This document shows, in pieces, positions 1 to 64,000 of a stretch of DNA of 64,000 nt; the stretch's first letter is position 1; every line of letters starts with the position of its first letter. The DNA comes from Eutreptiella sp. 'Long Island Sound 2002'. Lineage: Eukaryota > Protista > Euglenida. Made by a program: the position numbers and the translations under genes. The DNA is taken from contig OZ038378.1 of assembly GCA_964036045.1 (NCBI GenBank), positions 16,368,001 to 16,432,000 on the forward strand, given 5' to 3'. The notes under the pieces are model-generated. The model did no database searches. It had not been told where the DNA came from and saw nothing but the letters and a program-made list of their open reading frames with translations.

Positions 1-14
1 CTCGCTTTCTGCAG

Positions 15-62
15 CCTCTGATGCATTTATGAGCAAGTTTGCTTGCTTTCGTCGTGCCTTAA
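15..62 (+). CDS. Candidate upstream exon of the TIR-TM gene (SDAFMSKFACFRRAL)
   Basis: Acceptor tttctgcAG at 14 and donor GTCTTG at 63. Phase is compatible with candidate exon 1458-1519. The peptide resembles SDAYLRSRNC in the downstream TIR. The donor is weak, so this is tentative. Confidence 0.35.
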
Positions 63-440
63 GTCTTGTGACACTTGTGGGGGTCATGTCCCACCCATTT
101 ACCATCATCATCGCAGTGGTGGGCTGTGTTTAGACTGGTGTGTTCCTCGGTGTCGTTTGTTCGGGCAGTCGTGGCTCATATGGCCTGCTCCATTGCACTG
201 CAACTAGAACCGATCCCGAGTTAGGGAGTGAAAACCCAAATTCAGAACGATGCTCTCGCAGGTGTACTTGACACCCCAAACGTGCATTCATCTTGCCAGC
301 ACACAAGCTGGATGGGCACTGCAGTATGTCCAGTGTCCAGTGACAAGTCTGCTGTGTCAACTGCTACTGTTGACCGAGGAAATGTGTTGGAGGGAGGGGG
401 GGGGCGTGCCAGGGCAACCCCTGCTCAACCGGCATCAGGT

Positions 441-911
441 GGGGGTGTCTCCCGCAGCCCAGATGGGCTGTTGGCGCAACAGAGCGGGAGCCCATCAGGG
501 GCAGACCAGCCGTGAGGGGGAAAAGGACATATGGTGGACGGCCGGGACAGCGCGTGGAGGAACAGGGCACCTGGACCTCACGCACACAGAATCACAGCGA
601 GGCAGGCTATGGACGGCCTGTGGACAGAGGCGCGTGGACAGCAAAAACAGTCAAACAACCCCGGCAACAACCAGCACATCCTCAATACGCCAATTATTGG
701 GCACCGCTGACGCGCAAACGGCACACCATGCCACATTCAGCACAGCCCCAACACACCAACTACTGGGCTCCGCGAACGCGGAAACGACACCAGCAAGAGC
801 ACCGGCCGCAGCGGCCGACAGAAAGCAGCAACCCGACGCAACATGCGAAGGGAAGAACGGGTGACTGTCCAGGGCCCCGTAAAGGAACAATAACCAGACG
901 GAATGTCACAG
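441..911 (+). repeat. Dispersed repeat family A, copy 1 (~470 bp, ends ...CGGAATGTCACA plus G-run)
   Basis: Nearly identical to 45154-45628; on the order of 15 differences counted by eye. Confidence 0.93.
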
Positions 912-1457
912 AGGAAGGGGGGGGGGGGCTTGTGTGGGAGTGCGGAAAGTTCACGATTGCACAGGATTGCAGCCCCTTGGCGTCCAGTACCATGCCAGAT
1001 GGGGGGCGATAGGGTGCAGGCTGTCTGCTTCTCAGCTGACCCATGTGTGCGGCTAGAGAGTTGTTCTGCGAGAGAGTGATGGGCCAAGACCGGACAATTT
1101 TCCTGCGTGCTGTTGTCTTTTGGTCAAGTCCAGCGCTTCAGTGTGGCCAGTGAAGTCAGGAAAATCAGGGGAATCTTTGAAGTTTTTGTCGATAAATCGG
1201 AGGGCAGTTGACGGCTGTGTGCAGCTAGTTCCCCCAGCGGAATTGGCAATGAAGTGGCCTTTTTTTGTGTGCATTGGGCACGGGTTATGTCACGGGGCAT
1301 TGTAAGAGATACTGAAACCCAAAGGGGAAGTCGGACAGAAAACGTGGTAGTGTAATCGATAAGTGGTACTGCAGGGTGTCAGTACAATCACACTGTACCC
1401 AAAATGTCCAGACACTACACAATACTCCCTGCATTACACATGATATCCACGTTGCAG

Positions 1458-1519
1458 ACCTCACACGGTTAGTTTCGCCGAGCGGACGTCAGCAGTACGT
1501 TTTCGAATCTCGTAGTAAG
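1458..1519 (+). CDS. Candidate internal exon of the TIR-TM gene (LTRLVSPSGRQQYVFESRSK)
   Basis: Acceptor gttgcAG at 1457 and donor GTGGCA at 1520. The 62-nt exon is open and ends in phase 0, matching the acceptor at 2642. Confidence 0.4.
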
Positions 1520-2642
1520 GTGGCAGGGACCAGTGTACACAAAGTCACATGAGGCACTATGTTGCAACTATGCTACACAGCAGGCCCAGTTCAGTGCATT
1601 GCACTCATGGCTATTGGTGTCTTTGTGCCCGCTTTGTGTGATGGTGCATTGCATGTTCTTTTATCTACCGCGGTTATGGGGTCATTTTCATGGTAATGGG
1701 TCATTTGTTGGAAGTTGGGGTGGACGATGATTTTTGGACGTGCCGCATCTCGGTAACGAATCGCTGACACACAGACACACATTTCAACTGCTGAAGACAA
1801 CCACTACCATCATCATCGAGTACCAATTTGTGCACTCGGTTACAACATTTTAGGTTTTCTTCAAGCAAGATCTACTGAACTGTGTTACTGGTAGCCCGCG
1901 CTTTCGCATGCGGATACGCATCTGCTTGCAGCCCAAATCCCACATTTCCCTGTGGTGACAGCAGTTACACATGTGGTGACAGGGTGGTAACACATTGCTC
2001 ATCTTTTTTGCCGTTCAAAAGCAAAGATTTGGCTATTTCTCAAACATGAAAACAGGGTAAAAAGGCGTTCCCGGAACCCCATTCACAACCATGTACGTAA
2101 CTCAGATAAAGGAATATGATGTTCTTTCATCATCATTGCCAACGAAGTTTCTGTGAAGGTCCAAGGTGGTACCCCGCCGTTTTGTTTCTCCGTCTCTGCG
2201 CATGAGTGTAGGATGACACATGCATGTGCGTTGGGTCTGTGCGTGTGATTGCAACCTGCACCGTGGCCTCAATGTTCCGAAAACAGAGATGTCTCATGAG
2301 TTTTGGCGCCACTTCGGCTGGTCCGTTGCCTTGTGCTGATCTTGTGTGCCTGAAGAGGACCGTTGGCCGTGGGGATCATTGATATTACAATTGAGGTTGG
2401 CTGAGCCTAGTTGTATTGTCCTGCTTCCGTGATCTTTTGCTTTTGGGTTTGATTAAGATTCAATACCTGCTGACCACTAATGCACCCCACAATGTGCTTT
2501 ATGGGATCACGCAAGCCATGGCAGCCAGTTGAGTGCAGTTTGTAGGTGTGTTTTGGGGGTGATGTCCGTCATTTGTGAAAAACTGTGCTTGGTTGGTGCG
2601 TGTGCGGGGGGTCAAGGTGCTTCAGATTCGGTTCCCTTCCAG

Positions 2643-4829
2643 CTTTTTGTGATGCCGCAAGTTTGTGACGTGGAGCAAGCGTTTCAGGCCTCCAACGATG
2701 CTATTTCTCGGTCATCTATCCCTCTGCTTTGGCATGGACAGCCCACGTGGATTTTGCCACACCACCGGCAAGCCCTGAAACGCTTAACCGCTCGCCGCAG
2801 CCGACCTGCCCACGTCGTTGTGCCAGGACTGCTGGTTGTCATGCGATTTGGCACGCTGTACTTAGCGATGCAACTACCCGCTTTTGGAGAAAAGAAGTGG
2901 CACTCCGCCTTGCTTCTTGCGGACCTTCTTTTTGTCCTCCTGCTGGCAGCTTTCATCATCAGTGCGATTCCGAAGACTGCCACGCAGCTCGCACATGGGC
3001 TGTTCTCAGGCTCCAGGGCCGGGACCTTCTTTGTTTCTTACTGCTGGGGTGATGGCATGGAGACTGCCCACCACATCGCCCGCCTGTTCCCCTTTGAGAC
3101 CCGCTGGCTGGATATCGAGAAGCTGCTCCCGGGCTCCCAAATTGCCGAGGAGTGCCCAGCAGCTGCGGCCCATTCCGAGGCACGGTTTGCCCTCGTGTCC
3201 GATGCGTACCTCCGAAGTCGCAATTGTGGTCTGGAGTGGGCGCAGCTCAGCAAAGATGCAGAACAGGCCGCGAAGAGCATCTTGCTGCTGTGGCCCGGGG
3301 AGCGGTCCACCCCCGAAGAGGTCCACAAGCTGCAGAGCGCCGGGCACTACACAGTCCTGCTGAACAAACTGGCGAGGGATGGGGCCCGAAGCTGGAGGTA
3401 CTGGCTCAAGCCCGCGGGCTACGACACGCGCTTCAGCATGAGCATGACCCACTTCGATGTCTTCAACTGCCTGATGACGTCGGGGGTAGGGCACGCCGTC
3501 CTGCGCCGGCGCAGCCCCGTCATGAACGGGAACTGGTTCTCTGAGTCCAACATGTCCCGGCCGCTGTACAGCCACATCGCGCTGTCGATTGCCCTGCCCC
3601 TGCTGGGGCTGCACGCCGTGGTCATCCTGGGCACCATCATCTTCACCCGCGGAATATTCAGTGAGACTCTCGCGACCCCTCCGGCGGGCGAGACAGCAGA
3701 CGTGGTGCAATCCATCGACGACACAATCAACGACGACACCAACGCGAGCGCGTACCAGTTTGCCATCATCACACTCACCCTCCTGAGCGCGGCGTTCTCA
3801 GTGCTCATCACCCTGTTTCTGTTGCGCCGTGGTGCCTGGCGGCGCCTCAACCAGCCCGAGCTGGGGTGGCTCCTGATCCTGCTCCACAACATCGGCGTCA
3901 TCCCGATGCGGAGCCGCCCATACTGCGAGGGTGAGACGCAGGGCGCAGTGCCGTATGTTGTGGATCACTTTGAGGGCGTGGTGCGGGACGTTCTGCAGCC
4001 GCTAATCGACGAGGGCGTTGTGAAGATCCTCTCGCCGTCTCATGTGCTGGCGGCGGAGACGGCAGGCTTGCTGCTTGTGGACGACTTGGGGGACGCGCCG
4101 GAGGCAGAAAGCAACAAGATTTATTGGTCCCGTCAGACGGACTATGGGGCCATGAGTGAGGCGTACCGCAAGGCATTTGCTGGATCTATGATCAAAATGG
4201 GGCAGCAGCCCCATCCAAATGTGATTCTGAGCTCTGTGTTGGCGCAAGGGCTGGGCTGCTCGATGAAGCACTTGACCATGGGCCAGGGAGGCCTCCCAGG
4301 GCTGCTGCCGGACGAGCTGCTGTCGTCCACTGTCCGCTTCTTAGGCAAGTCTGGCGGCCGTGGGCGCCTCGTCCAGGCCATTTTGCTTTTCCTTTTCTGC
4401 GTCGCTCTGGCGTTCGCTATGTTCGCAGTGCTGTATGTGCCGATGTTCTTGGCGCAGGAATGCGAGCCTGACAGCCTCGAGCGCCAGGTGTTCGCGAAGG
4501 CATATCGCGAACTGGAGCGCCAGTGCGGCAATCTCTCGTGCAGACAGCTGAAGGACACGATAGTTCCTACGCCGGAGTACGACCTCCCCGCATGGATGGC
4601 CGTCAACGGATCGGAAGATGCAGTGGTCTTCACGGGCTGCGCGGTGGTTTTGCAGAACCTCAGCAGTGTGGTCGAGGCCTGTTTGCCTGCACTTGTGGCT
4701 GCGCCCACAGTTGGGTCGTGGCGCTTCAACATCACTTTATATAACCGCATCGTGTGTCCGCTCAGCACCTGTGTGCCTGCGGCCTTCAAACCGCTGGCCT
4801 GCACGGTTTGGGGCACGGGCGATCAGTAA
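2643..4829 (+). CDS. Large terminal exon of a multi-pass membrane protein with an internal TIR (TIR_2-like) domain and a Cys-rich, probably extracellular C-terminus
   Basis: The 766-codon open frame (2529-4829) is GC-rich and gene-like from the acceptor ttcccttccAG at 2642; first in-frame ATG is at 2652. TIR-like motifs: FFVSYCW (3027), WLDIEKL, ALVSDAYLRSRNCGLEW. There are about 5 hydrophobic segments and NxS/T sequons in the C-terminal Cys-rich part. Ends at TAA 4827-4829. Confidence 0.85.
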   Translation, partial: LFVMPQVCDVEQAFQASNDAISRSSIPLLWHGQPTWILPHHRQALKRLTARRSRPAHVVVPGLLVVMRFGTLYLAMQLPAFGEKKWHSALLLADLLFVLLLAAFIISAIPKTATQLAHGLFSGSRAGTFFVSYCWGDGMETAHHIARLFPFETRWLDIEKLLPGSQIAEECPAAAAHSEARFALVSDAYLRSRNCGLEWAQLSKDAEQAAKSILLLWPGERSTPEEVHKLQSAGHYTVLLNKLARDGARSWRYWLKPAGYDTRFSMSMTHFDVFNCLMTSGVGHAVLRRRSPVMNGNWFSESNMSRPLYSHIALSIALPLLGLHAVVILGTIIFTRGIFSETLATPPAGETADVVQSIDDTINDDTNASAYQFAIITLTLLSAAFSVLITLFLLRRGAWRRLNQPELGWLLILLHNIGVIPMRSRPYCEGETQGAVPYVVDHFEGVVRDVLQPLIDEGVVKILSPSHVLAAETAGLLLVDDLGDAPEAESNKIYWSRQTDYGAMSEAYRKAFAGSMIKMGQQPHPNVILSSVLAQGLGCSMKHLTMGQGGLPGLLPDELLSSTVRFLGKSGGRGRLVQAILLFLFCVALAFAMFAVLYVPMFLAQECEPDSLERQVFAKAYRELERQCGNLSCRQLKDTIVPTPEYDLPAWMAVNGSEDAVVFTGCAVVLQNLSSVVEACLPALVAAPTVGSWRFNITLYNRIVCPLSTCVPAAFKPLACTVWGTGDQ

Positions 4830-6261
4830 CGCGATTCCTGCGTCGCCGCATGCGTCGCTTTTGACCTGCGTGGCTGTGCATTGTCCCACTGGTGCATGCC
4901 GAACACTCTTCACCCCCGAACCCCCAGCCACGCCATCAAGCGAGGGTCACCACGAGATCCAGGAGGTCCCAGTTACCCCCGATGCCTGAATCGCGGTCAA
5001 AGGAGGCGGGCCAGGCGTCCTAGTGTGTTCTGTGCTGCGGGGGCTCTGCAAGGGGCAGGTGGTTTGAGGACACCGGGATGCCCCGGGGACGCTGCGGCGG
5101 CGTATCTGCCACCGGCAGTGGGGTTTGAGCAGTGCGCTGTGGTGTGCAGTGCACGTGGTGCACGGATGCAGGAAGCGGTGCACTGCCACTCTGCTGTACT
5201 GCCTCAGTGCATCGCAATGCTTTGCAGGTGTAGCGCAGGAGTGCTGTTGCCTGGTGCATTGCGAGGGTGGTGCGCGGTCACCTGGTGCAAGAAGTGGCAC
5301 GCCTGTCAATGCATCCCCCACGGTATGTTCTGACAGACGGACAGTGTAGGACATAAGCGCACACACACTTCATCCGGGCGGCCTCTCCCGCAAAGCGCCC
5401 TGCTGGGCACGCCTACCCCCTCTTGCCCTGCGAATTTCAACCAGATCAAGCCATGCAGCCCTGTTGCTGTAAAGTGCGGTACAACATGGCCGCTTTCCTG
5501 CGAAGTCCTGCTTAATTGTTCGTTATGGCCCGACTGGTGGTCGCATGCAAAACCAGTGCCCTACCCCCATCACAGTGCAAAAATTGCCACCCGCATTGCG
5601 AGTACGGATGCCTGCCGCTGTAGCGCAGGTGAACTGCCCTGTGGAGCAGGGGCCCAGCGAAACCACGAAACAGAAGTGCACTGGAAACCCCCCTTGCCAA
5701 TGAAATCGGGGAACGGTTGGTGCACATTTCACGCGAGCGCAGCGCTCATGCACTGCGCCATGGCAGTATGAGGCAGCAGTGCATTACGATTGGCAGCTGC
5801 ACCACTGACTGCCCTTGGGTAGCAGTGCACAGCTCCCGCATCATACCCAGTGGCAATCAATGGGAATCCGCCGCCCACGCACTGCATCAGTGGCCAGTGG
5901 CAATCCGCGGCTCTAAATCAGCTTCAGATGGTGGTGCAATGCTCCTGCACTACGTCAAGTGCATGCGACCGTACGATGTCATGCGCGTGCGTGCACCGGA
6001 ACATTGCGGACTCGTTACCTTTCTTCAACCCAAACCTTCAAATTGGGTAAGAGGATTTGCGGGATTGCAAGAAGGGGTGCAACATGGATCCAAAGTTTGA
6101 ATGGACCACCATGCATTGGATTTTGTGCGGCCCCATGGAGAGTATTTTGGAATCCCTCCCCTAGAGAATCCCCCCTAGAGAGCAATAATCGCATGTACAG
6201 TACCAGATGGAGAAACAATGACCTCATAACCGAAGTTCGATGAAATGAATGTTGTATCCCA

Positions 6262-6514
6262 GTTGCTGCTGCTGCTGCTGATGGTGCTGCTTTGGGTGTT
6301 GTTGTTGTCGTTGTTGTCGTTGTCGTTGTTTGTGTTGCGCTGCTGCTGCTGCTGCTGCTGCTGCTGGTTGTCTTTTGGTTTCTGTTGATATTGATGCTTC
6401 TGCTGTTTTCATTTTTGTTATTTGTGCTGCCCCTTCTGCTGTTGCTCTGGTGGTGGTGGTGGTGGTGGTGGTGTGATTGTTGGCTGCTGCTGCTGCTGCT
6501 GCCGCCGCTGCTGC
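6262..6514 (+). repeat. Compound trinucleotide microsatellite (GCT/GTT/GTC/GGT)
   Basis: Seen directly; it is the source of the poly-V/L/W and poly-A/Q/T/H spurious ORFs. Confidence 0.97.
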
Positions 6515-7199
6515 CCCACAGCATGACCGCACAGTACTGCTGGAAGCAGGAGGCCAGGATTCTCTTCCCCCATATACCCAGCACCCCCAAAGAGGCTCAG
6601 ACTTCAGCCATAACCAGACCCCTTCGGGCCCTGCCAGTGGTGCCCATTGATCTATATGTCTGATATTGCATGTTTTAGCCTGAATGTGTCCGACACTAGG
6701 ACTCATAGAGGATGCAGTCCTGTCCAACACAGAATGGCCACATGCTCTGGCCTGAAGAAGTTCGACCTTAACCGAAATTCCGGTGTGCGTTTGTGACAGG
6801 AAGCGAGTGCAAACACATGTCCCAAGGACGTGCATCAAGTAGGTATGGGCTTGGAGTATTGAAGTCACACAATAGACACACGAATGCAGAATGGCCGAAT
6901 TGGCTCTTGGACTGCGGACACCCGTTGGTCCTCCGACATGCACGCATGCAGGGGGGGCTCCACCCGTGGGCTCGACCCACAAAACGGTGCACAAGATAGT
7001 GGAGAGCTATTATCAAGGGGATGACATTTTGGAATAGTGACCCGCCGCTCCTGGGCTCGATAAATGATGCAAACGACAACGTCTTCGAGTTCTATGTTCC
7101 CCGATTTAGATAGAGCATATATTGTTTCGGCTGATTTGGCGCTTCAAGTTAGTGCCAGTTTTCCAGTTAGTGCTATCCATGAGCAACTCTTATTTTCAC

Positions 7200-7540
7200 T
7201 GCGATTTCCATACGTTTAGGCTGGATGTTGCAAATCTCCTTGATTTTTTAGTGTCGCATTTCCTGTTTAGTCTTTCATGCCATGTTTTATTAACCCTTCA
7301 ATGCCATGTTTCTCAACACAAAGATGTACGTATGACTGGTATGTCTAGTCATGAGCACTATGCAACAACATGTATGGTTTCTGTCCCATATGGCACATCT
7401 AAGACACATCCTGCCAGTGGTTGTGCTTTTACTTTTTTTTTTGTATCGTCGAACCACAGTGTCGGAATTGCCGTGTTTCACATACCTCGGTGCAATTTCG
7501 AACCAATTGCAAACATGTTTGTTTGTGACACTGTCACCTT
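7200..7540 (-). mobile_element. Possible Ty3/Gypsy integrase remnant
   Basis: A minus frame with stops reads VRNCTEVCETRQ...HWQDVS*...YMLL...EKHGIEGLI, in the order of the integrase CxxC, W.xSMD and HG.P motifs. Weak. Confidence 0.28.
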
Positions 7541-7916
7541 ACCACTATGACACACATGCTCATAACAGCCATTGCAACAACACCAGGGCTATGGGGGAAC
7601 ACTGGATGCAGTGAATGCACAGTGCAGAAGTTAAAGTGCGGTGGACACCATGCCGCAATCCATTTCAACGATTTTTGGGACAGATTGGACAATGCACCCC
7701 ATTTTCAAGTGTCGGGCGTAAGTCGCTTGTTTTTTTTTGGGGGAAGGGGCGTAAGTTGAGTTTGGAAAGGAAAACCTAAAAATGCATGGCACGCGACCGA
7801 AAAAAAACTTGCTTTAGGCTTTTTTTTTGTTATGCGACCTACTCGAAAAACAAACGTGATTCATGCTTTTTAAAAAGAAAAAGTATGCAACTTACGCCAA
7901 AAAACAAAAAAAATAT

Positions 7917-8108
7917 CCCCCGCTCTAAAGCGTTGGGGACCCCCTAGACGACAGGGGTTATGTAGCCCATCTGCCCATTTGTGGGCCACTGCTGATTTTG
8001 TCCCCCGCCATGAAGTGTTGGGAACCCCCCGGATGGGGGTTATGTCGCCAATCTGCCCATTTTTGGGCCACTGTTGGTTTTGCCCCCCCGCTGTGAAGCG
8101 TCGGGGAG
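7917..8108 (+). repeat. ~83-bp tandem repeat, about 2.3 copies
   Basis: ccccgc...aag.gttggg.acccc...ggggttatgt.gcc.atctgcccattt.tgggccactg.tg.ttttg repeats at 7917 and about 8001, with a partial third copy. Confidence 0.85.
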
Positions 8109-10129
8109 GTGGACGGATACGACTAGCCGGTGGGGTGAGTGAGCTTTCAAATTAGGTGCCCTCCTTGTTTGATGAAGAGGACTCCCCGCTTAGAGTAGCC
8201 GAGCTATCAGATACCGGCACTCCGGAGCAAGATACTGTTGCGCTTGTCACTCCCTGCACAATAGCCGAGCCGTCGGATGCCAGCATTTCCAAGGCACAGT
8301 ATATTGCTATCTATGTTAGTGTAGCACGAAAGGTTACCCATCATACGCCTGTCAATGAAACCAAGCCTCTTGTCGTGGGACATTGGTTGAGCGACAAGGA
8401 CATTATCCCCCCCCCCCCCCCCCCGGGGGGTATTATTATTGTGGCTTGACCACAATGAAATCGGTGAGCCACGGGCATGGGCTACAATGGTGACATACAT
8501 TGTGTCCCGCTTGAGCATTAGTAAGAAGTTTGAAGTGGTTAGGGAATCAATCACATAGTTGTTGGTTTGGCTTGGAGGTGCCGCCTCATATTTATTGTTA
8601 AAAGTGACAATTGCGCCGGGCTCCATTGATTTATTTGTGCCATGGACTATAGAGTGCCAGTATGGGCATTCAAAGTCTAGATTTGGGAGCCACTTCCTAG
8701 TACTTCCTTGGTCCGGCCAACGTTGAAACGCCTCGAGCACAAGGGTGTTTCCACACATGCTCGCACTTTGGCGTTTCAAAAGGATGGTTGCTCATGTGGC
8801 TAATTGTTCCCTCTTTGTGACAAGGTGGTTGGCCATCAGGGAAGCTTGGAAGACATTGATGTTATCCGGACACCTTTGCCGAAAGGATTCATGAGGGAAG
8901 CATTGCGCATCATCTATGTGGATCTGCTGTCGGAGTCCCCGGCACCATCCCGGAGAATGGTTGGGAGGAGGAAGTGAGTTGCTAGAAGCCCGGAGAATCC
9001 CCTCCTGTCTTGGCCTCCAACTCCGAGTTCTTGCCCCGATCTACTTCCTCCCTTCTTTTTGATGAAGAGGATCCTCTTTCGCAACCCGAGGGCAATATTG
9101 CTACCTCTTCCTCCGAGCCGAAAGCTGGAGAATCTCCTGCCTCCCTAGCCTCCAACTACGAGGATGTGCCCCCATATGGGCAGTCCGTGAAGGGCCATGT
9201 TGACGCCCCCCCACCAACCCACAGTCCTCCGCCTCTTCGAACCACCCCACAAGGGATGGCACCCGTCCATATGTGCTCATCCGTGGGAAGCGATTCAAGG
9301 TCCCCGAGGCGTATCCAAAGGGCGCCGAGGGTCGGTTGGTGAGTGACCAACAATTTATTGATCACTTGAAAATCTACCTTGTAAAGGATATCTGTGGCGC
9401 TTGTGCACAGAACAACAATCCGTGTGCAAAGCCGAAGTCATTAGACACAAAGTCTGCATTGATTTACAAGCATGTGTTCACCAACTTTTTGTAGTTGACT
9501 CCATGCCATTATGGTGGCATGTGAAGAATGTAGTTGGCCCGAGGTGACCAAACTCAAGTGGTATTGCTGGCTTCAGCTTCGTAATGGGTGGCGTCGGCAG
9601 CAAAATAGTCATTTTGATACCGCTTGCCAAAGGCCAAAGGGCAAATTGCATTTGCACTTGGGACAATGATGAGCACCTCATATGGGTGTACTCCAACTTT
9701 ATTTCTTTCTTTCTGCCATTTGTAGGTGATGAGTATAAAGACCACCCTTCATGCCACTACTCCATTGCCTTAGCCATGGTGGAGGTACCCAAATTTCCGT
9801 GGGTAGGGGCTATATGCTTCAACTCCTCCGGTAGCAATGGCGGTTGTTGGGTGTTTCCCGTGTGTTTCTAGGCAATCTCATTTTTCTTGAAAAAAACTTT
9901 TTTCCACACACGACGTACGCCAAAAAAAAGTTCATGTGACTTACGCCTAAAAGGAAAAGTTTTGGTTGAAAAAAAAAAGCAATTTACGCCAAAAAAAGTT
10001 ACGTGACGTACGGCCAAAAAAAAAACAGGACTTCCGCTTATTTCCGCAATCGAGCTGTGCTTTCCTTCGTTTTCAAGCCGTTTTTCAACTCCATATAAAA
10101 CCGCTGGTGTCCACGAGGGTTCCATAAGT

Positions 10130-11620
10130 AGTGTTGCATGTCTCTCACCTCTGAAAAAATTTGCGTTGGGACATTACTCCTCTCTGCTTTGGAGACCCGG
10201 ACAATACAACAAGGGCTATGTTGCAGTGTGCCTCCTCTCTGCTCTAGATGCTCTGGAGACCCTAGCACAGCTCTTTTCATGAATGGGCAAAATGGGGTTG
10301 TGTCCCAGTGAAATGGCATACAACGCGCATGCGGCGGGCACAGTGCAGGTGCCCCCAACCCACCATTATAGGTGACTACTTGAGGACTAATATGGATTTT
10401 GGACACTAAGATGCAACCGATTGTGGGAGTTCATGGCAATATGGGAGTGGGCAGTGTTCAGGGCTGCACTGGCTAAGGCCTGGACTGTAAAAGAGACAAG
10501 GTTACCGCCGTGAAGAGGGTTGGAGTTTGGCGGTCCTTGTACCATGGTTGTGCATTAACCTCCGTCATTCATATTGAAGCAAGCCATTATGCTCCGATAC
10601 CTTTTGCTGTTGCTATTCGAGAATCGTTACGCTCAGGGATTCACGGTAGGGAATCGCCAGATTTCCTGTTCATTTCTCCATTTTGGATCTAAGAATATTT
10701 TTATATTTGGGTGATCATTGCAGCCAGTGATGGAGCACGTGTCTGAGTTTGTTTTCTGCTTGTAGGGACAGAATCCAGAATCCAGGGAAGGAAATCAAAT
10801 TTGAAGGTTCTTGAAACGAAAATGAGCGGGTTACACTTTTCTTTATCAATGTTATCCTTTGTTTAAGATAGTGCCACAAAGCATGTCAGCCCATCTCCTG
10901 GCATATCGGCAACTATCAAGGCTGCCAAATCTGCCACATCTGCTGTACCTGACCAATGAGTGAGTATCAAACACCTTCAGAGTGGGAAGTGGATGTGTAA
11001 TGTGCGATGCTAACCCGACTAGGATTATGCTGACTGCAAGCAATAAGGACGGCCCTTGACACCAATCAAGACCCCTCTGACATGGGTGTGGTAGGATCTT
11101 GTATGATGGGGAATGGCTCAAACCTGCAGCCGAATGCATTTGTGGATGCATTATGGATCCTTTGTCAATTGCAGCTGTTTGCAGCCTTGCTTGCCGAGAT
11201 AGGCTTTTTGTACCAACACGTAAGCGAGTAATTGGGTTTTGGGTCCCCCATGTGATTTTACTGCATTTTAGGGGCCGCACACAAGAATGTGTCTCACAAT
11301 GACCATAAAATATCAATGAGGACAAATGGATTCCAATAATTAATGCGGAATGACAGGTGATAGTACAAATCCCTAAGGCTAAGGAGGTAGGCAACATGGA
11401 GAGGAGATCTAGGAGGTGCGTGGAATGGATGCATCAAAGGCCCCGGCCAAAAAGTGACACCCAGAACAGAAAGGAGCCCTCAGACACGGACAAAACTGAA
11501 AATGAGAACGCTGTGGTGAAAAATTCAACACTGCATGTTCGCATATTTGAATACTTCATCGCCAGGTTTGCGGACATGTCTGAAAACTCAGTTTCCAACA
11601 CATTTTTGTCAAGCTGAATC
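10130..11620 (+). mobile_element. Possible decayed non-LTR retrotransposon remnant
   Basis: Fragments TIIGDY (APE GDFN-like, about 10360) and IVQIPKAK (RT region I.LIPK-like, 11360) lie in the expected order, separated by many stops. No RT catalytic motif was found. Confidence 0.22.
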
Positions 11621-12838
11621 ATCTCACAACCTCAACCCCAAGCCTGCACTCAAGGCTGGCAGTGGCCATGTCCAGTTATTGTGAATGATACATGAGGCAC
11701 ATGGGTGCTTGCTCTGAATGACGACAATTCTGCAAGTCTGAAGCTGCATCATTGCAATGGTGCGCAGTCATGGATTGAGGAGTAGAGACACCGTGCATGC
11801 TGTAGCTCATGGTTGCAATCATATCGTTCACATTTCAACCAGCACATGCAAGATACAGTTGGTCCAAGATACAAGGGGAGAGGACCTGATGTGGCGTGTG
11901 TGCAACGCGGCTATTTAGCAAAATTCACGGGCAAGGCTACAAATGTTTCATCCCCAAATATGAGGGTGTTGAACAATAATATAGGGTACCAACATTGCAC
12001 TCTAAAAGCTACAAGAGAGTTCTCTAAAAGCTAAAAGAGAGAGGCAACACAAGGCACACACAGCACCATCATTGCCCTCATCATTGACGTCGATCTCCTC
12101 ATGTACAGCAGCCCATACATGGTCGGGCACATGGGGCCAAAGTGACAGGAGAAAGATACAACGCAATGCAGCCCACAGAGGGCACTTGGAAAGTTTCACT
12201 TGGTGTTGTATGCTGTCGTTCACTTTCAAGCACTTGTACTTTGTGCCAGTTTTGCCGATGCGGAACACTTTGTCATAGGTTCCGCAACAAAGAAAAAATT
12301 GGTGGGTTACACAATTACAAGGAAACCAAGGTGCTTTTACTTACCCCCCCCATGGGGGGGGGGGGGTACATACTCCTATACCATTGATTTAGGACCTGGT
12401 CGTATATTGGAAAAGGGATGTGGGGGGCAGTGGTACTGCAATGGCAGCTTGCATGGTGCCAGTCCTTAAAGGGCGTTGGGTGCGCTGTTCGCAAATGCAG
12501 CCGTGTTGGACTAGAAGTCTCAAAAATTTCAAGAGTCTCCCTGTGTGTGCCTACCTGAGAATGCAGCTTGGTGGTAGTGCATCTGTGGATTTTGTGGACA
12601 GGAATTTATCACATCGTTTGCTGACAGATTTTGGCCTGTGCATATGATGTTTGGGGTGCTTTGTAGTTTTCAGGTTGGTTCCAGTAAACTCAACCCAATA
12701 ACATGCGCTTTGGGCAAACTTCCACTTAGGGAGCCGGTAGTTTTTTGTGGTGGTTGCTGCCTTTACCCCCCTACACCCACGCCCACTGTGATATGCAGTA
12801 CCTTCTGAGATAAAGTTGTCGGATTCCTGTTTCCACAG

Positions 12839-13270
12839 ATGTCTCTCTGCCACCGGAATCTTGTGGAGTAGCGAATCCTGAGGCAGCCTAACGGGAGGCG
12901 TCCTCCATCAGAAATGCCTTTGATGGCAGGGTTGACCGGGGCATGTGGTATCCCACAGCATGGGACACCCCCCAGTGGTACCAGATTGATGCTAGAGTAC
13001 TCCCCATCATCCGGGGCGTCATTCGACAAGGCCATGGTGAGTACAACAACCAGAACACATGGGTGACCTCCTACAAGGTCTTTGTCAGCGCAGACGAGGT
13101 TGTCTGATCCCCGGTCCACAACGTGGAGGATCACCCCATTTGGAGGATCACCCCATTTTGGGCATCGATGGGGCCCGGAACTGATGATCCTCATGAATTT
13201 TTGCTCCACGGAATCCAGCGGCCAATGCAGCTACCCATTGTGACTTAGATGGCTTGTTACCCGAAGGCAC
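12839..13270 (+). pseudogene. Disrupted discoidin / F5/8 type C domain exon
   Basis: The frame from 12901 reads SSIRNAFDGRVDRGMWYPTAWDTPQWYQIDARVLPIIRGVIRQGHGEYNNQNTWVTSYKVFVSAD, with the F5/8C motifs AFDG, QWxQID, GVxxQG and WVTSYKV. In-frame TAA at 12889 and TGA at 13105, and a 17-bp tandem duplication at 13124-13157. Acceptor ttccacAG at 12838. Confidence 0.75.
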
Positions 13271-14928
13271 ACACAGCAGCATTTTCGTTGATTTGCGGCC
13301 AGCTGTCCTGAACAAGAGGTGCCCGGAGACGTCATATTACACGAGTGTATGCAGACGGGTGCAGTGACGGTTTTTTTTTGTGTGTTGGGGCCTCCCTGGC
13401 CCAACCTACAGTTCGACGCTCCCATTGCACGGCGTAGAAGTTGGCAGCAAACCTCCGTGTTATTGAAGTGGGCTTTCGAATGTCTGTTGTTGTGTGTTGT
13501 AACAAATGGAGCTGACCCAGCCAACTTTGGGGGGGGGGGGGGGTGTAGCCTGGCCTGCGGGTGTGTCCTGGCCAGTCAATGTCACACATGTTAAATGTGC
13601 GTGATTTGAAATTGACAATGGCCCTCCACAACAGTCAATTATCAGACCCTGAACCATCAGAACTTGAAATTTTACTGCCACGGAATATTGTGACTTGGGC
13701 CCAGCTCCTGGGGTTGAGGCGCCTGCTCGATATCCCCCCACTTGTACTTGGGTGGCTGCAACGGGGTATTCTGGGGCTCCAAATTCGTACAAGAGACTTG
13801 TTGTGCATTTCAAAGACTGCTGTCTGCAACTTGGCTCATTGTAGACCCCTGAACCCTACCTGACCTCAGGCTATCGTGCGGTAGATAGAACCGTCTTGGC
13901 TGGAAGTGTACACCCAAGTGCTTCATTACCCGATTGAGCATGCCTGAGCGGGACCCGTCTCCAAGGGCACAGTCAGTGCCCATGATTACAGGTGTCCTCA
14001 CGTCCTCAGTCGTTCCTGCCCATTGCAGCCAGCTCGCCCTACTATCCAGCCCCACAAATACTTCTGAAGGCGGCAGCACCTCCCATCCAGTTGCCAGATG
14101 GGCACTGTGGTCTGCATCTGCAGACGCCAACCAACCCACTGAAAACTCGCCATGTTATGCCATACTGTACCATGGCTTGGAGGGGCGGTCAAGAGAGCGG
14201 AAACAAGACGCCTTGTGGCATTTGGCAGTGCCACAACCAGTTTTCATGGGTTTGCCGCTTTTATTACTTCGCCCAAAACTGACCCAAAAAGGTCTCAGTC
14301 CTTTTCTGTGTGTCACCAACCACCCCCAATAAACTAGAATGGGGACAGCAGTGCTCACTGCCCCAAGAGAATAGTGACCAGCTGTACCTGAATGTCAACC
14401 ATCCCGACCCCATTCTTATAGTGTATGACGTGCAATCCGCTGACGCATCTCAGCCTTCAATCTTCGCACCCTTATTTTTTTACAGCATACAGTCATTGTG
14501 CCTCATGCACACTGGGAAGCCTACGGGCGTGGCAGTCTCCCACTGCATCACCTGGTTTCAGATTCAACTAATCCTCACTGCGTGTCAGATCCGCTACCAC
14601 ACCGTTGTGGGATCATCGTAGCACTGGACAGCTCTAAACCTTGAACCCAAGAATTTATCTCGGGTACTGTGAAGTAAGCAGGCTACGCCAGCTCATCTTA
14701 GTCTGAACCAAAAAAAAACTGACCCAAAAAGGTGGGCTGCCATCTTTGAGGTTCGGTTTGGACTTCGTAGCGGTGCGAGTCAATTTGTACAATCACAACA
14801 CTTGGGGTATGTCGGTCAGGGCCCGATTTTGGCGGTCTTTCTTGTTGTTGCTGAGCGTGCATCCAGTCCCCTTCGTCCATGCTTTTTTGGCAGCCTCTAG
14901 CTTTGCTCTGCTTGCGCAAAGCGCAACC

Positions 14929-15325
14929 ATGTTGCGCCTTCGGCTCAGCCGGCTGACGGACGCCAAATGGGCGCGGCAAATCGAGCAGGACATAGTGTAC
15001 GAATGGAAGGCGCACTACATCGATTACCAGGCGATTGCAAGGGTCGGATTAACGCCTGGGTCCTATGAAGGGCACGGGTCCCATGAAAGCCTCAGGTCCC
15101 GTGAAAGCCCCACGCCCAGGCCGGCGACGCCCTCACGTGCTGAGAGCAACTCTTTCGATGAGGATACCATCAAGCGTACCAACAGCAAATGGGAGACAGT
15201 GATAGAACTTGTACGGTCCCCTGGTGCTCCGCTGGTGGCGCATTCCGATGCGATGCGCCACTTGTTTTCCGATGAGGTGAACAAAGTGGGAGTCTGGTCC
15301 CAAGAGCAATTTGACAAGTTTGCAG
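14929..15325 (+). CDS. XPR1: SPX-EXS phosphate exporter (XPR1/SYG1/PHO1 family), exon 1 (SPX N-terminus)
   Basis: ATG at 14929 follows a T-rich tract with AGs at 14893/14900. KWARQIEQDIVYEWKAHYIDY matches the SPX start motif, and LFSDEVNKV follows. Donor GTGAGT at 15326, phase 1. Confidence 0.88.
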
Positions 15326-15382
15326 GTGAGTAGCAGCGCGCTGTGTCGTATTTCCTGCGTCCGTTTGTGTGTGTGTGCTTGC

Positions 15383-15877
<495 letters not shown>

Positions 15878-17025
15878 TTTGACTGTGTAATTGGGGTAAT
15901 GTGAACAAAATGGCGGTGCATTATCTGCAGACTGCACGCCCCCTTTTCATTCCGCAAGCCACTTTTCATCAGACCATTCCCACCTCCCGCGTAGCATGTC
16001 AATGTGCTTTCGGGGCTGATTCGGCGTACGCACCGCTCGACCGCTCACACAGTGCACACACTCACTCACGCGCCGCACACGCGTAGCACATGGCAACCGT
16101 AGAACAGGGAGATGCCCGTCGGCCCTGTTGCCCCCAGCCCTACCCCCATGGGTATGGCGGGGGGATGCTATTTGTCCAGACAGTGCCTGTTTGACTCAGT
16201 GATTCAAATCCTTTCTCCTGAGTTCCTTTTCAGCCACAAATCTTGCCCTGTATGCCCCCGCCCCCAGCGCCTGCTCGATGGACAAGGGGCGTATTGCGCG
16301 TTGTGCACGCGCTGTGCACGAAGGCTGTGCAAGACCATACCCAAGCTGCATAGTGGTGGTGTGAGCATCGGTGATGGGGGCTTCTCGCACCCTACTCAAT
16401 CTCATCGCCTGCACGGCCGAGGAAGTGTGTGTGTGTGTGTGTGAGAGAGAGATACGTGGGCATGTGTTAATGTGTGTGACTTCATAGCATGCACGGGCCA
16501 TGACGTTTAACTCCCAGGATTCCTACTGAGCAACAGCTGAACAATTGTTCAATGCTCCGTATGAGCGTCGCTGCGAGGCTGCGGACTACCCTGGCCATTT
16601 GACCCCTCCTGCGCCAGCATTGGGCAATACGACGTGTGTCGCTCCTACCCTGTTCCGAGTTGCTCTGGAACCCGATTTGAGGGGTTGGAAATCGCTACGA
16701 ACCCTCCGAATTCGGCCACTTGACCTTCGCGAGCCTCAGCCTCAACCCCCCCCCCCCAAAGACCAGTGAACAGTGAGCTGGCATCGGACTTTGAGTCCTT
16801 TCTGGGCCGGGTGTCCCCCACAGTCCCCGGCCACCACCTCCAGGGGGCTCCCCGTGTGGCAGCAGGGAAGCAGGGAATGGTGCTAGAGTTGGCCCAGGAT
16901 GCACTGCAGCCCGGACCTAGCAGCTCGTGCAAGCACCGATGCCCTGGGAGGGTGCCCCTGCGCAGGCTGCGCGGTACTGCCGTACTTCAGGGCCGTGTGC
17001 TGCAACACTCACCACACCACCGCAG

Positions 17026-17378
17026 GTCAGATCAAAGAGCTGGGCGGCTGCGTCAAGGACTACTTCCGAATGCCCTCCAAGACGAGGAAAACGGTGCGGA
17101 GGGCCCTGGAGGAGTGTTACAACTCATTGGCCGTGCTCCAGAACTACTGCTCACAGAACGCTGTCATCCTTCATGAAGTGGCCCATGCCCTGCATTCGCG
17201 CAGTGATTACTGGCAGTGGATTGTGAAGACTGCAGAAGATCCCCCCCAGTTCATGAAGGTGATGGAGGAGATCCCGAAAATGAGGCTGCAGTGCTGCAAG
17301 CACTATGCGAAGGTGCTGGAGGAGCGCACCGTCATCACCCCGCAGGCAGCCGAGGACATCCTCCGGACGAAAAGCAAG
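17026..17378 (+). CDS. XPR1: SPX-EXS exon 2 (SPX C-terminal helices and linker)
   Basis: Acceptor ccgcAG at 17025, phase 1 match (FAG/QIKE). ECYNSLAVLQNYCSQN aligns with the SPX motif EFYLSLILLQNYQNLN. Donor GT at 17379, phase 0. Confidence 0.88.
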
Positions 17379-20049
17379 GTTTTCCTGCCATGCTGTTGTT
17401 TGCGGATGGCATTTGTGTTTTTAACAGTGTGCATTGCCAAATTCTGTGGTGGGCACTGAGGGGCACACCCCCTCCCATCGCCACCCCCTTCATCACCCCC
17501 CTGTCTCACTAGCACCGAGCGCACCACCGACGGCTGATGTATTGCACTTCCCATATGATCAGTGGTGAGGCAGGACATCCTCCAAATTTTACAGTCATGG
17601 GCAATACTGCACGCAAACCCTGCCACAGCGTTGGCAGCGGAGTGGACCCCACGGGGGCAGTGATTCTGCAATGGAGCAGTGGGATCATTCCACCCTGACC
17701 CAGAAAATTGCATCGCGCCGCGCCACCCCCTCCCCATAGACACAACCGTTTCGCATAGACATGGCACTGGACGCCGGTTGTACTACACAGCCCCCAACCC
17801 GCCGTTATGAAACAAGCCTCCGCTTTCCAAATATCTCCCTCTGTCTTTCCCTGTCCCTCCATTTTCCTCCAATTCTCTGTCTCCTCATTGCCCTCTACTC
17901 TCATTCACCCCCGAGGAGGCTTTCACGGACAGGCACCACGGATTACAACGTGCCCTACCCTGTTTTCACACCACCACCCGTTCCCGCCAACTTCTCCATT
18001 GCCGCCTTTCTTGATACCACCTTCAGTCCCTTGCCCCAATTAGAGTATTGTCAGAAATGTATTGTAAAATGTGTCAGGGCGTCATACAAGGGGTCGGGAT
18101 GGTACGGGGCGTCAATGCGCGCTCGTTTATGTGTACAACGTGTCCCGATGCATCCTGACGCCTTGCATGACCCCGACACACCGCGACACCCAACATATCC
18201 TGATATTGTACGAGATACAAATTTAGAAGTACATAGTATATGAATGTAAAGTATGAAGTATACAGTGTGGTGAATTTTTGTGCAGTATATGGCACATGCA
18301 TAAGCAATATGAATGCAGTATACAGTGCGTACATACGCAAGCACGCAGTAGTAAGTGGGAGCGCTAATCCTGCGTCGCCTGCGGCGCGCCCTGCAGCACG
18401 GATTTCAGGTAATTGTCCCAAAATACAGGCCAAATAGTGGTGCGTACATAAAAAGCACTTTTTCCATCATGTAAACCTCCACACACCACTTCTTCTCGTA
18501 TTTGATTGCTGCATTCTCCTTTTTGGGCCTCTTTCCTTCACAAATGGTGCATTTGTTTTCCATCCCCAATACGGTGTGGCATAACCTAGTCACTTTGTGA
18601 CCAGTGTATATTTCCTGAACAGTGTACACTGAAGCTAATTACCCTTACCCTGCGGCACCTGTGGCGTGTCTGCAGCTCCCAAGAAGCGTTCCTAGTGTCT
18701 TACACCCACACCCACACACACACACATACACACATTGCAAAAGGTGCGATCATTGTGCTCCACAACCACCCCTCCCCCTCCCCATATCCCACCCCAGCCC
18801 ACCCGTAACCCGCGCCACCTGCCATCCCCATGTGCACATGTGAACATCATCATTGGACTGTTTTTGGGAAGGTGGCCCAAGGCCCCTTTCCTTCATGTTG
18901 GCACTTTCCGTTTACAACATGCACAGACTACCAACCCGAAACGTGTTGGGTACATTACAGGTGTATGTAACAATGGCCATGGTACACTCTTGCCTCCCCC
19001 CCCCCCCCGACCCACCCACCCAATACTCAGTGGAATTTTTGAGACACATAAAAACACCCTACCCCTATGTGTGGGAGTGAGAAACTCGAGAAACCCATGT
19101 TTTAGATGGATTTTAGATGGTTGGGATACACTATTGGAACCCAAGGGTATTCGCTGCTCTTAGGATCCTAACCAGAGTACTGAAAGCAAACACTTTACCC
19201 TAAACATAGCCCACACCACCCCTGTATACACCCAACAATATGGCAATGTGGTGTATTTGACTCATTTTTGTTCATTTCAATGTTGGCCAGACTAGCATTT
19301 GGGGTGAAAAGGACTAGTTCAGGGGTTTCGGATCATAAGTTTACCTAATTTTAGCACTCTGTTCGGGATCCCAGCAGTACTGATGTTAAACCTCATTTTT
19401 CACTTGTGTGGGCCTCCCACCACCTCCCCACTGTTTCATTTGACTCCCAAAACCAATTTTTCTTTTAACCCCCCCCCCCCAAAAAAAATATTGCCATGTT
19501 TCTACACACACGTTAATGTGGGTGTATACCACATTCATGTGTGTATACCTACCTGACGCACAAGGAAGTGTGGAACACCCAACGTGTCGGGACGTGTCTG
19601 CAATCAACGTGTTGTACAAGGCATTGGGGCCCAACACGTCACGGTGGAGTCGGGATGCACGAGGCGCCAATGCATTGTAAAAATACCATTTTGACTTCTG
19701 GGCCCCATCATACAGGCTGACTCAAGTAACTCCTCAGGCACAATTGTCTGGATGATGCAGCGCACCACTGATGTGGTGATGCGGGATCCCACAAGATTGC
19801 CTCACTCGTCGATCCCCCCCCCCCCAAAATAAACCGTCCCTCCTTCCAACATCCACACTCACCAATGGCCACACACAGCCCGGAGCTGTGTGTGGCTCCC
19901 ACAAAGCACAACCAAATGTGTTGGAAGGACCAACCAGCAAACCTACTCCACTTTTACGCCTCACCCCCCCCCCCCCCCCAGTTCTACTGGCACACTTACT
20001 TGGACCCCCCGCCCCAATCGTTTTCATCATTCACCGGGTATTACTGCAG

Positions 20050-20546
20050 GTGCCGGATCTGTCTTTTGGCTCCGGAGTGTCCCTGGGTCTCCACATTGGG
20101 ATGTGCGTCCCGCTGCTGTTCGCGGCCATGACCCTCCTCTTCCTTGACGCCGCGAAGGTGGTGCGCCGGAGCCATCACAAGATTCCCGCCGGGCCCTCGA
20201 CCGAGGACCTGATGTACTCGGCCGTCCCAGTCTTTCGCGGGACCGCGGTGCTGATCCTGGCGATCTTCCTCTGGGGCATGGTCTCGAAGCTCATTGAGAG
20301 AAAGAAATGCAACTACGTCGTCATTCTGGATCTGGACCCGCGGACCAAAATGCACTGGAAACAGACCCTGTCCTTCGGGGCGTTCTGGGCCGCGGCCTGG
20401 CTCTGGACCTGGTGCATCTTCACGGCACACGTGAAGCATCACGTGGTCATCATCCCTGAGCACGTGCTGCCCCCGGTCCTCATCCCCTGCGTCTTCCTCG
20501 TGTTCTTCTTCTTCATGGCACTGTGCCCCTTCGACATTCTGCACAG
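20050..20546 (+). CDS. XPR1: SPX-EXS exon 3 (first TM helices)
   Basis: Acceptor ctgcAG at 20049. Encodes PVFRG, LWG, NYVVILDLDPR and LCPFDILH, typical of the XPR1/SYG1 N-terminal membrane region. Donor GTGTGG at 20547, phase 2. Confidence 0.92.
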
Positions 20547-22405
20547 GTGTGGTCCGTCCAGACCCTCTCGACGACAGCAGTCCTCCATCCACGGAGAGGG
20601 TGGGGGGTGACGCTGCTGATGTGAGTCTGGGAACCTTTTCCCGAGGGCCTTACTTCAGCATATCGATGGTTGGAACAGAGACCTGAACAAGAAAAAGTCA
20701 ATTCTGCACTGGCGGTGTCCATTGGGGGCGGCACAACACATGCACCTTTGTTTCCTTCCCCACTGACTCCCCCACGTTGTCCCTTTGCATGTGACCGCCC
20801 AGTCTCAGCCCCGTGCACATTGTTCCTCGTCTGATCAAATAAGGACTCAACAGGTTGACCAACTCAGAAATGGACTCAACTGCAAACCCGCAGAACTCCT
20901 TGGCGGAAGGAAATGGCCAAATGCAAGAGTGTAGAAGTTACGAAAATTCAGTGGGACCACTCCGGCGATGCAGCAACGGGCTGCGTCTTATCCCCTGCCG
21001 TATTGGTGCTTGCCAGGCTCCTTCAAAATGTATCTGTAGAGCGTGCCTGGGTTTCAGAGCCCCAGGGACGGGGTTTGGAAAAGGGGCTCCCCCCCCCCCC
21101 TCCCGACATTTATGTTTTCATCCACACCCACGCCACCCCACAACAGGGCTTGACCCAAAACGTAGCCTCGGAAAAATTCATTTTTGAATAAGCAACCCCT
21201 TGCAAGGCCCACCCAGACCTCCCGACCCCTCTTGTTGTGTGTTGCTGGCACAGCTGTGTCCACCTTCTGTTGGGTGTGAGTGCTGTTGCCAATGCTGAAT
21301 GGAGTCAATAAATGTGACGAGAGAAATCTGTCATTTTTCAGCAACTCTTTGTGGTGACAAGGGATGGCCCGGTCATGGATACATATGAGAACGCAGGTGC
21401 CGTTGGCAACAAACTCATGGCAAACAGGAACAACAACACATGTAGCTAGATATGTTAACAAGGCATGGGCTCTGTCGGTGGTCATTCATCTTGGCATATT
21501 CTTCGGCTCAGTGCCTCGGTGTAGTCGGTACTATTGGCGGATTGCAAGGTCGCTCTGAGGCATCCTGAGGAGGCCACAAGCGATTTCCGTCAGCATGCCT
21601 GGTAGAGTTCCACCGTGCATAAGCATAAGGTCAGGTAGGCACTGGCCCACCAAGGTGCCCGTACAAATTGGGGTGGGGACACAGTATTCTGCCCGAACGA
21701 AGTGGCTAGTGTCTGGCTAACAAAGTGTCTGTACAAATCGGTTGGTGTCCAGGCCGGTGAAGTGCCTGCACAGGTCAGGTCAGTCACCATGCCCGTACCA
21801 ATCAGTCGGCAGTAGGACTGTTGAACCTCGCAGCTTGAGCATGCGTCGGATTGATGCCTTGGTACAAATTAGCCGGCATCCAGGTTGGCAAAGTGCCTGC
21901 ATATGGCCGGTGCAACTGGATATCTGTTCTGGGATATGCTTGGCTCCCTAAGAATCTGCTTGAGCAAAGTGCTTGACTGCCATTTGCCCTGAAAGATTGG
22001 TTATGTGACAATAACTCTTTTTCTGCCAGGCTCCCGACCGTATTCCTGCATATTTCGCCATTTCCATTTGTCATTGGTAGGAACCGTACCATGTTTTCCT
22101 TTACAATCCAGCTGCATGTGAGGGAGTATGCAGGAAGAAGTTTCGCTCAGATTGAAGCAATTCAAATGAATAGGGACGGATGCGTCAGTCGCATCATTAT
22201 TCTTATCATCCTCATCCTCGTTGGCGTTCTCTTCAATGTCGTTCTGACGGGTGATCCACACATACAGAATAGCTTTGTTACCGTGTTTAGCAACAACCTT
22301 TATGGAACACCCCCCTCCTCCTGACAAACGGGAACTGGTGCATGCATGTGTGAGTTGCACACACTCCCCTTTTCAGAACCGTGTAGATTCGCATTGCACA
22401 TGCAG

Positions 22406-22733
22406 GCACACCCGCTGGTGGATCCTGAAGCAGTTCAGCGACGTAGTCTGCAGCCCATTCGTCGCGGTCACGTTCGCTGCCAATTTCATCGGTGACTACA
22501 TGACGAGCACCGTCAAGGCTTTCATTGACCTGCAGTACAGCATCTGCTTCTACGGCTCCGGGGCATGGCGCACACTCGACATGGGGTACTGTAAGCAGAA
22601 CCCTTGGGTCCCCTTTTTCATCACCCTCCTGCCCCTGACTTGGCGACTGCTCCAGTGCATCCGCCGCTTCAAGGACACCAACGCACGCATGCACCTTGCG
22701 AATTGCGGCAAGTACGCCACGTCGATCCTGACG
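22406..22733 (+). CDS. XPR1: SPX-EXS exon 4 (EXS domain)
   Basis: Acceptor atgcAG at 22405. Encodes RWWILK, VTFAANFIGDYMTS, LPLTWRLLQCIRRF and HLANCGKY, all EXS motifs. Donor GTATGA at 22734, phase 0. Confidence 0.95.
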
Positions 22734-23204
22734 GTATGAAGGCAGGGCTGTGAGGTAGAAGGTGCACGGGCCATGTGTCTGAAAAAGGGCCCGCCGTGCA
22801 CTGTGCGGAAGATGGGCCGTGCTCAGCCGCCCCCCCCCCCCCCCCTTGTCCAAGCTGACGAACAAATTGTTATAATCTTAGAGCTAAATAATTCTGGGGA
22901 AGTTGTGCGTCTAAAGTTACTTGTGCGCGGAAAACAATTTATTGCGAAAAAAAGGTAATTCCAGGCGAACAATCAAAAAAGAACACACAATGACGCGGAA
23001 TTCAAAATATTAGCAAAAATTACATTAATTCTTTGCATCATTTTAAGTGTCATCTTGTATAAAGGTTCATGGGTACAAGAAATTCTGAAATTCTGTTGCA
23101 CCCAATGTTTCTCTGCCTCTTTTCCTCGCCACCCTGTGCACCATGTTCCCTATGCAACATTTCTTCTCTGTCATTCCATATGAGACGCCTGTCCAACGCT
23201 ACAG

Positions 23205-23425
23205 AAATAACCGCATCCAACCAGAGAGAATCAGGAAGTAACATCATGCAACCAGAGAGCACCCGAAAATAACAGCATCCATCCAGAGCGCACCAAGAAA
23301 TAATGGCATCCAACCAAAGAGCACCAAGAAGTCACAGCATGCAACCAGTGAGCACCACGGCATGACAGCATCCATCCAGAGACCACCAGGAAATAACAGC
23401 ATCCGTCCAGACACCACCAGGAAGT
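23205..23425 (+). repeat. ~31-bp degenerate minisatellite (AAATAACAGCATCCATCCAGAGCACCACCAGG-like), about 7 units
   Basis: Tandem units are visible directly. Related single units occur at about 24397-24455 and 25043-25070. Confidence 0.88.
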
Positions 23426-26400
23426 ACCATTTCCCTGTTTTGGTTGCAGCAACGCAAAGCCTAAACAGAATCGCAAAAAAAAAATCGTTTCCAGGCGAAC
23501 AGTTCAACCTTTTCGTCGCGGGATTGAAAAAAATCGCAGAAAATGAAATAATTTTTGAAGATTGGATTTCGCGGAAATACACATTCCGCGGATTCTTACA
23601 ATTTGTTTGGTACGTCACAATTTATGACTGGCGTTTGGCAATGAAGTACTGTGATGCATGCGGAGGGATTCTGGAGGTTGACGACCATTTTTGATCCATT
23701 TTCAAGCTACGCCTCTTACTTTTTGCAAGTCTGACACCGCCATGAGCCTCGCCAGTCCCCAGATTTGTGTCCCTCAGTGGGACTTGGACATAATAGGACG
23801 TTGCTTGGTAGCGGATGAAAAGGTGTCCAGGGTGGATGACCACCAGCACGTATTGGGACACTGTTGTTTCAGCAGCTTTATCTTTGATACAAGGAAGGGG
23901 GGCGTTCAGCATGGAGAAATGACAGGTTGCAGTATTTGAACCTAGCAGGTTGGTGTCCGATGACCTGTTGTTGTCGCCAATCACCATGTTGGGTCTCCTG
24001 ATCCAACACCGAGGTGCGGATGACTCTCCTCCTGACCTTTTTCGGATTCAAGTGCAAGCCTGAACCACCCATCCCAAGGCTGGACCAACTCCTCCAACCT
24101 GCATACTGTGCAGTCCCTGTACGCACCCCGCTTTCCTTCCTAGGGCTAGCTTATGTACTGCCCTGGGGCGGGGAGGGGGGTATGCGCTCAATGCCATCCC
24201 TCCCCCATGTCCAAACCCCCCCCCCCCCGTCCAGTTTGTCTTTGTCTAAAACCTGGCATGTGGTCAATGCAGAAAATTCTTTGCTTCAGCAACTTCAGCG
24301 CCAATGATGTGCAATATGATGCATCCTGCCTTATCCGCTGCCCACAGGTGCTGCAATTCAACAGCTTTGTGCTTGGCGGGCTCTGCATGCGCACAAGAAA
24401 TAACAGCAACCATCCAGAGCCCACCAGGAAGTGACACCAACCACCTCTGCACCAGACCTGGCCTAGCGACTGAGAGTCGCAACTCCTCCTCCTCCACCCT
24501 TGAACCCCGTTGAGTGTCCCTTTGCCCAGGGGTTGCCTTATTACAGTGCCCAAATCCAGAGATGAGATTGTATATGACATGCAGGTCTACATAGCTGCCC
24601 AGCAACAGTCTTCAACAACATTCTGGAATGATACATTGAGTCCCTCTGACGCCACTCAATCTTCAAAATGCAAGATAGTAGCCTCACGCCATTTGTCTAC
24701 ATCTGGTGATCCTCATAATTCTGTTGTCCTGAGAGAGTGAACAACCCCTGCTTGAGCCCTCCTTGCACCCAGGGGAGCACCCAGAAGAGGGAGGCGTAGA
24801 AAAAAATGTGTCTTCATTCAAATGCCACAATGAGTTGCAGACCTTCAGGAACCATACTTTTTCTGACTCCAAAAATCCTTTGGTACCAATATTAGTGGGG
24901 CCATCAGCGACACCTTTTCCGCGGAATCTTCCTGGTTGGCTGGACGAAGCTGTCGGTTCGCCTTCAGTTGTAGTTGTGTGCCTTGTCACCACAGTGTTGA
25001 CGACACTCTGACACCCTGACACGAGCACCAAACAGGACTCACAAGCACCAACCAGCATCCAGCCACTGCCTTCTGTGTGCCCCCGCCGTGGGAAGCAGAT
25101 GCTTGAGACAGCATGTACCTGGGACACAAAGTGAGATCAAAGCAGAAGACAATAGAAAAAGATCATCACTGACATGCCACAGGCGCGTTTCACTGAAGTG
25201 GACACAAAGGAGTTCAAAGTCCACCTCGCATTGCTATGGCCCTATGACTGAGAACTGGCCAGGGCCTTGGATCGCCACTCGGGTCGAGCAACCAAGACCG
25301 GGGATAAGCTGCAGACTCAAAGCACCCCCCTCCCCCAGTAGACACCCCGATCGAAGGGCCCAGGGACACGTGCAGGAATTGGAGAGCACAGAAATCAGCA
25401 GGCTGGGCTGCACACTGGGTGGCACAGGGACCAGGGTGAAGCAAATGACGTAGCCCCCCCCCCCCCTCCTCCCAGCATCACCCCAGGAGGATTGCTGTTG
25501 GTTGTGGCTGTGGTCAGGTGATGGGAGAGGCACAGTCAGCACGCACAAAAAGGGCATAAGTACCTTTCGAAAAAACAAACAGACACTCGCCCCCCCTTGT
25601 CCATGCTATGCCGGAGTTCAAAAACAATCACGGTTCTTGCGAATGGTGTGGCTTAGACAACACACTGTAGCTTGGAATGGCTGTGTTGAATGTCAAAGCT
25701 GCCTCAAGTGCGTGGTGCCAAGGCCAATCAGATGCTGCTAGCTGTGTCGCAGCTGTACACTGCCGAAAGTAAAAGGCGGTAGCCGCTGTAACCAGGACCC
25801 AGGTGGGTGGGAAATGTGTGGTTTTACCTCGCATCTGTTGTTCGGTCAAGGGTCCAATTTCCCCAGCTTCTGCGAGGGCGTATGCAGTGGAGCGTGGACA
25901 GGGCCATAAATCGACAACGGCCATCATCCTCGACAAGTACAGATTGTAACACACATTGCTGTGCAAATAAGGTGCCAGAGGCGCCCTCACGACTGAAGTG
26001 TAGATACGGCACCGCAGGCACCGTGAGAGCTCTCTCAGCTGGTTTGGGCATGGCGCCGGAGGCACTGCCGAGAACTGGCACATGGTGCCATCCCCTGCCC
26101 TGAGCTGCCTTGAGGCGCCCTGGTATCCCTGCCCGGATCCTCCAAGTCTCACTCATGTCAATACTAAAACTCAATGTCTCTGTCTCATCATCTGACGTCT
26201 CCCAGTGTGTGCCCCTTACCCTGCATGTGTCGCGGACATCAATACGGAAGTCTTCATAAAACGATCCGTTGTCGCTCGACTGCATGAACCCACCCACCCC
26301 CAGCGATTCCACGGTCAAGGATAGCTTTTGGAGCAATGAAAGCTGATTGCAATGACTTGAGTGATGCAGAGGCCTTGTTCTCCGATGGGCAGGAGCGCTG

Positions 26401-26924
26401 GGCACAGAGTTTGCTGCGCTTCAGTTTGAGAATCTCGAAACTTCAGCAGCATTTTGAATGAATGGCCTCGCCATTCCAGGAGGTTTGATTTTATAATTGC
26501 GGTTGGGGTGCAGTTTGGTGTATAAAAGGTCGTTGGGCCGGCGGTTGTTGTTTTTTCGTTTAATCCTGGAAAACCTTCATGAGGTTTCTCAGTCAAACAC
26601 ATCGTCAGACAATCAAATCGTAGATTTTTGAGTTTATTCGTACGACCTGCATCTACATTGGGACACCCTCATTGAGAAATGCAGTGCCTGCACAGTGCGA
26701 CCTGTTCTGTGTGAGATATATTTGCATTTGTACTGTCACATTGGGACGCAACGCAGGCTGAGTCGCCAACAAATCGATGATCAAAACCATTAGCATCAGC
26801 CTAGGCATTGCCCATGCGCGCGCGCGCAGCAAGCGCGAAGCCGGCCCACCTACTGCTACATCTGCTGCATTGTTTCTGACCGTTGTTGAGGTTGCGGAGA
26901 GTCTGCATGTCGTGCCTTCTGCAG

Positions 26925-27192
26925 GTTATCATTGGGGCATGGCACCCAGACTACACATCTTATTACACGGACTGGCATGTGGTGCGTGTGCTGTACGTGC
27001 TTCTGCTGGTGACGTCCACGCTGTACTCTTGGAGCTGGGACATTTTCATGGACTGGGGCTACTTCACGCGCGATGCAGAGGGAAACTGGGTGCCGCGCCC
27101 AATAGTATTCGAGCGCGCCCGTACGTTCAATGTAGTAGCGGACCTCATCGGAAGGTCCGCATGGGCGTACACTCTCATTGTGAAGCCACCAG
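26925..27192 (+). CDS. XPR1: SPX-EXS exon 5 (EXS domain)
   Basis: Acceptor ctgcAG at 26924. Encodes STLYSWSWDIFMDWG and DLIGRSAW. Donor GTATCG at 27193, phase 1. Confidence 0.95.
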
Positions 27193-28800
27193 GTATCGGT
27201 GCCAAGGCAAAGGGGTGTGGACGATTGGTCTCTCGTAAAAATGAGCCAAGAATTTTTCGAAAAAACAATAACTTCCGAGCTGTACGCTTTCTATCCTTTT
27301 TTTGCTCATTCTTTTAAGGTAAATTTTTTTGCTTCGATTTTTGCTGAGGAAAAGGGAACTGTCATTTGGTGCAAGCAGTGTCCAATGATGTACCTTTTGC
27401 ACCACCCCTGCTTGTGGCACAAGTATAATTGTAGCACAGGTATACAATGTGTAAAATGCATGCCCCACAAGCCACATTTTTGCGGGTTCAAACTAAGAGT
27501 TGATTGCTTTTATGCCAAAGCAGCGGAGGTCTTGCTTTTTGCAATAAGGTCCCTCTACTCCACCTTCATAAACTACAGTAACAAAAGAGAGCATGTTAAC
27601 CGTTTGTGTGTTCAAATTTTTGCAGCAAATTTTTTTTGAGAAAATTATTGTGCTCAGTTACAAGTCAAATTTGTTTCACCTACTTTTGCCTAAATTTGCT
27701 TGCTATAAAAGGCTGTGTACTCACAGTTTTATCGAATGCCTGTGAATGATAGGGATGCAAAGGGATGTGGATGATAAGTGGCAGAAGGGTGTAGATAATA
27801 GTAGGTAGAAGTGTGCAGATGATAGGGAGGCAGAGAGTCATGGGTGATCGGAAGACATAGGGGTGTGGATGATAGGAACGCAGAGGGGTGTTGGTAATAG
27901 GGGGATGATGATGTTAGTTGCCCGCCTATGCTAAGATTGAAGTAAGAGGTGACTGTGGCAGGGCTCTCTCTATTCAATGCCCCCGCCCCCCGGGGACAGC
28001 CCTTGAGGACAACCCTCTGGAACGGTGGTTAGCCACAAACCACAGCGATTGAGCACCACCGCTGGTGCATGCATTTGTTGGATCACGTGTAAATCAGCGA
28101 GGTTGTAGATTGTTTTTTGGTGTGGGCATTTCGGTGTGGGCCATTGTGTTGCAGATGGTTTCACTGTCCATCATTGTGAGTCATTGTGGTGGTGCCCCCT
28201 GTTGCGCAAGCAGTGCCTTGTCTAAGCACCGGACCTGTCTGACCGTCGTTTTTCTGACCCCGACTTTGTGGTCAAGAATGTACCATGACGTAGCTGCGCG
28301 CAGATTGTAGAGGGAAAGAGGGGCTAGGCCATGCATGTGGCAGTTCTTTCTGCTCATTACAGCATTCTGACACTACAGCCCAATGCTGTTTGTTGGATGA
28401 TGCCATGACTAATGTTGCTATTCCCAGTTTCCCTGTGAACATGTGCCTGCCATTATTCCACAATTTCCCCAGTGGGCTGAAGTTGAGCCAATGGGATGAT
28501 GCTGATTTCTCTGAGGAACAGCCTGCAAATGCGGGTCGCGCGCAGGCATGGCCTCGTCTCAGCACGGGGCCCGTCATACCGCCATTTTCCTGACGTTACC
28601 CATCCTCGCGTGAGGGGGAGGGTGGGTCGTGATAGTGATGACGATCCGTCGAGGTTGTGGCTGTGGTGGACGTTGGGGTTCGGTTTGCAGTGGACAACGG
28701 CGTGGTTGCAGGGGGTATTGGGGAGGCAGAAGGGGGTTGCCCATGGCCCGTCGGTGGTGTGCATCCGGCGTATGAGGTCCGTGCCCCCTCAATGTTGCAG

Positions 28801-29192
28801 GTTCGCGTTTCTCGGTGGAGCTGCTGGTATTCTTGACTGCCCTCGTGGAGATCGTCCGCCGCTCACTATGGGCCGGAGTGCGGCTTGGCAATGAGCAGTT
28901 TAACAACACGTCACAGTACCGCGCGGTGAAGGACATTCCGTTGCTGCAGCTGGACACCAGGTGCCTGCACGCCAACGACCCGGAAGTCGAACAGGCCAAC
29001 ACGGGCTTCGCCGGCTTTATGGAGGCCTGGCGCCGCGGCAGTATCACGGGCAGTTTGACGGGCAGAAGAGGCTCCGCGGACCGTCGCAGTCCCAGCCCAG
29101 TCCGTTCCCAGTCGCCTCCGAAGAGCGGTGCGACGCCAGGGTATTACTCACGGCAGTCGAGCACCGCGTCAAGGCAGACGTCGTTTCTATAA
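28801..29192 (+). CDS. XPR1: SPX-EXS exon 6 (EXS end and Ser/Arg-rich tail)
   Basis: Acceptor ttgcAG at 28800, phase 1 match. VEIVRRSLWAGVRLGNEQFNNTSQYRAVKDIP matches the EXS C-terminal motif. Stop TAA at 29190-29192. The six exons total 2235 nt, i.e. 744 aa. Confidence 0.95.
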
Positions 29193-32100
29193 ACGGGCCG
29201 TGTGTTTCACGGACATGGGCTCTCTGGAGCGGTGGGCTCTGGTGGCCCTGTGGCAATTTTTGTTCCACAACAGCCGTTCAGGACTAGCCTTAGGACAAAG
29301 GCTGCGAGAGGGTAACCCACGGCGGTTGGGGGGAGTCACCGACGGCGGTAGCCTTCCTTCTTGCAGATGGCCGACACTACTTTGAGGCTCATTGACGCAG
29401 TCCGATACCGAGCGGCGGGGCACGTGTCGGTACACCACTGGTACCACCTCGGCACAGCCCTGCAGTCCATCAGCCCTGCAGTGCCGTAGCGCACTTCTGA
29501 TGTTGCTCTACAGTATCACAGCGCATCATCGCACCTGCACAACACAATTTCTGCACAACACAACCAAAGCGCATCGATGCTTCCAAACGGTAGTGCTACA
29601 GCCCACTGGAAGCCACGGGGCTTGTGAGCAGCCCCCTTTTGAAGCTGCTGCTCACTGCATCCCTTTGGGGTATACCTGCAAGCGAAACTGACCTGCTCAA
29701 TGATTCTGTGAATGTAAGGTTCTACGCCTACGACGGGGGGGGGGTTCTCATCCTCGTCACTTGCCACACAATTTCACGTCACATTCACTGCAGATGAAGC
29801 GACAGCGCGGCATGAAACGGGGTTGAGGACCCCACATGCACTGTTGCTGCCGTTTGGAACGCATGAACCATCTTCACTGTCGACACATCTGGAAATTCTG
29901 CTGGTCGCGATCTTTGCATCCGTTCTTTTCCGTGACATTGGCTCCCAGGATTAAGATCCCCATATGCGTGTGATCCTCCAGTTGTGCATGCGTGTGATCC
30001 CCACATGCATGCGCGTAGGATGCAACACAACATTGAGAATTCACGTGTTGTTGTTGGGGATCTAAGGAGGCATCCCTGGGCTTCGATATATAAGTCTCCG
30101 AATGAGAGAAAGCACCAAATAACCGCACCCAACACAACACGCAACGGCATGCGCATGCTAGTGTTCGGGCGTGGGTGGGTTTAACGGTCCCTGATTGTCA
30201 TTGCCGTCTGCTTGATATCGATTATGTTCAGTCCCGTGAGTGTGACACAGTGTCGCATCTTTGCTCAACACGGTCTTGAAGGCCCATCAGGCTTGGATTG
30301 GTCTCTGCTCGAATGGGGCGATCCCCTTGTAATATATTTTTTTGGTTGGTTGGACAGTGCCCAGTCGGCGTTGCAGGGAAGTTGGGGGCATATCTCTGCT
30401 GTGCACTGTATGATCTGCCGGGAATCATCAACTTTTCTGAAACAGATTTTTTGATGGTGCGACGACTGAAAGATTTCAAGAATCACTGAGTTTGAGCATG
30501 TTTCTGACCCGCTTGGAAGGACTGCAGCCGACAAATCACATGAAGCCCTCGAACTTTGACCATCACAGAGACGTGTGCACATGGTGCTGTGGGGCCTGCC
30601 ACTGCATGGGCCACTGCCACTGTGCTTGCGCACTGTAGAGGCAACCGGACAGACCTGAGGCGCTAATCACGTGGGATGCGACACTGCGGCTCTGAAATGT
30701 ATGGTTGTGGTGCACACCCCGCTCCCCCGGGTGGGTGGGGTCTGGCCGGGGGTGTATTGTGTACTCACCCCACTCAATTCTTTAGGTGGGTGGGTGGGGT
30801 CTGGCCGGGGGTGTATTGCGTGGTGTGTGGGTGCTGTTCACAAAGTTTGTACAGGACCATACCCAAGGTAGGTAGGTAGGTATCTTCGGAGATTAGGATG
30901 CCTTCTTTGACATTGCCTGAAGAGGAACTTTCCAAGGGAGCGACCACCCTCCCATTGCCCTCTGGAATGAGCCTCACAAAGTTGCTCCCGTATGTGATTT
31001 CAGCAGGCATGATCGCGGCCACCCAGCCCATGTGTGCCGTGTGGGAGGGTGGGAGGGTGTCCCCACACATGCCATGTGCCTGTGCTTTTCACTAAGTTGT
31101 GAGGTGGTGTCAAGGTATTTCACTCCTTTGGATCAGGTTGAAAACATACGAAACAACTGTGGCGTGGTGCACTGGATTCCGCCCCAATTTTGGTGGTGTG
31201 AGGGACCATCACCCAAATTTTGAGCAAGAAACTCAACGGTGGCGGCCAGGAACAGGGTCGCAAATGGCGGACCCAGTTTTCAAAAACTATCAAAAGTAAG
31301 CAAAAAATGCCTGTCTAGCTCGCCCTTGGAGGGGGCTGTTTGCATTGGAACCAACCAAGATGATGAACAGTCACCTTAGATAGCCGTCTAGCGAATTTTG
31401 CACGAAATGAGTGGCCGCAACAACCTCTTTTTCGGCCCAAGATACTGTAAAACCAGCCTTCAAAAACACCCTTTTTTGCATGTTTTTTGAAGTTCCACCT
31501 TCGTGTGCCGCCATGGAATGTGTTGGGCACCCCTGAGGTGATAAATAATGATGACAGGGATCACTCGCAACACAATTCCATGTTGTCAACACCCTTCAAT
31601 GCCCTATTGGCACCACCAACGGGCACGGTGCACATGCTAGGGTAGGGTTACCGGGTTCACCTGGGCCCGGGTCAAGACCTCGATAGGTTCCCAACAATGG
31701 TGGTTTCAACCTCTTGGCATCGTCCGCTATCTCCTCCCTTGCCAGCGACGGAGCTCAAAACAACTGAAAACCAAGACAAGAAAGACCAGAAGGAGCAAAT
31801 CAAAGTCATATATGAAGGTCTAGATATCCGGGGGGCTCACCCGGAGACGGACGCCCTTCAGGGCTGGTTGGTGGCAAACAAAGCGAACGAGGACAAGCTC
31901 AAGACCTTTTCCCATTTTAGGGCTGTGGTACTGTGCATTTTGAAGGATGTACAAAATCCAGCAGCCCAGTGAAGAATGCAGTTTTGGGAGCATCTGTTGT
32001 TGATGACTGTTGACAGCCATCTGCAAGCACCCGCAAATGAAGCTGGTTTCATAGTGCCCATGTCCCACACTCGGAATATCAAAAGGGTCTGGTGGTGTCC

Positions 32101-33099
32101 ACACAGCACCAGGTGTAGGTTTTGTCAATTTCTGTGCCTTCGCCATTGCTCAAACACGGTGGCCGGGAGGGGCTGTTGCAGGGGATCAAAGCAAAGGTTG
32201 CGTTCTCATTGCAGCAGTAGAATGAGACTTTTGGTCCCCGCACATGTGTGCAAGCATCTGCACGCCAGCCATAGCCCGCAGGGCTGCCAGGGAACGGAAG
32301 ATCCAAAGCCCCCTTGGCCCGCACCCCCACTTCAAAATGACGCATGCTGTGGCCTCTCCCGAAACCTAGTCCATGGAAGCAACCACCGATCGGACAGAGC
32401 CGTCACTACATGATCCACTCCACACCACACAATAGCTGAGCTGCACACCCACACACAGTGAGTAGGTATTGGACAGCAAGGGAGAGGAGCAATCAGGGTG
32501 CTTCCCTGGCTCCAGCTAAATGGACAAGTGAGAGTCACATGGAGCGCACTTCTGCTTTGACGAAAGCGACAGAGAGCTCTAAGAGTCTGGTGAACAATGG
32601 AATGTACAGTATAACACGTATTAGGGGCCAGCATGGGAAATCCAGAAATTACAGATAGTCGTACACAGAGCCTCCGCCCCCCAGGATCGGTTGCCAATTC
32701 GGCTTCAGTCTGAGCAGGTTGGCAGTGGTGAGACAAGCTTAAGAGGTAAGAAAAGGCCGTCCCACCAGTGCGTTGCCATTGAACAAAGCCAGGTTCCAAT
32801 GGGTTTCTCAGGGGTACGCAGTAAACAGCGGAGTCTGACCAGGGGCTGGTGGTTGGACAAACTGGTCATTGCGTAAAACAAAAGAGGGTGGGGTATGCAA
32901 TCTTTTATGGGGCATGTCACCCGCCTCCGAAACTGGGTATAACCGGCTCACAGAATTTAGACTGCTGCCCTCCTTGATTTATTATGTTTCTTCATGCATC
33001 AAATCTTAGCTCAGGGCAGAGGGGGCGGGTGGGCTGTGTTGTGATTTTGGTCAGTGTGTGTAGTCTGCCTGTGTGTGCTGTATGGGGTGCGTTTGTTTG

Positions 33100-33942
33100 C
33101 TTGTCCCCACCGAACAACTCACTGCAGATGAATTATCTGGTACCTCCAGCAGCCTGTCTTTATGCCGTTTCTTGCCTGCACGTTTGTCTTTTTGCAAAAA
33201 CACCAAATGCATCGCCATATCATGCATTGTCAGTGGGGGCCCCAGCACTTTTTGTACCCTGTCACTGGGGGCCTCAGCACTTTTTGTACCCTGTCACTGG
33301 GGGCCCAGCACTTTTTGTACCCTGTCACTGGGGGCCTCAGCACTTTTTGTACCCTGTCACTGGGGGCCCAGCACTTTTTGTACCCTGTCACTGGGGGCCT
33401 CAGCACTTTTTGTACCCTGTCACTGGGGGCCCAGCACTTTTTGTACCGTCACTGGAAGCCCCAGCGCTTTGTGTACCCTGTCCCTCAGGGCCCTAGCACT
33501 TTTTGTACCCCTTTAATGAGTCATTGGGTCTCACAAATACCCGCAGACCTGGCAAGTCGGTGTGCAGCAAGACTCAAATCAGTATCTGGTTTTGGCGCAG
33601 AGTGATGAGTGCCCAAAAGACAGCACGTGTTTCGGGACGAGTAGTCCCTTATCAACTTCTCAGTGCCCTCAGCATTTTTTGTGCCCTGTCACCGGGGCCC
33701 TCAGTACTTTTTGTACCCTGACACTGGGACTCTCAGCACTTTTTGTACCCTGTCACTGGGGCCCTCAGCATTGTTTGCACCCGGTGTTGAAAACGTACCC
33801 TGAATTCGTTCGTGTTTTGTTCGCTTGTATGTGACAAAAGGGGGTACACATTTTGGCAAAACGCCCATTAAGCCAAGGGGGGTGAAGTGTTTGGGGGGTA
33901 TAAATGGTGGTGGGGGGGTATATCTTTTGGGGGGGCTTAATC
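33100..33942 (+). mobile_element. Second, diverged copy of the 3' end of the pogo-like element, carrying an internal minisatellite
   Basis: The reverse complement of about 33780-33940 aligns with 41430-41590 (ggctta.tgggcgttttgccaaaat...aacacgaac.aat.cagggtac..t.tcaacacc). The left boundary is approximate. Confidence 0.6.
33235..33772 (+). repeat. 31/32-bp minisatellite with a 63-bp higher-order dimer
   Basis: Unit CAGCACTTTTTGTACCCTGTCACTGGGGGCC(T) alternates 32 and 31 bp over 33243-33500, is interrupted by about 140 bp, and resumes degenerate at 33660-33772. Confidence 0.95.
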
Positions 33943-34544
33943 ACAATTTTGCAAATGAATGGATTGAATGATGCCCTTTTGTAGCAGGTTTTGAATACAC
34001 TTCCGGACAGTACGGCTTTGGGACCCAGGCGTCCCCTGGATAAGTGCAAGGTGGGGGGAATCCCCGGATATAATGGTGACTCTCCCTCAGAATGGTCACT
34101 GCAGAGCTCCTTTTTGTCCTTTTCCCTCAGCAATCCTCCTTTCATTTTCACCCGGTGAGCAAACTGCCGGTAGTTTTTCTTTTTATTCGACTGAGGCCTT
34201 GAGTACCATTGTTCAAAACCGCCAGTCCACTGACATCCACAGATCAGATAGTGGTACCCATATGCCAGTAAGACTGCCTGCCAGTGGCCCACCAACTCCC
34301 TGCGCTATCCCCGTGGAACATGGTGAGTGTAGACCAAGATATGTAGTTGTGTTCTGTTCTGTTCTGGTCCAATGAGGTAGTGTGGGTAAGGTAGTTTGGC
34401 TTGGGGAGTTTGAGGCTTGGCAAATATTGCATGAGATTAATTTTCATTGGAGACGTCTCTCATAACAAATGGTTGCTACCGGGGCTGCATGCCCTGCCCT
34501 GCTTTCCTTTCACATGGTGTTCGTTGTGGCAGACTCTGTGTTTC

Positions 34545-34578
34545 CTTGGCACTTACAGCCTTTTGTTCCCCAACCCTT
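34545..34578 (+). promoter_or_regulatory. Putative SL trans-splice acceptor upstream of the U-box gene
   Basis: ttggcacttacAG (AG at 34557-34558) is followed by a pyrimidine-rich 20-nt leader and then the ATG of a complete protein. No upstream coding exon is needed. Confidence 0.45.
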
Positions 34579-36390
34579 ATGGCTGAGCCCCCAGACCGGT
34601 ACATATGTCCCATCACACAAGAGCTTATGACCACGCCGATGATGGACCGGGAGGGCCACAACTTTGAAAAAGAAGCCATTGAGGCCTGGCTCCAACGTCA
34701 GAGCGAGTGTCCCATGGGTCGCGAGCCTTTGACGTTGGAGGGCCTCTTCTTTAATCGCGCTCTGAGGGAGGAAATCGTGGACTGGCAGGCGCGTCAGGAG
34801 GAGGCAGCCCCTGCAGCTAAATCCTCGGTGCCCGACCCATGTGAAGCTCCAGCACCCTCTGCCCCTCTGGAGGCTCCAGCGGTGCCTGCAAGCCCTGACG
34901 CCCCATGGCTGCAGTACAATATCGCCCAGGAGGACTATGACCACATCTTCGCCCAATTTCTGACCTTCGATGTGGACGGCAGCGGGCGCCTCGACAAGTC
35001 GGAGCTCCAGCGGTTGTGCCGCTACTTGAACTACCCGAGCCGTGACGAGGACGTGGCAAAGATGGTGGCGGAGGCTGGCGGCGGTGGGCAGGAGGGCACC
35101 CTGGACACGCCCGCATTCATGGCATACACGCTGCACAAGCGCCCACGGCCAGAGCTGCTGTATGGCATGTCCAAGAACCAATACGAGAACTTCATGATGC
35201 AGTTCCACGCCCATGATCGCGAGCGGACGGGGGTCTTGACCTGTGAAGAGCTGGAGCAGCTGTGCATTGCGCAGGGGTACCCGCACGACGCCGCCACACT
35301 GCAGCGCCTGTTCAGCACGATGGACACCGACACGTCAAATGGCATCGATGCCCACGAATTCCTCATGTTCATGCGCTACAATGACCCACGCAAACCCCAA
35401 GGCACTGTGATGCCCACGAAGTATAACCCCAACGCTACACCCCAGCCCCCGGCGCCTCCGCATGTTGGCGAGCCTCCCGCGAATCCATCAAGTTCGGGAG
35501 GCCCAAGTGCTCCCAATCAATCGTCATACGCTGACAGCGCCCCATTCCGTGTGCCGAGTGATAGTCAGGCAAATCAGCCGGCATTGACCGACTCCAACAA
35601 CTCTGCGCACCCTTCGCCGAACCAGTCTTCGGCTCCCACATCCAACCAGTGCCCATACCCACCGCCCAATCAGGCCCCATACCCACCGCCGAATCAGGCC
35701 CCATACCCACCGCCGAATCAGGCCCCATACCCACCGCCGAATCAGGCCCCATACCCACCGCCGAATCAGGCCCCATACCCACCGCCGAATCAGGCCCCTT
35801 ACCCACCACCTAATCAGGCCCCTTACCCACCACCCAATCAGTACGGCTACCCACCACAGAACCAGTGCGGATACCCGCCTCCAAATCAGTGCGGATATCC
35901 ACCTCCCGATCACTCGTCATCCCAGTCCCCCAATCAAGCCCCGTATCCACCTCCAAACCCGTCTGCATACCCACCTCCCAATCAGCCAATGTATCCACCT
36001 CCAAACCAGTCGCCCCCAAATCAGGCCCCATATCCACCACCTTCCAATCAGAGTTCATATCCACCTTCTCATCAGTCACCGTATCCACCTCCCAATCAGA
36101 ACCCATACCCACCTCCTAATCAGAGCCCATACCCACCACCAAATCAAAACCCATACCCACCTCCCAATCAACCTCCCAATCAGGCCCCATACCCACCACC
36201 TCCTAATCAGGCCCCATATCCACCTCCCAATCAGAGTCCATACCCTCCCCCGAATCAAAGCCCGTACCCTCCCCCAAATCAAAGCCCGTACCCTCCCCCA
36301 AATCAAAGCCCGTACCCACTTCCAAATCAACCTCCGAACCAGCCATCATATCCACCCGCCAATCAGCCCCCATATCCGCCTGCAAACTAA
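34579..36390 (+). CDS. Intronless U-box E3 ligase with two EF-hand pairs and a long Pro/Tyr/Asn/Gln repeat tail
   Basis: U-box: PDRYICPITQELMTTPMMDREGHNFEKEAIEAWL...CPMGREPL...LFFNRALREEI. EF loops DVDGSGRLDKSE, DRERTGVLTCEE and DTDTSNGIDAHE, plus one degenerate loop. Roughly 28-30 PPPNQ(A/S)PY-type units follow. ATG at 34579 lies downstream of ttacAG (34558) and a pyrimidine tract. The track's start at 34447 is a non-ATG extension. Confidence 0.92.
   Translation: MAEPPDRYICPITQELMTTPMMDREGHNFEKEAIEAWLQRQSECPMGREPLTLEGLFFNRALREEIVDWQARQEEAAPAAKSSVPDPCEAPAPSAPLEAPAVPASPDAPWLQYNIAQEDYDHIFAQFLTFDVDGSGRLDKSELQRLCRYLNYPSRDEDVAKMVAEAGGGGQEGTLDTPAFMAYTLHKRPRPELLYGMSKNQYENFMMQFHAHDRERTGVLTCEELEQLCIAQGYPHDAATLQRLFSTMDTDTSNGIDAHEFLMFMRYNDPRKPQGTVMPTKYNPNATPQPPAPPHVGEPPANPSSSGGPSAPNQSSYADSAPFRVPSDSQANQPALTDSNNSAHPSPNQSSAPTSNQCPYPPPNQAPYPPPNQAPYPPPNQAPYPPPNQAPYPPPNQAPYPPPNQAPYPPPNQAPYPPPNQYGYPPQNQCGYPPPNQCGYPPPDHSSSQSPNQAPYPPPNPSAYPPPNQPMYPPPNQSPPNQAPYPPPSNQSSYPPSHQSPYPPPNQNPYPPPNQSPYPPPNQNPYPPPNQPPNQAPYPPPPNQAPYPPPNQSPYPPPNQSPYPPPNQSPYPPPNQSPYPLPNQPPNQPSYPPANQPPYPPAN
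35650..36387 (+). repeat. Coding 24-bp tandem repeat (PPPNQAPY)
   Basis: Unit CCATACCCACCGCCGAATCAGGCC is near-perfect in 35650-35830 and synonymously diverged further downstream. Confidence 0.95.
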
Positions 36391-37290
36391 TCTTCGTAGC
36401 TACCTCCTGACGAACCCCCTTATCCTTCTGCAAACACTTCTCAACTGTCCACTGGGCAGTCAATCCAATCCTCGGCCCGGTCAAAAGTCGCTTACATCTC
36501 CTTTCAGCCCCCCGTCTGATAATATCTGCAGTCAGCCAGGTGCCAAGAGTCATGACCGTTAATGATTTTGCAATCCCGCCATGCATTCTCATTTGTGACG
36601 CGATTGTGATGTTGGCGACGGCTTTGGTTGCAGTTGCAGTCGTGGCAGCTGCCGTGCAGTCCGTGTCTTGGGCTGTTTCTCCGGCTCTGCACAGAGGACT
36701 CTGACGACAGGCAGTTCAAGTGCAGTTCAAAGAAGCAACAGGACCTGCACACGGGAAGGAAGGCCTCAAAACATCAGAAATGTCTTGAAAGTAAAAGGAG
36801 GACGTTTTCCGCTTTTTGGGGGGGGGGGGTGGCTTGCAACACTGAAATATCCATAGAATGCTTTTAATGACTGACTCACGCCAGGTCTTTCAGGAGGTCT
36901 TCCATTATTCATATCTTTTTTTCGTGAAGCCCCCCCCCCTTTATCGGGCAGGCAAGGCAACGTAGTCGGGCAGGGCCCGTTGCATAGGGCTGTAATTTGG
37001 CTGTATTTTAGCAATGAGATCTTTCTTATCTGCTCAATAAGGACAGCCTCAGGTTTTGGGTGGTAGGTGGTGGGTGCGCCTAATCGACGGTGGTTGGCGC
37101 TCGGCCGATGGCTGTTGGCCGTCAACCGACAGCAGTTATTGGTCGCCTGGTGCTCTTTGAGATCTAGGCGTACACTTTTGCCATCATTTTTTTCTCAAGA
37201 CAGCCCTGCTTTACACAAACAACGGCAGCATATGCGTTATATTTGAACGTGCATGAGATTACCCCCGTGCACTCTTCCACAGCCACCAAC

Positions 37291-37376
37291 CTGTGTGTGT
37301 GTGTGTGTGTGTGTCTGTGTATTTGTGTGTGTGCGTGCGTGCGTGCGTGCATGCGTGCGTGCGTGGGTGTGTGTCG

Positions 37377-37424
<48 letters not shown>

Positions 37425-37517
37425 TCCGCGCGTGCGCGTGCGCGTGCGTGCGTGCGTGTGGGTCGGTGGGTGCGTGCGTGCGTGCATGCGTGTGTGTGTG
37501 TGTGTGTGTGTGTGGGT
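37291..37517 (+). repeat. (TG)n/(TGCG)n compound microsatellite
   Basis: Seen directly. Confidence 0.98.
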
Positions 37518-40500
37518 GCTGAAGGCGCTGTTACCACAAAGCAATGGCCGGGATGTCGTATCAATGGGAACTGGTAGACGGGTGCATGTGGCATCGTGGT
37601 GGTTGTGGGTCGCTTGACAAAATATTATCTGAGTGTCGCCATGCATTTGCGGGCATGCAAGGCTTTTTGGGCACGCAAGTCTTTCATTTCAGACAGACCG
37701 AAGCCGCAAGGTCTCTTTAACTTGCAATATTTTCTCCTTCTGCAAAAGGTGGTGCATCATTTACCCACGTGCTCAGGTCCACCGTCACAGGTGTCTGTCT
37801 TTGCACCTCCACCCAAATAAAAAGAAGATCCATATTTGCCACATCAGCAGTGCACCCCGGGGTGCGTTGCCGACCCGTGCCTCACGCACGTGGTGTAAAT
37901 AATTCCCACAGTAGTATAGTTGCTGTCGGACTTTTCAGAGTCGTTGCCCCGCGCTTGGTTCCCCTTGCAAGCCTGCTTTGGAAGCTACACCCAGGGACCT
38001 TCAGACCATGTTGTCAGGGAGCAAGCTCATTGCCATCTGCAATGATGTACCTTCATGTCCCATTGGTTCGCGCACCAATGGCGCTTGCTGGAGTACCTCT
38101 GGGACAATCGTGAGGGGATCTCTCTGGAAGGGAATGGTATGTATACACCCTGAATATCTGCACCCGTCCCCCTGGTAAGTGACGTACTTTGCAACATCCA
38201 GGCCAACAGGCAACCCCACGGCAACGTGCAGTGAACACCACGCCAGCGGAAAACTTTGACCCAGACACCAACAGCGGGCTTCAATGCCCACGCCGACAGG
38301 GTGCCTTGAAGCCCATGCCTCCGGAAGATAGGGAGCAACATTGCACAACAGGGTTCTTGAAAGGCTGGTTGGGCCCGCGTTCCGGAGGGACCCGGAGGGT
38401 AGGTTGCGGAGTAGCATGCAGAGCACATGTACTGCGCAAAGTGGCAAGGCGCCCCCAAAGTGGCAAGGCGCCCCCGTGGTCTAAAGTGGGTGACAAACGG
38501 TAGTGAGGGGGTATGAACGAGCGGTGCATGCAACCGGTGGCCTGTGGGTGGTGTGTGATATTCACTGGTGGTTTCAATGTGGTGTCAGAAGAGTATGGCT
38601 CAGGCTTACAGCCAACAACGCGATGTCCATGCAATCCCCTCAGCTCCCAAAGTGCAAGTAATCCTGGGCTATCACATTATCCTCAGTCTTGATCTCCCAC
38701 GACCTTGTACACTCGTCGGCAAATGTAACTGTTTACAACGGTCCACAACCGTGCACAATGCTCCTTAACCCTCCAACCGGTAACATAACCCTGAAAAAAA
38801 GTTCATGCACCCATCACAACCACCTCTCAACAATTGTCCGTCCGGTTATATGATCCTGGGCAAGTCTCAACCACCTTTGACAGGTGCCTCTCTCTTTCTC
38901 GAACCCCTTGCCTTTGGTTGCTCACCCAATCTGCCAGGATGACACACTTGCACCTATTTTTTCTGTAGGCAAACGCTTGGTTGTGGCAAATGCAAACACA
39001 GCATGCAGCCGTCGTGCAATCGAGACATCTTTCTCACAAGCTGTCCAGCAGCAATAGGGTGCGGAACTGAATGGAGATATTACAGCTGCACTGATCAATG
39101 GCTACGCGTTACCCCTTAATCCCCTCTTCTGCTTTGGACTCCTTCCCCAACTTCTTTTAAACGGACGGTTGATGTTAAACTCAGGGGCCCGTAGTTTTTT
39201 GCTCTTTCTTGGTTAGACGACGCTATCTACAAGGCAGGGTGCCAAGGTAACCAAGGGGTTCGTTCGCCAGCAAGGGGGCGGGGGGCGGGGACGATTGGTT
39301 GATGGCTAAAATTTTCGCAATTGCTTGATGTCTCCCAGTTTGGGGATGAACCACAGCCCTCCTCCTCAGATTCGGACTCCAGAGCGTCCAGTGACAACGA
39401 ATATGTCGGTAATGAAGACAATGGATCCAGCTCTGATGGGTCCAGCTCCGATGGGCGCCTTGAGATTTCTGCTCGTTTGCATCATGTTCCTCACACCATG
39501 CACATCTATGCATGTTAGGGTGTATCTAGCGGCCTGTGGCAAACAACAGCAAGCAAGTGACCACCGTGTGAATTGTGCACCGTTTGGGTCGATCAGTCTT
39601 TGGGGGGAGTGGCACGGGAGAAGAAAGTCATGTGATACCCATTTCCTGGCTGTTTTCTGGGTGCCAATGTTGCTGTGTTGTACCTTTCTGTGAGGGTTCA
39701 ATGGGGGGGGGGGGGGGGGTGAAAGCTGTGGAATTACCCCAAACGGTGCGCACCGTGCGCACACCGTGCAGCCGTTCCCACTTGGTCTGCAGTGGTGTCC
39801 ATCCCCACCGCAGGGGGAACCATCACTTTGGCGACAGTGACCCCGGGGTGGGGGGGTGAACTGTCGTCCCTTGGGGGGAGGGGGAGGTCATCCACAGTCC
39901 TTGATGAATTGTGCAGTGTCAGCACTCTGCCTGGACATTGGATACCTCTCTGATTTCCCCTGCAGGAAGGCATAATGTCATGCCCTCCTGGGGTTCCAAG
40001 ACAGCATAGTTCTCCATTGACAACACTTATGATGCAGCGAATGAGTTCACCTCTTTCACTTATTTCACCTTGGTCATTCCTAGCACCCTCGAAGCCATTT
40101 TGTTGTTTGCTTGGCCATGCCCCCCAATCACCTTTCCGTAAACTTATCAGGGGATCTGCCGCCAAATTTCTAAATCTGGCCAACCAACCTCAAGATCCCT
40201 TTGGAAGTGTGCAGCCGCTGCTTCATGGTGGGCTGCATTGGGCATGGAGCCAGTGGTGCGGTGTGGCCAATGAGCGTTGGGTTGACTCTTTGTGTGTATG
40301 AGACAATTAGGATGATGCTGGGATTCACCCAACTTTCGATTTACCATGAGGGAAAACAAGTAGAGAAGTACACTACCGAAGTTCCCACGGGGGGCGCTTA
40401 CATGTGAGGCTTGACACCAACCCTCCCCCCCCTCTGGACCCCCCAACCCACACTAGTCAGCACCTGGTTAGAACTGGCAATTTGGGCGCTAGCGGCGCCC

Positions 40501-41429
40501 GGAAATTTTCTTGAGCCTGGAAAATTTTAAAAACACTTGATTTTCCCCCACTTGTTTACATTCAAAATGGTCACAATGAGTTAGGGAATGCCGTGCCACA
40601 TGTCTTCTTCTGCTGGCCGGGAAGCCTTTGCTGATTCAGAGGTACATCTGTTGGAATATGGTACTGTTTTTCATTTGTTGTGAGTGGTAAAACCAAATTA
40701 CACCCCACTTGTGTATATTCAAAATGATCAGAATGAAATGGGGAATCCAAAAATGCCCCACCCCCCTCCCAGAACCCCCCCCCCCCCCCCGCCCACGCCG
40801 CGGGGGTTGGTGTCTAGAACTGAATTGTAGACCCCGCCATGCAAGTTCCTGAGAAATGACGCTCCCACACTAAGCATGCGATGCAAAGTGTTGCATATGC
40901 ATATGCATATGCATATGAAGCCCTAGTCATTTGGGTGGTAAGGGTTGGGAAGGGTGGTTGAAGATTACAAAGGGTATTTACAATTGTTCTGAGAGATGAG
41001 GATAGTTATTGCACTTGGTGACCTCCCGCAAGCCCTGTTTCACCCAAATTGCACTATTTGTGGTCGAGAGCATCCGCCCAGCTTCACCAAGTCATCAAAG
41101 CCTATTGGCGTTGCCAGCGGGCTAGATGCTATAGGGGCAGATATCTGATTGTGGTTCGAACAAAATGGCTGAGAGAGAGGGAGAGGGAGATAAAAGCGCC
41201 ACCAAATGGTGAGGAATGGTGATGAGGGTGGTGGTGATGACACCAAACCAAGAGACCACATCATCCCCCTCCAAATCCGGGTGTCCTGCTTCAAATGGCC
41301 CAAGTGCCCATGTCCATTGCCATGTCTGTGGCTCATGGCCCATGCTGTGGCCATCTCCATAGCTAAATGCATGCTATGCCTACCATGCAAGTCATGCATT
41401 CGATGCCACACATCCAAGCATAGGCCACA

Positions 41430-42100
41430 TAAACCCCCCCCAAAATTTATACCCCTCCCAATATTTATCCCCCCCCCAATATTTATACCCCCCTAGGCTT
41501 ATTGGGCGTTTTGCCAAAATCTGTCCCCCCTTCAGCCCTGCACAAGGAAACACAACACGAACAAATCCAGGGTACAATCTCAACACCATTGGAATGGTCA
41601 CTCACTTGAAGAAGGCGGTGATTGTGGTTTGCTTCTTGACATTGGAAACACTGCTGGAGGCATGGGCCCAGCAGCAGAAGGTGCTGCCCCAGCGCCATCA
41701 GCACCAGTTACACACACATCAATGACATGCTCATTAGGATCAAACTTGTACTCTGGTACCAGCCTCCTCCAGAATTTCAGCAACATCATCCAGAATATTA
41801 TGCAAAGTATCTTTCCTGATAGCAAAGAAATAGACATCCAGATGCTGTAAAAAAGAGGTGGTTCCTTCCGGTATGCGACACACCCAAGTGTTGACGGCAT
41901 GGAACATACATAAAACCTGTTTCTTGAAGTGTGCACCCAAGGCATCTGCCAAGAGTACCTTCTTGTGGGGTTGTTGTTTTACAGCACGTTGCCACAGTGG
42001 CCCAAAATTTATACCCCCCCAAAATTTATACCCCCCTGGCCTTATTGGGCGTTCTGCCGAAATCTATACCCCGGGGTATACATTTGGGGGGGGGGGGTTA
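41430..42100 (-). mobile_element. Internally deleted pogo-like (Tc1/mariner superfamily, DDE_1) DNA transposon with TIRs and terminal TA
   Basis: Left end TAAACCCCCCCCAAAATTTATACCCC (41430) and right end GGGGTATACATTTGGGGGGGGGGGGTTA (to 42100) are imperfect inverted repeats bounded by TA. The minus-strand ORF 41740-41952 contains RIPEGTTSFLQHLDVYFF, matching the DDE_1 motif IPxGxTSxLQPLD. Confidence 0.72.
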
Positions 42101-42427
42101 GCATAGCATAGCACAGCATAGGCGCACTAGCATTCCCTTTTCCCATTTCCTTACCCATAGCAGTTTACTCCATGAACAGGGCAACTCCTGTTCTGGGCAT
42201 CCATCAAGTACAAAATGGGCTAGTAGGATTGCTCAATATTGTACCATTCCGCCTCAAGAGCAGATAGTACTCAGATGGCTGATGTACTGCTAAGCATGTT
42301 GTTGATGTGCTCAACAATCATTGATAACCGAGCTACAAAAGCACATAAATGGGTTGTCCCATGGGTATGGTACAGTGCGCTTGTTGCACTTGTTAGTTTG
42401 TACATTCACTCCATGTAGGACAGTCCG

Positions 42428-42428
<1 letters not shown>

Positions 42429-42512
<84 letters not shown>
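42429..42512 (+). repeat. (TG)n microsatellite
   Basis: Seen directly. Confidence 0.99.
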
Positions 42513-42513
<1 letters not shown>

Positions 42514-44096
42514 CACCCAATTCATTCGAATCAGCTCAAACTGCGAGGTTCAACAACTACGTCCTACTACTGGACGACCATGTCCATGCCATGTAGGACA
42601 GTCCAGTGTGTGTCTATGTGTGTGTGTGTGTGTGTCTGTGTGGGTGTGTGGGTGTGTCAAAACAATTGGGTTATGTAGCCACACCAAAACAGTTGGGTTA
42701 TGTAGCCACACCATTCCTCTCCGCCTTGAAGTCACTGCCGGGGCAGGGTTTGCAAAGCCATGTCACTCCTCTCTACTTTGAAGGAAGACAATGATACCTA
42801 GCCAACTTTCTGGGGAAGGGGGCACATCAGCATATTGGTTGCATGCAAGGTCATGCTAGTAACTGACGTCCCTAGTTGATTATCCTCTAAGGTCGTGTTC
42901 TTCAACACACACCCCATATGCTGTTGTACATCAATGTGTAAGCCCGTGTGTTATGTTCCCAAGGGCTATATTCAAAGTCTCAAAGACAATTTGGACAAGA
43001 ATCAGCAGCTTTGGGGGCGCACGGTGCGCTGTGCCCACGCTGTGCGCGCACTGTGCGAAAAGTCGTCTGTTTTTCACCACCGGTAGCCACAGGTTCCAGG
43101 GTCCTGAATTCTGCACCATACAGCCCCTGCTGGTACACCAGGGATTTTTTCTTCTAGTCTGATGCTTGCCACGGGTCCCAGGGTCCTGAATTCTGCACCC
43201 CCAATGCTGTTTTGAATGGATCATGCACGCTTCTGTAGGTGGGTGGTTTTCAGGGGTGTTCCCGGGATAAACAACGTAGTAATAATTGGCGCTGTGCGCG
43301 CGCTGTGCGGAAACGCCCCCTTTGTACGGTTTGCTGACAGCTTTGGCCCGTGCATGTGATGTTTTGGGTGGTTGGTGGTTTCAGGTTGGTGGTTGTTGGG
43401 GGTTGAGTCACCCAACAACGGGCTCTGTGCGAAAATTTCAATGCCAGAACCCTAGAGTAGTCAGAGCAGAGGGCAAAGTTGGAGAGGAAGAGGGGCGCCA
43501 GACTGAGGTTATGAGATTGGTAGAAGGGCAAGGGGATGGCAGCAATGGGGGATTTCAAGGGGGCACTGGGAAAGTCCGACTTTCAAATGCATCAGGTGGG
43601 GGGGGCAGGGGTGTCAATAGAGCCTGCATGAAGGGTCTAGGCCAGAGGGTTGCTTGACTATCGCCCTTGGCGAATCAAAAGCGAATCAAAACAATTGATT
43701 GGATTGAAGGCACATGCTGAGTATTCTGAATCCCCTCATCGCACTGATGCCACACAAACCAGCCTGCCTTTACTAAAGTTTGCCGTCCATGTGATGTACA
43801 GGGGCCGTCTTGATCGGGATCAGCCCCTTTTTGAATGTAAGGGGCATCCGCCCACCACCACCTCCCCTGATCATTTGCACGCCCAGCCCTGCTCTCAGAG
43901 CATGTATGTACCAAAGCGCACCATTCCACTGTGTTACATACTTCTTCGCACCATCACACGCAAGGATCAACAGTCTGGGTCATGAAGGCGGGTGCAGCTG
44001 ACCTCCATGACCTATTTGTGGCCCGACCCGTTTTTGGCGTTTCGGCCCTCGCCCTTGTCCTCACAGGACCTGTACTCTTCGCAGTCCATTTTACAC

Positions 44097-44252
44097 ATGG
44101 CGGAGACTGGCAGTGAAGAGGTTGCAACGCAGATTCAGGCCGTGTACCGTGGCCATGCCCAACGGCGACAGACCGACAAGCTCAAGTATGACCACAACCA
44201 AAAGGCCGTCAAGGACTATCTCCATCAAAACAACATCCCCGAACTGATGCAG
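44097..44252 (+). CDS. EFCAB10-like protein (IQ motif + RIIa/Dpy-30-type D/D domain + EF-hand), exon 1
   Basis: ATG at 44097 follows pyrimidine tracts with AGs at 44066/44084. IQ motif IQAVYRGHAQRR and D/D start DYLHQNNIPELMQ. Donor GTTGAT at 44253, phase 0. Confidence 0.85.
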
Positions 44253-45153
44253 GTTGATGTCGTGGGTTCTGCGTCCTCTTTTCCCGCTTTCGGCCGTTGC
44301 CTTTGATTTCCCTCCCGAGCGCGGCCGTTTTGCCGGCCAGGGGTTTTCAGAAGAGAGAAGACGTTTCTGTTTTTGTTGTTTGGAGTGGACGGTTTGGCGG
44401 TTGGCCAGTTTGGCTGATGTCTGTTGGTGGTCAGGCATTTACCGTCGACAAATGCCGTACCACATGTGTTGAGACGAAACTCTTACTTTTTCTTTTTGAT
44501 TATTTATCCTTGTTTGTTTATTTTTTTTGTCTGTTTGCCAAGTCTTTTGGGAGGCTCTGTATAAAAGGACCGCACCCCCCCTTCCCAACTCTGCCATGGT
44601 CGCCCGAAGGGTTGGGTTGAGGGAGGGCTTCAAGAGGCAGCCGTTGCTAGTAAAAGGGCGAAAGCATGAGCTCCTGTGAAAATTGTGGAACCGTTTCAAG
44701 CTGTTGTATGCCCGGGCCACATTTTGCACTGGCAGCGTGAGTTCCCTTCGTTGCCGGTCTTCGAGTCCGTCTCTTGCTGATCATCCATGTCACCGATATT
44801 TCACTGTGCCCGTGGAATGCTGGAACTCCACATGAAAAACACGTGCACCGGAGTTTTCCCTTTGTACTGCCGCCAACCACTTCCCTGGCCCTTAGAAGGA
44901 CGCTCCCCGCTGCGTCGGTCACGTTCAACTGGTCCCACCCCACCATCCAACCCACCATCGGCAGCCTCCCCGTGAATCAGTGTCACACGCCTGCAGCAAC
45001 CTGAGCACAAGTGACGTATTCGGTGGCCCGTCGCGCGCAGTCAGGTCATGTCAAACACAGTCAAATGAGCTGTGAAGAGCAAACAGTTGACTGGGCTCAG
45101 AGGGCAACCCTCGCGGCGAGGATTATGGTCAGAGAGTGACTGCACAGGGGGGC

Positions 45154-45628
45154 GGGGGGTTGTCTCCCGCAGCCCAGATGGGCTGTTTGCGCAACAGGAG
45201 CGGGAGCCCATCAGGGGCAGACCAGCCGTGAGGGGGAAAAGGACATATGGTGGACGGCCGGGACAGCACGTGGAGGAACAGGGCACCTGGGCCTCACGCA
45301 CACAGAAACACAGCGAGGCAGGCTATGGACGGCCTGTGGACAGAGGCGCATGGACAGCAAAAACAGTCAAACGACCCCGGCAACAACCAGCACATCCTCA
45401 ATACGCCAATTATTGGGCACCGCTGACGCGCAAACGGCACATCATGCCACATTCAGCACAGCCCCAACACACCAACTACTGGGCTCCGCGAATGCGGAAA
45501 CAACACCAACAAGAGCACCGGCCGCAGCGGCCGACAGAAAGCAGCGACCCGACGCAACATGCGAAGGGAAGAATGGGTGACTGTCCAGGGCCCCGTAAAG
45601 GAACAACAACCAGACGGAATGTCACACA
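45154..45628 (+). repeat. Dispersed repeat family A, copy 2 (intron 1 of the EFCAB10-like gene)
   Basis: Same sequence as 441-911, which explains the near-duplicate spurious ORFs 512-1012 and 45072-45719. Confidence 0.93.
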
Positions 45629-45763
45629 GGGGGGCTGGGAAGCAACAGCCCTGTGCACTGCATGTCTGCGTAGCCTCTCACCGCTGCCGCCTGCATCACA
45701 CACACCAGACGTCGGTTGACGGATCAGGCCTGCGCCATTATCCCCACTGCACTCGTCTTTCAG

Positions 45764-45853
45764 CACTTATTGTCGCTCATGACGTACCATCAGCCCGCGG
45801 ATCCGAAGGCCTTCATGATCGAGGAACTAACTAAAATCCAGACACACAAATAC
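45764..45853 (+). CDS. EFCAB10-like exon 2 (D/D domain)
   Basis: Acceptor tttcAG at 45763. HLLSLMTYHQPADPKAFMIEEL completes the D/D consensus (L...LL...P..P..FL). Donor GTATGT at 45854. Confidence 0.85.
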
Positions 45854-47383
45854 GTATGTCGCCCTCCTACCCATCATTTACCGCACCCTTTTTGGGGAGG
45901 AGGGCATTTTGAGGGCGAAGGAGGGAAGAGCATTGGGCCCTGCACGCTTCTATCTGGCCACAAGAATCAGGGGATCTGTGGATCTGATATTTTGAATGGG
46001 CGTTCCGTTTTGACGTTCTCACAACACAGCACGCCGTGGTCTCATGCATACTTTATTCCGACCTGGATGCCCACCAGGTTGTCCATTTGCCTCATTGACC
46101 TAGAAAGGGGTATCCAGCCCAAGGCCAGCACCCTTGCTTTGCGATGGCCAAAATGTTGGCCGACTGGGGCAGGGTGAATGAGGGGGCAAAAAGGTATAGT
46201 TATATCTGATATCTGAGAAAATTGTGCCCGCGGAACGATTCCCCTCACAATCTTTATGGCTTGCGGCACAAGTATTCACAATGCATTAGGCAGTCCTGCA
46301 TACCGCAGCCGCAATAAAATCTTTGTTGTGGTCAGCTGTGGAGGTACTCTTACTGTTCTGATGCGGTGCGTGCACGTGTAACGACAGGGAGGCCGTCATA
46401 CTTAAAGATTGGCAGGGTTTGCATCGCACGAGCAGTGGGCTCCAACAAGGATCGTGTCACACCCACAGTCCCAGTCGGAAGAATCAAGGGGGTTTGCGTT
46501 GCACAGGCGGTGGATCTCTTCGTGAGGAGTACAAATGAAGCCTTTATGCTCAGTGGGCGGCATTCATGGTACTGGATGGCGTTACTGCAAGCTAGGCCTC
46601 CATACATGTGTGCTGACACACCTCCTTATGGTACTCGCCTGGACCCATGGTGGCTGAGCTGTGTATGGTGGGTGAGCAGGGGACACAAATCATGTCTTCA
46701 AACTGCAACTCCCCAAAAGGCTGCAGTAGATGTGAGGCGGAACATTGAGGAATGCTGGGTCAATGATCTTGTGGCCACCCCATGGCTGAGTGGATGGATG
46801 TTCCCAGGCCACTGCTCCTCCTCCTCCCCCCTCTTGCATTGCCTCCCGAGAGTCCCACACATAGAGGGGGTTCTTTTAGGAGGCAATTTTTCCCCTGCCA
46901 AAAAGAACGCCTCTTAGGAAATGCTGCAAGGATGTTGGCTGGCCACACAACAGAACTACTTATGGAGCTACTATACAAGTGTACCCCTCACCCCCTTTGC
47001 GCCAACAAGCTTTGTCCAAACAACCTTTTGTTCGGTTTGCTTCTGCATCTTTTGGAACCATGGGGCTCGTGGTCCCCTTTTGTTTGTGTGAATAAAAATG
47101 GATACGTTTGCTGTTGTTTGATATGGTTTGCTGGTTGAATGGGATTGTTTTTGATGTGCTGTTGTCTGAAGGAGTCTGGTATGCTGCACTTGTCCCCAGA
47201 TGGCCTTCCATAGGATACTGTGTGCCACAAAGTCCTGCATGAAAGCTGGATCTGCATAAACAATCTGTTGTCGTTTCCCCACCTTTTGCCCTATGCTGTT
47301 GCTTGCGCTGTGCCGCACTGTGAAATGATGCGGATGTTGGAGATGGGCTGCACGGAAGTTGGGTGGGATCACAAAACAAAACC

Positions 47384-47753
47384 TAACCCTAACCTAGGGG
47401 GGTGTGACCTAATTAAAAAACAGACAAATGCAAACCAGAGGTAATGCACCCCACAGTCAGGCATAAGTGCATCTTTATTCTCTATGCCAAACCTGGTTAA
47501 ACCTCAAGACACACTGTGTCTGAAACAGAAAACAGAACATCATGTCTGACTACATTAGTCAGACAATCACAGTCAGTAGCTGTCAGTCAGACATCAGCAA
47601 TCAGTGTCGGATAAAGACACCATGCATTACCGGCATGGCCGAAAAGAGCAACCTGCCGCTTGCCGGCTGCAGAAGACTCCTGGGGGGTATGACCTAATTA
47701 AAAAACAGACAAATGCAAACCAGAGGTAATGCACTCCACAGTAACCCTAACCT
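47384..47753 (+). repeat. Small element with 61-bp direct repeats, flanked by telomere-like TAACCCTAACCT
   Basis: 47397-47457 and 47682-47742 differ at 2 positions. TAACCCTAACCT occurs at 47384-47395 and 47742-47753. There is a perfect internal hairpin at 47543-47565. Confidence 0.85.
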
Positions 47754-47892
47754 GGGGGGGGGGGGGGTAGACCCAGTACGTAGTGCTGCCACACTGGGAA
47801 GTGATGAATATTGTGTGTGCAGCGCTGCAGAGCGAGGGAACCGAGCATTATTAGGGTGTGCAGCTGTTGTGCAGATTTCGCGTCGTTTGCAG

Positions 47893-47927
47893 GCCGATTT
47901 GGTTGAAGATTCAGACCTCACTACAAT
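47893..47927 (+). CDS. EFCAB10-like exon 3 (35-nt micro-exon, ADLVEDSDLTTM)
   Basis: Acceptor ttgcAG at 47892 and donor GTATGA at 47928 (phase 2). Splicing restores DLTTMFEMID, similar to NIVAMFEMMD of EFCAB10 as recalled. Confidence 0.75.
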
Positions 47928-50249
47928 GTATGATGTGTTGTCTTGTCTGTGCGTTCGGAATCGTGAAGGCTTTGAGGAGTGGAGACCTTTTATGAGCTAA
48001 TACCAAGTGTCACCAAGTGGCTTGGACAGAATGTGCCAAGTGCCGCCAAGTGTGACGCAACAATTTGGCTAAGTGCACCCAGATACCAGTCCGTTGCCCA
48101 TGGATTGGGGTTCGGCGTACATGCCCAAATGTCAGGCACACTCGCATACTCACACCCTGTGATTGTGGGGGGGGGGGTTCTGAACATTTTGGCAACACTT
48201 GCCAAGTACTTCCAGGCTTTTGTCAGGCGAACATTCTGTGACGCAAACAATTGACAGGGCGCTTTGGCTCAGGGGGCTACGGCCCAAGTGGATCCGCCAG
48301 GCCCCTTGCAGGCCGAGGGGGCGTAGGTTGAGTGCCTGCTTATGAGAATCTCTGCCTCACCTCACAGTGTGCTACACACCCAAATGCACAGACCACAGGG
48401 GGGCAACTACAATCGGTCCTGATGCGACCCACCCCCCAGCTATCTGTCAAAACTTTGGGGGGGGGGGGTCGGCGGGAGGGTGCGGGGGGCTATTGGCAGC
48501 TCGGCTGGGGTCCCAAGGGGGGGGGGGGGCGGGCCTGCGCGCGACCCACTACTACCACATGCATACCTCAAGGGTGTGTGTGTGTCTGGGGGCATGGGGG
48601 TATAGAGGTATGTATGCGATAATAGCGACTTCTCATCTTTGCCAGGAAGAACGTCTTAAGGGTCTTAAGGACCAAAGGCAACGTACCCCCTTCAACTAAG
48701 CATGGGACAAAAAATTTGGTGCCGTTGGCGCCACGGCCCCTGCACCGCTTTCTTTCAAAACTGGGGGGAGGGGGTCGCATACGAGGACCGGGCCCGGCTG
48801 CCCCCCCGTGGCACAGACAAAGGACTGGCACTTGGGTCCGGGTGGCACAGCTGTTCGGTTACACTTGGCAACACTTGGCGCTGCTGAGGGTGGGCACAGT
48901 GTGTGCGTGGTCTGGACCCAGTGGGCCCGAGGTGGGGGTGGGGAGGGTTGGGACCCCGCAGGCCCCTCGCAACGGAGGAGGTCCGGCCTGAGACATCCCG
49001 CTGCGCATTGCAGTGACCGTTTTGACATTCCCTGGAGTTTTGACTTCCCCTATCCCCCCCACCCACAACGCCTGCGTGAGTGACGACTCGGCGTGTCTCT
49101 TTCCTCCTGCAAACCCCGACGGCCAGCTGCACCACATCACCCCCCGTCCCTTTTCGACGAGGTCCATCGCATGTCGTGCCGGTTTTGGATGGTTCAAGGA
49201 GTCCTGCCCCCCCCCTCCCCCACCCCAAGCCCCCCTTTCTTTTCGAACGGCTGGTGGTGATCGACCAAGACCCTCATCGGCATGTCCGAGAGCCGCCCCT
49301 CTGCCCTTCCTCTCCTCATCCGCTCCCGCCTCAACATCCCCTTCGCTGCCCCCGCTGCTGCTGCCCTCCGAGGCCACCGCTGCACAGTCCTCCACCTCCG
49401 CCTCCATCTTGAACACCAGCGGCAGGCGCCACCCAATACGCATTTGGGGTGTGCCACTGCTGACCGGAGGTCGTGGACCCCGTGTACCAGCCTCCGACAA
49501 AGATGGCTTCTGCTGTACACAAGTACCGGAGGTCAGGCCATTACACACCGCCCCCTCTGGACCCCCGGACCTGACCCGGTCGCGACCTGGTCTGGCGCAG
49601 CACGTCCAAGGCCTGCGGCCATATGCAATGCTCAGTCCATAGCACTGAAGATCAGAGCTGCACACATCTTGCGCTTCTTGGGGGGAGGGGTGTGTGTGGC
49701 GGGGGGGTAAAGGGGGGGGGGCACAGGCATTCTTCTTCGTCCTCCCTGTGCCCCTTCACTTTCCGACCCCCTCCTCTTTTGTCCCCTGCTGAGGTCCTTG
49801 TCCCGATACCCGGCACCCACCTGATGCTCCCGGGATGGGGAGCTCCCAACACCAACTCCGGGGGCGGGGGGGGGGGGGGGTCACTCGCCTCGCATTCATC
49901 CCGGGGGGGGGGGGGGCGTGAGTCTCATGCCCCGGAACGCAGTATGAAGCAACATAATGCGATCCGGCGTGTCTCGGGTACGCGTGTCCGACTGGTGGCG
50001 TGTGCTGATGGCATGCCGTTGCGATAGAGTCATTGTGTGGGTGTGTGTCTTTGTGGTGTCGCAACTGCTCTTACCACAAGTCCAGCACACTTTGGGTGTC
50101 TTTGCATTGCGGGCTGCGTGCGTGTCTCCAGACGAGTGAGTAGTGCAGTGGAGTAGCGCTGCGATGGCCGGGCAGGGTCGATGGAAAGTTGGGGTGAGAT
50201 GACGGATATGGCAAAGGGCCCAGCACTGCACAGTTCCAATTGTGTACAG

Positions 50250-50308
50250 GTTTGAAATGATCGATGTCAATAAGACGGAATTCATCAGCTGCGGGCAGAT
50301 CAAAAATG
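50250..50308 (+). CDS. EFCAB10-like exon 4 (EF-hand loop DVNKTEFISCGQ)
   Basis: Acceptor gtacAG at 50249, phase 2 match. Donor GTCCGT at 50309, phase 1. Confidence 0.8.
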
Positions 50309-50579
50309 GTCCGTGTCTGGCGTGCAATTTTATTTTGTGTGGATTCACGACGCATGTTTGCGTGTGTGTGCCCGCACGTGTGTTTGTGTCTGCGGTTGTG
50401 GTCAGGAAGTGTGTATGTTTGTGTCTCTGCACGTCATGAACTGCTTTGTTGCCTGTTTTCTGACACGTGCCTGACGAGACCAAATGCACTCAGGCTGTTT
50501 TTGCCGGATTGTCGTGCATATCGTGTGCACGCCCGCGCGCGTGCGTGGATGTCAAGACAGGGGGTAAACGGCTACAGGA

Positions 50580-51088
50580 CTCGGGTCAATTATGCTTTCC
50601 GAGGATGGGTATGTGTATTGGACCAGGGGCACGTTGTGGTTCAGCTTAGTGCAATTTCGTGATAATGTCCTCCTTGCCAGCAACATACTCCCTGGCACGC
50701 GCACCACCCTGGTGCCGGAGGTTTGAAGGAGGTTTGCGACCTGCTGTCACACATCTGGGACCTGGAGGTGCTGTATGTCTGTGTTGACTCTGGTGACAGC
50801 ATCTGCGTGGGTCGCTGCCTCAGTCAAAGCCGGCGAGCATTAGGGGTGCACATGACTGTGGGGGGCGGGCACAGCTGCGCGTCAGCACACCCCTCCGCCT
50901 TGACTGACGCTTGGGACCCCCATCACGGGAAACCGCTGATCAGCCCCTCCCGCGCGCCCAGGGAATATCTGCCGTGTATTCTGATTAGCAGTCTAATATG
51001 CACTCTGCCCTGGCAGGTGACATGGGCACCCCAGGTACTATCTGCCCTAGCATGGGCTCAACTCGCAATCCTGCCGGATTATGGGTGA
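50580..51088 (+). mobile_element. Degenerate reverse-transcriptase-like remnant (possibly Penelope-like) in an EFCAB10-like intron
   Basis: Reads LWFSLVQFRDNVLLASN (50634-50684) in an RT motif-C-like beta-hairpin context. After one frameshift it continues EVCDLLSHIWDLEVL...ALGV...HPSAL to 51088. Family assignment is inference. Confidence 0.4.
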
Positions 51089-51412
51089 ATGACCGTGATG
51101 CGGGTGCTGCACAAAGCAGTGCGCTGTGTGTATGCCGCCTCCCCGTGGTGGTGGGAAAACACTATGAGCGCAGTGTACAGCATCAACCACGATCCCCCAT
51201 GAGCGCGGCACACTGCAGCGGCAAAACTGCTGCACTGGTTTACTGCAAATGCAATTTGGAGTGGATTCAGGTACACAGATAGGGAAATACCCTGGGCACT
51301 CCAGCCGGAAGGATACGCCCCTACTTGGTGTGAAGACTAACTCTGCACCGTACCGCTGCGGACTAGCTGTCGTCTGCGAGCACTTTTCCACCCAGCTCCT
51401 CCCCTTTGTCTA

Positions 51413-51414
<2 letters not shown>

Positions 51415-51507
<93 letters not shown>
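51415..51507 (+). repeat. (TG)n microsatellite
   Basis: Seen directly. Confidence 0.99.
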
Positions 51508-51508
<1 letters not shown>

Positions 51509-53133
51509 GGGGTGGTTGCACCCTGCACACGATAATTTTAGGCTGTGGCAACGGTAGGGCACGGGCTCCTCTGTAGGCTGTTTTTGTGGTCTGGGGAAGG
51601 GGGCAGGTTCCTTTGCTTTGCAACAGCACTGAACATGCTTCCGTCATCCGCTTCTTCACCAGACCGAAAGACGTCTAGGACAGCTCTGCTGTTCCTGAGG
51701 AGGGTTCATTCAACCGCTTTTCTTGCTTCGTTCTTGTCTCGCGGTTCCCAACGTGTGCGTGTGTGTGTGTGTGTGTGTGTGCGTGTGCGCGCGCGCGTGC
51801 GCGACCTCAGTTTGCCTGTATTGGTGCCCTCAATGGGTGTGTACCTCTCGGTGTCTCTCACAAAGTGTGCGTGCGTGTGCGTGAGGTGGTGGCAGCCCCG
51901 GTAATTGGCGGCAATAAAAGATGACGTGGAGGTGCGGCGCGCATTGATTTGCCGAACGGAGGGCGTAGTTTGATGGTGCAATCAAGATAAAGAGGCACAT
52001 AAATCTCCTTCCAGCCCCCCCCCCCCTCCTCCACCTCTACCACCTGCACCTCACCCTCCTCCAGCATAAGTGGCAAGCAATACATGGGGCGGGACAGCTG
52101 CGTTGCACCACAGGGCACACTGCCATGACAGAGGCTCTGTACACGCGCCTACGCAGCGCCCACAGTTGCACACAGACGCCCGAACAGAAAATAGGTGCGT
52201 CCACAGCGGTGCGCCTACACCTGCAAACAATAAGAGAGGAGAAGTATATCGTCCCCATTGCATGTCGGCCCCCTGCACATTCTGGCCTTCCACGTCTCTG
52301 CCCGAAGGGGGGGGGCAAATCGTGCAGGGGGGAAGTGGAGAATCATGGGTCACAATCGGGGGGCGCGGGGCAAATCGCGGGTTCGACTGATTTTGTCTGA
52401 CGATTACCCATCCACGCACCTTTCGGGGGGATTTGGCGATTTGGCGTATCGCGTAGGGGTGGGGGTGAGGGGGGGGGCAAATGGGCGGTCCAAAACCGTC
52501 GAAATCCGGGGGTGGGCTAATCGCGAGGGGGCGGCGGCGGGGGAGGGGCTAATCGTGGGTCGAAAGTCGTCGAGGTCGGTCGAAATCAGGGGTGCGGACA
52601 GCGGGGGGGGGGGGGGGGGGCGCCTTCAGCTTGGGGCCCCAGGTCCCCACTCTGCGTCTTGACCGCTCACCCTCGGATCGGACAACAGGATGTCGTGGAG
52701 AACGGGCAATCATGTGACAATCGTACCAGTGTTCTTGTGAGTAGGAAGGCCATGGACCCACCAAAGCTGGTTCTCATAGCGCAAAGTGCCGATGGCTCGA
52801 TTGTGTTCATTGGAGGACACTCCCCACGGCGATGTGAAGACTGAAGCGCTATTTCCCCAACATGAACTTGAAGAATGTGTGGACGGCCCAGTACAGGGCT
52901 ATGGAGGGGTTCTGGGTTTGCTGCTGATGTTGTGAGGCGTCTTGTGGAAGCACATGCGTTTAAATCCAAGGAAACAGACTCTCGGGTTGCTGATGATTCC
53001 AACGCGGATCCTCCTGCTTCCGTGCGGCTCGGTGCCTCTCTGCACAAACATTGAGGTGCCGGGCCGCCCTGCGGCCATTGTGGGGATTGGGTGCTCAGTG
53101 ATACCACGTTCTTGATCACATTCCTGCGCACAG

Positions 53134-53224
53134 CCATGAGGAACCTGGGCATCCCCATCCCACGCGTGATGAGCGGGATCCCGGAGACCGAGAAGATGGA
53201 CATCAAGCAATGGAAGCAGCACAT
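53134..53224 (+). CDS. EFCAB10-like exon 5 (AMRNLGIPIPRVMSGIPETEKMDIKQWKQH)
   Basis: Acceptor gcacAG at 53133, phase 1 match. A.R.LG follows the EF-hand as in EFCAB10. Donor GTATGT at 53225, phase 2. Confidence 0.78.
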
Positions 53225-56079
53225 GTATGTGGGGGGGTGGGGGGGCGTTGCACAAGGCCGTGTGTCATACACCCGGTGCTGCCCGAGGTCATTTGTGTCT
53301 CTCAAGGGTGGGGGAGAGTGCACTTTTATGGGCCAGGGCGGGATGCTGAGCCCACTCACCAGTGCAGCAGCACTGCCCCCGGGGCGGCCACTCCCCTGCC
53401 GCCGCCGACGGGGGCCCCGCACACAGCCATTCCCAGGACCGTGACTTTTGGAAGGTTCTCTCCACTACAAACGGAAGTGTGACACAGAGCCAGAGAGCCC
53501 CTCCTGCAGTGGGGGCCCAGTACACGGATGCTCTGGAAACGAAACGGGGCGCACTGCACCGGACCCGGTGGAAAAAAAACGGCTCGTTGATTTACCCTTG
53601 GCCCAACGGCTGTGCCATGCGGCACTACACGCCGTCAAGTTTGAAATCCTCCAGTAACACATCCATCTGGAGGGTGTCCCTGGTAAGTGAAGACAGATGA
53701 AGCTTCATCCGCAGTAGGCGCCGAATGAACAAAAGTTGGCCGGTCACCGCCAGCGATTGACAGTTCTGCTGGCGGTTAGCGGTCAACCTCTGGCAGTCGG
53801 ATAACAGGGAACGTAAATCACAGGCCAGTGGTGGTTGGGGCGGGGGGTCCAATCCACAAGGGGGAGCCGGTACATACACCCGATACAACCACAAGCCCAA
53901 TTTCAAGTCAGGATGGGGGCAGCGGGAGAGTGGGGGGCAGGGGGAAAGAAGGGTCGGGCATCGACCGCCCGGGCACCACCTGCTTTAGAGACGTGTTGTG
54001 GCTGTGGCCTCAACCCGGGTCCCTTCGGTCCTCAGCCCAAAAGGTCAGGTGGAAGAGCTGGAAGGTCGAGGCCTGCGGGTGGGGGACGCTGAGAACGAGT
54101 CATAGGCATGAAGATGTCCAGCCACGAGGAAGGGGTCGCTTCCCGATACCAGAACGATGCAATGACCGTCGGCCAGCATTCACTAGAGGCGAGGAATACC
54201 CGTGCTGCAGTCCAACATGGCGGGTAAGCCAGTGGCCCAAGAGTAGGTGCTTTAGACCCCCCACCCAAGGGGCGACCCTCCCAGACCCACCGAGTCACCA
54301 GCAGGGACGGTCTCCCACGGCTGGCGGCACGAGTCCGGCCGGGGTGATGTGGGGGCCTTGGCAAACATAGCGCGCGCCGGTGGTGCAGGGAAGAGGACCC
54401 CCACCACGTCAGAACATACTCCAATCCCAAGAAATAGCACACACGTGGGGCAGTCGGCACATTGAGACGTCGTGTTGCCAGCAGCAAGCGAACGTCCTCC
54501 TTCTGGATCAGCCATGGAATCTCGGATCTCACCACCACTCAACAAACACCAGAAAGCAGGAATTTTCTCGGCGCCAGCCCCATCGCAGTCGATCAATGAG
54601 GTCGTTGATGTGCTCGAAATCGGTGTTGTGATGCCATTTCCCGCTCTGCCGTCGGAAACACGCATCGTTGCCATGGGGACCCTCCAAACGAAAAGTGTGG
54701 AGCATCCTTTTTGCGTATGGACGTACGCCTCTCGTGTCCTCCGCGCGTCGCATCCATCTTTTATCCGAAAATGACGTGTCCGGGTCTGGTATGTCGTTGC
54801 GATTTGTGCGGGCGGCGGTTGGCCTTGGGAGCCAAAACACGCAGCAAATGAGCGCTGCGACATACGCATTTGCAAGACAATGGACATGGGGAAGAGGTGC
54901 TACAATAATCGAACGGTTTTTTTTGATATGCGCTGAAGGCACGGGGCAAAGTGTTTCCTGGCCGCTGAAAAACAACCCATCGATCTGGGTCTGAGTGAGA
55001 ACGGAGGGGTGAGGGGGCGAGGAGAGGCGGGGCTTGAGGATGCAAGGCTGTGGTCCAAAACAGGGGCCAAAGCACTCCCTTGAATGAATTTCATTGTTTC
55101 CAAGGTTTTTGGGGGGGGGGGGTAGGGGGAGCGCCCCCCCCCCCCCCCTTTCCCACACGCAAAATGCAATCCAAACCAAAGCAAATTCGGATGGGGCCCT
55201 TTTTGGATGGGGCAGGAGGTGGTCCGGCGGAGGGTTTGATAGCTTCCTGGCCCACACTTGGTCTCACCACTTCCCCCGTCCCCTGGACCACCCCCCCCCC
55301 CCCCCTTCCCCCTCCCCGCAAGTCCCTGCCACCCCCACCCCACCCGGCCCACGCACAAGCTGACCCATGGGCTGTACATTCCAAACCGAAACAAACATGC
55401 GAGAGGCAAATGCAAGGCTCCCGCGTTTTGAGTGATGCAGAGATATTCGCAATATTGATCGTGTGGTCTGATATGCGTTCTCCTGTTGACATGCCATGGG
55501 CGGGTGTCCCCTGTTGCTTTGCTGTGCAGTGGCGCCAATTTGGATGTTCTGAGCGGCACCCGCTACGCCCGGTAGAAGACCGTCCGTCCTTCTCGCAGCG
55601 CTGCCAATTGGACGATTCTGTAAAGAGAGCTGGGGTTGTAGTGAGTGCGGTGCTCAGGGAACACATTTCATGTGGCAGCAGGTCACTCTAGTGAAAGGGG
55701 GGAACGATTTCATTGGTTCTTGATGCCTTCCTTGAGAGCAGCAGGGGCTTGAGGGATTGGGGGCTGCGTGGCGCAACCGCCTCGCCCGATGCAGCCTGCG
55801 TGGGCAGACAATTGTCCATCCGTTGTGATCCGTCCATGTCCGGATCCGGAACTTCATCGCCCCACCTTTCACCAGAGGGTTTGACATGTGGGTTTGTTTT
55901 GAGGGGCCGGTGGGTTGTCTGTTGTGTGGCCTGCGTGTTGATGCAGTGGTTGGTGGTAAGTGCCGAGTGAGGCACTGTGCAGGAGCTGTGACGCTGTACA
56001 CCACGGGCAATGGGTTGCAGTATCATGTACTACGCATGGGATATGTTTGGCTTAGAAAAGATGGAAGCGTCAACGCCTT

Positions 56080-56153
56080 GTTGTTGGTGTTGGTGGTGGT
56101 GGTGGTGGTGGTGCTGCTGCTGCTGTTGTTGTTGTCGTCGTCGTCGTTGTTGT
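56080..56153 (+). repeat. Compound trinucleotide microsatellite (GTT/GGT/GCT/GTC)
   Basis: Seen directly; same composition as 6262-6514. Confidence 0.95.
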
Positions 56154-58439
56154 GGCTTGTAGCGGGGCTTTCACTGCAGATTTTGGGTGGCGCAGGGTTG
56201 CCTTTTGCTGGAATGCCTCACCAAATGAGTGCAACCTATCACCCCCCCCCCCCTGCGTGTGCAGTACAGGCTTTCGGGGCCTTTGCACAGAGTTCACAGG
56301 GCAAGCCTTGCGCCTGTCATTTTGGGCGCGAGGCGTGTTTTTTAGGTTCTGTGCGAGAGGGCCAGTGGTTTGTATCCCCGAGCCGAGGGGTGGTGAGGTG
56401 CGCACGCAGCGCAGCCAAACTCCCCGGGTTTTTCCATCGTTGGCATGGCCCTACAGTGTGTGCACGAAAGCTTTTGGGGAGATTAAGAGGAACAAATTTG
56501 CGTACCAAAGCATATTACCCAAACCTATGTATCTCAGAATGATCGGTGCAATGTGACGACTGTTTTGAGGCAGATATGTAGTGACCTCCCCCCCCTCCCC
56601 CTTTCTGTTACCCACCGGCCTTTATGGAACCTTCCCACCACCACCGGCCGTCTACAGCCTGGAGGCATGCATCCACCAAGCCGTTAGACCGGAGGTAACA
56701 CCGGCAAACCTATTTTGCCCGGATGCCCCCCCCCCCTCGGCGCGCGCGCCTTTTCAACCGATAGCTGGTGGGTGGGCAGCGGAACCGATCCACCCCCGGA
56801 GCCGAACTCAGCAGCAGGAGCCCTGTGTGCAACAAATCCCGCCTTGAGAAGGCTTTCCGACAACCGGATGCTGTTTGGGGTGGCCCATGGGGCGCTTCTA
56901 CTGGACGGACATTGATCCGGCCTTTGGATGCCCGCCCCACAAGGGGGCGCGTGGCGCGCACGCAATGCCAAGGCAGTCCCAGCGGCTTTTCCCGGGACTC
57001 GTGTATCAGACGCCATCTCGCGCGAGGAGGGCGCTTTGGGAGTGCGCAGGACAACGAGGACGTGACCCTCTTTCTGGAGGGACAGTCAACAGTACATTAT
57101 GGTCGTGTCAGGGGCATCCCCCGAGAACCGTGTCATGAGGCCGCCACACACTCCGCAGGCATTCCACCGCCACTGCCATGACCCTACAAGCCATATGGGG
57201 GCAACGAGGGTGATGAGAGGGACAGCCGGAGCCGCAAGTGCCATGAGTTCCCCCAGGGGAAACTTTGGCCCCCGTTCGATGCCGTTTGTGAGCGGCTGCA
57301 CAAACGTAATTGTTAATTTGATGTGGCGTGGCCATCCTACAACCCCTCAATTGGGGGGATCAGGAAGCCAGCAAATTGGAGCAGACCCCACTTGGGGGCC
57401 CTGGACTCCCAGTCTGGCTACCCAACTCTCCTAATGGTCTGGCAGATCCCGGTTTGGGGACTGTTTCATTCGTGTTTGCCAATAGCCCCCTCTGCCCATC
57501 TCAAATGTATGTCAGCTCTAACCCCTTGTATTACAAATCGGCCGCTGTTTGCCCGATCCAGAGGGCTCTTGGCTGTGAACAGGCCTGTCGCATACTTGTG
57601 CATATGCAACGCAATGTGTGATCGTGGGTTGCTGGTGTGTGCGTGTGCGCGTGTGCAGGTGCCAAGCATTGTACTCTTGTGGATGTTCTGCAGTCTGTAA
57701 ATGGGACATTGGGCATTGCCCAGTTGAAGTGAGTGCACCCCAGATGCTGTGTTTCTGTGTGTCTGCATTGATTGCCGTGGGGATGTGTGTTCGGGCTCCA
57801 TGCAAACTCTGTGCTGTCACGGAGGTCGTGCTGTTCGGAAGCCCAGTGATTTACCAGGGGATGACCCGGTGCACACAGCCAGACAACGGGACGATCGCAC
57901 TCCGGATTTGGAGGATTCAGATGAGTGTCCTTTCCCAGGCTTCTTCGACACGCAACTCTCCCGTAGTGCACAAATCAAGCCACCCCGGAGTGCGGCCATG
58001 CAGCAGGAGCATGTGTGACGCCATGCCAAGCGTCAATGCTATCAGAGCGGCATCATCACACTGAAAGTGTTGTTGATGGTGATATGTAGCTTTCAAATGG
58101 AAAGGACTATGGCCATTCTGGACCAATTTGGGTGAACCATCTTGACATTTGTTAATTCCTGAAATGCAAAATGACGTTCTTGCTTCGGGGTCAACAACAC
58201 CAAAAGGAACACATTCTTTGGGTTATTCCACCCTGCAAACCTTCATGGTTGCCAAGGACGGGCAAAACAAAAGCAGATGGGCATGTATTTCATGATTGCC
58301 TCTTGCTCACAACCCGAACACCTCAATACATACGTAGCCCAATACGTAGCCCAGAAACCCCTGTTGCAGTCAGGGACGGTTTGTTGCATTGCCCCATGTT
58401 AGCCCCACCACGCAAGCACTGCACGAAGGGGTCGAGAAT

Positions 58440-59400
58440 GACCGACAAAAAAGTCGGTCGCCATGATCACACATTCTACAAGCAAAGAAATCTACATTCG
58501 GTTCATACTTGCGATGATGAGGAACCCGCTGTCGGGCAGATACTGCTCCGTGCTCCCTGACACGCCAGGTTTCTTGCCCGTTACCATTCTTGTTTTTGAT
58601 TCTCGACCAAAAAAGGTACAAGGTTTCCAATCCCATAGAGGTTCTGCAGTTGCCATGTGCTGAAGCATCAACAGGGATATGGTATGCTGCTCGGATGGGA
58701 ATTTAATTGCACCCCAATTCATGTGCCCGTATTGACTCTCCACAAGGTAAGACGAGAAAACCCCAGCGGTGCATGGGATGAAGAATCACGGGCTCTGAGG
58801 GAATGCAATCGTATGGAATACCCCTGAAATGGAAAACTCTTTCAAAGACCCAAAACAGGCTGTCAGCTCGATGTGTGTTCTGTGCATACCCAGCATTTAT
58901 GTGTCCCAAAAAAAGTGGGCTTTGGTTTCCTGCCTCCTGAAGGTCAAACGTTGGGTCAGAGGCCAAAAAGGCGTTGTCTACATCAACCAGGTGTCCGTGG
59001 AGAGTTGAGCTGGCACACAGAAAGGATCTTTCCAGCCTTCCCAAACATCTGGGTTGCTGTGCAGGATGGCAGGAGTTTCTGATTGGATACAATATTGAAG
59101 TGGCTTGTAAACCGAGGAATGATGGACAGGACTGCATTATGTGTGGTAATATTCAACACCCGGAGGCGCCAATCCACACAGAGCGTGGAATGTGTCGGCT
59201 CTTGTCAAGTGGCATGGGTTGTGAAAAGGACATCTCCCTGGTGGCGGGCAACCAAGGCTTCTCACTCGCATGCTAATGGTAAGTATTTGAAGAGCAGTTG
59301 GGTTGAACGGTGTTTGGGGCAAATGATGTGCCGTGCAGATTCCTGTCCAACAAGTCCCATGTCGACCAGGCTTCATTGACTGGGTCATGTTGCCCACCTC
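58440..59400 (-). mobile_element. Highly degenerate DIRS-like RT/RNase H remnant (tentative)
   Basis: Broken minus-strand frames give EPTHSTLCVDWR, FGKAGKILSV, LFWVFERVFHFRGIP..PSEPVILHPMHRWG, SIRAHEL and IIASMNR. Their order resembles the DIRS RT thumb and RNase H motifs. There are many stops and frameshifts. Confidence 0.3.
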
Positions 59401-60437
59401 CAGCACCAATATGACCCATATCAGTACTCAGATTGGGGAGGGCTTGGTGAGCTGGAGAAGGGTCTGCATTTTTTTTTTTTAGCTCGCTGCCAAGCTCACT
59501 GCCATGGTAACAAAGAGGGAACAAAACCGCTAAATACCTATTGCTCAACACAATGACCCTGTTGTGTGCAAAGGTGGTGCAGGGTTGGTTTTTCCCGTTT
59601 TATGCCACACCCGTTTCCCTCCCAATATCCCCCGTAATTTGGGACCTTGCACAAAAATTCTGCTAAATATACTCAATTTCGAACACCATCGATCCTTCTT
59701 CGAATGCCTTGTATCGCCTCCCACATGCAGTCGCTGTAGTATCATTGTTTCCGTGGCAGCGTTCCTCATCAGCATGCCCATTGCACATCAACAGCCACTC
59801 CAACAACCAATACTCGGGGAGGTACCACAGAGTCCTCGAGGCTGCCGAAAAAGCATTCCATGTTTGTCAAAAGGAACAATGACCAGAAACAGCATCAGTG
59901 CCCATTCCACACCGCCCAATCTAAGGACACCAAAATTGTTGAGCTCAAAATTGAAATTTTCCGGAAATTTGTGGAAATTTGCATTTTCACGGTCAAAAAA
60001 CGGGGGGGGGGGGGGCTTCCAGCCATGTACACGAACTCAGGCCCACGAGGGAATTTTGGTGCCGATTTTCCTCGCTATTTCAAGGTGCCATTGGGAAAAT
60101 ATAAATGGGGTCCTGCATCCCCCCAAAGAAAATTCTCTGAACCAATGCCTTGCAGAACCTCTGTAACAGTGGCACAAATTCTTGCGAAGGATGGGGCACA
60201 CCCAATGTCGTCTGGTTTGTACGTTGTGGCACGCAAGACAGGGGTGACCCGTTGATTGCTGCAGTGCTTGTTGCTCTGCATAACCCTTTGTTTGTGAAAA
60301 TTCTGGTGGTGGTGGTGGTGGCAAGACGGTGGGATCTTGTCTCAGTTGCTCGGATGTCGTAACGCCGAACGACGTGCCTTGCAATCCCGAGCCCTGCCTT
60401 GGGCCGGCCATGGCCCGGTCGAAATCATTGTTTGCAG

Positions 60438-60462
60438 TGACAACAGGATCAAAACTGCATAA
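60438..60462 (+). CDS. Candidate terminal exon of the EFCAB10-like gene (I-DNRIKTA-stop)
   Basis: Acceptor tttgcAG at 60437 is phase-compatible and gives the C-terminus WKQHIDNRIKTA*, of the expected length. An alternative AG at 60446 would give MIKTA*. It is too short to be certain. Confidence 0.3.
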
Positions 60463-61405
60463 GCCGGTGCACAGACTGCTGAGACACTTTTCAGCCTCAA
60501 CCGCTCAACAATTGAAAGGTCCAAACCCGAGTTCGTGATATTTTGACCAGCCCAGTTTCCCCCCGGCCTTGGCTGTCATTTTGCAAGAGCGAATATGGGG
60601 GTCTGGAGTGTTCAAGTTGGAGCCCCACCACCCGCTATCCGTGCAGGCAGGAAAGGAATGTCGCGAAGTGCGCTACAATTTGTTTGGCAAGCATTTGCTG
60701 TTAGGGGCTGGGTCATGCCTGTGACAGTTCTTTCTGCACATGACAACACTTTGCTTGACACTGCACCCCACTGCTGTTTTGTTGTGATTTGGTTTTCAGC
60801 CTTGGCTAATATTGCTGGTCCTGGCATGGCTGTGAAGTACATCTGGTCCATCCGCGAAGAAGTGCCCGGCCAATACTATTGGTAGCAAACCCCCTCCCAA
60901 GCACACAAAGGGTGCTTTGTCTGGCCAAGGATGCGTGCAAATTTTGCTCAGGAAATGGCGCAGGGGGTCTGAACACAGATTTGTTAGTTTTCATCGGTTC
61001 AGTTTGCTGCTTGTCTTAGAAACGTTTGACAACCGTGCACGTAAACAAAGCAACATTCGGTACGGCAGCCTGTTACCCTCAGTCAGTTATTGAGACAGCA
61101 GTGGTATAATCTGCTTGAACTCAAGCAATTTGTTGGTTGATCATGGCCAACGCACACGCACGCACGCGCGCGCACACAGACCTCTGTTATATATTGTTCA
61201 CCTCCCCACACACCCACCAACCCTCAGCCCCTCAAGATTTTCAAGGTCTAAGTGTCGGGGGTTGTAGACTCGCGCAACTGGGATTCTTGTTCAAGTATGC
61301 ACCATTCAGACCCGTCTGAAAGGGTATCAACAGTGAGTCCAGAGACGTCCCTCACGTGACGTGTTCATTCGACCACAGCTTGACGCCTTCCGCTCCAGGG
61401 ACGCC

Positions 61406-61703
61406 ATGGCTTCGGTCCGATCTCGCTGTCTCGCCATCGACCAGCCGCTGTACCATACGGCGCCCCCTGCCCCTAATCAGCGCGCCCGTATGCTCTTGCG
61501 CCAGGCCGTACTGTGCACTGTGGCGTGCATCAGCCTTGCGCTCCTGTTGGGCGTCTGCAAGGCAGCAACGACATGGCGCGTGCTAAAGACTGCTCATCCC
61601 TCCGCGTGGCTGCCCGTTTCACTTTCGGAGGCTCCCGGGCACGTGCGGGCCAAGCGCCCCGCGATGCCCGGCCATCAAAGCTCATACAAGGCGGTGCACG
61701 CAG
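61406..61703 (+). CDS. Exon 1 of a protein with an N-terminal signal anchor or plastid-targeting-like presequence; function unknown
   Basis: ATG at 61406 after AGs at 61378/61398. MASVRSRCLAIDQPLYHTAPP...AVLCTVACISLALLLGVC is a long n-region plus a hydrophobic helix, followed by an Ala/Ser/Pro/basic segment. Donor GTATCG at 61704, phase 1. Confidence 0.6.
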
Positions 61704-62672
61704 GTATCGGGCTGCGACCACCGGCTTCTTCGCTCATGTCCACATTCCCCATCCACTCGACATGTGCAGCGGTCCCCAGCGGCATGTCCCCCGCCCGAGT
61801 CCTTCGACTCCCGTTTGTGACTTGCCGTGTGCATTGCTTGCCCCTCAGATGATGGGGGGAAAGGGGAAATGGGATCCCCTGCCCCCCCCCCCCCCCCAGG
61901 CCCAACCCCCCATCCACGGATTTTCCGCCCAGACGCCCCCAAGTCCAGCCCAGGTGCGTGCCCAAATCACCCAAATCCCCCAAAAACAGGGCAACAGCCC
62001 GCAGTGCACGCAGCATCCGGAGTGGACTTGAGGGGTGACTGGGACCCGCATGCGCGGGTATGTGACGGCCTCACACGCCGGGCAGTGCTGCGGCCGTGCA
62101 GCAGGTGTTTCTCCCATTTTTGATCACTCCCTTTGTGGACTCATGGCCTACAGCGTGTTCCCGTGTTTCTCCGCTGCAACAAATGGTTCTCTGCTCCCCC
62201 ATCCGGACGCCCCCACCCACCCACCGTCCGAACTGCGGTAGAAAGGACTGGACTGCGGGAACTGCACCTCCGGGGGCTTGGACAAGCACATTGGAGTGCA
62301 TATCCGAGTCTGGTCACACGGGTCCCCAAGTAGCCCCCACTACCCCCACCTCCCCCCCCATGGCCTGCCACAGCATCGAAGCGCAGCAAAGGCCAAGGAG
62401 CATGTGCCACACCGCCTCATTTAAAAATGTGATGCATGCGCTCGATGGTTCCAAAAAGTCGCTGAAACACCGCCTCGTGCGGGTTGAACGGGAGGGGGTT
62501 TTGAGAGTTGTCCCACTGGTCCTTGTCCAATCGTATCCCTTTGTCCTGACGCAAGTGCTGTCCACAAGAGCTCGAAAACAAACCCTCGGACACCCGCTGA
62601 GGGAAACACAGAAACAATGGGAACGCCGCGCTACTCGCCACAACTCGCAGGCCTGTGATTGTCTCACTGCAG

Positions 62673-62809
62673 ATCGCCCTCTTGTGACCAACGCTGAGGC
62701 GGAGGATCATGGGCGAATGAAGGTTCGTTTCAACGAAACGCAGGACCAAGAACTCTGTCGCCCACTAAATTATGTTTTGGCCCAGTGGCCTGTAGTACGA
62801 GCCCTTCAG
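62673..62809 (+). CDS. Exon 2 of the same gene (continues beyond the window)
   Basis: Acceptor cactgcAG at 62672, phase 1 match, 137 nt open (DRPLVTNAEAEDHGRMKVRF...VVRALQ). Donor GTTAGC at 62810. Confidence 0.55.
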
Positions 62810-63289
62810 GTTAGCGGCCATCCCACGCCCGGGGGATTGAATGTCTGAGCGGATTAACTTGTTCAGGGGCTTGTGAGTGGTGCGCGCAGGGGATGCCGCG
62901 CCCTCCGGCCCTACGGAGGGACCCCTGCAGCGCAGTTTGGACCGTCAGGTTGGTGGATGGAAGGTAAAGAACCCTTGACAAACCGGGGTGGGCTGAACCA
63001 AGCACAATGGCGCGGCCACCGTGCGGCGTAAACCACCCAGGACAGCACACAGGTGCACACGCCACCTGCATCAACCACAAAGGAGCGCATGCCATCCGTG
63101 AAGCGCACGCCACCCGCAACCATCAAGGAGTGCGCCATGCACACGTGCAACCCACACAGTGGTGGGGTGCTTACTCGCCCCAGTCGCAGGCCAATGTAGC
63201 GGGGAGGCACATGGTGGAACACCAGGACGCCGCATGGAGGGGTGGAAGTGTTGGGCCGCACGCACACAGAAACGCGGCGAAGCGTGTGG

Positions 63290-63795
63290 TGGACGGCTTG
63301 AGTGCAGAGGGGAGTGGGCAGCAAAAACCGTAAAACGACCCCCCCACCAACCAGCACAACCCCAACCACTGGGCTCTGCAAACGCGGAAACGACACCACA
63401 AGGAACACAGACCGCAGCGGCCGTCAGAACACAGCGACCCGACGCAGCATGCGAAGGGAAGAACGGGTGACTGTGCAGGGCCCCACAAAGAACAGCAACC
63501 CGACGGACCACATGCCCACGGAAACACAGCGAGGCAGGTGGTGGACGACCAGAATGCGGAGGGGAGTGGGCAACAAAAACCAAGACACGACCCCCGCACC
63601 AACCAGCACAACCCCAGTACGTCAATTTCTGGGCTCCGCGAATGCGGAAACGACACCAGCAGGAACACAGGCCGCAGCGGCCGACAGAATGCAGCGACCT
63701 GACCTAGCATGCAAAGGGAGGAACGGGTGACTGTGCAGGGCCCCGTAAAGAAACAGCAACCCGACGGAATGTTACACATGGGGGGCGGGGAGGGG
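63290..63795 (+). repeat. Repeat family A, diverged copy with the 3' module in tandem
   Basis: The module gggctc.gc.aa.gcggaaacgacacc...gccgcagcggccg.cagaa...gaacgggtgactgtgcagggcccc occurs twice and ends in cggaatgttacaca plus a G-run. Confidence 0.85.
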
Positions 63796-64000
63796 GGGGT
63801 GAATGTTTTAACGGATCAACTTGTTCAGGGGCTGACGTCCCCCTGGGGGCGGGGCGTTGAAATGTGAAATCCGGGGACAAGACAGCAAAAATCGGCGGGG
63901 GCCAGAGGAGATAGATCGCAGCCTCAGGCGTGCGTGCCGCGTTGCAACATCCGAGTGCTGGTTGGGCACTCCACGGCAACGTTCGAGGGTGCAGCTGTGT

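Follow-up and report, generated by a model that had tools for sequence, protein, structure and literature searches.

A membrane-embedded TIR protein of a Euglena-like alga with a catalytic-position Glu, and the protist family to which it belongs

The window analysed here, a stretch of 64,000 nucleotides from Eutreptiella sp., contains a real, intronless, single-copy gene of this Euglena-like alga which is probably transcribed and encodes a 725-residue membrane protein with a TIR domain. The protein is a divergent, lone member of an apparently undescribed family that occurs in distant protist groups and has the order TM-TIR-TM(-D2), in which TM stands for transmembrane segments and D2 for a second conserved domain. 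In our main reading, to which we give a probability of roughly 0.55, the gene product crosses the membrane five times in the order TM-TIR-TM-D2 and carries a cytosolic TIR domain whose cleavage of NAD(P)+ is switched at the membrane. The protein is a candidate for an immune or sensory role, which the first-pass annotation had put forward together with gating by a ligand or by infection.

Open reading frame analysis identifies a frame of 766 codons without interruption at 2529-4829 of the plus strand, to which all coordinates below refer. The likely start codon is the ATG at 2652, from which residues are counted here (q numbering), and the coding sequence of 2652-4829, including the stop, is delineated by the open frame, the bias in third-position GC (GC3) and RNA contigs, with no intron detected. 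An alternative in-frame start at the ATG at 2562 is possible. Direct reading of the sequence reveals a pyrimidine-rich, acceptor-like site at 2632-2642, the AG of which ends 9 nucleotides upstream of ATG 2652 and which is a candidate site for spliced-leader addition; addition at 2642 is a prediction, since no junction read was seen, and the window contains no match to a spliced-leader pattern, no tRNA and no Rfam family. The first-pass annotation had begun the gene at 2643, which is indeed the base directly after this AG, while the likely ATG is located at 2652 instead. GC3 is 0.75 inside the ORF against a GC2 of 0.45, and by stretch it rises from about 0.45 upstream to 0.57-0.62 over the first 360 nucleotides and 0.68-0.92 between 3012 and the stop. 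Three estuary metatranscriptomes, whose contigs can contain DNA, provide contigs that are colinear with the genome over 2657-3075, 3141-3343 and 3467-4157 without a single difference or joint. The first of these contigs begins at 2657 with none on 1200-2656, and RNA contigs cover only about 340 nucleotides of the flanks (about 3.4 kb). In the RNA runs searched there is no match to 4160-4829, and the support for the last third of the ORF is its codon bias; the DNA contig is even across 1200-6254. An intron at 4156 (GTGAG) was considered and rejected, as the homology of D2 continues in frame across the site, where there is no joint or loose end. The window yields no paralogue, and the ORFs flanking the CDS match no Pfam family.

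The protein is composed, in order, of TM1-TM2, the TIR domain, TM3-TM4, D2, TM5 and a Cys-rich tail. Kyte-Doolittle hydropathy and AlphaFold2 (AF2) helices agree on the five TM segments, which span q55-77, q83-106, q305-340, q362-399 and q571-603. The first hairpin, TM1 and TM2 (2814-2969), has hydropathy peaks of 1.88 and 2.78, AF2 helices at 56-77 and 83-104 and a short outer loop, and the second, TM3 and TM4 (3564-3848; peaks of 2.39 and 2.42, likewise with AF2 helices), has an acidic outer loop with one N-x-S/T site. TM5, with its hydropathy core at q576-594 (4377-4433), reaches a peak of 2.97, the maximum of the protein, and is modelled by AF2 as a helix at 571-603. The 131-residue tail that follows (4434-4826; GC3 0.72-0.78) counts 8 Cys and 4 N-x-S/T sites, has a pLDDT below 40 in the AF2 model and has no relative in a scan of 1.84 billion proteins nor in the Atlas. 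It is lineage-specific and predicted to face outward or into the lumen. Five of the six N-x-S/T sites in the protein lie on the predicted outer face and 8 of the 16 Cys within the last 131 residues, such that the part predicted to lie outside, 24% of the protein, holds 5/6 sequons and half of the Cys (binomial p about 0.004). Across 13 family members the content of Lys and Arg per residue is 0.125 on the TIR side against 0.070 in the loops that connect TM1 with TM2 and TM3 with TM4, and that of Asp and Glu is reversed. Hydropathy and charge bias, which stand in for a dedicated topology predictor, suggest that TIR and D2 are cytosolic and that the short loops and the tail point outward or into the lumen; the N-terminus is cytosolic in the five-pass layout. 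This bears out the order of TM hairpin, TIR, TM hairpin, soluble region, TM helix and Cys-rich C-terminus that the first-pass annotation had described, including several NxS/T sequons in the C-terminus, of which we count four, and the positive-inside rule places the TIR in the cytosol, as that reading requires.

The TIR domain (q119-289; 3006-3518), delimited by Pfam TIR_2, AF2 and VIA-align, contains a disordered insert at q245-266. Pfam TIR_2 matches q126-221 (3027-3314) with 37.8 bits (cutoff 28; E 3.1e-9), and the pLDDT exceeds 90 over q110-245 of the AF2 model. By VIA-align, model residues 119-289 have Z scores of 12.4 with MAL, 12.3 with Hydra TRR-2, 12.1 with the SARM1 TIR and 11.2 with AbTir, and the model has the flavodoxin-like, five-stranded alpha/beta fold of TIR domains. 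Foldseek with the 725-residue model returns TIR rows with a probability of about 1 but with E above 0.02; these E values are weak because the query is so long, and the VIA-align figures are used instead. The motifs FFVSYCW (q126-132), WLDIEKL (q152-158) and ALVSDAYLRSRNCGLEW (q180-196), by which the domain was originally recognised, are all present in the translation, and its identity as a TIR has withstood both the HMM search and the structural comparison. Among PDB sequences the family profile matches Cat1 (E 1.3e-7) and PdTIR (1.3e-6), with plant TIRs also at the top and TLR and MyD88 lower, and the BB loop reads 'L-x-P-G', like the Pro-Gly of TLRs. PADLOC has no match for the protein, the sole match in NCBIfam is a sub-threshold one to FxsC TIR-like, and the Atlas feature search with the whole protein returns generic TIR clusters only (score 0.77). 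A weak match to NadC (quinolinate phosphoribosyltransferase; E 0.17-0.7) is taken as chance.

Glu195, encoded by the codon at 3234-3236, occupies the place that the catalytic Glu of helix alpha-C has in NAD-cleaving TIRs, as the first reading of the sequence had proposed: in alignments to enzymatic TIRs it coincides with the Glu of ROQ1 'WCLEEL', Cat1 'WCWDEL' and L6 'WCLMEL' and with that of PdTIR. Glu195 and Ser189 are each kept in 49 of 50 aligned relatives, and Ser129, Tyr130, Trp152, Asp154, Gly161, Tyr186 and Cys192 are invariant in the 50 sequences. Four residues before the Glu, this protein and the majority of its family have Asn, with Ala, Ile or Ser in some members, at a position that is Trp in every alignment shown with Cat1, PdTIR, ROQ1, L6 and a plant TIR (7xoz). 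The protein consequently lacks the W-x-x-x-E pattern of enzymatic TIRs, in which Trp is typical, not universal, and the substitution may signify a change of substrate or a loss of activity. Since the domain retains the Ser-Asp-Glu constellation found in enzymatic TIRs, it most likely cleaves NAD(P)+, with nicotinamide and an ADP-ribose-type product as the predicted products.

The region after TM4, previously described as soluble, is soluble and beyond that description constitutes D2, a predicted cytosolic alpha/beta domain of an unnamed family (q435-560; 3954-4331). An HMM of D2 built from 14 relatives with the query excluded matches q444-549 with 41.3 bits (E 1.6e-11), the best of 2000 shuffles reaching 6.1 bits. 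The AF2 model of D2 is CheY/flavodoxin-like (Z 7.0, TM-score 0.57), and D2 has no Pfam family and no PDB sequence match. A decayed second TIR was rejected as the origin of D2, with an hhalign probability of 0.2% and no TIR among the 50 best fold matches. Fold and PDB sequence searches detect no relation of D2 to STING, SAVED or APAZ, and the Atlas feature search with D2 or the tail gives no usable match.

HMMER retrieves 47 relatives from the 1.84 billion proteins, found in five species of choanoflagellates, in Rhodelphis and in many environmental eukaryotes; those that are named come from Salpingoeca rosetta (PTSG_10286 and PTSG_13047), S. macrocollata, S. urceolata, Hartaetosiga balthica and Rhodelphis limneticus. 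The layout therefore extends beyond euglenids and spans distant protist groups. A TM segment lies upstream of the TIR in 34 of 35 long relatives and TM segments lie on either side in 29 of them, three relatives (P0023, P0024 and P0045) have a TM segment after D2 too, and TIR_2 is matched by all 28 relatives scanned against Pfam. Family alignments also reveal a juxtamembrane motif, S-P-x-I-N-E-x-W, adjoining TM3 (SPVMNGNW here; 3513-3536), which is absent from the PDB TIRs aligned. Its Trp295 is invariant in the 28 full-length relatives of alignment A1; of the 42 rows of alignment A3 that extend to this column, 40 have it, and in alignment A2 the conservation of the Pro and of the Trp is 90% or higher. 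The family signature reads F-M-V-S-Y-x-W, W-L-D-x-x-x-L-x-P-G, S-x-x-Y-L-x-S-x-N-C-x-x-E and S-P-x-I-N-E-x-W. In the euglenid protein the TIR is flanked by TM segments on either side, all of the invariant residues are present and D2 follows the second TM pair, which are the features by which membership in the family is judged; the protein forms a lone long branch in the family tree with a TIR identity to relatives of 21-32% (up to 47% over shorter stretches). Word-index protein searches with the full-length protein, with the alignment of the family and with the TIR region return only the protein itself, so no recorded relative exceeds about 50% identity, and in the scan of 1.84 billion proteins it is the only TIR protein of its own assembly. 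Our literature search found no description of the family, PTSG_13047 or PTSG_10286, nor, as the first-pass annotation had anticipated, any paper on TIR signalling in Euglenozoa, Euglena included.

The closest counterparts are the uncharacterised 'TIR domain-containing proteins' of choanoflagellates and Rhodelphis limneticus, which belong to the same family, share the TM flanks and the signature and in many cases have D2, and which lack the Cys-rich outer tail that the euglenid protein adds along with TM5. As noted from the outset, the layout is unlike that of TLRs, SARM1 and TNLs in that the TIR lies between TM2 and TM3. TirC of Dictyostelium is a membrane-tethered, filament-forming and active NADase with a catalytic Glu, thought to be restrained by its tether, and its TIR is a recent acquisition from bacterial TIR-STING that follows a single N-terminal helix (PMC13142454). 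Both proteins are protist TIRs with a Glu at the catalytic position and a membrane anchor, the NADase activity being demonstrated for TirC and predicted here; they differ in that the TIR of the present protein is pinned at both ends in a protein of 4-5 TM segments, comes from an old eukaryotic family and has D2 as a partner domain. The TIR of SARM1 is similar in fold (rmsd 3.3 Å over 124 residues) and, when aligned transitively via the TIR profile, has an equivalent Glu. However, the two sequences are about 11% identical, the Trp that precedes the Glu is Asn in the euglenid protein, in which Pfam finds neither ARM nor SAM, and SARM1 itself is not a polytopic membrane protein. Like the TLR and IL-1 receptors it is a membrane protein with a cytosolic TIR (predicted here), a Pro-Gly BB loop and a Cys-rich outer part with glycosylation (sequons only here). 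TLRs, in contrast, cross the membrane once in type I orientation, have an LRR or Ig ectodomain with the TIR at the C-terminus and signal through adaptors, whereas here the TIR is an internal loop among five TMs with enzymatic-type residues, and Pfam detects TIR_2 only and no LRR or Ig. The bacterial Cat1, of which the TIR is the best match of the family profile, TIR-STING, TIR-SAVED and SPARTA TIR-APAZ likewise combine a TIR with a second alpha/beta domain, but they are soluble proteins of prokaryotes whose genes lie in defence operons. Raw/OLRN-1, cADPR hydrolases with the order DD1-TIR1-DD2-TIR2 in which two TIRs form one pocket (PMC13455253), were rejected as the closest family, as there is a single TIR here and D2 is not TIR-like.

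The fold by itself would also suit a protein whose TIR serves as a scaffold without enzymatic activity, like those of TLRs, MyD88 and MAL; such a protein would nucleate TIR-TIR assemblies at a membrane and recruit other proteins, and its Glu would be a structural or interface residue. The adaptor TIRs of MAL and Hydra TRR-2 rank among the top fold matches, as high as enzyme TIRs, and the TLR-like BB loop and the missing Trp point the same way. Against this, the Glu, the beta-A Ser and the beta-B Asp are near-invariant across very distant taxa, the best sequence matches of the family profile are enzymatic TIRs, and the protein is the sole TIR protein of its assembly in the scan with no TIR partner gene in the window; we regard a scaffold as unlikely, albeit a reading of some weight. 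An active enzyme need not be a receptor and may instead be a housekeeping messenger synthase, that is, an endomembrane ADP-ribosyl cyclase or base-exchange enzyme that produces cADPR- or NAADP-like Ca2+ messengers. Exactly such reactions are carried out by the SARM1 TIR (PMC13455253). There is a single copy of the gene, and the family shows conservation without the expansion that is usual for immune receptors. Also in favour is a membrane-bound ADP-ribosyl cyclase activity of Euglena gracilis, reportedly described by Masuda et al. in the late 1990s, for which we know of no identified gene. That enzyme is said to have a size of about 40 kDa, against the roughly 80 kDa predicted here, and the long branch and lineage-specific outer tail fit a sensor better, which makes a purely housekeeping function rather improbable.

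A TIR facing the lumen or the outside, as in an ecto-NADase like CD38, could arise from a start at ATG 2562, which would add 30 moderately hydrophobic residues (peak 1.97) and with them a possible signal or anchor that flips the topology, and one sequon (q300) adjoins the TIR. This reversed orientation is very unlikely given the charge bias in 13 family members, the location of the other sequons and the Cys cluster on the opposite face, the Glu and Lys within the upstream segment, its low third-position GC (0.48) and the start of the RNA contig at 2657. That the ORF is dead, a product of chance or the result of misassembly is scarcely credible, although the protein is without a close relative and the last 670 nucleotides are without RNA support: the 766 codons are open with a codon bias that continues up to the stop, the family-invariant residues are all intact, the two conserved domains are in register, the RNA contigs are 100% identical and the DNA contig is even.

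Known TIR enzymes are active only once their TIRs pack side by side. For a five-pass protein that cleaves NAD(P)+, our main reading, the anchoring of the TIR to the membrane at both ends would allow activity to be switched by lateral clustering or by a rearrangement of the TM bundle. The trigger may act on the outer parts, here the added tail, or on D2, and the output could be a messenger for Ca2+ or defence signalling or a depletion of NAD that leads to cell death. More speculatively, and in our view doubtful, TM-TIR-TM-D2 proteins might be ancient eukaryotic membrane enzymes that convert NAD(P), predate TLRs and are independent of them, and that in euglenids are either the gene behind the membrane-bound ADP-ribosyl cyclase activity, which supplies cADPR for Ca2+ signalling, or a cell-autonomous immune sensor-executor of protists in which D2 senses the ligand.

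TIR domains play a central part in the immunity of bacteria, plants and animals. A survey from 2026 found that the majority of eukaryote-only TIR clades are wholly unstudied (PMC13142454). One such group is now delimited by its architecture and signature, with the TIR between two TM hairpins followed by the new conserved domain D2, and ranges over euglenids, Rhodelphis and choanoflagellates. We know of no CD38 homologue reported in the protist lineages that have the family, which is a candidate source of cADPR-type messengers in them. If active, these proteins would represent a third mode of coupling TIRs to the membrane, in addition to receptors of the TLR type and to tethered TIRs like TirC. 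Choanoflagellates are the closest relatives of animals. One of them, Salpingoeca rosetta, is genetically tractable, so that the production of NAD-derived signals by a membrane-embedded TIR, and its trigger, can be tested in protists.

The window protein is a membrane TIR protein of 725 amino acids encoded on the forward strand (2652-4829; q denotes residues counted from the ATG at 2652). Hydropathy and an AlphaFold2 model (50 family sequences as input; mean pLDDT 67, pTM 0.63) give the same order of parts, in which a disordered N-terminus (q1-54) is followed by TM1 (q55-77), TM2 (q83-106), the TIR domain (q119-289, pLDDT above 90, with a disordered insert at q245-266), TM3 (q305-340), an acidic loop with one sequon (about q341-361), TM4 (q362-399), an alpha/beta domain termed D2 (q435-545, pLDDT 81-92), TM5 (q571-603) and a tail with eight cysteines and four N-x-S/T sequons (q595-725, pLDDT below 40). 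This confirms the layout proposed in the first-pass annotation, a TIR between TM pairs followed by a soluble region, a further TM segment and a Cys-rich tail. The 131-residue tail has no relative in a HMMER scan of 1.84 billion proteins, in a search within the family set or in the Atlas; TM segments after D2 also terminate three other family proteins (P0023, P0024 and P0045).

The TIR fold claimed earlier is borne out by a Pfam TIR_2 match above the cutoff of 28 bits (37.8 bits, E 3.1e-9) and by structural matches to known TIRs. VIA-align superimposes the model onto PDB chains of MAL (Z 12.4), Hydra TRR-2 (Z 12.3), the SARM1 TIR (Z 12.1, rmsd 3.3 Å over 124 residues) and AbTir (Z 11.2), all spanning model residues of about 119-289. 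A profile of 33 family TIRs compared with the PDB matches Cat1 best (1.3e-7), then PdTIR (1.3e-6) and a plant TIR annotated as an ADP-ribosyl cyclase (9.4e-6), followed in order by ROQ1, RPP1, L6, SNC1 and RUN1; TLRs and MyD88 match more weakly than Cat1, PdTIR and the plant TIRs. In profile alignments the family motif N-C-x-x-E pairs with W-C-L-E-E-L (ROQ1) and W-C-W-D-E-L (Cat1), and in a single-sequence alignment with W-C-L-M-E-L (L6), which places Glu195 (3234-3236) at the catalytic position, as had been predicted. Glu195 and Ser189 are each kept in 49 of 50 aligned relatives, and Ser129, Tyr130, Trp152, Asp154, Gly161, Tyr186 and Cys192 are invariant. All aligned enzyme TIRs, ROQ1, Cat1 and L6 among them, carry a Trp four residues before the Glu, whereas most members of the protist family have Asn there. 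The start of the TIR region (2964-3380, q105-237) also shows a weak likeness to NadC, quinolinate phosphoribosyltransferase (PDB 3paj and 1qap, E 0.17-0.7), which is probably due to chance, though NadC is another enzyme of NAD metabolism.

By sequence, the window protein is a member of a protist family and no isolated oddity. In an exhaustive HMMER search, 1.84 billion representatives yielded 47 relatives (E 9e-19 to 1e-3), and all those with a name are eukaryotic: PTSG_10286 and PTSG_13047 of Salpingoeca rosetta, proteins of S. macrocollata, S. urceolata, Hartaetosiga balthica and Rhodelphis limneticus, one MMETSP transcript and two unnamed EukProt entries. The remainder lie on metagenome or metatranscriptome contigs which look eukaryotic where long enough, one having a zf-C2HC_2 neighbour and another a 1.77-kb tandem repeat. 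The latter is an array of at least four units of about 1.77 kb, immediately upstream of the family gene P0067 (L005:225-7817), and its three small ORFs recur in every unit. Among 35 relatives of at least 390 residues whose TIR is not N-terminal, a TM segment precedes the TIR in 34 and TM segments flank it on both sides in 29. The family signature comprises F-M-V-S-Y-x-W, L-P-R-x-x-A, W-L-D-x-x-x-L-x-P-G, R-F-V-F-x-S-x-x-Y-L-x-S-x-N-C-x-x-E, G-H-x-V and, immediately before TM3, S-P-x-I-N-E-x-W. In the TIR tree the choanoflagellate sequences form supported groups, and the branch of the window protein is long and stays unplaced. Word-index searches with the whole protein, the family alignment and the TIR region returned the window protein alone, which means that the records contain neither an orthologue nor an intronless paralogue of more than roughly 50% identity; the 64-kb window holds no paralogue either. 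On the environmental contig L003 the family gene P0007 (2031-3602, forward) lies 1.7 kb from a second TIR_2 gene (5316-6380, reverse) with an unannotated 341-residue ORF between them; the organism may thus carry its TIR genes in clusters.

The soluble region reported earlier is present, and is more than that, namely the conserved domain D2. Weak second matches at q473-555 recur in several relatives, and an iterative search inside the family set found D2 in 15 proteins, in each case C-terminal to the second TM pair. With the query left out, an HMM of 14 of these proteins matches the window protein at 41.3 bits (E 1.6e-11, q444-549), the best of 2000 shuffles reaching 6.1 bits. D2 has no Pfam family, no PDB relative by sequence and no relation to the TIR in a profile comparison. 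Modelled alone it forms a five-strand alpha/beta sandwich (pLDDT 70) whose nearest structural neighbours are CheY-type receiver domains (Z 7.0; Atlas TM 0.57), a level which by the tools' own guidance means a common fold and not kinship; a receiver-type acidic pocket is not conserved and the sole invariant residue is a Gly.

Across the 13 members in which the 2+2 TM segments are clear, K+R per residue is 0.099-0.149 on the N-terminal, TIR and D2 sides and 0.058-0.081 in the TM1-2 and TM3-4 loops, with D+E showing the opposite trend. The predicted outer 24% of the window protein holds five of six sequons and eight of 16 cysteines. From this charge bias and the sequon and Cys placement, the TIR and D2 are most likely cytosolic and the tail outward or luminal; the 13-member bias thus upholds a TIR on the cytosolic, not the luminal, side of the membrane. 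NAD+ is located in the cytosol.

The open frame on the forward strand spans 2529-4829 (766 codons). An in-frame ATG at 2562 is an alternative start, used by the gene caller for the 755-residue database entry (P0001). The start is likely the ATG at 2652, judging from a pyrimidine-rich, acceptor-like tract (ttcccttccag) ending at 2642, 9 nt upstream, and from the first RNA contig position. GC3 is about 0.45-0.48 upstream, climbs to 0.57-0.92 within the ORF and is flat beyond the stop (GC1/GC2/GC3 of the whole ORF 0.62/0.45/0.75). RNA contigs from three estuary metatranscriptome runs cover 2657-3075, 3141-3343, 3467-4113, 3834-4008 and 4006-4157 with no difference, gap or joint relative to the genome, and none from these runs aligns to 1200-2656. 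One DNA-type contig spans 1200-6254 with even coverage. The evidence speaks for a gene that is transcribed and lacks introns, with the reservation that metatranscriptome libraries can contain DNA. A GTGAG at 4156 was considered as a splice site and rejected because in-frame D2 homology crosses it and no loose end is reported. In a k-mer check the tail-coding stretch 4160-4829 occurs in no RNA run; 32% of its sampled 31-mers are present in run X12 of another study, labelled as another organism ('organism B'), so that a near-identical copy is present in a close relative or strain. Within 1200-6254, RNA downstream of the stop is confined to 5065-5253 and 5940-6090, exact matches of metatranscriptome contigs (runs X1 and X3) with no ORF of a Pfam family; these patches may represent either a long 3' UTR belonging to the TIR gene or an independent non-coding transcript. 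A simple-repeat block at 6255-6520, where the DNA contig breaks and which was excluded as a repeat from the read comparison, would translate, according to frame, into poly-Ser, poly-Thr, poly-His, poly-Gln, poly-Ala or poly-Val, with ORFs at 6015-6994 on both strands. No spliced-leader copy, tRNA or Rfam family was found in the 64-kb window.

Literature searches found no publication on TM-TIR-TM proteins, on PTSG_10286 and PTSG_13047, or on any TIR domain of Euglena or Euglenozoa, in agreement with the earlier remark that no description of TIR-based signalling in Euglenozoa was known. A choanoflagellate survey covers only TLRs, kinase-TLRs, SARM1 and soluble TIR proteins, and a 2026 atlas of eukaryotic TIRs holds uncharacterised, eukaryote-only clades (3 and 9-13; PMC13142454). 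The protist TM-TIR-TM family probably falls inside one of these clades.

In SARM1, plant resistosomes, AbTir, TIR-STING and SPARTA the active site forms only when TIRs pack together. The simplest working model for the window protein, by analogy, is an enzyme whose TIR, anchored in the membrane at both ends and adjoining D2, would cleave NAD(P)+ with clustering or a rearranged TM bundle as the switch, the trigger arriving from outside via the tail or loops, or through D2. A membrane-bound ADP-ribosyl cyclase activity occurs in Euglena gracilis and, to our knowledge, has not been tied to a gene; the size of that enzyme, about 40 kDa, does not fit the window protein. Dictyostelium TirC is an active protist TIR NADase that can be restrained by its membrane tether (PMC13142454). 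The predicted role of the Eutreptiella protein could be in defence or cell death, or in the synthesis of a Ca2+ messenger.
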